A DNA stretch of 64,000 nt from Octopus sinensis. Lineage: Eukaryota. Below the pieces are notes generated by a model, which saw only the letters and a program-made list of their open reading frames with translations, was not told the origin of the DNA and made no database searches. Of this stretch, positions 1 to 64,000 are shown in pieces. The stretch spans positions 42,160,001 to 42,224,000 of the forward strand of contig NC_042998.1 of NCBI RefSeq assembly GCF_006345805.1. The letters run 5' to 3'. The position numbers and the translations under genes were made by a program. Position 1 is the stretch's first letter. Every line of letters starts with the position of its first letter.

Positions 1-593
1 CTTGCCATCATTGTTGCATTGTACTTTTATGTCAAGCCAATGAGGGAGACTCTATATGGTTATCTGACCTGCTAGAAATAGCTGCAAAATCTTCATATCA
101 GATCCTTAATCAAGCATAAAAAGGAAAAACGAAAAAAGTGCTTTAACATCTATTTCTGCATGCTAACAAGAATTGGATGATTTTACAAATTTGAATGCTT
201 GCTTGAATTACTTGAACCATTTTTTAGATTAATAAAAATCCTTGAGCATTCTTCCTATAAATGTGAATATTGAAAGCTATTTCCATTATTCTCAGAGAAA
301 TTTAACGATGATAATAAAACAATTATGTTACATCAAATTTATTTTATATTCATATCTAAGAACAGTTTCAGAAAACTGCATTGCTGTACAAAGTGCTAAC
401 CATCTATTTGATAAAGTTTGGCAAACAATATTCAGAGATGATAAAAGAGTTAATGTCTCATTTTGAAAATCAAGACAGTATCAGATTTCTTAACACCTTA
501 GCACAGTTAAAAGTTAGGAATAATTTTTTTGAGAATAGATTAGCAGGGATCAGTCAAATAAAATGTCACAGGAAGGGATCAGTCAAATAAAAG

Positions 594-995
594 GCACAGG
601 AGTGGCTGTGTGGTAAGTAGCTTGCTTACCAACCACATGGTTCCGGGTTCAGTCCCACTGCGTGGCACCTTGGGCAAGTGTCTTCTACTATAGCCTCGGG
701 CCGACCAAAGCCTTGTGAGTGGATTTGGTAGACGGAAACTGAAAGAAGCTCGTCATATATAAGTGTGTGTATATGTTTGTGTGTCTGTGTTTGTCCCCCT
801 AGCATTGCTTGACAACCGATGCTGGTGTGTTTACGTCCCCGTAACTTAGCGGTTCGGCAAAAAAGGCTGATAGAATAAGTACTAGGCTTACAAAGAATAA
901 GTCCTGGGGTCGATTTGCTCGACTAAAGGCAGTGCTCCAGCATGGCCACAGTCAAATGACTGAAACATGTAAAAGAAAAGAGAGTAAAAGAGAGT
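594..995 (+). mobile_element. Octopus-type tRNA-derived composite SINE
   Basis: A/B-box-like head (TGGCTGTGTGG...GGTTCAGTCCC), body shared with many copies in the window, simple-repeat tail. Confidence 0.85.
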
Positions 996-3884
996 TCATA
1001 CTTTTGGAAATCAGAACCTGTTGCTTGAAGTATGTATACTCCTTTGTTTGGAACAAATAGAAGCTGATTAACATCTGTTGAAAAGAATATAGACAATATC
1101 ATCTGAAGGGCATTTGTACACTTTTGAAACTACATCTAACAGTTTTGCATTTGAAGCATCTTCAGTGAAACAGTTTCACTTCTTACACATTCCGTTTAAC
1201 TTGATACACACATACAATCATGTAGAGAAGACATGAAATTGAAAACAAAATAGTTTCAGAGTAAGAAATATTAATGATGAAGTCGGCTCTCAAACAGAAA
1301 AGAATTTAACCAAATATTGCTGGTTTAAATTCATGCTGAATATACCAACTGCCAGAGTACAAATACTTATTCTATCCTATTTACGGTGCTCAGGAACTGG
1401 CTTATATTAGATGTTATTTGAGAAGTACTCAAAATGAACTAGAAATTAAAGTCAATTGTAACAAAAATGGAGGGTGGGTGAATGACTTGATTTTTACCAT
1501 ATGTTGAGGGAAATTTGAGAACTATTTTCTAACTGGCTGAGCAACTACAGAGATTATATAAGGGAGTTTTAATAGAATTAAGAAAGTTGAGGTATAATAA
1601 AGGAAAATTGCTATGAGGCAAATGACAAGTAAATCTGTTAGGTGTTGAGCAAAAGGGCACAAATCCTAGCTTTAGTTTATTTTAGCTATCTTGTCTAAGC
1701 ACCCAATAGTTTTGAAGATTGGTTTTTCCAATGTTGTTTGATAGAATATCATAAAAACAAGAGAATTATAAGTTAGATTTTAAAATCATAATGAAGTTTA
1801 GTAGAGTAAGATCAAAGAAAGGACTTTCCTAATATTTCTTATGAAGGAACAACTGACCATTTGGTTGTCGTATAATTGTCCAGTATAACATAAATGTTTT
1901 ACTTCTTGAGAGATTGGTAGGCTTGTATCTTTAAACAGATGGTTTCCATAATGAACCTGTGTTAAGAGGAAACAATAATTTCAAATAACTTTGGTGTAGG
2001 GTACAGTTGATTTCATTGTTTCCAGTACTTTCATCATCGTCATTTAACATCTGTTTTCCATGGCTTGGATGGTTTGGCAGGAGCTGACTAAGCTCCATTT
2101 TTCCTGTCATGGTTTCTATGGCTTGATGCCCTTCCTAATGCCAACCACTCTACAGAGTGTGTGGGTGCTTTTTTTGGTGTTTATTTTATCCACAACTACA
2201 TTAGTGGGCAATTAGACTAAAAGAACCACTCTGAGCATGAGCCCTTACTGTTTGTGGGTACATGCACAGAAATGAAGGCCATGAGAATCAACCTTGATAG
2301 TAAAGCCTCCCTGGACCTCAAGTGGCCTGAACTCTTTACATGAACACCACCCTGTACTTAACTCCATGTCCCCCTACATGGCCTTGCTATTTGCTTTTGA
2401 GCCAAATTAACTAACTAACTAAATCAGGTCAGAAGATAACTCAAGGCTGCTGACTCTATTCATCCTCAAGAGATCTTAAAGATACAGTGCAAGATGAGAT
2501 TATTGCTCTTGATCCTCTACCACGAAGACAGGAATATTCATTCATTTTATCCACATCCAGAGGAAATGAAATCAAAGTCAACTCTAGTAGGATTTGAACT
2601 TAGAGTTTAAAGGAATGTAATTAAAAATTATAACCGATGTAGTTCTGTGGTCTACTAACAATCATAATTCTTTCTAAATTTAGCACAAGGCCAGTAATTT
2701 GTGGGGTGAGGGGAATTTGATTACATCAACCCCAGTACTTGACTGGTTTCTTTATCTTATTGACCACAAAAGAATGAAAGGCAAAGCTGATCTCACCAAA
2801 GTGAACTTTGCGTTTCCTCTTTCCGGGGTGGATAAAAGAAAGTACCAATCAAATACTGGGATCAATATCATTGACTTACCTACACTCAAAATTGCTGGCT
2901 TTGAGCCAGAACTAGAAACAATAATTCTTTCTTAATTTGGCACAAGGCCAGTAATTTTGAGAGAAGAGGAATCTAATTGCATTGACCCTACAACTCAAAT
3001 GGTACTTATTTTATTGATCCTGAAAGGAAAAAAGGCAAAGTTGACTTCAACAAAATATGAACTCAGAATTTAAAGGCAGGTGACACTAAGAATTTTGTCT
3101 GGCGTGCTAATGATTCTGCCAGTTTGCCACCTTAATAATAATAACAATGATAGCAATAATAATAAAGAGAAGACAAGATTGCAACGATTGAATTTTAATG
3201 AGTGCAGGAATGGACTTGTGGTTAAGAAACTTGCTTGGTAACTACAAGGTTCTGGTATCAATTCCACTTATGGCACTCTAGGCAAGTGTTTTTCTTTTTT
3301 CTCATTACTATCGGTTACCTTCAGAGTGAAATTTATTAGACGATAAATTGGACATAAGATAATTGTATAACGTGTGTGTACCAGTATTAATGAGCTTGTG
3401 TGATATTTCATATATAGGAGGTAATTTTGGTAAATTTAGTCATTCAAAGGAAATGGAGTATTGAGAACCAGACTAAATGACTGGGTCAATATAATTCACT
3501 AAAGTTCTCTACAGCAGTGCTCTAGTATAGCCACAGTCAAATTTGGTGGTTTCATATATATCTTCAATAATATACCAATACATGAATTTCATTAATTGGA
3601 AATTATCTAAGACAACCCTGCTAAGCATGGAACTTGCATAAATTTTTGCAGATTTTATCGTAAAAGAGGCTCGTTGGAGTTACCACTCATGTCAATAGTC
3701 AAAATATATAAACTGATGAAGGTATGACCAGTGATGATGCTGAGAGAGTCAAAGGACATGGAAATCAGCATAATCAACCAGATGTGAAAACAGCCAGGAA
3801 GTGGAAAGCAGAAACAGAAACTGATGACATCCTGTCTTCTCTTACACACTGAGATATGGTGGGTGCAATGCAAATTCATCAGAA

Positions 3885-4835
3885 GGGACTTGGTTTTGGT
3901 GCAAATTGGTTCAGACTATTTGCAAGTATGATGCTGAGCGAACACAGAGCTGTTGTTAGCAACAATGTCTAAACGAGGGAAGCAGAGAGAAGAGAGCTTC
4001 ATTTAATCCAATGCATTCAACAAGGACAGATGACGAGAAGGGAGGAACATGTTGCTGAGAGGAAAATAAGTTGGGATGAGATATGGAGGTGGACCACATC
4101 TTGGCTAAGTTTTCTGATTTGTTCATCCTATGATGCTTTACCATCACCTGCAAATCTAGTAAGATTGAATGTCTCAGAGAATGATATATGCAAATGCAGA
4201 AAGGTCGGAACACTGAAACATATTCTTTCCAACTGTTCACTAGCATTGAACAGGTATACACAACCTAGTCCTTAAGGTTATCTTCAATGCTATAAAGAAC
4301 CAAATTGATTTCAACAACAGTGAAAAAAAACCGTTGAAAGTATCAATTAGATATTTCATTACCTTTGTGTGCTCAGGACAACGGATCCATTTCAAGAACA
4401 ACAAACTTCATGTGAGCGATGAGAGTAGAACGGCTATTGGGAGGTGACTACAGATTTACCAGGGTGCCAGGGACCTTTCCCGTCCCAGTTACAAAAAACC
4501 AGACATATTAATGTTGTGTGAAAGAAAGATGTGAATTTAGTCAAGTTAACGGATACTCATGAAGATAACATGATGCCGCTCGGGCTCGAAAGATTGATTG
4601 TTATGTAAACCTCCTCGTGGAATGTGAAGATGCAGGCTGGAAAGTGGAGCATTTTTCAATCGAAGTCGGATGTAGAGGGTTTGTTGGACACAGTGTGAGA
4701 TGACTGTTGTTATTGTTAGGCCTACCTCATCGTAAAGTAAATACTACCATGACCGATATCCAAACTACAGTGGAAAAGGCTAGCCACTGGATTTGGTTAA
4801 AAAGAGATGATGAGCAATGGCTAGAAGAATATTGA
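3885..4835 (+). mobile_element. Decayed HERO-like (R2 group, restriction-like endonuclease) non-LTR retrotransposon 3' part
   Basis: CCHC knuckle region (CKCRKVGTLKHILSNC) followed by RLE-type segments, including EVGCRGFVGHSV and EKASHWIWLKR. Many stops and frameshifts. Confidence 0.8.
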
Positions 4836-5050
4836 GCTTTATTTGATAACCAGTTGATCTAGCAAGCAGGGCCTCATATCAGTGAGCGGGAGGGGTAGTG
4901 CACATTGATGCTGTCGAAAGGTAGGCCCCGAAACTGTGCATTCTCTTCTGATGATTCCATACACTTGCTGGCTTCCGGTATGCAGAGTTCTCAACTGGTA
5001 GCACTTGCATGTGCAAGTTGTTTGCAAAACATTTATGCCACATTTGACTA

Positions 5051-5345
5051 TAATAATAATAATAATAATTGTGTACAGTGCTCAGGTGCACTACAACTCA
5101 TCTAAAGTGTATATATAATCAGGTGTAGTTTCGGCGGATTTCGGAAAGCATGAGGGCCTTAAAGGATGCAGTGTCATGGCAGTCAACAACTGACGCAGGC
5201 AGTTTATTCCATGCTTCAGCAACTCTGAGCGTGAAAAAATGTTTCCAAAAGTCATGGGAGCTGTGTTGTTTTCTGACTTTGTAGGCATGTCCACGTGTGT
5301 TAGACACATGGAGATCAAAAATGTGTTCACACACAAGACATTGGA
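5051..5345 (-). mobile_element. CR1-clade LINE 3' end with (ATT)n tail
   Basis: Reverse complement of the 3' end of the 6.4-7.2 kb LINE (FFTLRVAEAWNKLPASVV). Confidence 0.8.
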
Positions 5346-6394
5346 CATGCTCTTTTCTCATCAGATATCATCCAAAAAAATCCCATCTAGAGAGTTATTT
5401 AGGGGTGACAAAATAAATACCAGTTCATTTGCCAATTTTAAAATACACTATCTATAGTGGTGTATAATACATATCTGTGGCTGTTTATGTTTGAGTGCCC
5501 AATTGACACAAAACTTACAAAACCCTTGCAAAATCAAAGAGCTCCACAATATTTTCCTAATTCCAAAGTATTTATTAACAGATACTATTCATATATTTTG
5601 CAAACATCTTCAAATTAACTTTCATTGTTGTACATTTTTGCTCTTATTTACATCCACATGCTTAGATGTACAATTATATGCATCTATGCACATATACACA
5701 CTCAGCTATGTAGAGAAACAGTTATTAGCATACTTCTTCACATATGAATATTCTCTCTATCATAAAATGCAACACAGACTCACATGACCCTCGGGTGGCA
5801 GACAATCTGTTTCTTAAGTTAACACTACTGCCTGGCCCTTGGGAGTTGAGTTCGTGTTCCAAGCATTCAGCTGTCTTTGGTCAGAAAAATTTCCTGCTTT
5901 TCTCTTACAAGCCTTAGAGACTCTGAAAAGAGCTATAGTCTCTATCCTTTTAGATGCACCATAGAAAAAAAAAAAACCCACACCCCACACAAGTTTTGTT
6001 TTTCCTCACATGTACTCTCTCTCATACACACTACATATATCAGATGCAAAGTCTCACAAAATCACCTTGCCATTATTTAACCCAGTGACCTGTTACAAAT
6101 GCCCCACTACAGCACATCCCATTCATTAATTAAGACCCCAATGTTAATCCAGTCACATTCTCAACTTCCATGTATCATCAGTCACAGTCATATTATCTAG
6201 GCTTGCACTGCGACATATTTAATATTCTTTTTATTCTTCTTCACTCAAACATCATCATCATCATCAATGTTATTTTTGTTGTCGCTCATTATGCTGGTCT
6301 GTGCAATTACTTGTAATTTGTGGTTCTCAGTACATTCCACATACTTAGCATTTCAAGAATCAATGTTGAAGATTGTAATCTTTTTACTATAAAG

Positions 6395-7190
6395 ATACCC
6401 TTCCCAGCGTCCACCTACTCCCTCCACAACACTAGTCTCAAAAAGTCTTCAAGTGAACGTGACCTGGGTGTTATTGTCGACAGTGATTTGCGTTCGAAAA
6501 AACACATCGCCAAAATTGTCAAGAAGGCTGAGAGTGTCTTGACATCACTCACCAAATCCTTTGTGAGCCGCTTTCCGGCTATCTATCTGCGGCTTTATAT
6601 AGCTATGGTAAGACCTCACCTGGAATTTGCATCACCGGTCTGGAACCCCTATCTTACCCAGGACATCAATCGTCTGGAAGCTGTTGAGCGACGTGCAACC
6701 AAAAGAATACCCTCCATCAGGCATTTGCCATATCCTGAACGCCTTACTTCCCTGGGCATGGACACATTGAAACTCCGACGTCTGGCAGCTGACCTGGCAG
6801 ACACCCATAAAATTATCAACCATTGTACAAACAATAACACTGAGCACCTCTTCAAACTCCACCCATGGACATATTTACAAAGTAAGAAAACAGCACAGCT
6901 CCCATGACTTCAGGAAACATTTTTTCACGCTGAGAGTTGCTGAAGCATGGAACAAACTGCCGGCATCGGTTGTTAGTTGTCGGAGCACTGCATCCTTCAA
7001 GACTTCCATGCTTCCTTAGATTCGCCAACACTACACTTGATTTTCTCCTCTCCATACACACACAAGCATGTTCACTTTCCAGACATTTCTACATTACTGC
7101 ATGTACTTTATATGCACTTTCTGACAAGTTGTGGTGCACCTGAGCACTGTATACAATAATTTCATTATTATTATTATTATCACCATCTTT
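6395..7190 (+). mobile_element. CR1-clade LINE, RT C-terminus plus 3' UTR and (ATT)n tail
   Basis: ERDLGVIVDSDL...MVRPHLEFASPVWNPYL...LEAVERRATKRIP...YPERL (ORF 6320-6907), a typical CR1/L2 motif string. Confidence 0.9.
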
Positions 7191-9378
7191 AACCGATTTG
7201 ACAAGTAAGGTACTTTATTTTGCTTGACTTTCTTACACTGAAGCCAACAAACAACTAAGCTACTGTATATGTGGAAAGAAACATTCATGTATGTTCATAG
7301 ACACACATATATAACTATTCATCTATCCTCTTGTATTAAAAAGAAATCTCAACAAAATTAAATATTCTTTTCTACACTAGGCACAAGGCCTGAAATTTTG
7401 GAGGAGGGGGGGGCAGTTGATTAGATTGACTCCAAAAGAATGAAAGGCAAAGTCAACTGCGGTGGAATTTGAACTCAGAATAAAAAGACAGATGAAATAC
7501 TGCTAAGCATTTCACCCGACATGCTAACATTTCTGCCAGCTCACCGAAAATTAAATATTCGTCACCAAAATAACAAAAAGATAAGAAATAATAACAAATT
7601 CAAGTTTATGTTTAATTGTAGCTTTTATGTAGAGAATATACAGGTAAAGGTCTTCAGAGATATTCAGTTAGCTAGAAATAGAAATAGAAAAGAAAAATAT
7701 TGAAATATAAGCAATTTAAGAGGATATTACGATCATTGCCAAGAGACAATTTTCAAGTATATTAAGTTTAATAAAGACTAAAAATTTTGCAAATGGCACA
7801 TGTTATAATTCATACACAGTGTTTATTTTTGCTCTATCTTCTTCCTTCTTGTTTATGATTTCCAATAGCAGTAGTTACATTTTACACATTCCAAATGCAT
7901 CCAATTGTACTATATTTGATAATCAACATTCTCCTGGACATTGTTCACCATTTTTGAATCTTGAATCCCAAATTGTTAACAGAAAGTTCATCTATCTGCA
8001 GTAATCTAATATCCAAAAAAAAAAAAAAAATCCCTATCAGATTAAATATTAATTTAATAGGGATACCTTGATCATTTACTCCATCTCTATGTCCCACTAA
8101 CTGTTAATTGAATTTTATCAAAAGATTTGAATACCTCATATCTAACAAGTATGAATATTCTAAATGGATTTAATACTAACAACAGGAGATACATTTAGAT
8201 GTGATAATTAGATGATGATTAATCAGAAATAGTAGTTTTTTTAAATAAATTCTAGGAGATGTGTCACAGCATGGCAAAGAAAAGCAATTGTAAACTGGAA
8301 AAGTCATAAGTACCAAGCTTTTTTAAGATAACTAAATTTATTAAACCTATTAATGCCAGCTTCTCATAGACCTTAAGTACACAACTGCCGAAACTTCTAC
8401 TACTAACACTTTCACAGAAACCTCTCAACAGTTCAGCAAGACTTTGAATAAAGTTAGCAATCCCTTTCTTTGAATAAAATAATGCTAAAGTGTAAAGATT
8501 TTTCCAGAAAACTTATTAGTAAATAACACCTGCAAACCAGTCATTTACACATACTAACACTTATACATATTCATGTTATAAAATGTAAAGCCTCCTTAGT
8601 CAGTAGGTAGTTTCAATCTGCACTTGAGACAATCAGTAAATAAGTTCCCATTAGTCAGATTATCAGCTAGCAATAAAGTCCCAATTAGGTAGATTATCAT
8701 TTAAGCTGTCAGCCAGCCAACTAGTTAACACTCTGAGTTCAACCCAATAACTACCACTTGTCCATAGTTAATCAAGTTCCTCAGATTCCACAATTGAATT
8801 AAGTCAGTCTAAAAAACCAGATACTCTTTCAGAGAGCCAATGGGGTAAGGCAGCTTCTACATGGTTGCTTGGAATAACTAAATTTCCCTAAATTTACATC
8901 CTAACGAAGGGTACGTAAAAGAAGAATACATTGAACAATATAGTTTTAGACACACAAAATGATAAGGTGTCATAGCTAAAACACTTTTGATAATGACCTG
9001 CATCATCAAGTCTGACTTGGAGGCTATAAAGCAGTTATGACCATTCATATAAACTCACTTTCAGTTCAAATATATACGTGATTCTAGTGAATAATATTCA
9101 TTTTCCAGTTACCCCAATCTTCTTAATAATTTCTTTTGATAAAAACTCAGAATTAAAAATGTTGGACTTTTTTAGGAGCTGTTGATAAGCTTGTTGTGTT
9201 ATGTTTCCAACAGTAATTTAAGAATGATGAACATCAAGTTACACACCATCTGAGAATAAACTGTAAATGCTGAAAGAAAATACTTACAGACATATGATTT
9301 GCACATTGATCGTATGAGAACAATAAACAAATGAAGAATGAAAGGAATTATACTTTGCAACTTTGCAGTGGGTTATAT

Positions 9379-9788
9379 GGATCTTTTCGGTTTGAATGAC
9401 AGTTTTTTCTAGCGGTGTCATATGAAATTGTCACCCATAATTATGACCCTAGTATCAATCTATTGCATTTCAATCTGCTTTAGTGTTGGGGGGGGGGGGG
9501 GTATCTTTTTTTCTCCACAAATGTAAATAAACCCAATCTGTTTCTTAAACGAGGGATATATTCATACGGCACAGAATGGTTTTTACCTCAATACATGTCA
9601 TTGATTGGTTGAAATAGCAGAAATTGAAGAAAAAAAAACAACAAATATCTTACAAACGATAGAATTTTCTTAATAAAGCCATGAGAAAAAGATGTTTTTA
9701 TAAACACATTCTACCAGTATACGAAGTTTAAAATTTTTTAGTTACCTAGAAATTATGTTAAAAACTGCCGTTCAAATCGAAAAGATCC
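9379..9788. mobile_element. MITE with ~29-bp TIRs
   Basis: GGATCTTTTCGGTTTGAATGACAGTTTTT / AAAAACTGCCGTTCAAATCGAAAAGATCC. Confidence 0.7.
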
Positions 9789-10615
9789 GGTTAAATCTGA
9801 GAGTGAGGCGATAAAAATTAAAAAAGAATTCCATTCCCAATTCATGGAGGAGTTGTTATCAGTCACAGGAACATAAAGTTGCAGAAACAACTATTCCAAC
9901 AAATAAACCAGTCCATCATTAGCAAACATGAACAGTCATAAAACATTGAATAAAAAAAATTTTTAATGGTCAAAAACTACAATCCATGAAAGATACTGAA
10001 TTTTGACATTATAATCCAGCAAGCAAAAATTAGTGGAAGAAAATTATGAGACAAAAAAAAAAAAAAAAAAGATGAATGTTAGGCAGCATTTTTTCTAGAA
10101 TTTAAGTTGAATCTTTCAGACCAAAAAAAAAAAAAGAAAAGAAAAGTGGAGAGGTCAACTTATACACCAAGACAACTCTGGAGGACCCAAAAATTCCATG
10201 TGAAATGCAGTTGGAAAGCTAGTGAAGATATTTGAATGCTTACATTATATGATTACTATATACCACATCAACTTGTATGCTGGAAAATATGGTAAGTAGA
10301 ATCTATTTCAGAAGTAGCTATATAATTCATACCGGATCAAATCATTACTTTTGTAGCATTTGGAAAATGGATTTATTTTAACTCGACAAATTTTGGCAAC
10401 AGTAGAAAATTTGATTTAACTATACACAACCTGTTACCAAGAAGGAGTGAATCAAGTCAACATAAAACATAATATACTTCACAATTAAGCTGTACAATAT
10501 GGTTTAGTGTTTCTTATATGCAGTTCCATTTCTGCAAACATTTGAAATTTAACAAAATAAAAAGTTTTTTTAAGGAAGAGAGAATACTTAACATACATAC
10601 TTTAACAGGAACCGC

Positions 10616-10734
10616 TTAAACTGTCACTGCCACTTTCTTCCTTTTCTTCTTCTTTTTTTTAAACTTACTCTCAGAGGCGTATTTCTTTTTTTTTACTGAT
10701 TTATGGCCATCATCATTTTTCTGGAATTCTTCAG
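10616..10734 (-). CDS. SURF2: Probable SURF2 terminal coding exon
   Basis: TGACAG acceptor, phase 1 compatible, (T)EEFQKNDDGHKSVKKKKYASESKFKKKKKKRKKVAVTV* as assembled. With one exon-4 copy the CDS is 648 nt (215 aa). The true stop may be 10602-10604 (see findings). Confidence 0.65.
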
Positions 10735-10812
10735 CTGTCAAAGATGTTGAGATAAAAAGATAATCTTTCAAATGTGTTAAAAACAAAAATTTCTGCATGT
10801 CATGTGATTACT

Positions 10813-11301
10813 TACTGTAAATCCTCAAGTATAATATGCAGGGGATTTTTAGGGGGCTGTACCTCTGGAAAACCTAAACCTTGTGTATAATACGCACCCC
10901 TTCTCTAACTTGATTCAAGGAGGTCTATATAACGTCCTTGGTTTGTAAAAATGTAAATGGTAATGTCCTTCATTATTATTGTATATATAACATAATGCAA
11001 ACGTGTAGCTTTTTTGTGCATTTTGTTTGCAGAAAATAAAGAAATAACAGTAATAACGTTTAATAAATGTTGCTTACTGCATGTTATGGATGATTCTTTT
11101 ATGACTTCATTGCTTTCTGGCTTAGCTTAAGGTATTTTCATGCCTGACATCACAAAGTAAAACATTGCTGGACAGCAAATAGAGACTCGGACATTTCTTA
11201 GAAAATACTTTTCATTTTTTACCTCGTATATAGTACGCACTAGGGATTTTGACCTTTAAATTTTGGGGAAAAATGCAGATTATACTCGAGGATTTACGGT
11301 A
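10813..11301. mobile_element. Tc1/mariner-superfamily MITE (TA TSD)
   Basis: TACTGTAAATCCTCAAGTATAAT / ATTATACTCGAGGATTTACGGTA. Confidence 0.75.
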
Positions 11302-11876
11302 CACAAATATTCCTTACTTGAAAAACAAGTAAGGCTTGGCAAGAGAAAGATTGCTTCGGTTATTTCATTCATGCTACTAATAATTTTGGAAAGAATATGA
11401 ACATTGATTTGATACCTCCTTCTCAATTATAAAGCTTTTAATCCAAAAGAAACCAATATTAACTGAGATGAGTCGGAAATCAGAACTGGTGGGCTTAAAG
11501 TATTTTAATAATATATATTGCTATAAGGCAGTGAGCTAGCAGAACCATTAGCATGCTTAGTGGCATTTTGTCCGCTTCTGAGTTCAAATTTCACCGAGGT
11601 CAACTTTGCTTTTCATCCTTTTGGGGTTAATAAAATAAGCACCTGTTGCAGAGTGGAGCCAATGTAACCAACTTAGCCTCTCCCTGGAACTTGCTCATAT
11701 TGCGTTAAAATTTTGACACAATGTTTGTGTGAGTGCATATGTATGTAGATGTTATGAATGCAGGAGGCTTTATGTTTATGTGTTGTGAGAATATTTTTGC
11801 ATGTATCTTTTTTCTTTTTTTCTACCTATTAGAGTGACTTCCCTTTTATTCAACGGTTTTTCATAGCATCTATTGC

Positions 11877-11944
11877 CATTAATAGCTGACGAGAATGTAT
11901 CGTAGCTCTTCGCTCCAACATTCGTAACTCCGAGTTCTATAATG
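11877..11944 (+). ncRNA. Degenerate type I hammerhead (GAAA to GTAA)
   Basis: ATAG-CTGACGA-GAATGT...ACATTC-GTAA-CTCCGA-GTT-CTAT. All three stems pair; one core substitution. Confidence 0.6.
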
Positions 11945-11972
11945 ACAACTTACTGTTTGTTCTAAATAATAC

Positions 11973-12009
<37 letters not shown>

Positions 12010-12300
12010 GTCCAACCCATGCTAGCATGGAAAACGGACGTTAAACGATGATGATGATGATATATATATATATAATTAATCAATATAGGGTGGCAAGGAA
12101 AATTTTGTAGAATTTTATTGCCACCAGCGGCCCAGCGGGAAAAAAATTAAATAGTCATAGACCATTTTTAAGTTCAACATTAACAATTAAGGAACGGCCA
12201 TAATAGGCCATTCACCACTAGAAATAACAGCCAAAGCTTCTACCGCAAATAAAGATTAATTCTGTAAACAGGAGAAAATTAAAAAAACATTTACCCTGTA

Positions 12301-12407
12301 ATTTCTTGTACGGTATACCGTTTCATCCGCTGTTTAATGGTAAGCTAACCTGATTAAATTAAATCAAGCCAATCTTCCATAAGCCCTCGGATTCTTCAGC
12401 AAGAAAT
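12301..12407 (-). ncRNA. Type I hammerhead ribozyme, intact core
   Basis: Minus strand: ATTTCTTG-CTGAAGA-ATCCG...CGGAT-GAAA-CGGTATACC-GTA-CAAGAAAT (8-bp stem I, 5-bp stem II base, palindromic stem III). Confidence 0.85.
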
Positions 12408-12816
12408 AGCTCAGGTCGGAGCAGATATATACACGAGGCATACCCAATTTTTAATTTTCTCCTGTTTACGGAATTAATCTTTATTTGCGGTAGAAGCTTT
12501 GGCTGTTATTTCTAGTGGGTGAATGGCCTATTATGGCCGTTCCTTAATTGTTAATGTTGAACTTAAAAATGGTCTATGACTATTTAATTTTTTTCCCGCT
12601 GGGCCGCTGGTGGCAATAAAATTCTACAAAATTTTCCTTGCCACCCTATATTGATTAATATGAATTTTTTGGTTAATTCCGTAATGGAATCGACGGCTGA
12701 TATTTATTTGCTGCCGATAAATTTGGCGCGAGTGCGACGATTTGAAAATTTTAGGTCAGATATTGACTTGGCAAGATTGGGTATGCCTCGTGTATATATC
12801 TGCTCCGACCTGAGCT

Positions 12817-12923
12817 ATTTCTTGCTGAAGAATCCGAGGGCTTATGGAAGATTGGCTTGATTTAATTTAATCAGGTTAGCTTACCATTAAACAGCGGATG
12901 AAACGGTATACCGTACAAGAAAT
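12817..12923 (+). ncRNA. Type I hammerhead ribozyme, intact core
   Basis: Stem I 12817-24/12916-23, CTGAAGA 12825-31, stem II ATCCG/CGGAT, GAAA 12900-03, palindrome ACGGTATACCGT 12903-14, GUA cleavage after 12915. Confidence 0.88.
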
Positions 12924-13304
12924 TACAGGGTAAATGTTTTTTAAATTTTCTCCTGTTTACGGAATTAATCTTTATTTGCGGTAGAAGCTTTGGCTGTTAT
13001 TTCTAGTGGGTGAATGGCCTATTATGGCCGTTCCTTAATTGTTAATGTTGAACTTAAAAATGGTCTATGACTATTTAATTTTTTTCCCGCTGGGCCGCTG
13101 GTGGCAATAAAATCTACAAAATTTTCCTTGCACCCTATATTGATTAATTATGAATTTTTTGGTTAATTCCGTAATGGAATCGACGGCTGATATTTATTTG
13201 CTGCCGATAAATTGGCGCGAGTGCGACGATTTGAAAAATTTAGGTCAGATATTGACTTGGCAAGATTGGTATGCCTCGTGTATATATCTGCTCCGACCTG
13301 AGCT

Positions 13305-13409
13305 ATTCTTGCTGAAGAATCCGAGGGCTTATGGAAGATTGGCTTGATTAATTTAATCAGGTTAGCTTACCATTAAACAGCGGATGAAACGGTATACCGT
13401 ACAAGAAAT
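13305..13409 (+). ncRNA. Type I hammerhead ribozyme, intact core
   Basis: CTGAAGA 13312-18, GAAA 13386-89, cleavage after 13401. Stem I has a 1-nt deletion. Confidence 0.85.
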
Positions 13410-13792
13410 TACAGGGTAAATGTTTTTTAAATTTTCTCCTGTTTACGGAATTAATCTTTATTTGCGGTAGAAGCTTTGGCTGTTATTTCTAGTGGGTGAA
13501 TGGCCTATTATGGCCGTCCTTAATGTTAATGTTGAACTTAAAAATGGTCTATGACTATTTAATTTTTTTCCCGCTGGGCCGCTGGTGGCAATAAAATTCT
13601 ACAAAATTTTCCTTGCCACCCTATATTGATTAATTATGAATTTTTTGGTTAATTCCGTAATGGAATCGACGGCTGATATTTATTTGCTGCCGATAAATTT
13701 GGCGCGAGTGCGACGATTTGAAAATTTTAGGTCAGATATTGACTTGGCAAGATTGGGTATGCCTCGTGTATATATCTGCTCCGACCTGAGCT

Positions 13793-13899
13793 ATTTCTTG
13801 CTGAAGAATCCGAGGGCTTATGGAAGATTGGCTTGATTTAATTTAATCAGGTTAGCTTACCATTAAACAGCGGATGAAACGGTATACCGTACAAGAAAT
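13793..13899 (+). ncRNA. Type I hammerhead ribozyme, intact core
   Basis: CTGAAGA 13801-07, GAAA 13876-79, cleavage after 13891. Confidence 0.88.
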
Positions 13900-14017
13900 T
13901 ACAGGGTAAATGTTTTTTAAATTTTCTCCTGTTTACGGAATTAATCTTTATTTGCGGTAGAAGCTTTGGCTGTTATTTCTAGTGGGTGAATGGCCTATTA
14001 TGGCCGTTCCTTAATTG

Positions 14018-14054
<37 letters not shown>

Positions 14055-14056
<2 letters not shown>

Positions 14057-14245
14057 CCTCTCTCTCTTTGGGAGAGGCACAAGCACCTACACGCACATAT
14101 GCACACACGGCAGTAACTTCCACCTACCGAATTCAATCACAAAGCTCCGGTCAGCTCGGGGCTATAGTGAAAGACACCTACCCAAAGTGCCACGCAGTGG
14201 GACTGAACCCGAAACCATGTAGCTAGGAAGCAAGCTCCCTAACCA
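14055..14245 (-). mobile_element. tRNA-head SINE abutting the HHR array
   Basis: Reverse complement of the head at 594-760. Confidence 0.75.
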
Positions 14246-14750
14246 AACAGATATATATATATATAAATAAAAAATTCAGTTTATTTGTATATGAAAATTA
14301 ATATTTTTTTTACATGGTTTTATTTTGCGCGGTAGTCTCTGGAATGTATCCCCCGTGCAAAAAGAGAATTGAGTGTATATATAATTAACAAGCTTCTTTC
14401 AGTTTCGTTTTATGAAATCCACTCACAAAGCTTTGGTCAACCTGGGGCTTTAGTGGATGAGGCTTATCCATGGAGTTGTGGTGTCATGCAGTAAGATTGA
14501 ACCTGAAATCGCATGGTTGGAAAGCAGACATATGTAATCAATGTGTTTCACCCTTTTCAGAATGTCAGGGTGTGATTTGAAGCTTCTACTGCTATGGCTG
14601 CCTGATGATTAGATGATGATGTTTGCACTTCTTAATTTTCAGTTTCACTACATCTTTGATGAGTACACAGATGATCAGTATGAAGGAGACAGATTTGAAA
14701 ACAAGATGATGAACTTCATTGTTTAGGCTCAGTGATTGAATTTGACAATA

Positions 14751-14954
14751 TTAACCCTTTCAGTACCAACTTGGCTGAAACTAGCTCTGTAGTACAAATT
14801 TCTTGTTTTCAAAAGTTCAGAAGTAAAATCTTCCACCAAACCTTAGTCACAATTTATGACAACCAAGTTATTTTACTAAATTCTTTGTGATATATAAAAT
14901 TAATTGAAAGAAACACAGAGCATCTCAAAATAAATACGGTAATAAAAGGGTTAA
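14751..14954. mobile_element. piggyBac-like MITE (TTAA-CCCT...AGGG-TTAA)
   Basis: TTAA TSDs with CCCTTT TIRs. Same family as 39721-39948 and 55982-56211, in opposite orientation. Confidence 0.8.
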
Positions 14955-15737
14955 GGAGCTGCCTTTGTTCAGCTTCAAACTGTCACACTACTATTGTTGG
15001 TGACCCTTCATAACACCTTCCAATCTGCATGCATTTCAAAGTCATTAGCAAGAATTTGTACATGCAACTGACGTTCCCAATGAGTCTTAGGATCATCACG
15101 TTGAAAAGAGCCCTCTTTTAGTGCACTATTTTGGCAGATGGGTGAGTTTCTTATGTAGTGAATATGTTTCATGGTTTTTGTTTTGTCACTGATGCACTGC
15201 ATACACTTGAGAATTGTTTTACTAAGAGATTGAGTTATTCAGAGTGATTCCAAAGATATATTTCAGACAGCAAACATGGAAGCTTCCAAAGTTCTTGTTT
15301 GCTTATAGTATAGTAATTATGTTTTTACATCCTTGTAACAAAGCTAAAATAACATGCTAATTATATAAAGGCTCGTTTGTAGCTTAGTCTACTAAAGAAT
15401 CTGAAACAAATGACTGAGAGAGGTAAAAAAATGAGAGAATGAAAAGTTGCTTTTCTAAAAGAAGGTTAAGAATTGAACTGAAATACACCTTGTGGGAGCC
15501 ACTATGCTGTAGATCAACCTGCTAGAAATAGCAGCCCAAATTTCCCTCCAATTACTTGCTGCTGTTGTATTTAAGGAAAGGGTACATTGGATACAGTAGT
15601 TCTACATACACCTTAAGGGATGGAATTGGCATGATTGGAATGTCTTAAATCAGAGGTTTACTTGATCAAAACTGAACAGAGATTAAACAACAAATGTTAT
15701 TTAATAAAGTCAAAACTCTGTTTCAGTAACGGCTTAC

Positions 15738-15905
15738 TTGGATAAAGATCACTTAAGCTGTCGTTATCACTTTCTTCTTCCTCATCTTCTTCATGTTTTG
15801 ATTTTTTCTTTCTTTTCTTCCCAATGTCTTTACAGTTTTCTGAACAATTAGCTTTCTGTTTCTTTGAAACTACATATTCCTTGCTCTCTTTCTGGAATTC
15901 TTCCC
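15738..15905 (-). CDS. SURF2: SURF2 exon 4, copy A (168 nt, phase 1-1)
   Basis: Intact CAG and GTAAGC sites. EEFQKESKEYVVSKKQKANCSENCKDIGKKRKKKSKHEEDEEEESDNDSLSDLYP. Whether it is used is unknown. Confidence 0.75.
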
Positions 15906-16078
15906 CTGTTAAAGATATAATAAAATCAAAACTTTTTAAAATTCATGTAAATTTAAATAAAATTACTAAGCAGTATTAGTTAATGGAACATATAGTATTA
16001 AGCCAACAGCACATTTGTGTAACGTAGCAGCTAAAATAAATGGATATTTAGTTTTTTCATTTGAAACATAAAACATTT

Positions 16079-16507
16079 TGGGCATGGATACATTGAAACT
16101 CCGACATCTGGCAGCTGACTTGGCAGACACCCATAAAATTATCAACCATCTTACAAACAATAACCTTTTCAAACTCCACCTGTGGACATGTTTACAAAGT
16201 CAGAAAACAGTACAGCTCCCATGACTTTTGGAAATATTTTTTCATGCTAAGAGTTGCTGAAGTATGGAACAAACTGCTAGCATCAGTTGTTAGTTGTCAG
16301 AGCACTGCATCCTCAAAACTTCCATGCTTCCTGAGATTCGCCAATACTACACCTGATTTTCTCCCCTCCATACACACGCAAGCATGTATCTGACTCATAC
16401 ACTGTTCACTTTCCAGACATTTGTACATTACTGCATATGCTTTATATGCAATTTTGACAAGTTGTGGTGCACCTGAGCACTGTATACAATAATTTCATTA
16501 TTATTAT
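16079..16507 (+). mobile_element. CR1-clade LINE 3' end inserted into SURF2 repeat unit A
   Basis: Colinear with 6765-7190 and ends in (ATT)n. Confidence 0.88.
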
Positions 16508-17048
16508 ATGTAAAAAAAATACTATGTCTCCTAAATATAGATAATTGAAACAAATGAAATGTTTTTTGTGTTATTTGATTCATATAAACAAGAAACATAT
16601 AAAAGTAATTTACAGAGAAAAGTTAAGTATTATGTTGGCTTGTTTTACACCTGTTATTTTCTGTGAAGACATGGACTCACCGAACATATATATTTGGGGA
16701 AAAATTTTCTAGTTAGATCCCTTTCTGTTGCCAAATAAGTGAATATATTATTCAACTGGTTTTTGAGAGTGCAAAGTTACAAGCCATATTGCATACATGG
16801 ACATCATCATTTTGCTCAGACACACCACGCAAAAATGCGGAATGTCAACGTTCAAGCACACACACACACAATATGTGTGTATGTGATGTACATGGATGCT
16901 AACAGACAATCAAAGAAGTGACAGGAGATTGAAGTAGAAAGAAATTGTAGAAAGGAGAGGATTTATGGACAAATGTCTTAAAAGTCAATCTCAGGATGTT
17001 ATTTAATAAAGTGAAAATTCTGTTTTAGTGAGAAACATCCTAACTTAC

Positions 17049-17216
17049 TTGGATAAAGGTCACTTAAACTGTCATTATCACTCTCATCTTCCTCATCTTC
17101 TTCATATTTTCGTTTTTTCTTCCTTTTCTTTCCAATATCTTCAAAATTTTCTGAACAATTAGGTTTCTGTTTCTTTGAAACTACATGTTTCTTGCCCTCT
17201 TTCGGGAATTCTTCCC
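17049..17216 (-). CDS. SURF2: SURF2 exon 4, copy B (168 nt, phase 1-1)
   Basis: Intact CAG and GTAAGT sites. EEFPKEGKKHVVSKKQKPNCSENFEDIGKKRKKKRKYEEDEEDESDNDSLSDLYP. Whether it is used is unknown. Confidence 0.75.
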
Positions 17217-18276
17217 CTGTTAAAGAATGAAATAAAATCAAAACATTTTAGTTAATGGAATATATACCAAAATCAAACTAACAGCACAGATGTGTAATGG
17301 CATAATGTAGCAAGCAAAATAAATGGACATTTAGTTTTCTTGTTTGAAACACATAAAACACATCTATTATATAAAGAAAATGAACAAAAAATCTAACTCT
17401 CCTAAAAAAACTAACTCTCACATATAATAGAAACACATGAAATGCTTTGTCTTTACACTATTTCAGTTACATAAATAAGAAATACCATAAAAGTAATTTA
17501 TGCTGAAGATTTGGTTATTTTGTTTATCTTGTTTTACATCTGCCTTCTTTCCACGAGTTCATGGAACTTGAAAATATATTTGAGGCAGTATTTTAAAGCT
17601 AGATGCTCTTCCTGTAGCAAACTCTTAACATTTTGTCAATTTAGGTCTTTGAAAGTGCAGAGAAACAGGAAGTAATGCTTGCATGGACATCACCATTTTG
17701 TTGAGATACATGATGCAAAAGTGATAGGAAATTGAAGTAGAAAGAAACTGTGGAAGGAAAGATGAGAGCTATGGGCAAAAGTAGTAAAAACTGATCTCAG
17801 GATGTTGACAAAAAAATGCAGCAGTTGTTAGAAAGGAGCCATCCAACCAATGCAAGCACTGGTTGGATGCAAGAGCACACATAAAATAGATGATGTGTAC
17901 ACTCAGTTTCCATCTACCACTTTCATTCACAAGGCACTGACTGGTTTAAGCCAATCATAGAAGACATTTGGTACCATGTGATGTAGAAGAACGATAAAAT
18001 GTAATTATGACGCTAACTCCAGACACTGTGATGGCAATTGAAATACACCTTCAGGGAGCCACTGTGTTGTGGATTGATCTGCTAAAAACAGCAGCCAAAA
18101 TTCCCCTCAAATTACATGCTACTATCTTATTTATGGAAAGAGTACATTAGATACAGAAGTCCTACATTCTCCTAAAAGCATGAAATTTGTTGGTATACCT
18201 TAGATCAGACGTCTACTTGATCAGGTTTGAACTAAAATTAATTTATTTCGTTTTAGTTAGTAACACCATAACTTAC

Positions 18277-18441
18277 TTGGATAAAGATCACTTAAGCTGT
18301 CATTATCACTTTCATCTTCACCATCTTCTTCATATTTTGATTTCTTCTTCCTTTTCTTTCCAATGTCTTCAAAATTTTCTGAAGAATTAGGTTGTTTCTT
18401 TGGAACTATATATTCCTTGCCTTCTTTCTTTAATTCTTCCC
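18277..18441 (-). CDS. SURF2: SURF2 exon 4, copy C (165 nt, phase 1-1)
   Basis: CAG|GG GAA GAA...CCA A|GTAAGT. EELKKEGKEYIVPKKQPNSSENFEDIGKKRKKKSKYEEDGEDESDNDSLSDLYP matches SURF2 SDDSMTDLYP. Confidence 0.85.
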
Positions 18442-19475
18442 CTGTAACATGTAATAAAATCAAAACACATATTTTAAAATTCTTTATGTAGACTTAAATA
18501 AAATTCTTAAACATTATTATATTTAAAGGAACATTATAGTACCAGTATTAAACTAGTAACATATTTGTAACAACCAAAATAAATAGACATTTAGTCTTTT
18601 TTAATTTGAAATATAAAACACTTCTATTATACAAAGAAAAAAAAAACCAACTTTCATTAATACAGATAATTGAAACAAATGAAATATTTCATATTTCCAC
18701 TTGTTTTTGCACTATTTGAGTTACATAAATAAGAAACATTATGAAAGTAATTTATCCTGAAGAGTTGGTATTTTGTTTCTCTCGTTTTACATCTGCTTTT
18801 TTTCTGATGTTAAATGTATATGTGTGTGTTTGTATGTGCTCTTGTCTTGACATCATGCGATAATTATAAAACAAGCATCATCGTTATACAGCAGGTTGCT
18901 TTCAGCCTTCTGTGAAAAATGTTTGGCCGAGAGGAAATACTAGCTAGCCTGGAAATAGGTGATGGTTGGCGACAGGAAGGGCATCCAGTTGTAGAAAAAT
19001 TTCCTCTCAATAAGTTCCGTCTAACCTATGCAAGCGTGGAAATGTGGATCTTGAAAACGGGGGTGATGAAACAATAAAACAGAAAAATAGGAAGCGTCTT
19101 TATTTCGTATCTAAGAGTGACCTCCCTTGTGGGACGTCAACGTATCGGAACCAAATTTTGCTTTAAAATTTTTGTGTGTGCACCTGTGAATATGTAAAGA
19201 TAAAATAGGTCCCGAGTTAAAACTTATAGCAAGCATTTATATTCTAGCAGATAAGTTCTAAACAGAACAGACTTCAAAGTAGTAGATTTCCGACAAAGGT
19301 GTCTACAAAGCCAATCCTGAATCGATTTGCACATGTTAATGCTATAAACTATTTGTAATTTACATAGCAAAAGGGAAAGAGAGTGAAAGAATCATTAGAG
19401 ACTCCAGTAGTAAAGAATTCATAATGCTAACAATTTATATGATACGTTTTCTGATTTCTGTAAAGGAAAACTTAC

Positions 19476-19579
19476 ATTTCTTAAAAGCTTTTTGGAATTT
19501 GCGCCCATTAATATGTTTTTGTAAGGAAGACTGTAAATTGTTGATATATTTATATGTCAATAAACACAGCAGTTGATTT
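19476..19579 (-). CDS. SURF2: SURF2 exon 3
   Basis: CAG acceptor, 104 nt, (K)NQLLCLLTYKYINNLQSSLQKHINGRKFQKAFKK(W), GTAAGT donor. Phase 2 in and phase 1 out fit its neighbours. Matches QLFCKLT..HIN..H..G.RYQ.AL. Confidence 0.92.
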
Positions 19580-19963
19580 CTGAAATACAAAAGGTATATG
19601 TCAATAGCATTTTTGTTTGTGTGTGTGTATGTGTATAAAATTCTTGACTCAAAGATGGAGACCAGAAATGCTAAAAAGACTAATATGGATTAAAGATAAT
19701 TACAGAGTTATTGTATTTATTTCTTTAGATTTAATATTTTAGCAAAGAAATTCCACTTTCACTAAACCTAAAGCCTTTCTGAAACTGAATATCATTTTAT
19801 TACGCCACAACAGAGTGGTTGATATTAGGGCATCCAGCTGTAAAAACTGTGCCAAAATAGACACAGGAATCTGGTGCAGGTTCCTGCCTAGCCAGTTCCT
19901 GTCAAACTGTCCAGCCCATGCCAACATGGAAAGCGGAGGTTAAATGATGATGATACATATATA

Positions 19964-20530
19964 CAGGGTTTGGACAAAATAATAGAAACACCTTAAAATT
20001 TCAAACAAATTTATCTTAATATGGATTTGCACTGCCTTTGGCAGTAATTACAGCTTGAATTCTACGAGGTATGGACTCATACAAAGTTTGAATTGTTTCC
20101 AAAGGAACTTTTGTTCATTCTTCAGCTAAAACAGTCTCCAGTTCTTGTAGTGATAATATTAGAGAATATTGACAACTTACTTGTTTTTCTAAAATGCACC
20201 ATAAATGTTCAATAATATTGAGATATGGGGACTGTGGTGGCCAGATAAGATGTTCAAGTTCACTAGAATGTTCCTTTTGCCATTCAATAACAACTTTAGC
20301 TGTGTGAATTGGTACGTTATCATCCTGAAAGATTGCATCTCCCTTTGGAAACAGTTCCACAACCATAGGATGAATTTGATCAGATAAAATGTTCAAATAG
20401 TCTTGACTATTAATTCTGCCATGAAGGGAAACCATTAGGCTGGCGGATTTCCAAGATATAGCCCCCCACCAGATCCTCCTGCATGTTTAACAGTTGGAAG
20501 AAGGCAGTCTGGGTCAAATGCTTCTTTTGG
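19964..20530 (-). mobile_element. Tc1 transposon fragment (DDE domain plus one TIR)
   Basis: ORF 20115-20435, FQDDNVPIH...WPPQSPYLNIIEHLW. TA-CAGGGTTTGGACAAAATAAT TIR at 19964. Confidence 0.88.
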
Positions 20531-20678
20531 CTGTCTCCAAGAACTTTGTATCATAGAGCCCAGGGCATTTTAAAGAGTTAAGCAATGTTATGCATGCAAA
20601 ATAGCCATAAAGAATAATCAGTGATTGTGAGGACAAGTATTTGTAGTGATTTGAAAAGAAGAAAATCAAACATCTTAC

Positions 20679-20836
20679 TTGGGAAATCTTTTTGTACTGT
20701 CAACGAGGTGTTGTCTGTATTTGTCATAATCATAATCATTAAGTGCCTTGAGTCTTTTGTGTTTTTTCCCATGAAGGTAACTGTTCACAACTTTTGCATC
20801 ACATGACATTTCATGGCCAGATAGACTACATTTGAT
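20679..20836 (-). CDS. SURF2: SURF2 exon 2
   Basis: TAG acceptor, 158 nt, IKCSLSGHEMSCDAKVVNSYLHGKKHKRLKALNDYDYDKYRQHLVDSTKRFP, GTAAGA donor. Matches the SURF2 motif VRCxLTGHE..Y..GKKY. Confidence 0.92.
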
Positions 20837-22206
20837 CTAGTGAGGAGAAAAAAAAATGATCTCAATATATGCAGACAAAATAAGCAAGTATATACAAAAC
20901 CTGATTAATTCTTATTTCCTTCGACATTGCCATAGATAGACGATACAAATGTCCAAAAGAAGAGTCTAACATGCCACCTAGTACAACACCACTTCCTGGA
21001 TTTTAGTGGAATTTGAATTGTTGCAAGCAGCTGGACATAGTCTCAGGCTGTGCTACTTCTTATCTGCATTTTCCTTATTTCAAGCATTGTTAGGGAGTAT
21101 TAATGAAAAAGGTATTCCAACACAAGTTGCTACCAAATTCAGGATCTGAAACACATGAACACACAGATAATGCTTTAGGAGGTTTGTCTAGCAACCAATA
21201 CATAACCATATCCCTTCATAATGAATACAGGATTTCATGAGTACCACTTAAGGCCACTGACCATGAACTGGCCTATTCCTGAGTATCGACATAATGGCCA
21301 GCAATACACTACGAGTTTCTCTCACTCATTATTTTTTTTCTGCCACCTTTTGGGCGCTTCTTCGGTTTTACCCTGACTTTGAAAATGAAAGCACACTTAA
21401 ATATAAAAAAAAAACAAGACAAAAACAAACAAACAAATACATAAATTCTTATTAATCTATGTACAATATCTCAATTGCTTCTTCCAATTTTAATTTACTG
21501 TTCTCAGTGATTGTATTCTTTCCGGCGGATATTTTGTTACGATAACTTCACTCTTATCATGGCCACGTGTACCACATATTCGATGTGAACAATCCGATTT
21601 TCTTCAAAAGTTCTATAGTATGATCATTGTCCTTAGCTTCCATATGAACCTCTCTGTAACTTATAATTTGAAATGACAATCTATAATTAGTCATGTCAAA
21701 AACGCTAATGAAAACAAAAATGACATGCGATAAAGGGAAGAAGCGCCAACAAAGCCTTCCAAACACTAGAAATAAAATAAAATCCACCGGATAACTTTAT
21801 TTACTTTTATGCCAATATTCATAGGTCCTCATCTTCTACATTTACCAACATGTGAACGACATATTTTAACCCTCCCCGTGACATTTTGATAGAATTACAT
21901 TTACTTCGCCACTAACCAACGTGTATTTGTTTATATAGTGGTATTATCCGTTTTGGGGTTTATATACACCAAGATATTTTCAAACTGTTTAACGGGAAAA
22001 TGACAATAAACACGCTTAGAATGTGAGGAATCACAATATCTAATAATCTTAGTTTAGGTAATAAATGAAAAAAGGATAACTGTATTAAAAGAAATACCAG
22101 AATCGTTAGTGCTATTTCGAGAGAAGTGAACTAAAAAATGTTGAGGTCCGTAATATAAACATTAACACTTCTTTGACTAGCTTGGAGTATTGGCTATGTA
22201 ACATAC

Positions 22207-22305
22207 CTTGTCATTTTCAGATAAATACTTGAGGTGGCTATTTTCCGACAGAATTTCTTGTATCTCTGCAGATAATGTTGGTGAATTATTCACGTCGATA
22301 GCCAT
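22207..22305 (-). CDS. SURF2: SURF2 (Surfeit locus protein 2) coding exon 1
   Basis: ATG at 22305, 99 nt, MAIDVNNSPTLSAEIQEILSENSHLKYLSENDK then GTATGT donor. Resembles the SURF2 N-terminus (human [20 protein letters not shown]). Confidence 0.88.
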
Positions 22306-22328
22306 CACGCGTGGTGTATAACACGGAG

Positions 22329-22372
22329 CCGGAAGTATAGATAAAACTTCCGTTTTAAATCTCCATGACAAC
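22329..22372. promoter_or_regulatory. Bidirectional SURF2/AXDND1 core promoter: inverted ETS pair plus RFX X-box-like motif
   Basis: CCGGAAGT 22329-22336 and ACTTCCG 22346-22352 (inverted). ATCTCCATGACAAC 22359-22372 reads GTTGTCATGGAGAT on the minus strand. Lies between the SURF2 ATG (22305) and a plus-strand donor AAG|GTGAGT (22392/22393). Confidence 0.6.
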
Positions 22373-22392
22373 ACGTAATCAATAATATCAAG
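22373..22392 (+). other. AXDND1: Probable 3' end of AXDND1 non-coding exon 1 (start not determinable)
   Basis: Strong donor AAG|GTGAGT at 22392/22393. Next acceptor TCTAG| at 23847/23848 precedes the ATG. Confidence 0.5.
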
Positions 22393-22724
22393 GTGAGTTA
22401 TTTATTCTTAATCAAAATATTTTAAAGGTATCCCTTTTCACCTCAAGAAATTTCTACGACACGACCTATTTGTTTTATTTCATTTTCTTTTAATCTTATA
22501 TTGACTCTCAGTCTTTGGACTGAAGCTCAGCTGAAGTACATTTTTCAGGGATTCAGACGATCCTATTGATTGAACCGGTACTTAGTTTATGGATATCGTT
22601 TTGTCAAACGGCTAAGTTACGAGGCATCAAGAGACCGAAGGCTTACTACAGTCTAAAAACCAATGCAAAATGGATCACAGGCACATACCTATACATATAC
22701 ATCATGTTATCATTAGTTAGTCCG

Positions 22725-23230
22725 TCATTGTTGATGATGACATAGGAGAAGAAAACGGGTCACAGTATGTCCAGCTACGATCGATCAGTCCGATGCGTGG
22801 TTGGAAGGCCCTGTCGCAGATCGGGCACTTGTGGTCTGATGAGAGTGAAGGCAAGCTCTGGACTTTCGCGGTTTGCGTTTTCCTTGTGCCCCTGCAATCG
22901 TGTTTTGTTCATAGTAGGTGACACCTCATTTGGTTCAGCTTCACCAGGCAGGGCAGTCTTGCGCTTGTGTTTCCCAGGCGTCAGGGGTTGATCTCAAAGC
23001 ATTTCAGCGAGGCTTTGAGTGTATCCGTGAAGCACTTTTAGTGTCCATTTGTTTGTACTTGCCCTCTGTCAGTTCACTCTAAAATACTCTCATGGGTGTC
23101 GCGTATCAGGCATTGAAATAAGGTGACCTGCGCACCTGACATATGCTCTCCTCAGTAGTGTGTAGGTGGTTGGTAAATCAGCTCAAGAGAGGACCTCTAT
23201 GTCTGGGACCTTGTCTTACCAGGTGATTTT
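22725..23230 (-). mobile_element. RTE-clade LINE 3' fragment
   Basis: Minus translation includes DTLKASLKCFEINP and the C-terminal HKCPICDRAFQPRIGL zinc finger. Disrupted. Confidence 0.8.
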
Positions 23231-23276
23231 CAATAACTCTCTCAGGCAAGCTTTCATATCTACATGCATGCATTCA

Positions 23277-23307
<31 letters not shown>

Positions 23308-23518
23308 TACTTTTTTTACATATGCATGCATGTATGCATATGTAACAATTCCTATGCAGTAAATGAATGAAAGGAAGAAAATATTATCATTTGTGATGAC
23401 CCTGTACTTGTTTGTTACAGTGTAAGATACAACTTCTTTGAGTTGTAATACATTGATTATTTGCAGTACTGATATCCATTCTGTGGGTAGTTAAATTCAT
23501 CTTTAAATGACTGCTAGA

Positions 23519-23570
<52 letters not shown>

Positions 23571-23886
23571 TGTGTCTTTGTGTCTGTGTTTGTCTGCCAC
23601 CACTGCTTGACTCCCAGTGTTGTTTTCTTTTATGTATCCATAACTTAGTGGTCTGGCAAAAGTGACCGATAGAATAAGTACCAAGCTTACCAAAAAAAAA
23701 AGTATTGGGGTTGAGTCACTCAACTAAAAGTTCTTGAAGGCAGTGCTCAAGCATAACTGCAGTCTAATGACTGAAACTGATGTAAGTTTAACGATAATAA
23801 TAAATGCCGTTGTTAATGTATCTAACTATCATTTATTATCTATCTAGATTATTTATTGGTGCAAACCATTCATTAAACTACCAAAA

Positions 23887-23944
23887 ATGCCTACAGAAAC
23901 AGAGACCATCAAAGAGAAATCCAGTACAGACAACTCAAATAAAG
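23887..23944 (+). CDS. AXDND1: AXDND1 first coding exon
   Basis: AAAATG start, MPTETETIKEKSSTDNSNK(E), AAG|GTATAT donor, phase 1 matches the next exon. Acceptor at 23847. Confidence 0.65.
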
Positions 23945-24527
23945 GTATATTTCTCTTTTTCTTGACATGCTTTCTATTTTGTGTTGTTTTCTATGCTCCA
24001 AAATGTTTGGCTGGGTTTAAAATATTGATATATTTATTTTATAAACTGAATATTTCATTGCATTTAAATCATAAGGTTCTTGGAGAATATGCTAAAAAAT
24101 GAAGCTGCATTAACAAGTAAAGCTTAAAATGGGAATGATAACAAGTCTTCTTTTACTTGTTTCAGTCAGTGGACAGCAGCCCTGCTGGAGCACCACCTTG
24201 AAGGCTTTTAGTCAAACAAATTTATCTCAGCACTTATTTTCTTTAAGTCTGGTACTTACTCTATCAGTTCCTTTGGTCAAACTGTTAAGTTATGGGGACA
24301 TAAGCAAGCCAACACCAGTTATTATGTAGTGTTGGGAGACAAACACAAAGACATGGACACACACACACACACACACTATATATATATATGGATATATAAA
24401 AACTTACTAAGTGATGATATTTCAGTTCTTTTTCACTCAGTTTTGTTTAGCATTTGGATATTGTTTTTTAACTGTGCTGCAAATACCTTTCTATAAAAAA
24501 GAATATATGTATTTTTTTTTTCACCAG

Positions 24528-24676
24528 AAATTCTTCCTGCTCTTGGGATACTGCCTAAAACTGAGAATTATTATCTTCCTCAAGAAATTGTCTTTGCTTT
24601 GTCTAAACTAGACCAGCCTCCTGATGAAAGCCCCTCAAAGCCACTGACAAATGCTCACGATATTAAAAATTTGACT
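24528..24676 (+). CDS. AXDND1: AXDND1 exon
   Basis: Poly-T CAG acceptor, 149 nt, ILPALGILPKTENYYLPQEIVFALSKLDQPPDESPSKPLTNAHDIKNLT, GTAAGC. Resembles GLPEL...EFIPKEVLLSLT. Confidence 0.8.
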
Positions 24677-24737
24677 GTAAGCAGAAAAAATTGTTGATAT
24701 TTACTTTTTTTTTTATATTTGTAAAGAGTTTTCATCT

Positions 24738-24963
24738 AATCCTTTAACATTCAGATTACTCTGTCAAGTGTAATGCTCATTTATTCATATTGTTTTGAAT
24801 TAATCACACATTATCTTGTACCTTCAAGATTTCGATAATTTGATTGTTTATTTTTAGATTGACATTGTAGGGTAGGTATGAGAGGCCATATCTATTCAAT
24901 TTGAGCATAAAATAGGTAGGACATTTGAGTCTTATATGGCTGGTTTAAATGCTAAAGGTTTAA
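24738..24963. mobile_element. Second TTAA-type MITE family (further copies at about 28730-28931 and 41152-41379)
   Basis: Shared interior (GCTTATTTATTCACATTGTTTTG...GTAGGGTAGGTG) and CCCTTTAGCATT/AATGCTAAAGGG-like ends. Confidence 0.6.
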
Positions 24964-25957
24964 GATTTGTCAAATAGCCCTCTAATCAAATAAATCTATA
25001 ACATCAATTGCCATGATATTTCTCTTCTTGTATATACCAGTTTACTATAATTTATTAAAGAATGGTTAGAGTTCATTATTAGTAGATTTGATGTATTAGA
25101 AGCTTGCCTTCTTTTCTATTTTCTTATACACAAAACTGTTGGTTTATTTCATATTTCTTGAAGGAATTAGAATAAATGGGTTTTTTCTGAAAGCAGTAAT
25201 TTCTATGACACTGAGGTGACACAAGTACAGAAGCTTTGATTTTTGGTTTAATTTTTCAGTTATATGAAAAATGCCATTGGGAATGAAAGTAAATGAAAAG
25301 TTTCCTTTTTGGTATCTTGATTCAGCTACACACATTTCAAACAGAAGTGTGGTTACAATATTCCTTTTAAATTCCTGTTTGGCTAGATCAATAAATTGTG
25401 ATCAATGAAATAAATACTATATTCTTTTCAATGTTCCCAAGTGAGTAATATAACTCAGTTTTGGAGTCATTGGTTTAGTTTGTTTGATTGTGTTTAATTA
25501 GAATTCTGCTTACCAACATCACATCCTTACTTCTATTGATAAAAATTCTCAATAATTTTTTTCTATTAATCTTGTAATAGGAGAATATTTTGTTTAGTTG
25601 AGAGATGAATGAGAGTCAGTGTGAAGTTCTAAATATAAAATATTTCTTATTGTTAACAAACCAATGTTTTGTCATTGCAACAAATGACAACAAGATATTT
25701 ACACCAGTGAAAACAGTTCATGTAAGATGTATGTCAGTAATGATAGTAGCTGTCATTGAGTGAACAGAAGTCATCACTTTAAAAAATAATAATGGAATTA
25801 TTGTATACAGTGCTCAGATGCACCACAACTTTCTAGTGTTGAAGTTGAGTGGTGTAAATTCCAGCAGTCATTGATCTTGGCTGTGTTATGGCTACTAACT
25901 AGTTAGTAGATAAACTGTCTATAAATAGCTGATGGTCCCTCAAAGAAAAAGTACCTA

Positions 25958-26186
25958 TTTCTTTATTACCCACAAGGGGCTAAACACAGAGTGGACAAAC
26001 AAGGACAGACATAGGTATTAAGTCGATTACATCGATCCCAGTGCGTAACTGGTACTTAATTTATCGACCCCGAAAGGATGAAAGGCAAAGTCGACCTTGG
26101 CGGAATTTGAACTCACAACGTAACGCAGACGAAATACCGCTAAGCATTTCGCCTGGCGTGCTAGCGGTTCTGCCAACTTGCTGCCT
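25958..26186 (-). mobile_element. tRNA-derived SINE, second family (also about 2685-3070, 7395-7545, 41525-41735, 48960-49190, 51055-51270)
   Basis: Shared GACCCCGAAAGGATGAAAGGCAAAGTCGACC..GGAATTTGAACTC core. Confidence 0.8.
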
Positions 26187-27458
26187 AGTACCAAAGACAA
26201 AATTCTTAAAGACAAACCATACATTGTTTATTGTAATTACCCATGCATGGAAGATGAATGTTCAATGATGATGATGATGATGATGATGATGAATCTAATG
26301 AGTTAAACTTGTGTACATTGTACTACACTCGCTAACAGAGACTTGAATAGGTTAATTGCTTGTTGACATCATCAATCCATGACAGAATCCTGTTTGTGTC
26401 ATTTAGTTGTTTTTACATCTGAATGCAGTGATTCAGATTTAGTTCCTAGGCAGTTGGTTGGTGTTTGGGATTCTGTCAGTATTTCTGCTACAGTCTTAAT
26501 GTTGTGAAAGGACCATGGTTGTAATAGATATGTTCTTTGAATTATGGATGCTGTAGATTGAAAAAGATTGAGAACCAATGAACCAAATGAGGGTATGTTG
26601 CACACTTGTTGAGAGGTAGTAGTATATTTCTTAACTTCACTTTTAGTTTTATGTCTCAGTTCATAAGCCATTTATTAAAAAATTTCAAGAGTCCCCGTAA
26701 CTTAGCAGTTCGGCAAAAGAGACTGATAGAATAAGTACTAGGCTTACAAAGAATAAGTCCTGGGGATGATTTGCTCAACTAAAGGCGGTGCTCCAGCATG
26801 GCCACAGTCAAATGACTGAAATAAGTGAAAGAGTAAAAGAGTAAAGTTATCATTGTAAGGAAGTATTTTTAGCTCCTCAACTAGATTTCTGTTAATAAGC
26901 AGATACTGTTTATCAGTTCCTGGTTATTATGCAACGCATTGAATTTATTGTTTTGTGTTGTGGAGAGATAAAACAGGAGTTTTGCAACAAGATTAAAGAT
27001 GTCAGCTTTAGAAAATTTATGAAGTAAATAAAGTGATCCTAGATCACTCAACAACAGTTCCTATTCCACATGCATTGGGAGTGCTTGATTAAGCAGCATG
27101 GTGTCCCAAATAAGCACAATAGATTGTGCTTACTTACTCAATCTTCTGTATAGGGTACCCAATCTCATTGTCATATTAATTCTTTCCTGAATTATTATGA
27201 GATGATCAATGTGAAATGAGTACTGAATTCTCCTTTCCAAAAGTGTTTCATACAGTTTCTATCTACCCACATTTACTAAGAACATGAATCAATCTTTGGC
27301 TATTGAAAATGACATTTACTCAAGTGGAACAGAACCAAACCCTTGTGGATGGTTGTGAAGCAATCTTCTTAACCATTTGGCCATATTACACTTGTACAAT
27401 ATCTATACAATGATCAAAATGAAAATGCTATTGATATGCAATTTTTATGTATTTGAAG

Positions 27459-27559
27459 GGTTCTACAAGAAGACGACCTGAAAATGTATGGTCTTATAAA
27501 AGAAGAGAAAAGTACAAACATCTCACTGACAGCACTGTGTGCATCTGTGGCTCTGGAAA
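27459..27559 (+). CDS. AXDND1: AXDND1 exon
   Basis: 101 nt, GSTRRRPENVWSYKRREKYKHLTDSTVCICGSG(K), GTGAGT donor. Matches VWHHPVRRNKFKYL..HPVSLTGAGR. Confidence 0.9.
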
Positions 27560-27819
27560 GTGAGTACCATGAAATTGTTATCACATAACATTATAATGTC
27601 AGCAGAAGTGGTGAACCTGGTAGCATGCTGTTTAGTTTCTTCTCTTTTATTTTCTAAGTCCAGATCCTATCAGGACTAAATTCTGCAATTTCTCCTTTTT
27701 GATAAAATAACTATCAGTCTGTAAAATATTTTGACTGTACCTGCAATTTGTACACACAAATGTAGAATATTAGAGACCTTCAACCTCTCTCTGTCTTAGT
27801 TTACTCCCCCCCCTCTCTA

Positions 27820-27945
27820 ATCTCTGACGAGGCCTTGAGATATATATATAAGTAACTCATTTTTAATTGCATATTACCTCAATACATCTGACTAATATAG
27901 GCAGAATGAGATACCTTTATCTACAGGCTGAAACAGCTGTAAGAT
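27820..27945 (+). ncRNA. Type I hammerhead ribozyme (minimal stem III, long stem II insert)
   Basis: ATCT-CTGACGA-GGCCT...AGGCT-GAAAC-AGCT-GTA-AGAT. Stem II extends through AGATA/TATCT. Cleavage after 27941. Confidence 0.72.
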
Positions 27946-28335
27946 CCATTTTATCTGTATTATCCTTATGGTATTATTATCATACATATTGATGTATATT
28001 GTTTTGTTTTGTTGGATTTGGATGTTCCTATTTATGTAGTTAATAAATAATATGAATTGGTAATATCTGTAAGTCGATGATTGAAATGAATCTGTTCCTC
28101 CTTTTTATTATTTGTATTATATATATATATATATAGGTTTTGAGAGGTAATGGTGTCAAGAAGACTCAAAGGTGTCAGGTAATGCTGAGTAAGTGCTATG
28201 GACAGACTATAGTTAAGCCCCAGGTTCAGTGATTATGCAAATGAGGTCATATATTAGCATGCATATATAAAAAATTAACAGAATGAGATAAAAATCCAAG
28301 GCTGTGAAAGATTTCAGAACATTTATAAAGAGAAG

Positions 28336-28383
28336 GTCTTACGGCTGTTTCCGGGATATTTTATATATCCCTTCATCGGAGAT
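28336..28383 (-). ncRNA. Degenerate hammerhead-like motif
   Basis: Minus: TCT-CCGATGA-A-GGGATAT-ATAAA-ATATCCC-G-GAAAC-AGCC-GTA-AGA. U4 to C substitution. Confidence 0.45.
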
Positions 28384-28581
28384 GGTGCGAGAAAATGGTT
28401 AAGCAATGGTTATTCTAGAGAAGATATGAAATAGAGAGTGAAAAAAAAGAAAAAAAAAGGAAAGAAAAGAAAACGCAAAATCACAAATAAAAGCCGCCTG
28501 ATAATGATTTTATAATTTACTGGAAAATGTCCTTAAAATATAAAAAAGTCTAAATTTCTTGTATTTGTTTCCTTAATTTAG

Positions 28582-28687
28582 GGACATCTCATTTTTATAT
28601 GATGCCTTACCAACCGAGAAATCAGAACTATATTTTAAAGACCTGGAAAATAAGATGACTCAGAAAAAAACCGATGATAAAATTCCA
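28582..28687 (+). CDS. AXDND1: AXDND1 exon
   Basis: 106 nt, DISFLYDALPTEKSELYFKDLENKMTQKKTDDKIP, GTATGT. DISFLYD is the AXDND1 signature. Confidence 0.92.
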
Positions 28688-29020
28688 GTATGTATTTTAA
28701 TTATCCTTTTTTTTAATGTATTTTTTTAATGCTTTAGCATTCGCATTTCTTTGTCAAGTTTATTGCCTATTTATTCACATTGTTTTGTATTAATCTAGTA
28801 TTTTCTTGTAGCTTCAAAATTTCAATGATGTGTTTGTATATTTTTGGAATGACAGTGTAGGGTAGGTGTGAGAAGTTGGATCTGGTCAGTTTTAGCATAA
28901 AACACATTGACTGTTTAGGCCGATTATGGTCAGTAAATACTAAAGGGTTACATTATCTTTTACTTGTTTAACTTGTTGGACTGTGACCATGCTGGGGCAC
29001 TGCTTTGAATATTGAGAATC

Positions 29021-29124
29021 ATATATTATATATATATAATTATATATATATATAATATATATATATAATATATATATAGTATATATATTATATATATATA
29101 TTATAATATATATTATATATATAT

Positions 29125-29171
<47 letters not shown>

Positions 29172-29442
29172 ATATTATATATATATATATATATTATATA
29201 TATATATATATAATATTATATATATATTATATAATATATATATATATATTATATATATATAATTATATATATATATTATTATATATATATATTATATTAT
29301 ATAATATATATATATATATTATATATATATATATATATTAATATATATTATATATATATATATATATATATTATTATATATATATATTATATATTATATA
29401 TATATATATATTATATATATATATATATTATCTATATATATA

Positions 29443-29494
<52 letters not shown>

Positions 29495-29643
29495 TATTAT
29501 TATATATATATATATATATCTATTATATATATATATATATTATATAATATATTATATATAATATATATATTATTATATAATATATATATATATTATATCG
29601 GACGCTAAATGATGATGATGATGATGATGATGATATATATATA

Positions 29644-29688
<45 letters not shown>

Positions 29689-29691
29689 ATC

Positions 29692-29723
<32 letters not shown>

Positions 29724-29736
29724 ATATATTATATAT

Positions 29737-29782
<46 letters not shown>

Positions 29783-29825
29783 ATATATATATATATTATA
29801 TATATATTATAATATATATATATAT

Positions 29826-29870
<45 letters not shown>

Positions 29871-29894
29871 ATTATATATATAATATATATATAT

Positions 29895-29968
<74 letters not shown>

Positions 29969-29974
29969 AATATA

Positions 29975-30043
<69 letters not shown>

Positions 30044-30050
30044 CTATATA
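29021..30050. repeat. ~1-kb imperfect (TA)n tract with an embedded SINE tail at about 29600-29632
   Basis: Directly visible. Shorter (TA)n, (CATA)n, (CA)n and (GA)n tracts occur throughout, e.g. 23520, 37775, 61450-62240, 63750. Confidence 0.97.
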
Positions 30051-30844
30051 TTATTGACCTTTGCTTGTTCACTGGTAGATTGTGGTTTAGCATCGTGGTG
30101 ATGACTCCTTCAAAGTGCTGGGTATTAAAACACTTGAAAGTGATAGACAGGTGAGACAACTCACCCCAAATCCCATTTGAGAACAATGGACATCAATGTT
30201 TCACCATTTGTTGCTTATCAACATTACGTACCTGAACTGACTTTTGAAAAAAATTTGTTTATCTAAGTAAGGCTTGAGGCTACTGTAGCATAAAAGACTA
30301 AAAGGAAGGAAAAGAGGTGGGGAGGGGCTATAAATTCAGAAAATATATCAATTGATAAGAAGCTTAAAAGGAATGAACATCATAGGCCAGAGGAAAACAA
30401 GATGGTGGTAGTGAGTTTCAGAGAGTAGCAGTTTGAGAAAAATAGTAGAATAAAAGGACTTATGGACTAACAAAAAGCCCAACAAAGAACCAATGCACCT
30501 GGTAAAAAAGGTGGGTTGACATGTTTAAAGTTCTTGACAGAGGGTCCTACATCAGAAGGTTCCTCAGAGCAATGACCCTGGAAATATCCAGACTTATACA
30601 AAAAGTACAATAAAGATACATTTTGATGATGAGCCAAAGATTCCAACCTAGTAGAAAGAAGAGCATGTTAACTCAATTTTAAATTTGATCAAGTAAATTA
30701 GACACTCAGAGGAGACACCAACCCAAAGATGACAGCCATATTCAAATCAAGGTGAAATGGTGGCCTTATAGTCTTGGAATTGAAACCATGATCTTACAGT
30801 CACGACTGCAACACTCTGACCATTAGGCCACATACATTCTTATT

Positions 30845-31075
30845 ATAATCTCTTTACTCTTTTACTTGTTTCAGTCATTTGACTGTGGCCATGCTGGAGC
30901 ACCGCCTTTAGTCGAGCAAATCGACCCTGGGACTTATTCTTTGTAAGCCCAGTACTTATTCTATCGGTCTCTTTTGCCGAACCGCTAAGTGACGGGGACG
31001 TAAACACACCAGCATCGGTTGTCAAGCAATGCTAGGGGGACAAACACAGACACACAAACATATACACACACTTAT

Positions 31076-31128
<53 letters not shown>

Positions 31129-31290
31129 CGACAGGCTTCTTTCAGTTTCCGTCTAAAAATCCACTCACAAGGCATTGGTCGGCCGGGGCTATAGCAGAAG
31201 ACACTTGCCCAAGATGCCACGAGTGGGACTGAACCCGGAACCATGTGGTTGGTTAGCAAGCTACTTACCACACAGCCACTCCTGCGCCTA
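30845..31290 (-). mobile_element. Full-length composite SINE, same family as 594-995 (also about 23560-23780, 26690-26845, 34690-34860, 36400-36670, 37200-37510, 47405-47830, 51660-52080)
   Basis: Near-colinear reverse complement of 594-995. Confidence 0.85.
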
Positions 31291-31849
31291 TGTACTTATT
31301 TATTTTTGGCAAGTCCCTTAAGATTATCCCTAAACTTTATAACCACTACATTATTCCTACTAATCTCTCCAAAGATAAATTTTCATTTATTTTATTCACA
31401 ACATTCACTTCATTTTAGAATTCACTCGGATCATTTCAGAGCTTCTTGACATCAGTTTCCTACTTTGCTGTTTCTGTGAATGACAATTCCTTGACTACTT
31501 CTGCACTCTTCAATTCACTCAGATATATGCACTCACACACACTAATACTCATACTCCACCACATAAATTCTTACACTGTCTCACATACACAAGAATACTC
31601 ACATGCACTCCAACCTTGAATAAGCATCTTCTCACCTTGCACACATTAAAAACATCCTTTTTTACGCTTCCTTTGAATCCTAAAATTGTCTTGAAGATTT
31701 GAGATATACTTGAAAATAATTCTTTGTAAAATTTGTTTCATCAGTAGAGGTGTTTAACAAAATAGAAAATTATTTATGACTCAACCCAATATATATATGT
31801 ATGTGTGTGTATACATACATACATACATACATACATACATACATACACA

Positions 31850-32180
31850 TTTCGTTTTTGTATTTGGTTTGCAAGATTCTTTATGTGAATTCGGGTGTTG
31901 AAACATATTTTATTGTGTTAGGGGAGAGTCATTCTCTTTTAGTGACTTATTATTTAACACAGTCACCAGTTCAATTTCCACTCATTTAATTATTTATTTT
32001 GTCTAAAATTTTCATTGACAATTTTATTCTAAAATTTTCAATGACAATTTTCAATTGTCATTGACTCAACGACTATTGAAAAGGTTGTAAGACAACGGAT
32101 ATTTTAGAAAAAATAAATAACTAAATGAATGGAAATCGAACAGGTGAGTGTGTTAAATGATTAGGCACTAAAAGAGAATG
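31850..32180. mobile_element. Fold-back repeat family (copies also at about 48372-48690 and 54086-54345)
   Basis: Shared GGTTTGCAAGATTCTTTAT..GGAGAGTCATTCTCTTTT arm with an internal inverted copy (AAAAGAGAATGACTC). Confidence 0.65.
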
Positions 32181-32229
32181 ACTCACCTCAGACATAATAT
32201 ATATATATATATATATATAATATATATAT

Positions 32230-32830
32230 ATAATCATCATCATCATCATCATCATCGTTTAACGTCCGCTTTCCATGCTAGCATGGGTTGGACGGTTCAA
32301 CTGGGGTCTGGGAAGCCCGAAGGCTGCACCAGGCCAGTCAGATGTGGCAGTGTTTCTACAGCTGGATGCCCTTCCTAACGCCAACCACTCCGAGAGTGTA
32401 GTGGGTGATTTTATGTGCCACCGACACAGGTGCCAGACGAGGCTGGCAGACGGCCACGCTCGGATGGTGTTTTTTATGTGCCACCGACACAGGTGCCAGA
32501 CGAGGCTGGCAGACGGCCACGCTCGGATGGTGTTTTTTTATGTGCCACCGACACAGGTGCCAGACGAGGCTGGCAGACGGCCACGCTCGGATGGTGTTTT
32601 TTATGTGCCACCGACACAGGTGCCAGACGAGGCTGGCATAATTCCCTCTCTCTCTTTCGGAGAGGCACTGAGCAGCTATACACACACATACACACACGGC
32701 AGTAACTTCCACCTACCGAATTCAATCACAAAGCTCCGGTCGGCTCGGGGCTATAGTGGAAGACACCTACCCAAAGTGTCACGCAGTGGGACTGAACCCG
32801 AAACCATGTAGCTAGGAAGCAAGCTCCCTA
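32230..32830 (-). mobile_element. SINE with (GAT)n tail and internal 63-64 bp tandem expansion (family also at about 2030-2175, 18870-19070, 19800-19950, 36860-37110, 40945-41150, 53180-53345)
   Basis: CCATGCTAGCATGGGTTGGACG / CAGCTGGATGCCCTTCCTAACGCC core. Four units at 32413, 32476, 32540 and 32603. Confidence 0.8.
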
Positions 32831-32920
32831 ACCACACAGCCATGCCCATAGGATAAAATTTTTTTCGGGAAAAAAATTTTATCAATGGCCAGCATATCAA
32901 AAAATGCCTTTAAAGGTAAA

Positions 32921-33259
32921 ATTTATACATAATTTACAAGATAAGGGCAGAAGAAAAGTTCAGATTTTTCTATTTCAGATATATTTGGGGTATTTAAGTC
33001 TGCTCGGGACTTGGTGCTTGCTTCTTCCGTGGGTATGAATAAGTATTTCATTTATATCTCGCATATTTGCTGCTGAAGAGGGGAAAATTTCTTGTGAATT
33101 AACTCCGAAATTGGACCAATACGGTAATAATGAATTTTTTAGAGATTACTATTGGTTTGTTTCAAGACGCATAAATTTAATGGTTATCGACAATTTTTTG
33201 TTTCGGTGTATCTGGCATTAGAATTTTTCTTCTGCCCTTATCTTGTAAATTATATAAAT
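32921..33259. mobile_element. Non-autonomous element with ~40-bp inverted arms enclosing an HHR (Penelope-derived candidate)
   Basis: TAATTTACAAGATAAGGGCAGAAGAAAA in the left arm (32921-32961) and its reverse complement in 33221-33259. Confidence 0.65.
33067..33127 (+). ncRNA. Type I hammerhead ribozyme inside an inverted-repeat element
   Basis: TTGCTG-CTGAAGA-GGGG...CTCC-GAAA-TTGGACCAA-TA-CGGTAA. Stem III ATTG/CAAT, AUA cleavage after 33121. Confidence 0.65.
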
Positions 33260-33611
33260 ATATATATAAGTAAGCTTCTTACCACATAGCAACACCTCTT
33301 GTGGAGGAAGGCCTATGTGGTTGGTTAGTCTACTAGAAATAGTAGCCAAAACGCCTTTAAACCATACCAAACAGTCTTGCAAAAGAATGCAGTTAATAAT
33401 GTTGTTCAAGGTACGCTATTCCAGAAGAAAGTATGGTATGGTCTGAGCTGGAATTACCTTTGATTATAGGTCTTGCTATTCTGTCACGTCTGACCTGGAC
33501 TAAATAACAATAAGTTCAGTTGATCTCCAGAATTACTCCTAGTTTTGCCTCAAACCCTCTGCTATTCTTTCTTAAGAAAAACACAAACCTATGTAACTCC
33601 CTTGTCGCAAG

Positions 33612-34175
33612 TATTGGGTTGTCTGGAAAGTTTGCGCCGATTTTTAAAGGAAAGAAAAAGGTCAATAAATACTTGCCATTACATTTTTAATCAACCAGAT
33701 AGGAACCATTTTGTTGTACAATGTGTCTCCATTTTTCCTTTAACTTGAAAATACCCTCTTCCCAGAATTGAGGTGGTTTCATGGCAAAGAATTCATCAAG
33801 GAATCTTTTTACGTCATCTAAGAAATTTTTACCATTAAGACTATTCTGCAGAGACCCGAATAAGTGGAAATCCGAAGGAGCAATATCTGGGGAATATGGA
33901 GGGTGGGGTAACACATCCTAGCCGAGCTGCAGCAATTTTTGTCTGGTTCCCAAAGCATCAAGTGCCGAAAAGTAACTTTCTTATCTTCCATTTTAAAGGG
34001 TTACAATATTAACACAGGTTATAGGAACATCAGCTTTCTTCCACGAAAAGATAGCTTAAACTATGCTCTAAATGGAGGTGTAGTAAAATCCTATTTTATG
34101 GACTCAACAATGTTCTGAAATAAATCAAAAGTTAAGTTACTATAAATCGGCATGAACTTTCCGGACAACCCAATA
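33612..34175 (-). mobile_element. Internally deleted mariner with both TIRs
   Basis: LPHPPYSPDIAPSDFHLF motif (ORF 33687-33914). TIRs TATTGGGTTGTCTGGAAAG / CTTTCCGGACAACCCAATA. Confidence 0.9.
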
Positions 34176-34852
34176 CTTTTACATTGATGGAAAAACAGAA
34201 AATTTAAGTCTCCTCAAAGAAGATGTAATGATTGCACTTGATCTAACATTGTTTTTACTGATTCATATATACACCGCTATATTGCCCTTGTTCTAATATT
34301 CGCACTACAGTCTACTTATACATTAGTGAAACGAGTTGTATGTTGGTGGATTCCTTCAATAAAATCACTCAAGTCATGAAACAACAGTTAAGATGTATCT
34401 ATAACCAGACATTCAGTTTCTGTCTACTAAATCCATTCACAAGGTTTTGGTTGTCATGGGAGCTGTGCTGTTTTCTGACTTTGTAAACATGTCCACGGGT
34501 GTTAGACAAGTGGAGTTTGAAAGAATTTAAAAGTTGCTTCCCTTGCTTAAGTAAGAGTTGCTTACCTTTCAATGTTACTCGCTTTCAGCTTTTACTGCCG
34601 TTTGAGACGGCTATTTGAAATAAATTGATTCCGATACTATGAAAAATTGAGATATTATTTGCCAAAAATGAAAATAAATAAATATATAGATAGGTACAGA
34701 CGTGACTGTGTAGTAAGAAGCTTGCTTCCCAACCACATGGTTCGGGTTCAGTACCACAGCTGGCACATTTGTCAAGTGTTTTCTACTATAGTCTTTGGTT
34801 GGCCGAAGTCTTGTGAGTGGATGTGGTAGACGGAAACTGAAAGAAGCTCGTC

Positions 34853-34895
<43 letters not shown>

Positions 34896-35108
34896 GTGAA
34901 ATAGAAAGATGAATAATCTTGTAGTAGATTAATCAAAAGTTTAACCGATACCTTAGTAGCAAAAATCACAGCAGTAAACAGCACGGTTGGAGGTACAACC
35001 ATCTGGCGTTGCAACCGTGCGTTGGTGCGGATAATTGAAATTAAAACATTATTGGTGAATTGAAGAAATGGAGCTGAACGCAGATTGAACAGAAATCGTT
35101 TTATTTCA

Positions 35109-35188
35109 TTCTACACGTGTTTCGAAAGGCACAAATTACCAAAATCCGATTGAATAATGGGACCATATTGTGTCTTTCTCTTCAGGAA
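35109..35188 (-). ncRNA. Type I hammerhead in Penelope pLTR
   Basis: Minus: TTC-CTGAAGA-GAAAG...CTTTC-GAAA-CACGT-GTA-GAA, with palindromic stem III ACACGTGT. Confidence 0.8.
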
Positions 35189-36242
35189 GAAAAAAGGAAA
35201 TCCGTTGGAAAAACAAAAACAGAACAGAGGCGGAGCAAAAACAAATCGAACTGTGCTCCTAAGAGCCCATGGCGAAACTGTTTATCAGTGTATGTTGAGA
35301 ACCGGTGGCTGAAGAATTCAACGGTCAATCATGTGGGTGAGGGTGTATAGATGTTCTTTGTGACCGAGAATAAAGTTCTGACTATTTAAGGAATATTGGA
35401 TGTTTTATAAGGGGCGAGAAAAAATCTACTTAGAGACGTGTGTGTGTGTATACTGTTCAATATATGTGTGTGTTGGCGTAGGGGTAGAAAACATTTTTTG
35501 TGTACGTGTGTGCGTTTGATCTTTCGGCTGTCAGTGGCTACTGCCGTGATAACCGTTGGGTGGCAGAAAGAAAAAAAAAAAAAAAAATATATATATATTA
35601 TGTTTTATGTGTGTGTGTGTTCATCTAAGCCTGCCTTGTCAAGGAAACCCGCCGCTGTGAAAAAACCAAGCCCCGTTTGTCTTACAGGAGTAATTCCCCT
35701 TGCAGTGGTTAATCGTAGATATCTTAAAGGCTATTTCAGAATTTGTTACCAAGGGCTATGGGTGCCGGTATTATTCATAAACGCTATTTAAAAGCCAGAT
35801 AAGTGTAACGCCGCCAATGGGGGCATCGAAAAGCCGACTGTAAGAGCCCGTTTACCATCCGGCCTCTGGCAAACAAAATATGGAAGAGTTCGGAGACACA
35901 AAGGTTGCACTGTCTTCTGCCCCTATCAAATGGGAGGGCCACCGACAAAATTGACCATTCCAGCCTATAGCTTAAGTTCGTATCCTTCAGTCGCCATATT
36001 AGCTTACTGAGTCCCGTATCCAATATTCCTTAAATAGTCAGAACTTTATTCTCGGTCACAAAGAACATCTATACACCCTCACCCACATGATTGACCGATG
36101 CCTGACCCGTTGAATTCTTCAGCCACCGGTTCTCAACATACACTGATAAACAGTTTCGCCATGGGCTCTTAGGAGCACAGTTCGATTTGTTTTTGCTCCG
36201 CCTCTGTTCTGTTTTTGTTTTTCCAACGGATTTCCTTTTTTC

Positions 36243-36322
36243 TTCCTGAAGAGAAAGACACAATATGGTCCCATTATTCAATCGGATTTTGGTAATTTGT
36301 GCCTTTCGAAACACGTGTAGAA
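36243..36322 (+). ncRNA. Type I hammerhead in inverted Penelope pLTR
   Basis: CTGAAGA 36246-52, GAAAG/CTTTC stem II, GAAA 36308-11, ACACGTGT 36311-18, cleavage after 36319. Confidence 0.8.
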
Positions 36323-36380
36323 TGAAATAAAACGATTTCTGTTCAATCTGCGTTCAGCTCCATTTCTTCAATTCACCAAT

Positions 36381-36426
<46 letters not shown>

Positions 36427-38910
36427 GTATATATTTGTGTATGTGTGTGTGTCTTTGTGTCTATGTTTGTCCCCCATCACCGCTTGACAACCAGTGTTGG
36501 TGTGTTTATGTCCCTGCAACTTAGTGGTTCAATCAAAATGACTGAAGAATAAGTACTAGGCTTAAAATTAATAAGTCCTGGGGTCGAATTGTTTGACTAA
36601 AATCCTTCAAGGTGCTGCTCCAGCATGTCCACTGTCAAATGACAGAAACTAGTAAAAGAATAAAAGAATAAATTAACTAAAATGATCATGATTTGAAATC
36701 CATGTTCTCACCCTCCTTTCTTTTCCGACTGGGGTATCCATGTATCTATTCGACTGGAAGATTGCTATCTCTGTCCCTCTAAAACTCCAATCTCACATCA
36801 ACTGGCATGAAACCATCCTCCTCAGTACTATTCTCCCCCTCCCAGTTGAGGGATTTTGCCTTGCAAGTTACTTGATGACCCTGTCAGTGATGCTGCAATG
36901 TAAAAAGCACTGGTGCTGGTGCCACATAAAAAGCACTGCTACTGGTGCCATGTAAAAATCACCCAGTCCACTCTGTAAAGTGGTTGACATCAGGAAGGGC
37001 ATCCAGCTGTAAGAACAGGCAGTGGAGCTTGATGCAGTCCCATAGCCTGCTAAATCGTTCAACCCATGGCAGCATGGAAGATGGACATTAAATTATGGTG
37101 AATGATGAATGATGAAACGAAATTAGAAAAAAGATTAATCAAATTGAAGTTTTTATTTCTAAGTGTGTATTGCTTTAGCAATAATTTTAAACATAATGAG
37201 GTAAAAGAGTGGATTTGGTAGACGGAAACTAGGTAAAAGAGTGGATTTGGTAGATGGAAACTGAAAGAAGCCTGTCGTATATATGTATGTGTGTGTATAA
37301 GTTTGTGTGCCTGTGTTTGTCCCCCCAACATCGCTTGACAACCGATGCTGGTGTGTTTACGTCCCCATAACTTAGTGGTTCGGCAAAAGAGACTGATAGA
37401 ATAAGTACTAGGCTTTCAAAGAATAAGTCGTGGGGTCGATTTGCTCGACTAAAGGCAGTGCTTCAGCATGGCCACAGTCAAATGACTGAAACAAGTAAAA
37501 GAGGTAAAGAGTTTATTGAGGTTGGCTCCAACTACTACTAGGAAGGCTTCCTTGTGTCGATCAGTTAAGTGACCTTTATTTAGATGTCATCTTGGCTGTC
37601 TTTGTGTGTAGAAACCTCATAGCACATCATCTTTGCTTACATGCCTCTTTATAGAATGAAAAGCATGAGTTGATAGAGGCATGAATAATAGTGATGAGAA
37701 AGATGTATGATACTATGTATGCATGCTTGCTTGCTTACATATATACATGCATATGTACATACATACACACACTCACATACATACATACATACATACATAC
37801 ATACATACATACATACATACATACATACATACATACATACATACATCTAATATAATATAATAAATGCAAAAACTAATTTCTGTGTGTCAGTGTGTCACAC
37901 TTTGACCCCCCCCCTCTCACTATTCAATGACACTCCTTTGTACTGGGGTGAGAGTAATAGTAGGCATAGAGATGGTGAGGGCAGCGGTGAAGACAGAGAG
38001 AGAAAGAAAGAGAGACAAAGAAATTTAGTGAGAGTTGATGATGTTTTATTAAAAGTAGTAGTGTTGATGGTGGTAATGGGAGTAATAATAAGAGAGAGAG
38101 AGAGTGGGTATGTGAGAGAAAGAGAGAGATGATGTACAACTTTGCAAGACAGAAAATCCTGTGGCCAGCATACTGAACCAACTATTGAACACTATCATTT
38201 TTGTTTTATTTTTTGCTTTCTTTAATACATACATACATATATATATGAAATACACTTTAATTGAAATATAGTTTCCCCAAAATTAAACATATCTAATATA
38301 ATAAATGTGAAGGTCAGTGTGTCAGTGTGTCACACTTTTTCAACTTTACTCCTAGTGGCCGTAGCCCAACATATCATACCATTTTGGTATCCATGAGTAA
38401 ATTAAAAACATTCTGGGCCGAATCCAGACCTGCAATCCTGAAATTTTGGATACCTATGTTTTCATTAATGCGATTGTTTTTGTTGATTTTTTTTACATGA
38501 TTTTTAGCAACGAATATGATCATCATTGGGATATGACTCTGGAAGAAACAATTGCAACAGATTCTCCAAAACAAGTCAGAGATGTTTGCAGATCTTTCCA
38601 TTCAGGGTTAGTTGCTTAAAAGTTACACACCAGCCTATAAACTGCCTGATAGGCTGGCTTTTAAGCTAGTGCATACATACAAAAATAGCCTGTTGTTGAT
38701 GTTGAAATTCCAATGAAGGAGCTTTGGATCTAGGTTAGAAGCCAGCTCTTTCTTCATTTGCAAGAAATCTTGAAATAAAACTGAACAATGACATACAGAC
38801 ATACATGTTTGTATGTATATGGTCTGTATATGAACATGTGTGTGTGAGTTTTCACCAGTATGTTTTAATATCATGAGATAATTAATGTGATTTTTAAAAA
38901 TTAATTGCAG

Positions 38911-38987
38911 TTGCCTTTTCAATTGTGTCCTGACGAATATTACTTAGTGAATAAAAAAGGAGTGAAATCTTTGAAAATTCAAGATGA
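38911..38987 (+). CDS. AXDND1: AXDND1 exon
   Basis: TTGCAG acceptor, 77 nt, LPFQLCPDEYYLVNKKGVKSLKIQD(E), GTAAGG. Matches LIPEEFHIV..GV.GLE. Confidence 0.88.
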
Positions 38988-39619
38988 GTAAGGAATTTAC
39001 CCAATTTTGATGTTTTCTAAATACCTTAAATAGATTCATTTACTTCATAAAACCCACCACATCATCTGTATCAAAATAATTATGTTATTTTAAAATCTGA
39101 ATAAAAGAACTTAAAAATATGTGTGTGTACACTTAGCCTTCATTCACATGTAGGTATGACTTTCACTAATTGCTTTTTGGCATCTATGTAGTTGTGAGTA
39201 GACACAGATACTTTCTTGGCTCTCCTGCTCTGGATCCAACAGATCATCAAAGCTCTGACTGATGAAAGGAGAGATGACTGCACCAGCGGTGATCTTGTAT
39301 TCACTTTCAGCTAGCTGAAGAGAATAGTATGAAAGGATATACTTGGTTTGAGGACAGAATACACCTCCCAGTCCAGGAATCAAGCCCACAACCTTTTGAT
39401 CATAATCCTAAAACTCTAACTATTAGGCTACAAAAAACCCAGCTTAATCTATGAATAAATATTAGAAATAATTTCTGTCATTTTACTAAACTCTCTAAGT
39501 TACTGAATATTTTGAAAATTAACTGGAAGTCATAAACAATCTGTTCTTGATACAAATATATATTGAATCTGAGCATTGAATACAATAAGCTCATTATTAT
39601 TTTTATGAACATCAGCTGT

Positions 39620-39712
39620 GCCCACATAGCTCAGTTGGTAGAATATCAGACTTTTTAGAGATTGTTTCTAAGAAGTAATCTAAGGGTTGTGGGTTTGAGT
39701 CTCTTGTGGACA
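39620..39712 (+). pseudogene. Intron-containing tRNA-Lys(TTT)-derived pseudogene
   Basis: GCCCACATAGCTCAGTTGGTAGAATATCAGACTTTTT-[~20 nt]-ATCTAAGGGTTGTGGGTTTGAGTCTCTTGTGGACA aligns with tRNA-Lys(UUU). Acceptor stem pairs 6/7; T-loop TTC is changed to TTT. Confidence 0.7.
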
Positions 39713-39720
39713 AAAGCAGT

Positions 39721-39948
39721 TTAACCCTTTTGTTACTGTATTTATTTTGAGATGCTCTGTATTTCTTTCAATTATTTTAAATATAACAAAGAATTTAATA
39801 AAATAACTTAGTTATCATTAAGCTAGTGTTAGGAACATAAATTGTGACTAAGGTTTGGTGGAAAATTTTAATTCAAAACTTATGAAAACAAGACATTTGT
39901 ACTTAGAGCCAGAGCCGGTTTCTGCTGGGTTGTTAACAAAAGGGTTAA
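39721..39948. mobile_element. piggyBac-like MITE
   Basis: TTAACCCTTT...AAAGGGTTAA. Confidence 0.8.
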
Positions 39949-40061
39949 GGAGAAAGAATCATTTTTATGAACATGACAAAGAGTCATATAATTTTGAAGT
40001 TATTTCATGTAAAGTCTTTTCTTCTTTAAGAAGAATGATATTCTGTTTTTATTTTAAATAG

Positions 40062-40118
40062 AGCTTACAAAACACAGACTGTAGACCACGCAAAGCATCT
40101 CACACAGTTTCCATCTCT
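40062..40118 (+). CDS. AXDND1: AXDND1 exon
   Basis: 57 nt, AYKTQTVDHAKHLTQFPS(L), GTAAGT. Phase 2-2 joins to KP of the next exon (conserved FPSM/L-KP). Confidence 0.88.
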
Positions 40119-40288
40119 GTAAGTATACCATTTCATCCAATTTATCATCCTTTCATTCATCCAAATATGAAAAAGTATGAATCTTCCACCTGCCATATAG
40201 CAAGTATCTCACAAAATGATGTTATTTGCATTATAAGCCATTTCATACTTTGTTTATGTTGCTGGTGCATAGCTTCTGTTTCAAGTAT

Positions 40289-40637
40289 GTTTTTTTTTGT
40301 GACGGCGTTCACCCAGGGTGGGTTGAGCCGGCTTCTTCTCTGGTCCTGACGGCATCACGAACCATGGCGGCCCACACTCGATGGTCCTGTGCGAGGTACT
40401 GGAGATAGCGAGCCATTTGCAGTTCCATCTGCGCAGACTGACCACCTGTGGAATTGGTTGCAAGTTTGTAGTAGGTAGATAGTTCGTATTTGTATTTATT
40501 GCCATGGTAGTAGTAGGATTCATAGAAGAAGTTTCATGGAAATATTAAATTCAAAAGCGGTCCCCGACATCCCGCATGCATATCCTGAGTGACGGGATGC
40601 CCTGTTTGCCACGGAAACTCCACAGACACAGGGACAG
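40289..40637 (-). mobile_element. Short RTE-derived retroposon with 12-bp TSD
   Basis: TGTTTCAAGTAT at 40277-88 and 40638-49, short A tail, 3' end encodes AQDHRVWAAMVRDAVRTREEAGSTHPG*. Confidence 0.8.
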
Positions 40638-42516
40638 TGTTTCAAGTATTGAAATATCTGCAGTCATAACTGACCAGGCAACATAACATTTTATATATTT
40701 TTTTTTTCAACATTTCTCTATAATCAGAAGAGTAAAAAACAGAAAAGGTGGGAATTGATCCTCCAATCAATTATTTTCTGAATATAATAGTTTCTTGTGA
40801 GCTTAGATTCTAATTTCAATTATCCTTTCACATATCTTATACAGCAAACATTTCTGAGAAAAGCATGGATGTCCCTTCTTCAAAAATGTGAATTACTATG
40901 CTTATGTTACAAATGCATTAATGCATAGCTGCTCCACTAAGTTAGCCTTCATCATCATCATCATCATTTAACATCCGCTTTCCATGCTAGCATGGGTTGG
41001 ACGATTTGACTGAGGTCTGGCAAACCAGACTCCAATCTGATCTGGCAGAGTTTCTACAGCTGGATGCCCTTCCTAATGCCAACCACTCCGAGAGTGTAGT
41101 GGGTGCTTTTTACGTGCCACCTGCACAGGAGCCAGTCCAGCAGCACTCAAATAACCCTCTAGCATTTAAATAACTCTGTCAAATGTTATGCTTATTTATT
41201 CACATTGTTTTGAATTAATCATGCATTATCTCATGCATTTGAGGCTTTGGTGATGTGATTACTTCTTTTAGAATGATATTGCAGGGTAGGTGTTGAAGCT
41301 AGCCAAATCTGGCCGGCTTGAACATAAAACAGGCAGAATATATGGACCTAACGTGGCTGTTTTGAATGCTAAATGGTTAAGTGTCTTTACCAGGGACATA
41401 ATACAGAACCTATGGCAAGGCACAAAGTACTGGAATGCCTGGAGTTTTATATATTCTTGAAGAGACATAATGCTTCAAATTTATGTTACCAAAATGTAAA
41501 ATGAAATAAAATAAAATATAGATATCAAGTTTTGGCACAAGGCCAGCAATTTCAAGGGTGGGAACTGAGTTGATTATATCGATCCAAGTGTTCAATTAGT
41601 ACTTATCTTATTGACTCCAAAAGGATGAAAGGCAAAGTTAACCTTGGCAGAATTTCAACTCAGAATGTGAAGATGGACAAAATGCCTCTAAGTGTTTGTC
41701 CAGCATGCTAACAATTCTGCCAGCTCACCACCTTAAAATAAAATAAAATACTAAAATTATAAACAGATATTTTTGATACTTTTAGTAAGAGTAAAGGGAT
41801 TGCATATGGTCTTCCTAGGCCCTCTAAGATTGGTGATGAATGTAGCTGATTTTCAGTTTTAACAGCTGTATGTCAATATCTGTTGGAATATTGAAGGCGG
41901 GAAGGAAATCCTGTGGGGTGACACTCTGGCAAAGAAGGATTGGGTATCAGGGTTTATGTGGGAACTATAGATAGGAGACAGAATGGACAGGAGAGTTATT
42001 GTAGACTTAGGTGGATATGGTATGCAGCTAACTAACTCAGGGAAGCAGAGGCTGGTGTAATAGTTGTAGAAAGAGCAGAGTGAGGAGACAGCATGCCTGT
42101 GGATTAGAGTTTGGAGTGTGTTGATGAGTAAGTCATTGACTGGATTGATTTTTTAATTTTTTTATGTGGTTTAGGGTGTGACAGTAGAGATTCAATGTGA
42201 CCTTCACTTAAGCTTTGTATTTGGTTAATGATTGCTTAGGGCTGGAGTATTTTTTGGCTCTGAAGAGGAAGTTTAGTTTTTGATGTGCAGTTTTTGATAT
42301 GATACATATGTGAGATTACCAGGATGATTATCCATAATTGTAAAACACTTGAGAGGGTGAGTTAAATGATTGATTGATATGCAATGTGATTGTGCCTAAA
42401 TGCCGTTGAAAGAGACAAAAATATCATAAACAACTTAAGACATTCACAAATATATTATCCTTTCTGTGAACTGGAATATGCTGATGCTATTGGTATTTGT
42501 AATTATTTCATTGTAG

Positions 42517-42625
42517 AAAGCCTAACAGCCGTTTTGAGGTGATAAAGCTGAGAAATGCTATGCATAATATGCTACAGAAAGCTGGAGCGAATGAAGATTA
42601 CAAGAGTGAAGATGGTCTTACACAG
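42517..42625 (+). CDS. AXDND1: AXDND1 exon
   Basis: 109 nt, KPNSRFEVIKLRNAMHNMLQKAGANEDYKSEDGLTQ, GTAAAT. Confidence 0.9.
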
Positions 42626-44146
42626 GTAAATAAATTAGGTTAAATGATATTACAAAAGCTAAGTATATTTATATGAAGCTGTATAGAATATAAAGAAAAT
42701 GTGTAAAAGAACTTATCATCAATTATTATTGCATTTTATACTTAATATTTTGAACCAACCAGAACAAAGAAACCAATAACTATAAAATTAAGAAGGAATA
42801 TTCTGGTCATAAAATATACATTTTGGTTATTATTTGTTTGTCATTATGAAATTGTTTTAAAGAGAAACTGCTTCCACTATTGTCATCTCTATTGTTTCTG
42901 ATTTTCTTTCCATGTAAGCAGGATCTCAATATCCTAAGATATGCTGTTGTTCTCTGAAGGTTTATATGCCTGTCTTTTGTTAATTCACAGTTAACTGCCT
43001 AATTTGCACTCAACATGCATCATGTATTACATACCTATTGGAAGACACCCAACATTTTTGCAAACATCAACTAGTTTTTCTAATATCCATTGTCTTTCTT
43101 TCATATTTTAAATTCAGTTGTTTCTTATTGTACATATGATTATTTCCTTAACTCTTAAATTCCTGTAGTTCTTTCTCTATATAAATCTCCCACTTCTGTT
43201 AGAAACTACAGATTCTAATGAAATGCAGTTGGTCCAGTATCAGAATCATTAAAATATAACTAATGCATGAATTTGGCTGTAGCTAGCTAACATGATACAT
43301 TAACGCTTTGAGCCCATAACACTGGTTTACCAGTGAATGGCTTACTTTTCTCTATACTGTAGCACTGGTGGAGTGCTAGGTATATGGTAAAATAAGGTTC
43401 AGGAGATCAGAGCTCAAAGGGTTTCATTGGTGCACATTATGAATGTGGTTTTTACTTGTTGTTATTGGGTTTTACTTATTGTCATGTTACTTTCACTTGC
43501 CCAGTAGGTTGAATACAGGCAAGCTAATTATATCATCATCATCATCATCATCATTGTTTAACGTCCATTTTTCATGCTAGCATGGGTTGGACAGTTTTGT
43601 ATTGTTACCCTTAACCCTGTTTTTTCCTGTGCTTGTGCATATATAGACGTGTGTATGAACCTTTATGGTGCATGTGCATGTGTATGGGTTTGTATGTATA
43701 TACATATATATTTGGCGAAAGATGAGAGTGAGGATGTGTACGTTTTCAAGTGAGGGTGGATGAACGTAGACTTTTAGGCACATGCATATGGGTGGGCAGG
43801 TGCACATGTGTAGGTATAAACTTATGCAAATACTATGAACTTTTTTACCCCCTTACATTACTCCCTCTTACCTAGCGGTCATTCGAATAGCTCTTTTGTC
43901 TTAATAACAGTCAATCACACAGTAATTTCCCTTTGTATAGCATTTTTCATAGCATTTTTCCAATGGCCAGATAACAGAAGAGATGGCGGCATGGATTTCC
44001 ACCTCAGCATCTGAAACGCGTAGTTTTATCATGGCTACCGAATAATTGTCACATATTACATTTACAGATAAATTCCTCTATTAACATAATATCGAGGTCT
44101 CTTTCTTTCTTTTATTGTTTTACCATTTTTATCAATATATATATAT

Positions 44147-44185
44147 ATACTAGCTTAAGGTGACCCGCTCTACGCACGGGTAAGA
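44147..44185 (-). mobile_element. Helitron-like 3' end (hairpin plus CTAG); other Helitron-like remnants near 37845, 38290-38640 and 63388
   Basis: Minus: CCCG-TGCGTAGAG-CGGG hairpin followed by CTAGT. The 38510-38610 region translates HWDMTLEETIATDSPKQVR, similar to RepHel. Confidence 0.45.
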
Positions 44186-45125
44186 GTGTGGTTGTTACTT
44201 TCTGTTGCTTCCTTTCTGTTTTTTATCACCACATTCTCCCTCTTTGTTTCTCTCTCCTTTCTCTCTCACTTTCCCACTCTCTTACTCTTCCTTTCTCTCG
44301 GATTCTCCCTCGCTTTCTCTTACTCTCTATCTTTCTCTATCTCTCTCCCATTTATAAACAACAAAAGATCTTGAGTAAGTTGAGAAAGAAAATATTTTGA
44401 AAGATAAATCATAAATATCAGGCAGTGACAACGGAACGGTCTGCTTCAAAGCAGACAGCAGAGCACTAACATTTAAAAGGGACAGATGAACTTGCGAGCT
44501 GAATAAAAATAAAAAAATATTGGAAACCAAAGTTTGAAGGGATAGAATCTGAGGATAGTAGAGTCACCATGGCTGGCATTTCTTAACGACGGACAGTAAC
44601 ATAGTGGCAGTTTAATGGCTGGCGTAAAATTTTGAATTTGATGTAAAAGAAAATTCTTAAACACCAAGCTTTGAAGTGATTCTTTCTCACGACAGTAGAC
44701 TCACCATGGCAAGCATTCAAAACTTCTTCATCATGGACGGCAACACATTGACGATTTAAAGGCTGGCGCAAATTTTTTAGCTTCATGTAACAGAGAATTC
44801 TTAAACACCTGCTCCTGTAAATTTTAATCCCCTTCAAGCCCATTTAGACCTCTTTTCACATTTTGGTTAATATAACCTGATTTCATTCAGGTCTGCTCGG
44901 GCCACATTTTATAAGATGAGGATTTTGTCCTAGAGGTCACGCCTTTCATTTGAGGAAAAAAATAGTTGCCATGCAAACTCGCCAGCACTTTTAACATAGG
45001 TGTGCATATTTTCAGCACAACCGACCACATAATGCACACATTATATATATACGCATTATATATATATATGTGTGTGTGTGTGTACGCATTATATATACAA
45101 ATGTATACAAATTATATATATATAT

Positions 45126-45162
<37 letters not shown>

Positions 45163-45392
45163 ATTAAATTAGAGATAAAACCACTATTAGGCAAATCAAA
45201 CAATGAAAAACATAAACCAAAACATAAAAATAAAAAGTATAATATACAAAATATATAAAATATAAAATTTAAAAATTTAAATTATTTAAATTTAAAATTA
45301 AAATTATTAATTTATATTTATAATTAAAAAAATATATATAACTATCAAAAAGTATTAAAAAGTTTAATATACATAAATACAGGTATAAATAC

Positions 45393-45695
45393 AGGTGCAA
45401 TGGCCTAGTGGTTAGGGCAGCGGACTCACGGTCATAGGATCGTGGTTTCGATTCCCAGACCGGGCGTTGTGAGTGTTTATTGAGCGAAAACACCTAAAAG
45501 CTCCACGAGGCTCCAGCAGGGGATGGTGATCCCTGTTGTACTCTTTCACCACTCTTTCTCCCACTCTTTCTTCTGTTGGCCTGCTTGCTTAGCCAGCGGG
45601 ATGGCATCATTCGAAGGCTAAAAAACAATGCGAACGCATTGTGACCAGCGATGTGTAACAACATCTGATAGTCTGGTCGGTCACGTGATCACGTG
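45393..45695 (+). mobile_element. tRNA-derived SINE, third family (minus copy at about 49480-49790)
   Basis: TGGCCTAGTGG A box, GGTTTCGATTCC B box, tail TCACGTGATCACGTGA. Confidence 0.8.
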
Positions 45696-46276
45696 AAATA
45701 CAGATATATACACTTTGTATATATACATCATATATATATTTATATATAGAACACACATACACACACATATATAAATTAACCCAATAAATATCTGATTCAT
45801 AATATTTGTTCTCATGATTGTGGTGGTGGTGGTGGCGATGATAATTCTCTCTATGAATGCAGACAGACGTAGAGAGAGAGAGAGAGAGTGTGAAAGCGCT
45901 GTTGGAGGTGGGGAGGGGGAGATATAGGATGCTGTGAAACGACGTTATAAAGAGAAAGTGAAGGGAAAGGAGATAGATGCTGTGAAACGACGTTATAGAT
46001 AGAAAGTGAAAGGAAGGGAGGAAAGAGAGTGAGTGATGGAGGAAGACAGATACATAAAAGAATGAGAGTAGACTTGCCAAAGTGCGTTTTTGGCCCTAGC
46101 AACAGCACCTTTTAAGATGGGGGTTTCTAACCTAGCCCACTCGCATTCTCTCCTCATTTTACATGTCCCCGTAAATTTTGGAGTCAATCTGACGGGATCT
46201 AGTGGCCTTAAACCCATTCTCAATGCCAAAACTAGACAAACAAACTTTTCGCATTTCAGAATTATAATATAGAGAT

Positions 46277-47000
46277 AATGTTATGGGTTGGCCCTGCCCC
46301 TCTGGCGAATCTGACATGTCATGTAATGTTATGGGTTGGGTCTGTCCCTATGGCGAATCTGACATGTCATCTAATGTTATGGATTGGCCTGCATCCCTGG
46401 CGAATCTGACATGTCATGTAATGTTATGGGTTGCCTCTGCCCCTCTGGCGAATCTCCTACATGTCATGTATTGTTATGGGTTCAGTCTGCCCCTCTGGCG
46501 AATCCCTGACATGTCATGTAATGTTATGGATTGGCCCTGTCCCTCTGGCGAATCTGATATGTCATGTAATGTTATGGGTTGGGTCTGTTCCTATGGCGAA
46601 TCTGACATGTCATGTAATGTTATGGATTGGCCTGCACCTCTGGCGAATCTGACATATCATGTAATGCTATGGGTTGCCTCTGCCCCTCTGGCGAATCTCC
46701 TACATGTCATGTAATGTTATGGGTTCAGTCTGCCCTTCTGGTGAATCCCTAACATGTCATGTAATGTTATGGATTGGCCCTGTCCCTCTGGCGAATCTGA
46801 CATGTCATGTAATGTTATGGGTTGCCTCTGCCCCTCTGGCGAATCTGACATGTCATGTAATGTTATGGATTGGTTCTGCCCCTCTGGTGAATCTCTGACA
46901 TGCCATGTAATGCTATGGGTTCAGTCTGCCCCTCTGGCGAATCTGACATGTCATGTAATGTTATGGATTGGCCCTGCCCTGGCAAATCCCACTGACATGT
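46277..47000. repeat. 48-bp minisatellite, about 15 copies, with a higher-order 243-bp period
   Basis: ATGTTATGGGTTGGCCCTGCCCCTCTGGCGAATCTGACATGTCATGTA variants. Confidence 0.92.
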
Positions 47001-47824
47001 TTTTACATATTTATAAAAATAAAAATATTTGGTCAGTGGTTACCTGCCTCAGAACCAAATTCTGTTTCACAACTATAATCAGAAAAACTATTTTGAGATA
47101 TGTCTTCATTTCCCCCTTTGATGTAATGAAGATGCTGTTACCACATTGACACATATTTTTCATCACTCACCTTGATAAAACCTTCAAGAAAAAGAGAAAA
47201 GAGTACTCATTTAACTTTGTTTTAATGTTCAAAGGTCTTGTGGGATCCACATTACTAATGAAAATTCTGACGCAATGATCAACTACATGATAGCTCTACT
47301 CCTCTTCAGAATTGTTAAATCCTTCTATCACATAGATCACTGATGTGTACAGATGAAAGTTCAAGTTCTCCATCTCTAATTAAATCTTCAATAAATCTCT
47401 TTTACTCTCTTTTTACTCTTTTAATTGTTTCAGTCATTTGACTGCAGCCATGCTGGAGCACCACCTTTAGTCAAGTAAATTGACCCCGGGACTTATTCTT
47501 TGCAAGCTTAGTACTTATTCTATCGGTCTCTTTTGCCAGGGAGGTAAACACACCAGCATCGGTTGTCAACACAGACACACAAACACAGACACACACACAC
47601 AGACACACACACACACACATACATACATACATACATATATATATATATATACATACATATATATGATGGGCTTCTTTCAGTTTCCATCTACCAAATCTAC
47701 TCAAGGCTTTGGTGGGCCCGAGGCTATAGTAGAAGACACTTGCCCAAGGTGCCACGCAGTGGGACTGAACCCGGAACCATGTGGTTGTTAAGCAAGCTAC
47801 TTACCACACAGCCACTTCTGCGCC

Positions 47825-47864
<40 letters not shown>

Positions 47865-48836
47865 TAAATCATTAACTAATAATATTATTAAATTTTAACT
47901 CACTTGAGGTATCAACCACCATGATGCTCAAAAATTGATGGAAGAAATATCCAAAGATATTCAGTTGATAAAAAGTAACAAATAAGTGCATGGTGGTACA
48001 AACAAGAAGCATTTTGATAGGAAGGTCTCTCTCTAAAAACGAGGCTGAACTTTGTTTCTTGCATGTTAGAGTGCTTAGTTCCTGTTTTCTGTCCCAAATG
48101 ACAACACTTTTTGAAATGCAATTATGTGCAGTTCAGGTCTGGGCAAGAAGTAATTAGAGCCATTTAGTTGCTGACAACACAATCTAAATGGCTGTTAGTC
48201 TTATTCATGATACAACCAGGATTTTTCTTGTTTAATTTTATTTTTAATATACAATGACATACTAGTGAATGCATAAGTGATTATGTTGTAAGAACAAATA
48301 CTGAAAGAATGGTGACAATTGGCGGTATTAAATGTGGTTAAACTACAAACATGTAAAACACATTGGAATATTTCGTTTTAGGATTTGGTTTGCAAGATTC
48401 TTTATATGAGTTCGTGTGTTGAAGCATATTCTGTTGTGTCTGGGGAGAGTCATTCTCTTTTGGTGCCTTATAATGTAACACACTCAGCGGTAAAATTTCC
48501 ACTTTTTTTTCTTATTTTTATTGTCCTAAAACTATTGAAAACTAGTCAAAACTATTGAAAAGGTTGCAAGACGCAACAAAAATTTTAGGACAATAAAAAT
48601 AAGAAAAAAAAGTGGAAATTTTACCAGTGAGTGTGTTACATTATAAGACACAAAAAGAAAATGACTCCCCAGACACAACAGAATACACTGGAATGAAAAT
48701 AGTTGAAGACTAAAGATGTATGAGTGAAGACTAAAGATGTATGATAGAGATAATCTGATTGGTCAATACAATGTATATAATTCTAGTGCAGAATAACTAT
48801 TTTAAATTGATTATATGATATTTTGTTTTCTTCTAG

Positions 48837-48911
48837 ATGCACAATCTCCTGGAGCTGGTGAGGAGGGAGCAAGACATCTACAATGTTGTATTCCATGAAA
48901 TAATCCGCCAG
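48837..48911 (+). CDS. AXDND1: AXDND1 exon (axonemal dynein light chain domain)
   Basis: 75 nt, MHNLLELVRREQDIYNVVFHEIIRQ, donor GTTGAC. Matches EQ.IYN.IFHELIRQ. Confidence 0.92.
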
Positions 48912-51900
48912 GTTGACATTTTCTCATTCCTATATAAAGTCATTTTATATTATGTATCTGTTTCTTTATTACCCACAAGGGGCTAAACATAGAGGGGACA
49001 AACAAGGACAGACAGACGAATTAAGTCGATTACATCAACCCCAGTGCATAACTGGTACTTAATTTATCGACCCCGAAAGGATGAAAGGCAAAGTCGACCT
49101 TGGTGGAATTTGAACTCAGAACGTAGCGATGGGTGAAATACTGCAAAGCACTTCGCCCGGCGTGCTAACGTTTCTGCCAGCTTGCTGCCTTAAGTCATTT
49201 TATATTATGTATCATTTACTGTGTATGTGTATGTGTGCATATTCTTGTCTTTGGTGAAGATTTTACAAATGATATCAAGAAGGTAAGCCCATGGTTTACC
49301 TTCTTGATATCATTTATAATTTTCATTACTGTTTTGTAAGCTGAGCAACATTTTACACAATTGTAAGCTAGTCTCTTGTTAGAACGGTTGGGTTAAGTGA
49401 AAACTAACAACTGTTAGTCTCTAGAAACTGCGACCATTCTGATTGGTATGCCATTTTACTGACAACATAGAGTATATCCTCAGATTTTGTTTGTTCCTTC
49501 CTAAGCCATGCCTAGCTCATAAGGGCTGGTTTCCTTGGTGTAAAGGTTCCCCACCTGGATGGGACGCCGGTCCGTCGCAGGTGAGCTCCAAGATGCAGGA
49601 GGAAAGAGTGAGAGAAAGTTGTGGCGAAAGAGTCAGCAGAAGTTTGCCATTACCTTTTGCCGGAGCCACATGGAGCTTTTAGGTGTTTTGCTCATAAACA
49701 CACACACATCGCCTGGTCTAAGATTCGAACCTGCGATCCCTCAACTGTGAGTCTGCTGCTCTAACCACTAGGCCATGTGTCTCCACATCCTCAGATTTGC
49801 TCTACAATAAATTCTTGTGGTGGTTTTCATAGCTGAGTGATATACACCATAGTTTAGAAAATAAGATCACCTGAAGGTTATGAGTCCAGGCTCCACTAAA
49901 AGTGACATTTCAAAAACAGCAGGACACCCATGAATCATGATCTTGGTGGATCTGGCTCTTCTAGAATGTCAGGAACTAATGGGCTGAAATACTTGCTTGA
50001 TGGGAGTTCTTTGTCTGAAAATTTCTCCTGCTGTCCACTCACTCCATAGTGACTTTGAACTTACTATTTTTTAAACATATTCTGAAATATTTAATTCTAT
50101 ACTGCATTTGATATAAAATGAATTATTAATAATTGTCAAACTAGCACCAATATATAAATAAATTAGTTTGCTTTCTTGTAAGTTAAGCAACATGTTTTAT
50201 GTAACTAAGCTATATTAATTATATATGCCATTTCTTAAGTATATATGTTTATTTTAATTATCATTCTTTTCCTGATAATGAATACATAAAAAGCAATTCA
50301 CCAGTATCTTTATATGCAAGCTACCAATGAATTTGATATTGTCAAAAATATTGCATAGCCTTATTGGATAAGAGCTCTTGGGAGTGATAAATGCTATTGT
50401 AAAAACCCATGTAATTTACGCAGTTTTTTTGCAAAAATATAAATCAACTTTAGGGGTGTGTAAATTACATGAGTAGACCATTTCCAGAACGTTTTTAGAA
50501 ATTTTTTTGTTGAAAAAAGATGTACAAAAGATAAACATTCATACCAGAAGTTGACTCATTTAGTGTAAGTATATGTTTTTACAGACAAAATAAGGGCTTA
50601 AATATAATGAAGTTGACTTTTATTTATGCTGGATGGTATAATGCTTACTTTTTCTGCATAAATTTACTAAAATCATTAAATGGTTAACTACTTTTTGCAG
50701 TCTGATGTTCATGCTGGTAATCAAGGTCCAGGTCATATTATTATAAACAACACAAACACTTTGTAATTTAATAGCTTTTAATGTGATATTTAAAAAATTT
50801 TTATTTAGTGAAAATTAAATTATTTTTATTTAATGAAAATTTAATAAAATTAATCTTAAGAAAGTGAAATTATACTAAATACAACTAAATTGAAAACCTT
50901 TCCCCCCTGGCCATATCAGCAATTCTGAAAACTTTTGGTTGCGAATTTTACATGAATAGAAGCTTTTATTAACAAATTTTATCCTGAAAATCACCTGCGT
51001 AAATTACACAGGTGTGCAAATTACATGGTGATATGGTAATATGTACAACAAAAGTGAAAGGCAGTGAGCTGACAGAATCACTACTGCACTTGGCAAAATT
51101 CTTAGTGGCAATTTGTCCATCTTTTAGTTTGAGTTCAAATTCTGCTGGGGTTGACTTTGCCATTCATCATTTTAGGGTTGATAAAATAAGTAACAGTTGA
51201 ACAATGAGGTTAATATAATTGACTTAGCCCTCCTTCAAAATTGCTGGCCTTGTGTCAAAATTTGAAATCAATATGTACAACAAAAGAAGTACTTTACCAA
51301 TCCTTGGACGTCAACAAGCATATCCTGAAGTCTCTCAATTCTAAGTTTTACTTCTAGATTTGGAATTTCTTCTTTGAAGTTTTTCACAATCTCTTCTATG
51401 ACTAGATTATCAGTATATAGGAGTTCCTATGGATAGCTGGTGTTAAACTCCTCTGCTACAGGTTGGAGAATTATAATTAGGAGAAACCAGAAACTGAACT
51501 TTGGTGATTATATGTGCACACTAAATTCCTTACTGATCTGCACTTAATGCCAATCTTACTGAACTCATGCATGTATCCATCCATCCATCCATCCATCAGT
51601 CCATCCATCAATCCATCCATCCATTGACCTTGTGCCACATGTGTGTGTGTATGTGTCTGTCTGTCTGTTTTTGCATCTATGTTTGTTCCCCACCAGCACT
51701 TGGCGCCCAGTGTTGGTGTGTTTACATCCCTGTAACTTAGTGGTCTAGCTAAAGAGACCAGTAGAATAAGTACCAGGCTTTACAAACAATAAGTACTGGG
51801 TTTGATTTGTTTCACCATAATTCTTCAAGTCAGTGCCCCAGCATGGCCACAGTCTAATGACTAAAACAAATACAAAATAAAAGATCCATCCATCCATCGA

Positions 51901-52187
51901 TCCATACATACGTACAAACATGCATGTATAACTGATGAGCTTTTGAACAATGCCATCTAACAAATTCCACTCACAAATCATTGATTCACCTGAGGCAGTG
52001 GTAGAAGAAACTCATCCAAAGTACCACACTGTGAGATATAGCCATCAACCACATGGTTGCAAAGGAAACTTGTTAAACACACAGCTAAGTCTAAGTTTAT
52101 ATGATTTAAAGTAATGGCTGTATTGTTCTTCTAGAATTGAAGGCTTGAAAGAGAAAACCAATCCTTTTGTTGTGGTTAATTTTCTAG

Positions 52188-52282
52188 GTGAGTGTGGACT
52201 GTATTGAGCGTGGAGATCTGCTGGCTGAAATACGACAACGCTACTTGGACCTTCTGAACCGAGTTCCTGAACAGATCAAAAG
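52188..52282 (+). CDS. AXDND1: AXDND1 exon
   Basis: 95 nt, VSVDCIERGDLLAEIRQRYLDLLNRVPEQIK(S), GTAATG. Matches VSVDC.ERGELL..IR.RY. Confidence 0.93.
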
Positions 52283-53530
52283 GTAATGTGAGATCTTATT
52301 TGAAATCACTTAAGGAAATAGCAGCTGCATTGTGATCACTGCAGCATAGAAAGGATTTCTTTGTTGAGCCTAGTCTATAACTTTAAGTTCCAAATTATAT
52401 TGATTTTATTTCATCCAAGGGTAAAAGCAATGTGTATTGGATGGTTTGAATGAGTAAACCATCCATTAGTGATTTTGCCAGATTATGTAATCAATACTAT
52501 ATTTATAGTGAGACTACTACAAGAAAATTTATTGGCTAAAAACAAAGTTCTCCTCTTTACACTCTAGATTTAAAATACCAATGAAAGAAAAAGACAACAA
52601 AATTTAATTTTTATATTCAATTACACTATTTATAGCAATAAATAACTGCATTGTTTTCTAGTTATTTGTTATAACCCTAGTGAAATTTCACGTGACACTG
52701 GCCTGGTTGTGCAGTTAAGAAGTTAGCTTTCCAACTATGTGGATTCTGGCCAGTCCCACTACTGTGTGGTATCTTGGGCAAAGGTCTTCTACTATAGCCT
52801 CAGACCAATCGAGGCCTTGTGAATAGTATGATAGATGGAAACTGAAAGAACCTATATGTGTGTGTGTGTGTATCATCAAGCATATATCCACTTTGAGGTA
52901 GCACATGTGATGCCTCATAGATAAAGGATCCCCATACGATATCAAGTAGAGGATCTTAGACTGGCTGGGACCCTACATTGTGAGTAGATTGGGTGGAGGA
53001 GAAGTTAAGGTAGAAGTGCGAGACACTGTGTTTGTAGTGGTTGGAAGTAGTGAGAGGAGAGTGGTGTGTTCTGACAGAAATGTCGAGAAATTCAACGGAA
53101 GATTTAGAGATATTGCAGGAGAATTCAAGAGCAAGATGGAAGGATTGGACAAAAGAGAGGAAGTAATCTAGAAAATATCCAGTTCACACTGTAAAGTGTT
53201 GACATTCAGAAGGGCATCTAGCTGGAAAAACCATGCTAAAGCAGTCCTTGCTGGTGCTGGTGCCATGTAAATAGTTCCCAGTCCACTCTGTAAAGTGGTT
53301 GGGATTAGGAAGTGCATCCAGCTGTAAAGCTAGGCCAAAACAGTCCTCAATGGTATGAGGTTATAGTTTTACCATTGGATGCCATCTGTAGAAATTGTGT
53401 TTTAATTTTTCATGTTTATACATATATTTTCTCACGTACACATACATGTATGTAAACATGTTAGTTCATATATTTTTGTTTGATGCTAGAAACTTTGGTT
53501 TATAAAGCAAAAATGCAATTTTTAATGCAG

Positions 53531-53623
53531 CTTATATGAAGAAGTGCTTTCACAACGAGCCCTTGACCGAAGGTTAACAGATGAATTAATTAAATTTAAG
53601 AGTGCTTTGATCCACCTCTCTGA
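53531..53623 (+). CDS. AXDND1: AXDND1 exon
   Basis: 93 nt, LYEEVLSQRALDRRLTDELIKFKSALIHLS(E), GTAAGT. Confidence 0.9.
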
Positions 53624-55981
53624 GTAAGTAAGAATGTTTTTTTAATCCTTTCATTCACCAAAAATAGTTCTCATAATTTTCTTAATCTTTAAATGTGAGC
53701 AGTTAAGTTTATCAGGCATTGTCTTATGAGCCACAGGCTGTATGTGTAAACGTTGGTTTTAGTCTATAACCTAGGATTATTTCTGTAAACACATTTTAAC
53801 AGTTCAATACTTGATGTTATAAATATGCAAAGAGCTTGTTATTTTGGCGTACCTTTATGTAATCACAAATGACTGTTATTATTGTTGTTGAATTTTCATG
53901 GTTCACTTGCTGAAGTGAATACAAGGAAATATTTGAAGGAGCTTTTGGTTCTACATTGGGCATATTTCATAGTTTATAATGAAGTTGTAAATAAACATGG
54001 CACTTAGACTCATATAGATAAGTTTTTGTTGTTGGTCAATAAAACATGATAATTAGTTTTAATTATATAATGATATATTAATAATCATTCTGTTGTGTCT
54101 GAGGAGAGTCATTTTCTTTTTGTGCCTTACAATGTAACACACTCACCAATAAAATTTCCACTTATTTCATATTTTTATTTTCCTAAAATTTTCGTTGAGT
54201 CTTGCAACCTTTTCAATAGTCATGGTGGGTGAGTGTGTTACATTATAAGGCACAAAAAGAAAATGACTCTCCCCAGACACAACAGAATATGCTTCAACAC
54301 ACGAACTCATATAAAGAATCTTGCAAACCAAATCCCAAAACGAAATATTAATAATCATTGTAAAAGAGATGGCTGAGAAAATAGAGGGTACGAAACATTT
54401 TGGTACAGCCATTATGGTATTGCCTATTTGACTTGCTGATTTGATGCTGGTTTATTTGACATCAGATGTTTTAATGTTTCCCTCATTCTCTCTCTTTTTC
54501 TCTCACTCACTCTATCTGTATGAGTTTATGTCTGCATGTGCATGCACATGTGTGTGTTGTGTTTGCCTCTAGTGACAAAATATAATGTTGCCAAAACAGG
54601 CAGAATTTCCAGTCAGCCATTATAAATCATCAGTTTCCAAACAGCTGCAGCCTGTCACCTCATTCTGGGAAATAGAGTATTCTATTATAAATGCATTATA
54701 GCATTTACTCTTGATCTCAGTTCTGTATCAAAATTTTACTGTTTGGCTTCGCTTTTCATTTCTCCAGAAGTCAATAAAATAAATGTCAGAAATATGATGT
54801 TCACAAATATGATGAGGTCAATTTCCTCACTGAGAAACTTATACTTGTGGCTATACTCATAGTAAAGTCAGTTGTAGTTTTTAAATAGTCAACTAAATCA
54901 TTATTCAACTAAAACTATCAGCAACAATGAATATTTAATTAATACTTTAGCTCCAAATTAGATTAAACTGGCATGCAAATGAAATAAATTCATAATTTAT
55001 ATGAATTTTTGTATAAGATTTATTTAAAAAAAAACAATTTACAGGATTATAAATGGAAATTGTTCAAGATGTCTCAATAGTGCTTCTTTCAGGGAAAAAT
55101 TATTCAAATGTTCAACATACATTGATAAAGTACACAACAATGCAACTATAAACAATTATTTGAATTGATGGAGGAAATAAGATATTATAATTCAGTTAAC
55201 TTGTGGTTGTTCAGGATGACCAATTTTGTTGGGTTGGTCATGACAATTTGGTAAAGAGTAAGAAGAGATAGAAGTAAGATACTCTATCTCTTACTGAAAC
55301 ATCCAACGATAAATGTTTTGCATTTCTATGTAGTTAAAATTTCCAACAGTTGTATTTCATATATGTATAATGAATTCATTGTGCATATATGTTATTGTGA
55401 ATATGAAATATTTGTTTGAATATCAGCAATATTATACCGAAAAATAGGCAAGTCTTAATATTTGTAATTTAGTAGTTTACCCCATACAATGTCAAATTTT
55501 TGTAAGTAGTGGTTTTGGGAATGTTTTAACCCATATTACTTTTGGTAGTTCTGTCTATCTGTCTGTCTATCTCTCTCTCTCTCCCTAAAACATACATGTT
55601 ATTGTGCATGTAATATTTAAAGGCTTACACTGCGTAAGACAGAAATAATGTTTTAATACTAATAAGTGATAATTGCACATTGCTATTATAAACAGAATAA
55701 GGCAGGTAATTATATGGAAAAATATTTGCATGCATACAGATATGTATATCATCATTATAGCCCAAGGTTGTTTAACTTTTGTTGAATATTATATACAGAG
55801 TGTGTTATGCAAAACAAATAGAGGAAAGTGAGAATACATTTCATGGAACTGACAGAGTTCTGTGTGATACCTGAGGTGATTCTGTTTTGAAGTTGTAAAT
55901 CTCCAGCTTTTTATAACCTTGAGCAAAGCTCCTAGAACTTTTGGAAAAAACATTTTGGAAAGAATCTATAACTTTTTTCTT

Positions 55982-56211
55982 TTAACCCTTTCATTACTGT
56001 ATTTATTTTGAGATGTTCAGTGTTTCTTTCAATTACTTTAAATATAACAAAGAATTTAGTAAAATTACTTAGTTATCATTAATCTAGTGTTAGGAACATA
56101 AATTGTGACTTAGGTTTGGTGGAAGATTTTAATTCAAAACTTATGAAAACAAGACATTTTTGTACTCAGAGCCAGAACCGGTTTCAGCCGGGTTGGTAAT
56201 GAAAGGGTTAA
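55982..56211. mobile_element. piggyBac-like MITE
   Basis: TTAACCCTTT...AAAGGGTTAA, near-identical interior to 39721-39948. Confidence 0.8.
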
Positions 56212-56609
56212 GTCTACTGTCTTTCCTTGTTACACATCAGCTGATATTGAATGGGTGGAAAACACTCATATACATGTTCATGTCTTTTATGGCAATATGG
56301 TAAAGTTTAAACAACGGGTCATGCCTTTTTATGAAAATATGATTAGGCTGTGGTTCTAAACTGAGAAGCTGAGCAAATTGGTTCATAATTAGGCTGAGAT
56401 CTGCTACAAACTAATGATTGCCAAATATAACTAAGTATTAAAATATAAACTGGTGGAGTGAACGATATTAAATTTATGGCTGTGAAACCATTAAGATTTA
56501 TCTAATGCTGTCTGAATATTTATACTCAGTCTTCTAGTTCTATAAACCAGTTTTATTTATTGTTATGAAGTCTCAACAGAGTGTTCATTTTATATACTAA
56601 TTATTTCAG

Positions 56610-56676
56610 AGAACTGGCATGTGTAAAAGCCCAGGACATTAGACTTACTGATGAAGTCAACATAACCAGGAAAGCA
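56610..56676 (+). CDS. AXDND1: AXDND1 exon
   Basis: TTTCAG acceptor, 67 nt, ELACVKAQDIRLTDEVNITRKA, GTAAGA. Phases fit both neighbours. Confidence 0.85.
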
Positions 56677-58478
56677 GTAAGAAAATATTTTTGAAAAATT
56701 GTTTTTGTATCTGGTTTCATTTTTCAAGAAAGCAAGTTTCTTTCTTTCAATTATAGTATTTTGTACATTTCTTATGCTTCTGATAAATTCAATCAAATAA
56801 TTTAGATTATGTTTTATAATGAATTTTTGTCCTCAGACTGAATTTATGAGTTAAATGTAAGAGAAGGATAAGTTGTCATACCATATTCAGTTGAAAGAGT
56901 TTATTTAACAAGTTCACAAGTAAGAACTATTTTCTTTTGTTGAGAAGATTTGGATATTTTACAAAATATAGTTTTTGGAGAATATATTCTTGCAACTGTA
57001 TTACAAGATAACAAACTCCAGCAATGTTGATGTAGATGGAGCAAAGAAGTTTGTGTACTTTGGAGTTACTCATGATAAAGATATTTTTATACATTCCACT
57101 GGTCTGTCTAGAACAATTTTAAATAGTAAGGTTTTATTCTTTACTGCAGTTTCAGATTAGGAACTTTATCATAAATTGAACAGCTGACACTGCAGCTTCA
57201 AACTGAAAATGAAATTATTGCTTTCAGTCTGATCTATTACTTACTTATTAACAATTGCTATTAAAATCATTCAAATTTATTAAAATCATTCTAATCTGTT
57301 TAATATGCTTTAATACTTTGAATACTTCTTCAATATTACCACATATAGGTTTTGATATCAGCTATAAAAACAATGTATAAAAAACATCATTATTCTGTTT
57401 CTGAGATTATAAACTAGAGAACTTGTTAAATGCTGAATGTGATCATGGTCTTTAAATTATTACATTGTGTCAAAATGTTTTTTTTTTATGAAGCCTTTAA
57501 CTATGTAATAAAATTTCATTGTTATTACAGTAATAATGTTAAATAATCCACCATAAAACAGAATTGATATTTTCTGCAAGTCACAGTGTCTCAGTAAACT
57601 TAACCTATCACAACAAAAAATAATTTCAAACATGACATTCCTCAACAAAACATAGATTGTTATATTTAAAACTGCTTTCTGCAGTGAAGGGCAATTCAAT
57701 TTTGAGTGGATATATCTGGTTTCCATATTAAAAGGATTAATGACATAATCAAAGAAAGAAGGGCAATGTCTGTAATCTTCTTTTAGGGTCTCTGAGACTG
57801 AGGTGAAGTCAGGAAGAAATTATCCACAGACCCAAAACCTTTCCTAAATGCTTGCAACAGAGCATTTTCTGCTAAAAGCACCATTCACAAACCAAATAGT
57901 GGTGTCAAACTGGATAAACACATTAAGTCTACCATCCATGAACATGAATGATCCCTCTATGGGCTTTCATACAGTTTTTATTTACCAAATTTTGCTCCCA
58001 AGACAATGGTTGACCCAAAGCTATGATAAAAGATGTTTGTTCAAAGTTCCACATGGTGGAATTGAACCCAAAACTACGTAGTTATGAAATGAATTTATTT
58101 TACCAAATGGCAATGTGACAAAAACTGTGTTAAATTATAAGCGATAACTAGCCTAGATCTCACTGTCAGAATGTACCATTCCAGTACATAAGGATCAACA
58201 GAATTATTTAGGGTGACTATTTTTTTTATTTATTTAATAATGAAAAGTTTTATTTACCACATAAAAATTTGGCATTAAGAATATTTAGCAGAATTAGGAA
58301 TTTGAATATTGTGTGCATGCTACAAATGTGTGTGAGTGTACCTGAGAGACATACAGGGGAGAATGTGGAGAATGTGTGTGTGTATATATGTATATATATG
58401 TGTGTGTGTGTGTGTGTGTATTTTTTCTTTCCATTCCTCCCTTTCTGTCTTTTACTTAGAGATGTGTGTATGTATGTA

Positions 58479-58511
<33 letters not shown>

Positions 58512-58784
58512 ATATATATCTATCTATCTATCTATCTAGAGAGAAAGCTTGAGTGACTGAGAGAGAGAGAGAGAGAGAGAGCCTTGAAAAATATTGTGGG
58601 TCAAACACTCCCAAAACCACTTAGAAAAATTCGACATTGTGCCGAGGTATGAACCAGATAAAGTCTCAAACTACTAAATTACAAATGTTTGGACTTTTCT
58701 TATTTTTTGGTATAATATTGTTGATGTTTAATTTCTTTTACTGAATTTGTTATATGATAGGAATTAACATTGTATTTTCTTCAG

Positions 58785-58943
58785 TTAAAAACTGCTCTGA
58801 GTGAATCAGCCAAAAATGCCAATATGCTAAAGGAGTACCAAGAATTGTATGATCTTCAGCGTCACCGTTTGGAAAGGCAGGTGTACAATACTACTCAAGA
58901 GCGAGACCTGTGGTGCAAAACAACTTATAATTTAGCCATCAAA
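58785..58943 (+). CDS. AXDND1: AXDND1 exon (last seen; gene continues beyond the window)
   Basis: 159 nt, LKTALSESAKNANMLKEYQELYDLQRHRLERQVYNTTQERDLWCKTTYNLAIK, GTGAGT. Confidence 0.92.
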
Positions 58944-59144
58944 GTGAGTTCTTCACAACTGCTTGTTTATTATCTATTTCATCCTTTGGTGGAAGGTAGT
59001 GAGTTGGCATACCACTGTAGGCATAGTGGTATTCCTGGGAAAGGTACTTTCTTTATGAAGTGCAGATAAGATGTTTGTTTTTCAACCACTTGGTTCTGAG
59101 TTCAGTTCCACTGTGTGGTGCCTTGGGCAAGTAGCGTCTTCTCT

Positions 59145-60770
59145 GTTACAGTGAGAATCATGACAACTCCTGTGAAAATGGACTAGCTGAACTCATATAA
59201 GTAACAACATGTTTGACTGAGAGTGGGAGATGAGAGATTGCAGGAAGTCGAAAGGTGTTGTTTGGAGTTCGTGGATTCACAGGAAATTATATAGTTTATT
59301 GAGAGTTGTTTTGAATTGGTTACAGTTGTTGGCATAGTATTTACTTGGATTCTTACAAAACTAGAACTGGAGGACCAGAATTTAACCCTGCAGACAGTAG
59401 CAGAGGAATGTCAAAGAATTATCAACTTGTGACAGAACATAAAGAAAATTAAAGAAAAAAATTCTCTCAAGTACAGACATATCAACTGGGAATAAATAAA
59501 GAAAAAAGAATATTGTGACCAAATCCATGTTATGGGTGTGGAGGTCTGTATTTTAAGAAAGACTGTCCATTTAAAACTTGGAAATGTTTCAGTTGTCAAA
59601 AAATAGGATATAAAAGCTACTGTGTCTGTTTTGACAGTGATTTTATAGCTGGGTGCCCTTCTTAACACCAACCACTGCAGGGTGCTTCTTATGTGGCACT
59701 GCACTGTGGAAGAAAATTGGGAAACCTACATTAAAGAAAACATCGGGGCATCACAGATGAAAGACTACACTTCTTAGGTGAAATGGTAAGCGACATTACA
59801 TTTTGTGGTAAAAACCTTTAAAGCAAAAGTGTTTGTGTTAAAAAATGCAACAAACTCATTTGGTACTGACTTGATGGAGTTGCTTGATTTATGTGACCTC
59901 CCTATAAATGTGATATGTAAAAACATTCATGTTTTTACAAGCACTAAAAAAATCAGGAAATGAATTAGTCAATGATGCAGCACTAACTCAATTCTTAAGG
60001 GTTTATAGGGTAACCCATAACCCAAACACCTGTTCAGGCAAGCTGCCTGCAGAGCTAATGTTTACCTGGAAGATAAAATCAATTTTTGATAAATTGTTAC
60101 CTACAAAAAAACTTATAGGGAAAACCCAAGAAACACAACAAAGTACTTTAATGTGGGAGATAAATAAAGTTCATTTCAAAATATGTAAGAGTGGAAGACA
60201 AGGTTGGGCGGACGGTATAATAATGAAAAGAATAGGCAATATGATGTACATAAAAAAAAGTCAAATAGGAGAGCACAAATGACATGTGAACCAGTTGAAG
60301 ACTAGACATATTGAAGAAAGAGAAGAAATACCAATGACTTGTTCGATGTTCCAACACCAAAAGAAGTTGAACCTAGGCAGATTTGCAATAGAAAACATAA
60401 ACAAACAGAACGACTAGAAATAGTCTCTAAGTGAAAGAAGTATTAAAATTTCTGAGGAAATTAAAATCTTAAAAAAGGAAGAGGTGATGATAAAAAAAGA
60501 AAAAAAAAAGAAGAAAATTAAATAAACAAGTTGCACTTGCTACAGAAGTCAAATCTGAAAAGGTGAGAATCATGACACACCTTGTGAGAATGGATTAGCT
60601 GACCTTGTACAAGTAGCAGCGTGTTTGACTGAGAGCAGAAGATGAGAAATCACAGGAAGTCGAAAGAGGTCATTTGTGAGTTTGTGTAGTCACAGAAAAT
60701 TGTTGAGAAGTTGTTATAGTTCATTGAGATTTGTTTTGAATTGGTTACAGTTTTTGGCAGAGTATTTGAG
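59145..60770 (+). mobile_element. Decayed, internally deleted Gypsy LTR retrotransposon
   Basis: Integrase C-terminal FLRVYRVT.NPN..SGKLPAELMF (ORF 59929-60282). Polypurine tract near 60470-60485. Two diverged direct repeats at about 59150-59360 and 60565-60770. Confidence 0.75.
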
Positions 60771-60940
60771 AATACATCAAGTGGAGATAGTTTGGTGTCT
60801 ACTCCATTCCATGGTACTATATATCACACTGTATTAGTGCGAGACACTAAGGTGACATATACAGTAACCACGTTACAAAAAGCTCTGAACTGAGCAAAGC
60901 CTTGTGAATGGATTTGGTAGACAGAAACTGAAAGAAGCCC

Positions 60941-60971
<31 letters not shown>

Positions 60972-62185
60972 TGTATGCATGCATGCATGTAAGTATGAAA
61001 AAGCCTCTGTGCAGTTGATTGATTTCCAATGGATAACATTAGTAGCATGGATGGGGGAGGCATGGGTGACTGCTGGTGACCTTCCCAGACTTGTGTCTCA
61101 GAGGGGAACTTTCTAGGTGCAAGCCAATAGTCATTCATGACTGAAGGGTCTTTTTACTTTATATATATATATATATATATATAATTTTAATCCAAAAGGG
61201 AAACAAAAAAACAACAACAACAGGAACAATTACAGTATTATTATTAATAGGCGCTCAGGAGATGGAAGCAGGGAGGTATGACGTTTCGAGCGGAGCTCTT
61301 CGTCGGAAACATAAAGAAGGAAGAGAGAAAAGAAAGATCCCAGAGCGGGCAACAGGGAAAGAGAAAAAAGACGACTGGTGTTTACGAGTTGCACATGGTG
61401 AAAGGCGGATGTTGACGATAACAAGAGCAAAGTGGGTTTTTAAAGGCAAAAGAGTGGAGACAAGGTTGGTAACCCAACAGATGTGTGTGTATGTGTGAGT
61501 GTGTGCATGTGCGTGTGTGTATGTGTGTGTGTGAGGCGAGATGAAAAAACAAAAAAAATATGTGTGTGTTAGTGTGTGCGTCTGTGTGTAGGCGTGTGAG
61601 GTAGGGCGAGACTAGTGGTCAGCTAGCAGACGAGGTCAGTGCTAAGAAAAAGAAGGAAGGAGGAAGGGAGGTCAGTAGTAAGAAAAAGAAGGAAGGAGGA
61701 AGGGAGGGAGGTGAAGGGGTGGGGGCGTATGTAGCGTGCCAGCGTGTGTTGAGTAGTAGTGTGTGTGTGTGTCCAGTGTCGTGGTGGTATTAATGAGTAG
61801 ATTGAATGTGTGTAAGAGTGATGTATATATATAGGCAAGGTGTGTATATGTGTGCGCGTGTGTGTAACGAAAAAAGGGGGGGGTTAAGGAAAAAGGACTC
61901 CAGCTGAGGGGAAGATGGAAGAGTGGTACCGCGGAGACAGGCGTGGGAAAACCCAACGACACGCGACGGTCCCAGGAACGGGCGGGAGGTCTCGTCAGGT
62001 CCAAGGGCGAGGTGTATGCGACGCGTATGCAACGCGAGCCGGCGTAAGTGCGTATGTGCGCGTGCCTGCGAGTATGCGCGTACGTATGTATGTGTGTGGA
62101 TGTGTGAGTGTGTCTGTGTGTATGTCTGGGTGGCAGTGTGTGCGATGAATGTATGTGAGTATGTGTGTATGTATGTGTGTGCATA

Positions 62186-62238
<53 letters not shown>

Positions 62239-62745
62239 ATAGTTGAAATTTATAGAAAAACAAAAAACAAAGACAGATGTATGAAAAACAGCAGATGTAT
62301 TAGTTTGATGCTTGGGAAAATGAAAAAGTCTTTTATGTTTCGAGCCTACACTCTTCAGCAGTAAGGAATAAGAGAAAATAAACAGAGAGAGAGAGAGAGT
62401 GAAAAAAAAAACCTGTAGATTTAGTGGTGAAGCATGGCAACAGATTAGTAAAAATGTTTGAAAGAAGAGGTTGGAAGAAAGGGAGATAATAAAATTATAT
62501 ATATATATATATATATATAGGGAGAGTTTACGAAAAAAACAACAAAAGATGAAGACAGGTGGTTACAAAACAAACAGATATATTAGTATAACGCTCAGGA
62601 ATAGAAAAAGTCTTTTACGTTTTGAGCCAATGCTCTTCTACAGAAAGGGACACAGGAAACAAGGAGAGAAAAAAATGTGTGTAGTGGCTAATGATCTATC
62701 ATGGCGTCTCATGTGTGTATATATATATATATACGCACACACACA

Positions 62746-62936
62746 CAGGGTGTAGCAGAAATACCTCCCACATTTTAAACTTTGACCTATGTGTTGCTGA
62801 TGAACTTATGCAAGTGCCAATTTTTTTTTCATTTAGTTAATTAACAAAAACTGTAAACCTTTGTTTAAACAAAAGTAAAATAAATCTTTCCTTTTGTCAA
62901 CTTTTCAAGTGTGGGATGTATTTCTGCCACACCCTG
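62746..62936. mobile_element. Tc1/mariner-type MITE
   Basis: CAGGGTGTAGCAGAAATACCTCCCACA / TGTGGGATGTATTTCTGCCACACCCTG. Confidence 0.7.
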
Positions 62937-62940
62937 TGTG

Positions 62941-62984
<44 letters not shown>

Positions 62985-63353
62985 GGGTTTAAATTAGAAA
63001 AGGAAAGGCAAACAGTTTGGGAAGACTTGACAAGTTCATTTAATTTTGAAACTGTCTAAACCTTTTAATATATAGCTAAGTTAAATGTTCTTGCCAAGTC
63101 TTGCCAAACTGTTTGCCTTTTCTTTTGTACTTTAACCTAACCTACTGACTCAAGAGAAACTACTTCTAGCCACTTTGGATAGGGCAATCACAAAATCACA
63201 TCTTCAACTGCAGTTCAAACCGGAATTTTAGTGGCATACCTATTTGAGCACTCAGACTGCATACCTATTACTATTAGTTTGAGTCACCCTGACAAAAACT
63301 CTTTGTATCTTTTATATTTATATAAATAAATAAATATATATATAAATAAATAA

Positions 63354-63384
<31 letters not shown>

Positions 63385-63758
63385 TATATATCTCTTATTA
63401 TAAAAGGCAGATTTTATCTGCCTCCCTTTGTATCTTATAGAAATCTACAATATAGGATTTCTTCAATTACAATTTACCTAGCATTTTTAAGAGTAGAATG
63501 CATCGGGTCGTGCCAGGTCCAGTTTTTAAAATTTCAACCCCAATTAAGCAAAATTTAGAGAAAACTCACATTGTGGTGTATAAGTCAAATGCTTCTCTTA
63601 GTGTGGCCTACACCACACGCACACGCACACACACAGTGTGCAACGAATAAAGTGAAAGTAATTCACTTCTTGTAGTGAGTGACTCTTTCACTCTGCCACT
63701 TCCTCTTTACACACATAGACACGCAAATATATAAATAAAATTGTAAGCTAATGTGTGT

Positions 63759-63802
<44 letters not shown>

Positions 63803-64000
63803 GTGCGTGTGTGTGCGTGTGCGTGAGTGTGTGACAGGAAAGTTTTTTAGGACGAATATAAGACCTATATCCAAGTAGCAGAAAGATCGCCCAAAAGTGT
63901 ATATAGATATTTAAATGTATTTATATATTCATCTATACACAGATGTATGTATAATGTGTGTGTATATATTTCCATACACGTAACCATTCACTCCGCACAA

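What the first reader, a model, noticed from the sequence alone, without database searches (positions are those of the whole stretch)
15480..18810. SURF2 exon 4 is triplicated, with all copies open, splice-competent and frame-symmetric
Seen: three paralogous exons (168, 168 and 165 nt; phase 1-1), each with CAG and GTAAG sites and no stop. The only exonic indel is one whole codon, while the co-duplicated flanking intron sequence is visibly more diverged, indel-rich and in one unit interrupted by a CR1 insertion. Tandem joining reads in frame (SDLYP-R-EE). Inference: selection keeps the copies coding, giving either mutually exclusive exons or isoforms with 1-3 repeats of a basic NLS-like (KKRKKK) plus acidic SDLYP module (215 to 326 aa). 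SURF2 is normally single-copy and binds free 5S RNP, so module multiplication would be unusual.
Basis: partly seen in the sequence, partly recalled or inferred. Interest (0 to 1): 0.75.

Follow-up and report, generated by a model that had tools for sequence, protein, structure and literature searches.

The report
Triplicated SURF2 exon in octopus
The octopus SURF2 gene has three tandem, still-coding copies of one exon, so its protein repeats a conserved tail motif three times; this is real and under selection, but it is an ordinary exon duplication already present in public gene models.

Summary
On the minus strand lie three paralogous exons: 18441-18277 (165 nt), 17216-17049 (168 nt) and 15905-15738 (168 nt). 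Each is open in phase 1-1 and bounded by cag|...|gtaag. Exon identity between copies is 88.5-89.1% with one codon-sized indel. The co-duplicated intron flanks are 74-80% identical and indel-rich.

The window is Octopus sinensis. Splicing all three copies gives exactly RefSeq XP_029658162.1 (SURF2 isoform X1, 326 aa). Isoform X2 skips the middle copy. O. bimaculoides and O. vulgaris carry the same three exons, and a fourth octopod carries at least the middle one. Argonauta hians has one.

Coding constraint is supported. All ten octopod copies are open, every exonic indel is a multiple of three, and post-duplication changes are 23 synonymous to 32 non-synonymous (omega about 0.27). The SDNDSLSDLYP motif varies only at synonymous sites.

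The gene models point to tandem inclusion with cassette skipping, not mutually exclusive exons. The module is the end of the structured domain followed by a disordered stretch that carries the DSLSDLYP motif, which is invariant across the family.

Only octopus proteins among 167 SURF2-family sequences repeat this motif. I found no paper describing the triplication. No RNA reads could be checked here.

The parts
18277..18441 (-). SURF2 exon 4 copy C (165 nt, phase 1-1). It is the first copy in the transcript and encodes EELKKEGKEYIVPKKQPNSSENFEDIGKKRKKKSKYEEDGEDESDNDSLSDLYP.
   Evidence: It is part of every annotated isoform. Orthologues are at L001 6784-6948 and L004 7838-8002.
17049..17216 (-). 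SURF2 exon 4 copy B (168 nt, phase 1-1). It is skipped in O. sinensis isoform X2 and in the O. vulgaris model.
   Evidence: Orthologues are at L001 8053-8202 (150 nt, in-frame 18-nt deletion), L004 9010-9177 and L003 335-493 (159 nt).
15738..15905 (-). SURF2 exon 4 copy A (168 nt, phase 1-1). It is skipped in O. bimaculoides isoform X2.
   Evidence: Orthologues are at L001 8935-9102 and L004 10340-10507.
15476..18806 (-). The whole triplicated block, exons plus co-duplicated intron flanks. Upstream flanks are about 18806-18442, 17806-17217 and 16994-15906. The long downstream flank is shared by C (18276-18036) and A (15737-15476).
16086..16506 (+). Interspersed-repeat insertion (LINE 3' tail) of about 420 nt in the B-A intron. 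It is specific to the O. sinensis lineage.
22207..22305 (-). SURF2 exon 1, from the ATG at 22305.
20679..20836 (-). SURF2 exon 2.
19476..19579 (-). SURF2 exon 3. It ends in phase 1, and the T|GG junction gives Trp before the first module.
10616..10734 (-). Terminal coding exon (EEFQKNDDGHKSV...KKVAVTV, then stop). It shows weak collinear similarity to the module at both ends.

Best explanation
This is a tandem triplication of SURF2 exon 4, restricted to the Octopus lineage and made by two unequal-recombination events with different breakpoints. It arose after the split from Argonauta and before O. sinensis/vulgaris, O. bimaculoides and a more distant octopod diverged. Because each copy is phase 1-1, a multiple of 3 in length, and keeps consensus splice sites, all three are spliced in series into the main mRNA. 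The result is a 326-aa protein. Its normal N-terminal SURF2 domain is followed by three 55-56-residue repeats of a disordered module. Each module has a short EEF/L-x-KEG start (the end of the last helix of the domain), a KKRKKK basic cluster, an acidic run, and the SDNDSLSDLYP motif that is invariant across the family. Copies B and A also behave as cassette exons, each skipped in some models, which gives two-module isoforms. Purifying selection acts on the copies. What is shown: the anatomy, the phylogenetic distribution, the coding constraint, and identity to the annotated isoforms. What is inferred: that repeat number matters, in that it multiplies the valency of the DSLSDLYP linear motif and of the NLS-like basic patch, and that splicing adjusts that valency.
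For: The spliced CDS equals XP_029658162.1, and C+A equals XP_036368566.1. O. bimaculoides has three-module and two-module models, and the same 320-aa protein is also listed as UniProt entry A0A0L8H114. O. vulgaris has all three exons intact. A Logan genomic contig from another octopod, about 82% identical, carries an open B copy followed by the B-to-A intron. Argonauta hians has a single exon 4. Paralogue dN/dS is 0.21-0.27. On post-duplication branches there are 23 synonymous and 32 non-synonymous changes; P = 6e-6 for an expected synonymous fraction of 0.162 and P = 0.005 for 0.25. There are no nonsense changes where about 4 are expected (P about 0.014). The three exonic indels (3, 18 and 9 nt) are all multiples of 3, against 6 of 25 intronic indels. 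Exons are more conserved than introns both between paralogues and between orthologues, 96.3% against 93.8%, P = 0.036. The SDNDSLSDLYP codons differ only at three synonymous third positions among 10 copies. DSLSDLYP is invariant in 19 SURF2 proteins from molluscs to fish. AlphaFold gives residues about 5-135 as structured, with helix 112-127 crossing the exon 3/4C junction, and residues 140-326 as disordered.
Against: No RNA reads or cDNA were examined. Inclusion of the copies rests on gene models from annotation pipelines. Nucleotide-level constraint is modest. For copy C alone the synonymous/non-synonymous count (3/7) is indistinguishable from neutral. The exon-versus-intron contrast for single orthologous exons is not significant on its own. 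The function of the DSLSDLYP motif is unknown, and the disordered half of human SURF2 could not be assayed (PMC11436901), so the valency idea is untested. The order of the two duplications is unresolved, because all three exon pairs are about 11-12% diverged.
Confidence: 0.78

Rival explanations
1. Tolerated, functionally neutral expansion. The three exons are all spliced in, but repeat number has no function. Selection only removes stops and frameshifts, which would truncate the protein or trigger NMD, and the disordered tail simply tolerates the extra length.
For: The module is predicted to be disordered. The nucleotide constraint is weak: orthologous exons are 96.3% identical against 93.8% for introns, and B against the distant octopod is 90.6% against 86-88%, not significant. 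In-frame deletions of 6 and 3 codons are tolerated in copy B. Either B or A is dispensable in some isoforms.
Against: An omega of about 0.27 shows constraint at the amino-acid level, not only avoidance of stops. SDNDSLSDLYP and KKRKKK are unchanged in all ten copies while synonymous sites inside them vary. Copies B and A start with EEF, so each internal junction re-creates the family-wide DLYP-x-x-x-F context.
Confidence: 0.15
2. A mutually exclusive exon cluster, in which each mRNA carries exactly one of C, B or A.
For: There are three similar exons of the same phase in tandem, which is the usual origin of such clusters. A 14-nt AT-rich complementarity links 18125-18138 to the regions upstream of B and C.
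Against: The main gene models in two species include all three copies. The alternative models include two. No single-copy isoform is in the collection. Lengths are multiples of 3, so joint inclusion keeps the frame. The introns are 1060 and 1143 nt, so there is no steric block. The inverted repeats are short, imperfect and AT-rich.
Confidence: 0.03
3. Only one or two copies are real exons. The remainder are pseudo-exons joined in by homology-driven or ab initio gene prediction.
For: No transcript reads were seen here. The O. vulgaris model omits B, and the models in different species disagree on which copy is skipped.
Against: All ten copies in four genomes keep the frame, the cag acceptor and the gtaag donor. 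There are no nonsense changes and only in-frame indels. B and A, the copies skipped in some models, each show an excess of synonymous change on their own: 13/15 (P = 0.0002) and 7/9 (P = 0.009) at a neutral synonymous fraction of 0.162; at 0.25 the values are 0.011 and 0.08, so A is then marginal. As far as I recall, alternative Gnomon isoforms require transcript alignments.
Confidence: 0.04

Closest known systems
SURF2 of other animals (human SURF2; Pfam PF05477)
   Same: It has the same N-terminal structured domain, including the invariant G56 K57 K58, H76, S80, K82, L89, C91, L93 and T94. It has the same exon-4 content: the end of the domain, a basic/acidic disordered stretch and the invariant DSLSDLYP.
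   Different: All other family members examined carry at most one [ST][DE]L[YF]P motif: 60 have one and 101 of the 167 have none (fragments or more distant relatives). Octopus has two or three depending on isoform. The Cys of the conserved EEC at the start of exon 4 is Leu or Phe in Octopus. Compared with Argonauta, the octopus protein ends inside exon 5 and shows no exon-6 equivalent.
Tandem exon duplication producing internal protein repeats. I recall this as a general, well-documented route of gene evolution (Kondrashov and Koonin 2001; Letunic, Copley and Bork 2002); I did not check those papers here.
   Same: The copies are adjacent, on the same strand and in the same phase. The intron flanks were co-duplicated. 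The lengths preserve the frame. The event is lineage-restricted.
   Different: Nothing differs in kind. The specific point is that the repeated unit carries the most conserved linear motif of the SURF2 tail.
Mutually exclusive exon clusters (for example Dscam1 exon arrays or tropomyosin)
   Same: They share the origin by tandem exon duplication and the presence of similar exons of equal phase.
   Different: Here the copies are included together in the annotated mRNAs. No mechanism that would enforce exclusivity is visible.
Argonauta hians SURF2 (286 aa)
   Same: The gene is orthologous and sits next to the same neighbour, a gene encoding an Ax_dynein_light-domain protein. Its exon 4 has the same boundaries, cag|GGGAAGAA...CCAA|gtaag.
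   Different: It has a single exon 4 of 201 nt with a longer acidic run, followed by exons 5 and 6.

Membership tests
SURF2 (Pfam PF05477) | Whole-protein match to the family profile above the curated cut-off | tested here: met
   136.1 bits against a cut-off of 25, residues 13-195. Exon 2 alone scores 31.6 bits.
SURF2 (Pfam PF05477) | Conserved N-terminal structured domain and the invariant DSLSDLYP motif in the tail | tested here: met
   The invariant columns appear in the 19-sequence alignment. The domain is modelled with pLDDT of about 75-92 over residues 11-130. The motif is present three times.
SURF2 (Pfam PF05477) | Identity with an already named SURF2 gene product | tested here: met
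   The spliced CDS translates exactly to XP_029658162.1, 'surfeit locus protein 2 isoform X1 [Octopus sinensis]'.
SURF2 (Pfam PF05477) | Binding to free 5S RNP through RPL11 and RPL5 | not testable with these tools
   This is known only for human SURF2, where the structured domain 1-136 does the binding (PMC11436901).
Tandem exon duplication | Adjacent homologous exons with the same strand, the same phase and frame-preserving lengths | tested here: met
   Lengths are 165, 168 and 168 nt, phase 1-1, with 88.5-89.1% identity.
Tandem exon duplication | Homology extends into the flanking introns, showing duplication of a genomic segment | tested here: met
   The flanks are 74-80% identical with many indels.
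Tandem exon duplication | A single copy in an outgroup | tested here: met
   Argonauta hians has one exon 4, and no further copy was found in its locus.
Mutually exclusive exon cluster | Exactly one copy per mature transcript | tested here: not met
   At the level of annotation, X1 contains all three copies and X2 contains two. None of the three single-copy proteins is on record. RNA reads were not examined.
Mutually exclusive exon cluster | A mechanism enforcing exclusivity, such as a frameshift on double inclusion, a too-short intron, or docking/selector RNA pairing | tested here: not met
   Lengths are multiples of 3. The introns are 1060 and 1143 nt (coordinates). Only short, imperfect, AT-rich inverted repeats were found.
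Cassette (skipped) exons | Isoforms that lack one copy coexist with the full form | tested here: met
   O. sinensis X2 is C+A. O. bimaculoides X2 is C+B. The O. vulgaris model is C+A, although its copy B is intact in the genome. This is annotation-level evidence only.

The most novel reading that the evidence does not exclude
Octopus has turned SURF2 into a multivalent adaptor. On this reading the family-invariant DSLSDLYP motif is a partner-binding, probably phospho-regulated, linear motif. Its triplication, together with the NLS-like basic patch and splicing that sets the copy number at two or three, would change how free 5S RNP is buffered or where SURF2 sits in the nucleus. The octopus gene would then be a natural experiment that identifies the functional element of the otherwise uncharacterised disordered half of SURF2.
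Probability: 0.12. Interest if true: 0.5.

Novelty: new member of a known kind. Interest (0 to 1): 0.3.

Why it matters
The practical value is small but real. The disordered C-terminal half of SURF2 has no assigned function, and it could not be assayed in the one mechanistic study available (PMC11436901). The octopus triplication, taken with the invariance of DSLSDLYP from molluscs to fish, marks this motif and its basic/acidic surroundings as the part of the tail that selection acts on. That gives a concrete element to mutate or multiply in binding and localisation assays. Otherwise this is a clean, datable example of tandem exon duplication that yields an in-frame internal repeat with cassette-type splicing. 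It is useful for teaching or for surveys of exon duplication in cephalopods, but it is not a new kind of system.

Tried and rejected
(1) I looked for direct transcript evidence. All seven copy combinations plus the zero-copy protein were looked up by exact sequence. Only C+B+A and C+A exist, both from the NCBI genome annotation, and there were no Logan transcript contigs. A profile search with the module alone returned only one genomic Logan ORF and one weak, unrelated hit.

(2) The species behind the Logan run SRR11869384 could not be identified. No paper cites it.

(3) The literature searches found one mechanistic SURF2 paper and nothing on SURF2 in cephalopods.

(4) The CR1 label for the intronic insertion was not confirmed. 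Pfam found nothing in the longer copy's ORF. The motifs in that ORF resemble LINE ORF2 tails only as far as I recall.

(5) The inverted-repeat scan found nothing convincing for docking/selector RNA pairing.

(6) A search for an equivalent of Argonauta exon 6 in the window gave no tblastn hit.

(7) A full reconstruction of the order and breakpoints of the two duplications was abandoned. The three exon pairs are equally diverged, and the flanks give mixed signals: A and C share the long downstream flank, while A and B share the far upstream flank.

(8) The region upstream of copy C (18830-19130) was checked as a possible dispersed repeat. Only two 35-nt matches were found elsewhere in the window.
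Full report
**What is there**

The region 15476-18806 contains three direct-repeat units whose cores are spaced 1311 and 1228 nt apart. A BLAST of one unit against the window finds the other two and nothing else.

Read on the minus strand, each core is an exon-like segment preceded by cag and followed by gtaag. Each is open in one frame only. Copy C is 18441-18277 (165 nt), copy B is 17216-17049 (168 nt) and copy A is 15905-15738 (168 nt). All three are phase 1-1. Joining one copy to the next makes the codon A|GG, which gives ...SDLYP-R-EEF...

**The gene**

Upstream exons lie at 22305-22207, 20836-20679 and 19579-19476. A terminal coding exon lies at 10734-10616. Exon 2 alone matches Pfam SURF2. 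The full product matches PF05477 at 136 bits against a cut-off of 25.

The spliced seven-exon CDS translates exactly to XP_029658162.1, 'surfeit locus protein 2 isoform X1 [Octopus sinensis]', 326 aa. Leaving out copy B gives exactly isoform X2, XP_036368566.1, 270 aa. The window is therefore O. sinensis, and the three-module protein is already in RefSeq and UniRef. Isoform X3 has an alternative N-terminus and also contains all three modules. None of the three possible single-copy proteins, the zero-copy protein, C+B or B+A is on record for this species.

**Distribution**

O. bimaculoides has the same three exons at L001 6784-6948 (165 nt), 8053-8202 (150 nt, with an in-frame 18-nt deletion) and 8935-9102 (168 nt). 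Its models are a 320-aa three-module protein, also present as UniProt A0A0L8H114, and a 264-aa isoform that skips copy A.

O. vulgaris has all three exons intact in the genome (L004), although its deposited model skips B.

A 1.1-kb genomic Logan contig from run SRR11869384 (species not identified) is about 82% identical to the B unit. It runs colinearly from upstream of B into the B-to-A intron and carries an open 159-nt B exon with intact splice sites.

Argonauta hians has a single exon 4 with the same boundaries, 201 nt, followed by exons 5 and 6. No extra copy is present in its locus.

The triplication therefore arose within the octopod lineage leading to Octopus, after the split from Argonauta. 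It predates a divergence of about 14% substitutions in introns.

**Is it under selection?**

Between paralogues in the window, the exons are 88.5-89.1% identical with one 3-nt indel. The upstream flanks are 76-80% identical with 11-13 gap openings per pair, and the downstream C-A flank is 74% identical.

Between O. sinensis and O. bimaculoides orthologues, the exons are 96.3% identical and the surrounding introns 93.8% (P = 0.036 pooled). No single exon is significant on its own.

Nei-Gojobori dN/dS between paralogues is 0.21-0.27.

Parsimony on eleven sequences gives 23 synonymous and 32 non-synonymous changes on the branches after the duplication. The neutral expectation is about 1 synonymous to 5 non-synonymous. 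P is 6e-6 for that expectation, and 0.005 if a quarter of changes were synonymous. By copy the counts are:

| Copy | Synonymous / non-synonymous | P (neutral fraction 0.162) | P (neutral fraction 0.25) |
|---|---|---|---|
| B | 13/15 | 0.0002 | 0.011 |
| A | 7/9 | 0.009 | 0.08 |
| C | 3/7 | 0.21 | 0.47 |

Copy C is therefore uninformative.

About 7.5% of possible substitutions in these Lys/Glu-rich exons would create a stop codon. None of the 55 inferred changes did (P about 0.014). The three exonic indels (3, 18 and 9 nt) are all multiples of three, whereas only 6 of 25 intronic indels are.

Inside SDNDSLSDLYP, the ten octopod copies differ at three nucleotide positions, all synonymous third positions. 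KKRKKK is also unchanged in all ten copies.

Taken together, the copies are kept as coding sequence. The constraint is moderate, as expected for a disordered region.

**What the module is**

An AlphaFold model built on a 19-sequence alignment gives a confident domain over residues about 5-135. Its last helix, 112-127, runs across the exon 3/exon 4C junction. Everything from about residue 140 to 326 is low-confidence and without secondary structure.

Each module therefore consists of the last few residues of the structured domain (EEF/L-x-KEG), a basic KKRKKK patch, an acidic run and SDNDSLSDLYP.

In the family alignment, D-x-L-S-D-L-Y-P is invariant (the second residue, Ser, is conserved in at least 90%) in all 19 sequences, from molluscs, a brachiopod and echinoderms to fishes. 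It is the only invariant element of the C-terminal half. A Phe four residues after the Pro is common. In Octopus, copies B and A begin with EEF, so each internal junction reproduces the ...DLYP-x-EEF context that the last copy has with exon 5.

Among 167 SURF2-family proteins, including 150 representatives of 50%-identity clusters, only the six Octopus sequences carry more than one [ST][DE]L[YF]P.

For human SURF2, the published work shows that the structured domain 1-136 binds RPL11 and RPL5. The disordered part could not be tested because it was unstable (PMC11436901). The duplicated part is therefore not the known 5S RNP-binding part. From general knowledge, the S-x-x-D/E spacing within SDNDSLSD fits casein kinase 2 sites. 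This was not tested.

**How it most likely works**

Two successive unequal recombination events copied a segment of about 0.9-1.25 kb around exon 4. Copies A and C share a long downstream flank, and copies A and B share a far upstream flank. The three exon pairs are equally diverged, so the two events were close in time and their order is unresolved.

Because the exon is symmetric (phase 1-1, length a multiple of 3) and each copy keeps strong splice sites, serial inclusion is the default outcome. The annotated main isoforms in two species show exactly that. Copies B and A are skipped in some models, which is cassette behaviour.

Mutual exclusivity is not supported. No single-copy model exists, joint inclusion keeps the frame, the introns are 1060 and 1143 nt, and the inverted repeats in the region are short, imperfect and AT-rich.

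The idea that three motifs give higher valency for an unknown partner, or stronger nuclear targeting, is an inference. The main rival is that the extra length is simply tolerated.

**Comparison and novelty**

This is a standard tandem exon duplication that creates an internal repeat in a disordered region. It is lineage-specific and already present in public gene models. I found no paper that mentions it. It is a new documented member of a known kind. Its modest value is to point to DSLSDLYP as the functional element of the SURF2 tail.

**Limits**

No RNA reads were available. The gene models are indirect evidence for splicing. The species of contig L003 is unknown. The CR1 label for the intronic insertion is unconfirmed.

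Noticed in passing
window 10616-10734 (-), with its flanks at 10560-10800: The terminal coding exon shows collinear local similarity to the duplicated module at both ends. At the acceptor and first 17 nt, ATCTTTGACAGCTGAAGAATTCCAGAAA matches ATCTTTAACAGGGGAAGAATTCCAGAAA in copy A. At the 3' end, GAAAGTGGCAGTGACAGTTTAAG matches GAAAGTGATAACGACAGCTTAAG. The exon reads the 3' part in a different frame and stops at TAA, 19 nt before a gtatg that sits where the Argonauta donor is. The Argonauta exon 5 peptide also aligns to the octopus modules. This may be an older, degenerate relative of the module, or it may be low-complexity resemblance.
   Followed up: partly
window 10616 and downstream (-); L002 11701-11796: Argonauta SURF2 has a sixth coding exon (DDGLVIRNIPNSEITFRKKKRHRKKKAAQT). 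No equivalent was found in the octopus window. The Octopus proteins end inside exon 5 (KKVAVTV) in both O. sinensis and O. bimaculoides.
   Followed up: partly
window 12448-14022: A 490-bp tandem repeat of 3.2 copies at 98% identity lies inside the 5-kb intron between copy A and the terminal exon.
   Followed up: no
window 20115-20435 (-): A remnant of a DDE_3 (Tc1/mariner-type) transposase ORF lies in SURF2 intron 2 (Pfam PF13358, E = 1.4e-10).
   Followed up: partly
window 6320-7174 (+) and 5049-5361 (-): These are longer and fragmentary copies of the same interspersed repeat that is inserted in the B-A intron. The 195-aa ORF at 6320-6907 looks like the C-terminal part of a LINE ORF2, but Pfam gave no hit.
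   Followed up: partly
window above about 23500; L001 1-784, L002 1-614, L004 1-2316: In the three fetched loci the gene upstream of SURF2, on the opposite strand, encodes a protein of about 1126-1229 aa with an Ax_dynein_light domain. It is head-to-head with SURF2 in O. bimaculoides, O. vulgaris and Argonauta. The window aligns with the O. bimaculoides flank at 24677-23533, so the arrangement appears conserved. No SURF1 was seen next to SURF2, unlike what I recall of the vertebrate surfeit locus.
   Followed up: no
position 3 of each module (window 18433-18431, 17208-17206, 15897-15895): The Cys of the motif W/Y-E-E-C at the start of exon 4 is present in 16 of the 19 aligned SURF2 proteins; the two Octopus sequences and one N-terminally truncated Physella sequence differ there. 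In Octopus it is replaced by Leu in copy C and Phe in copies B and A. The unidentified octopod's copy B reads EQS there.
   Followed up: no
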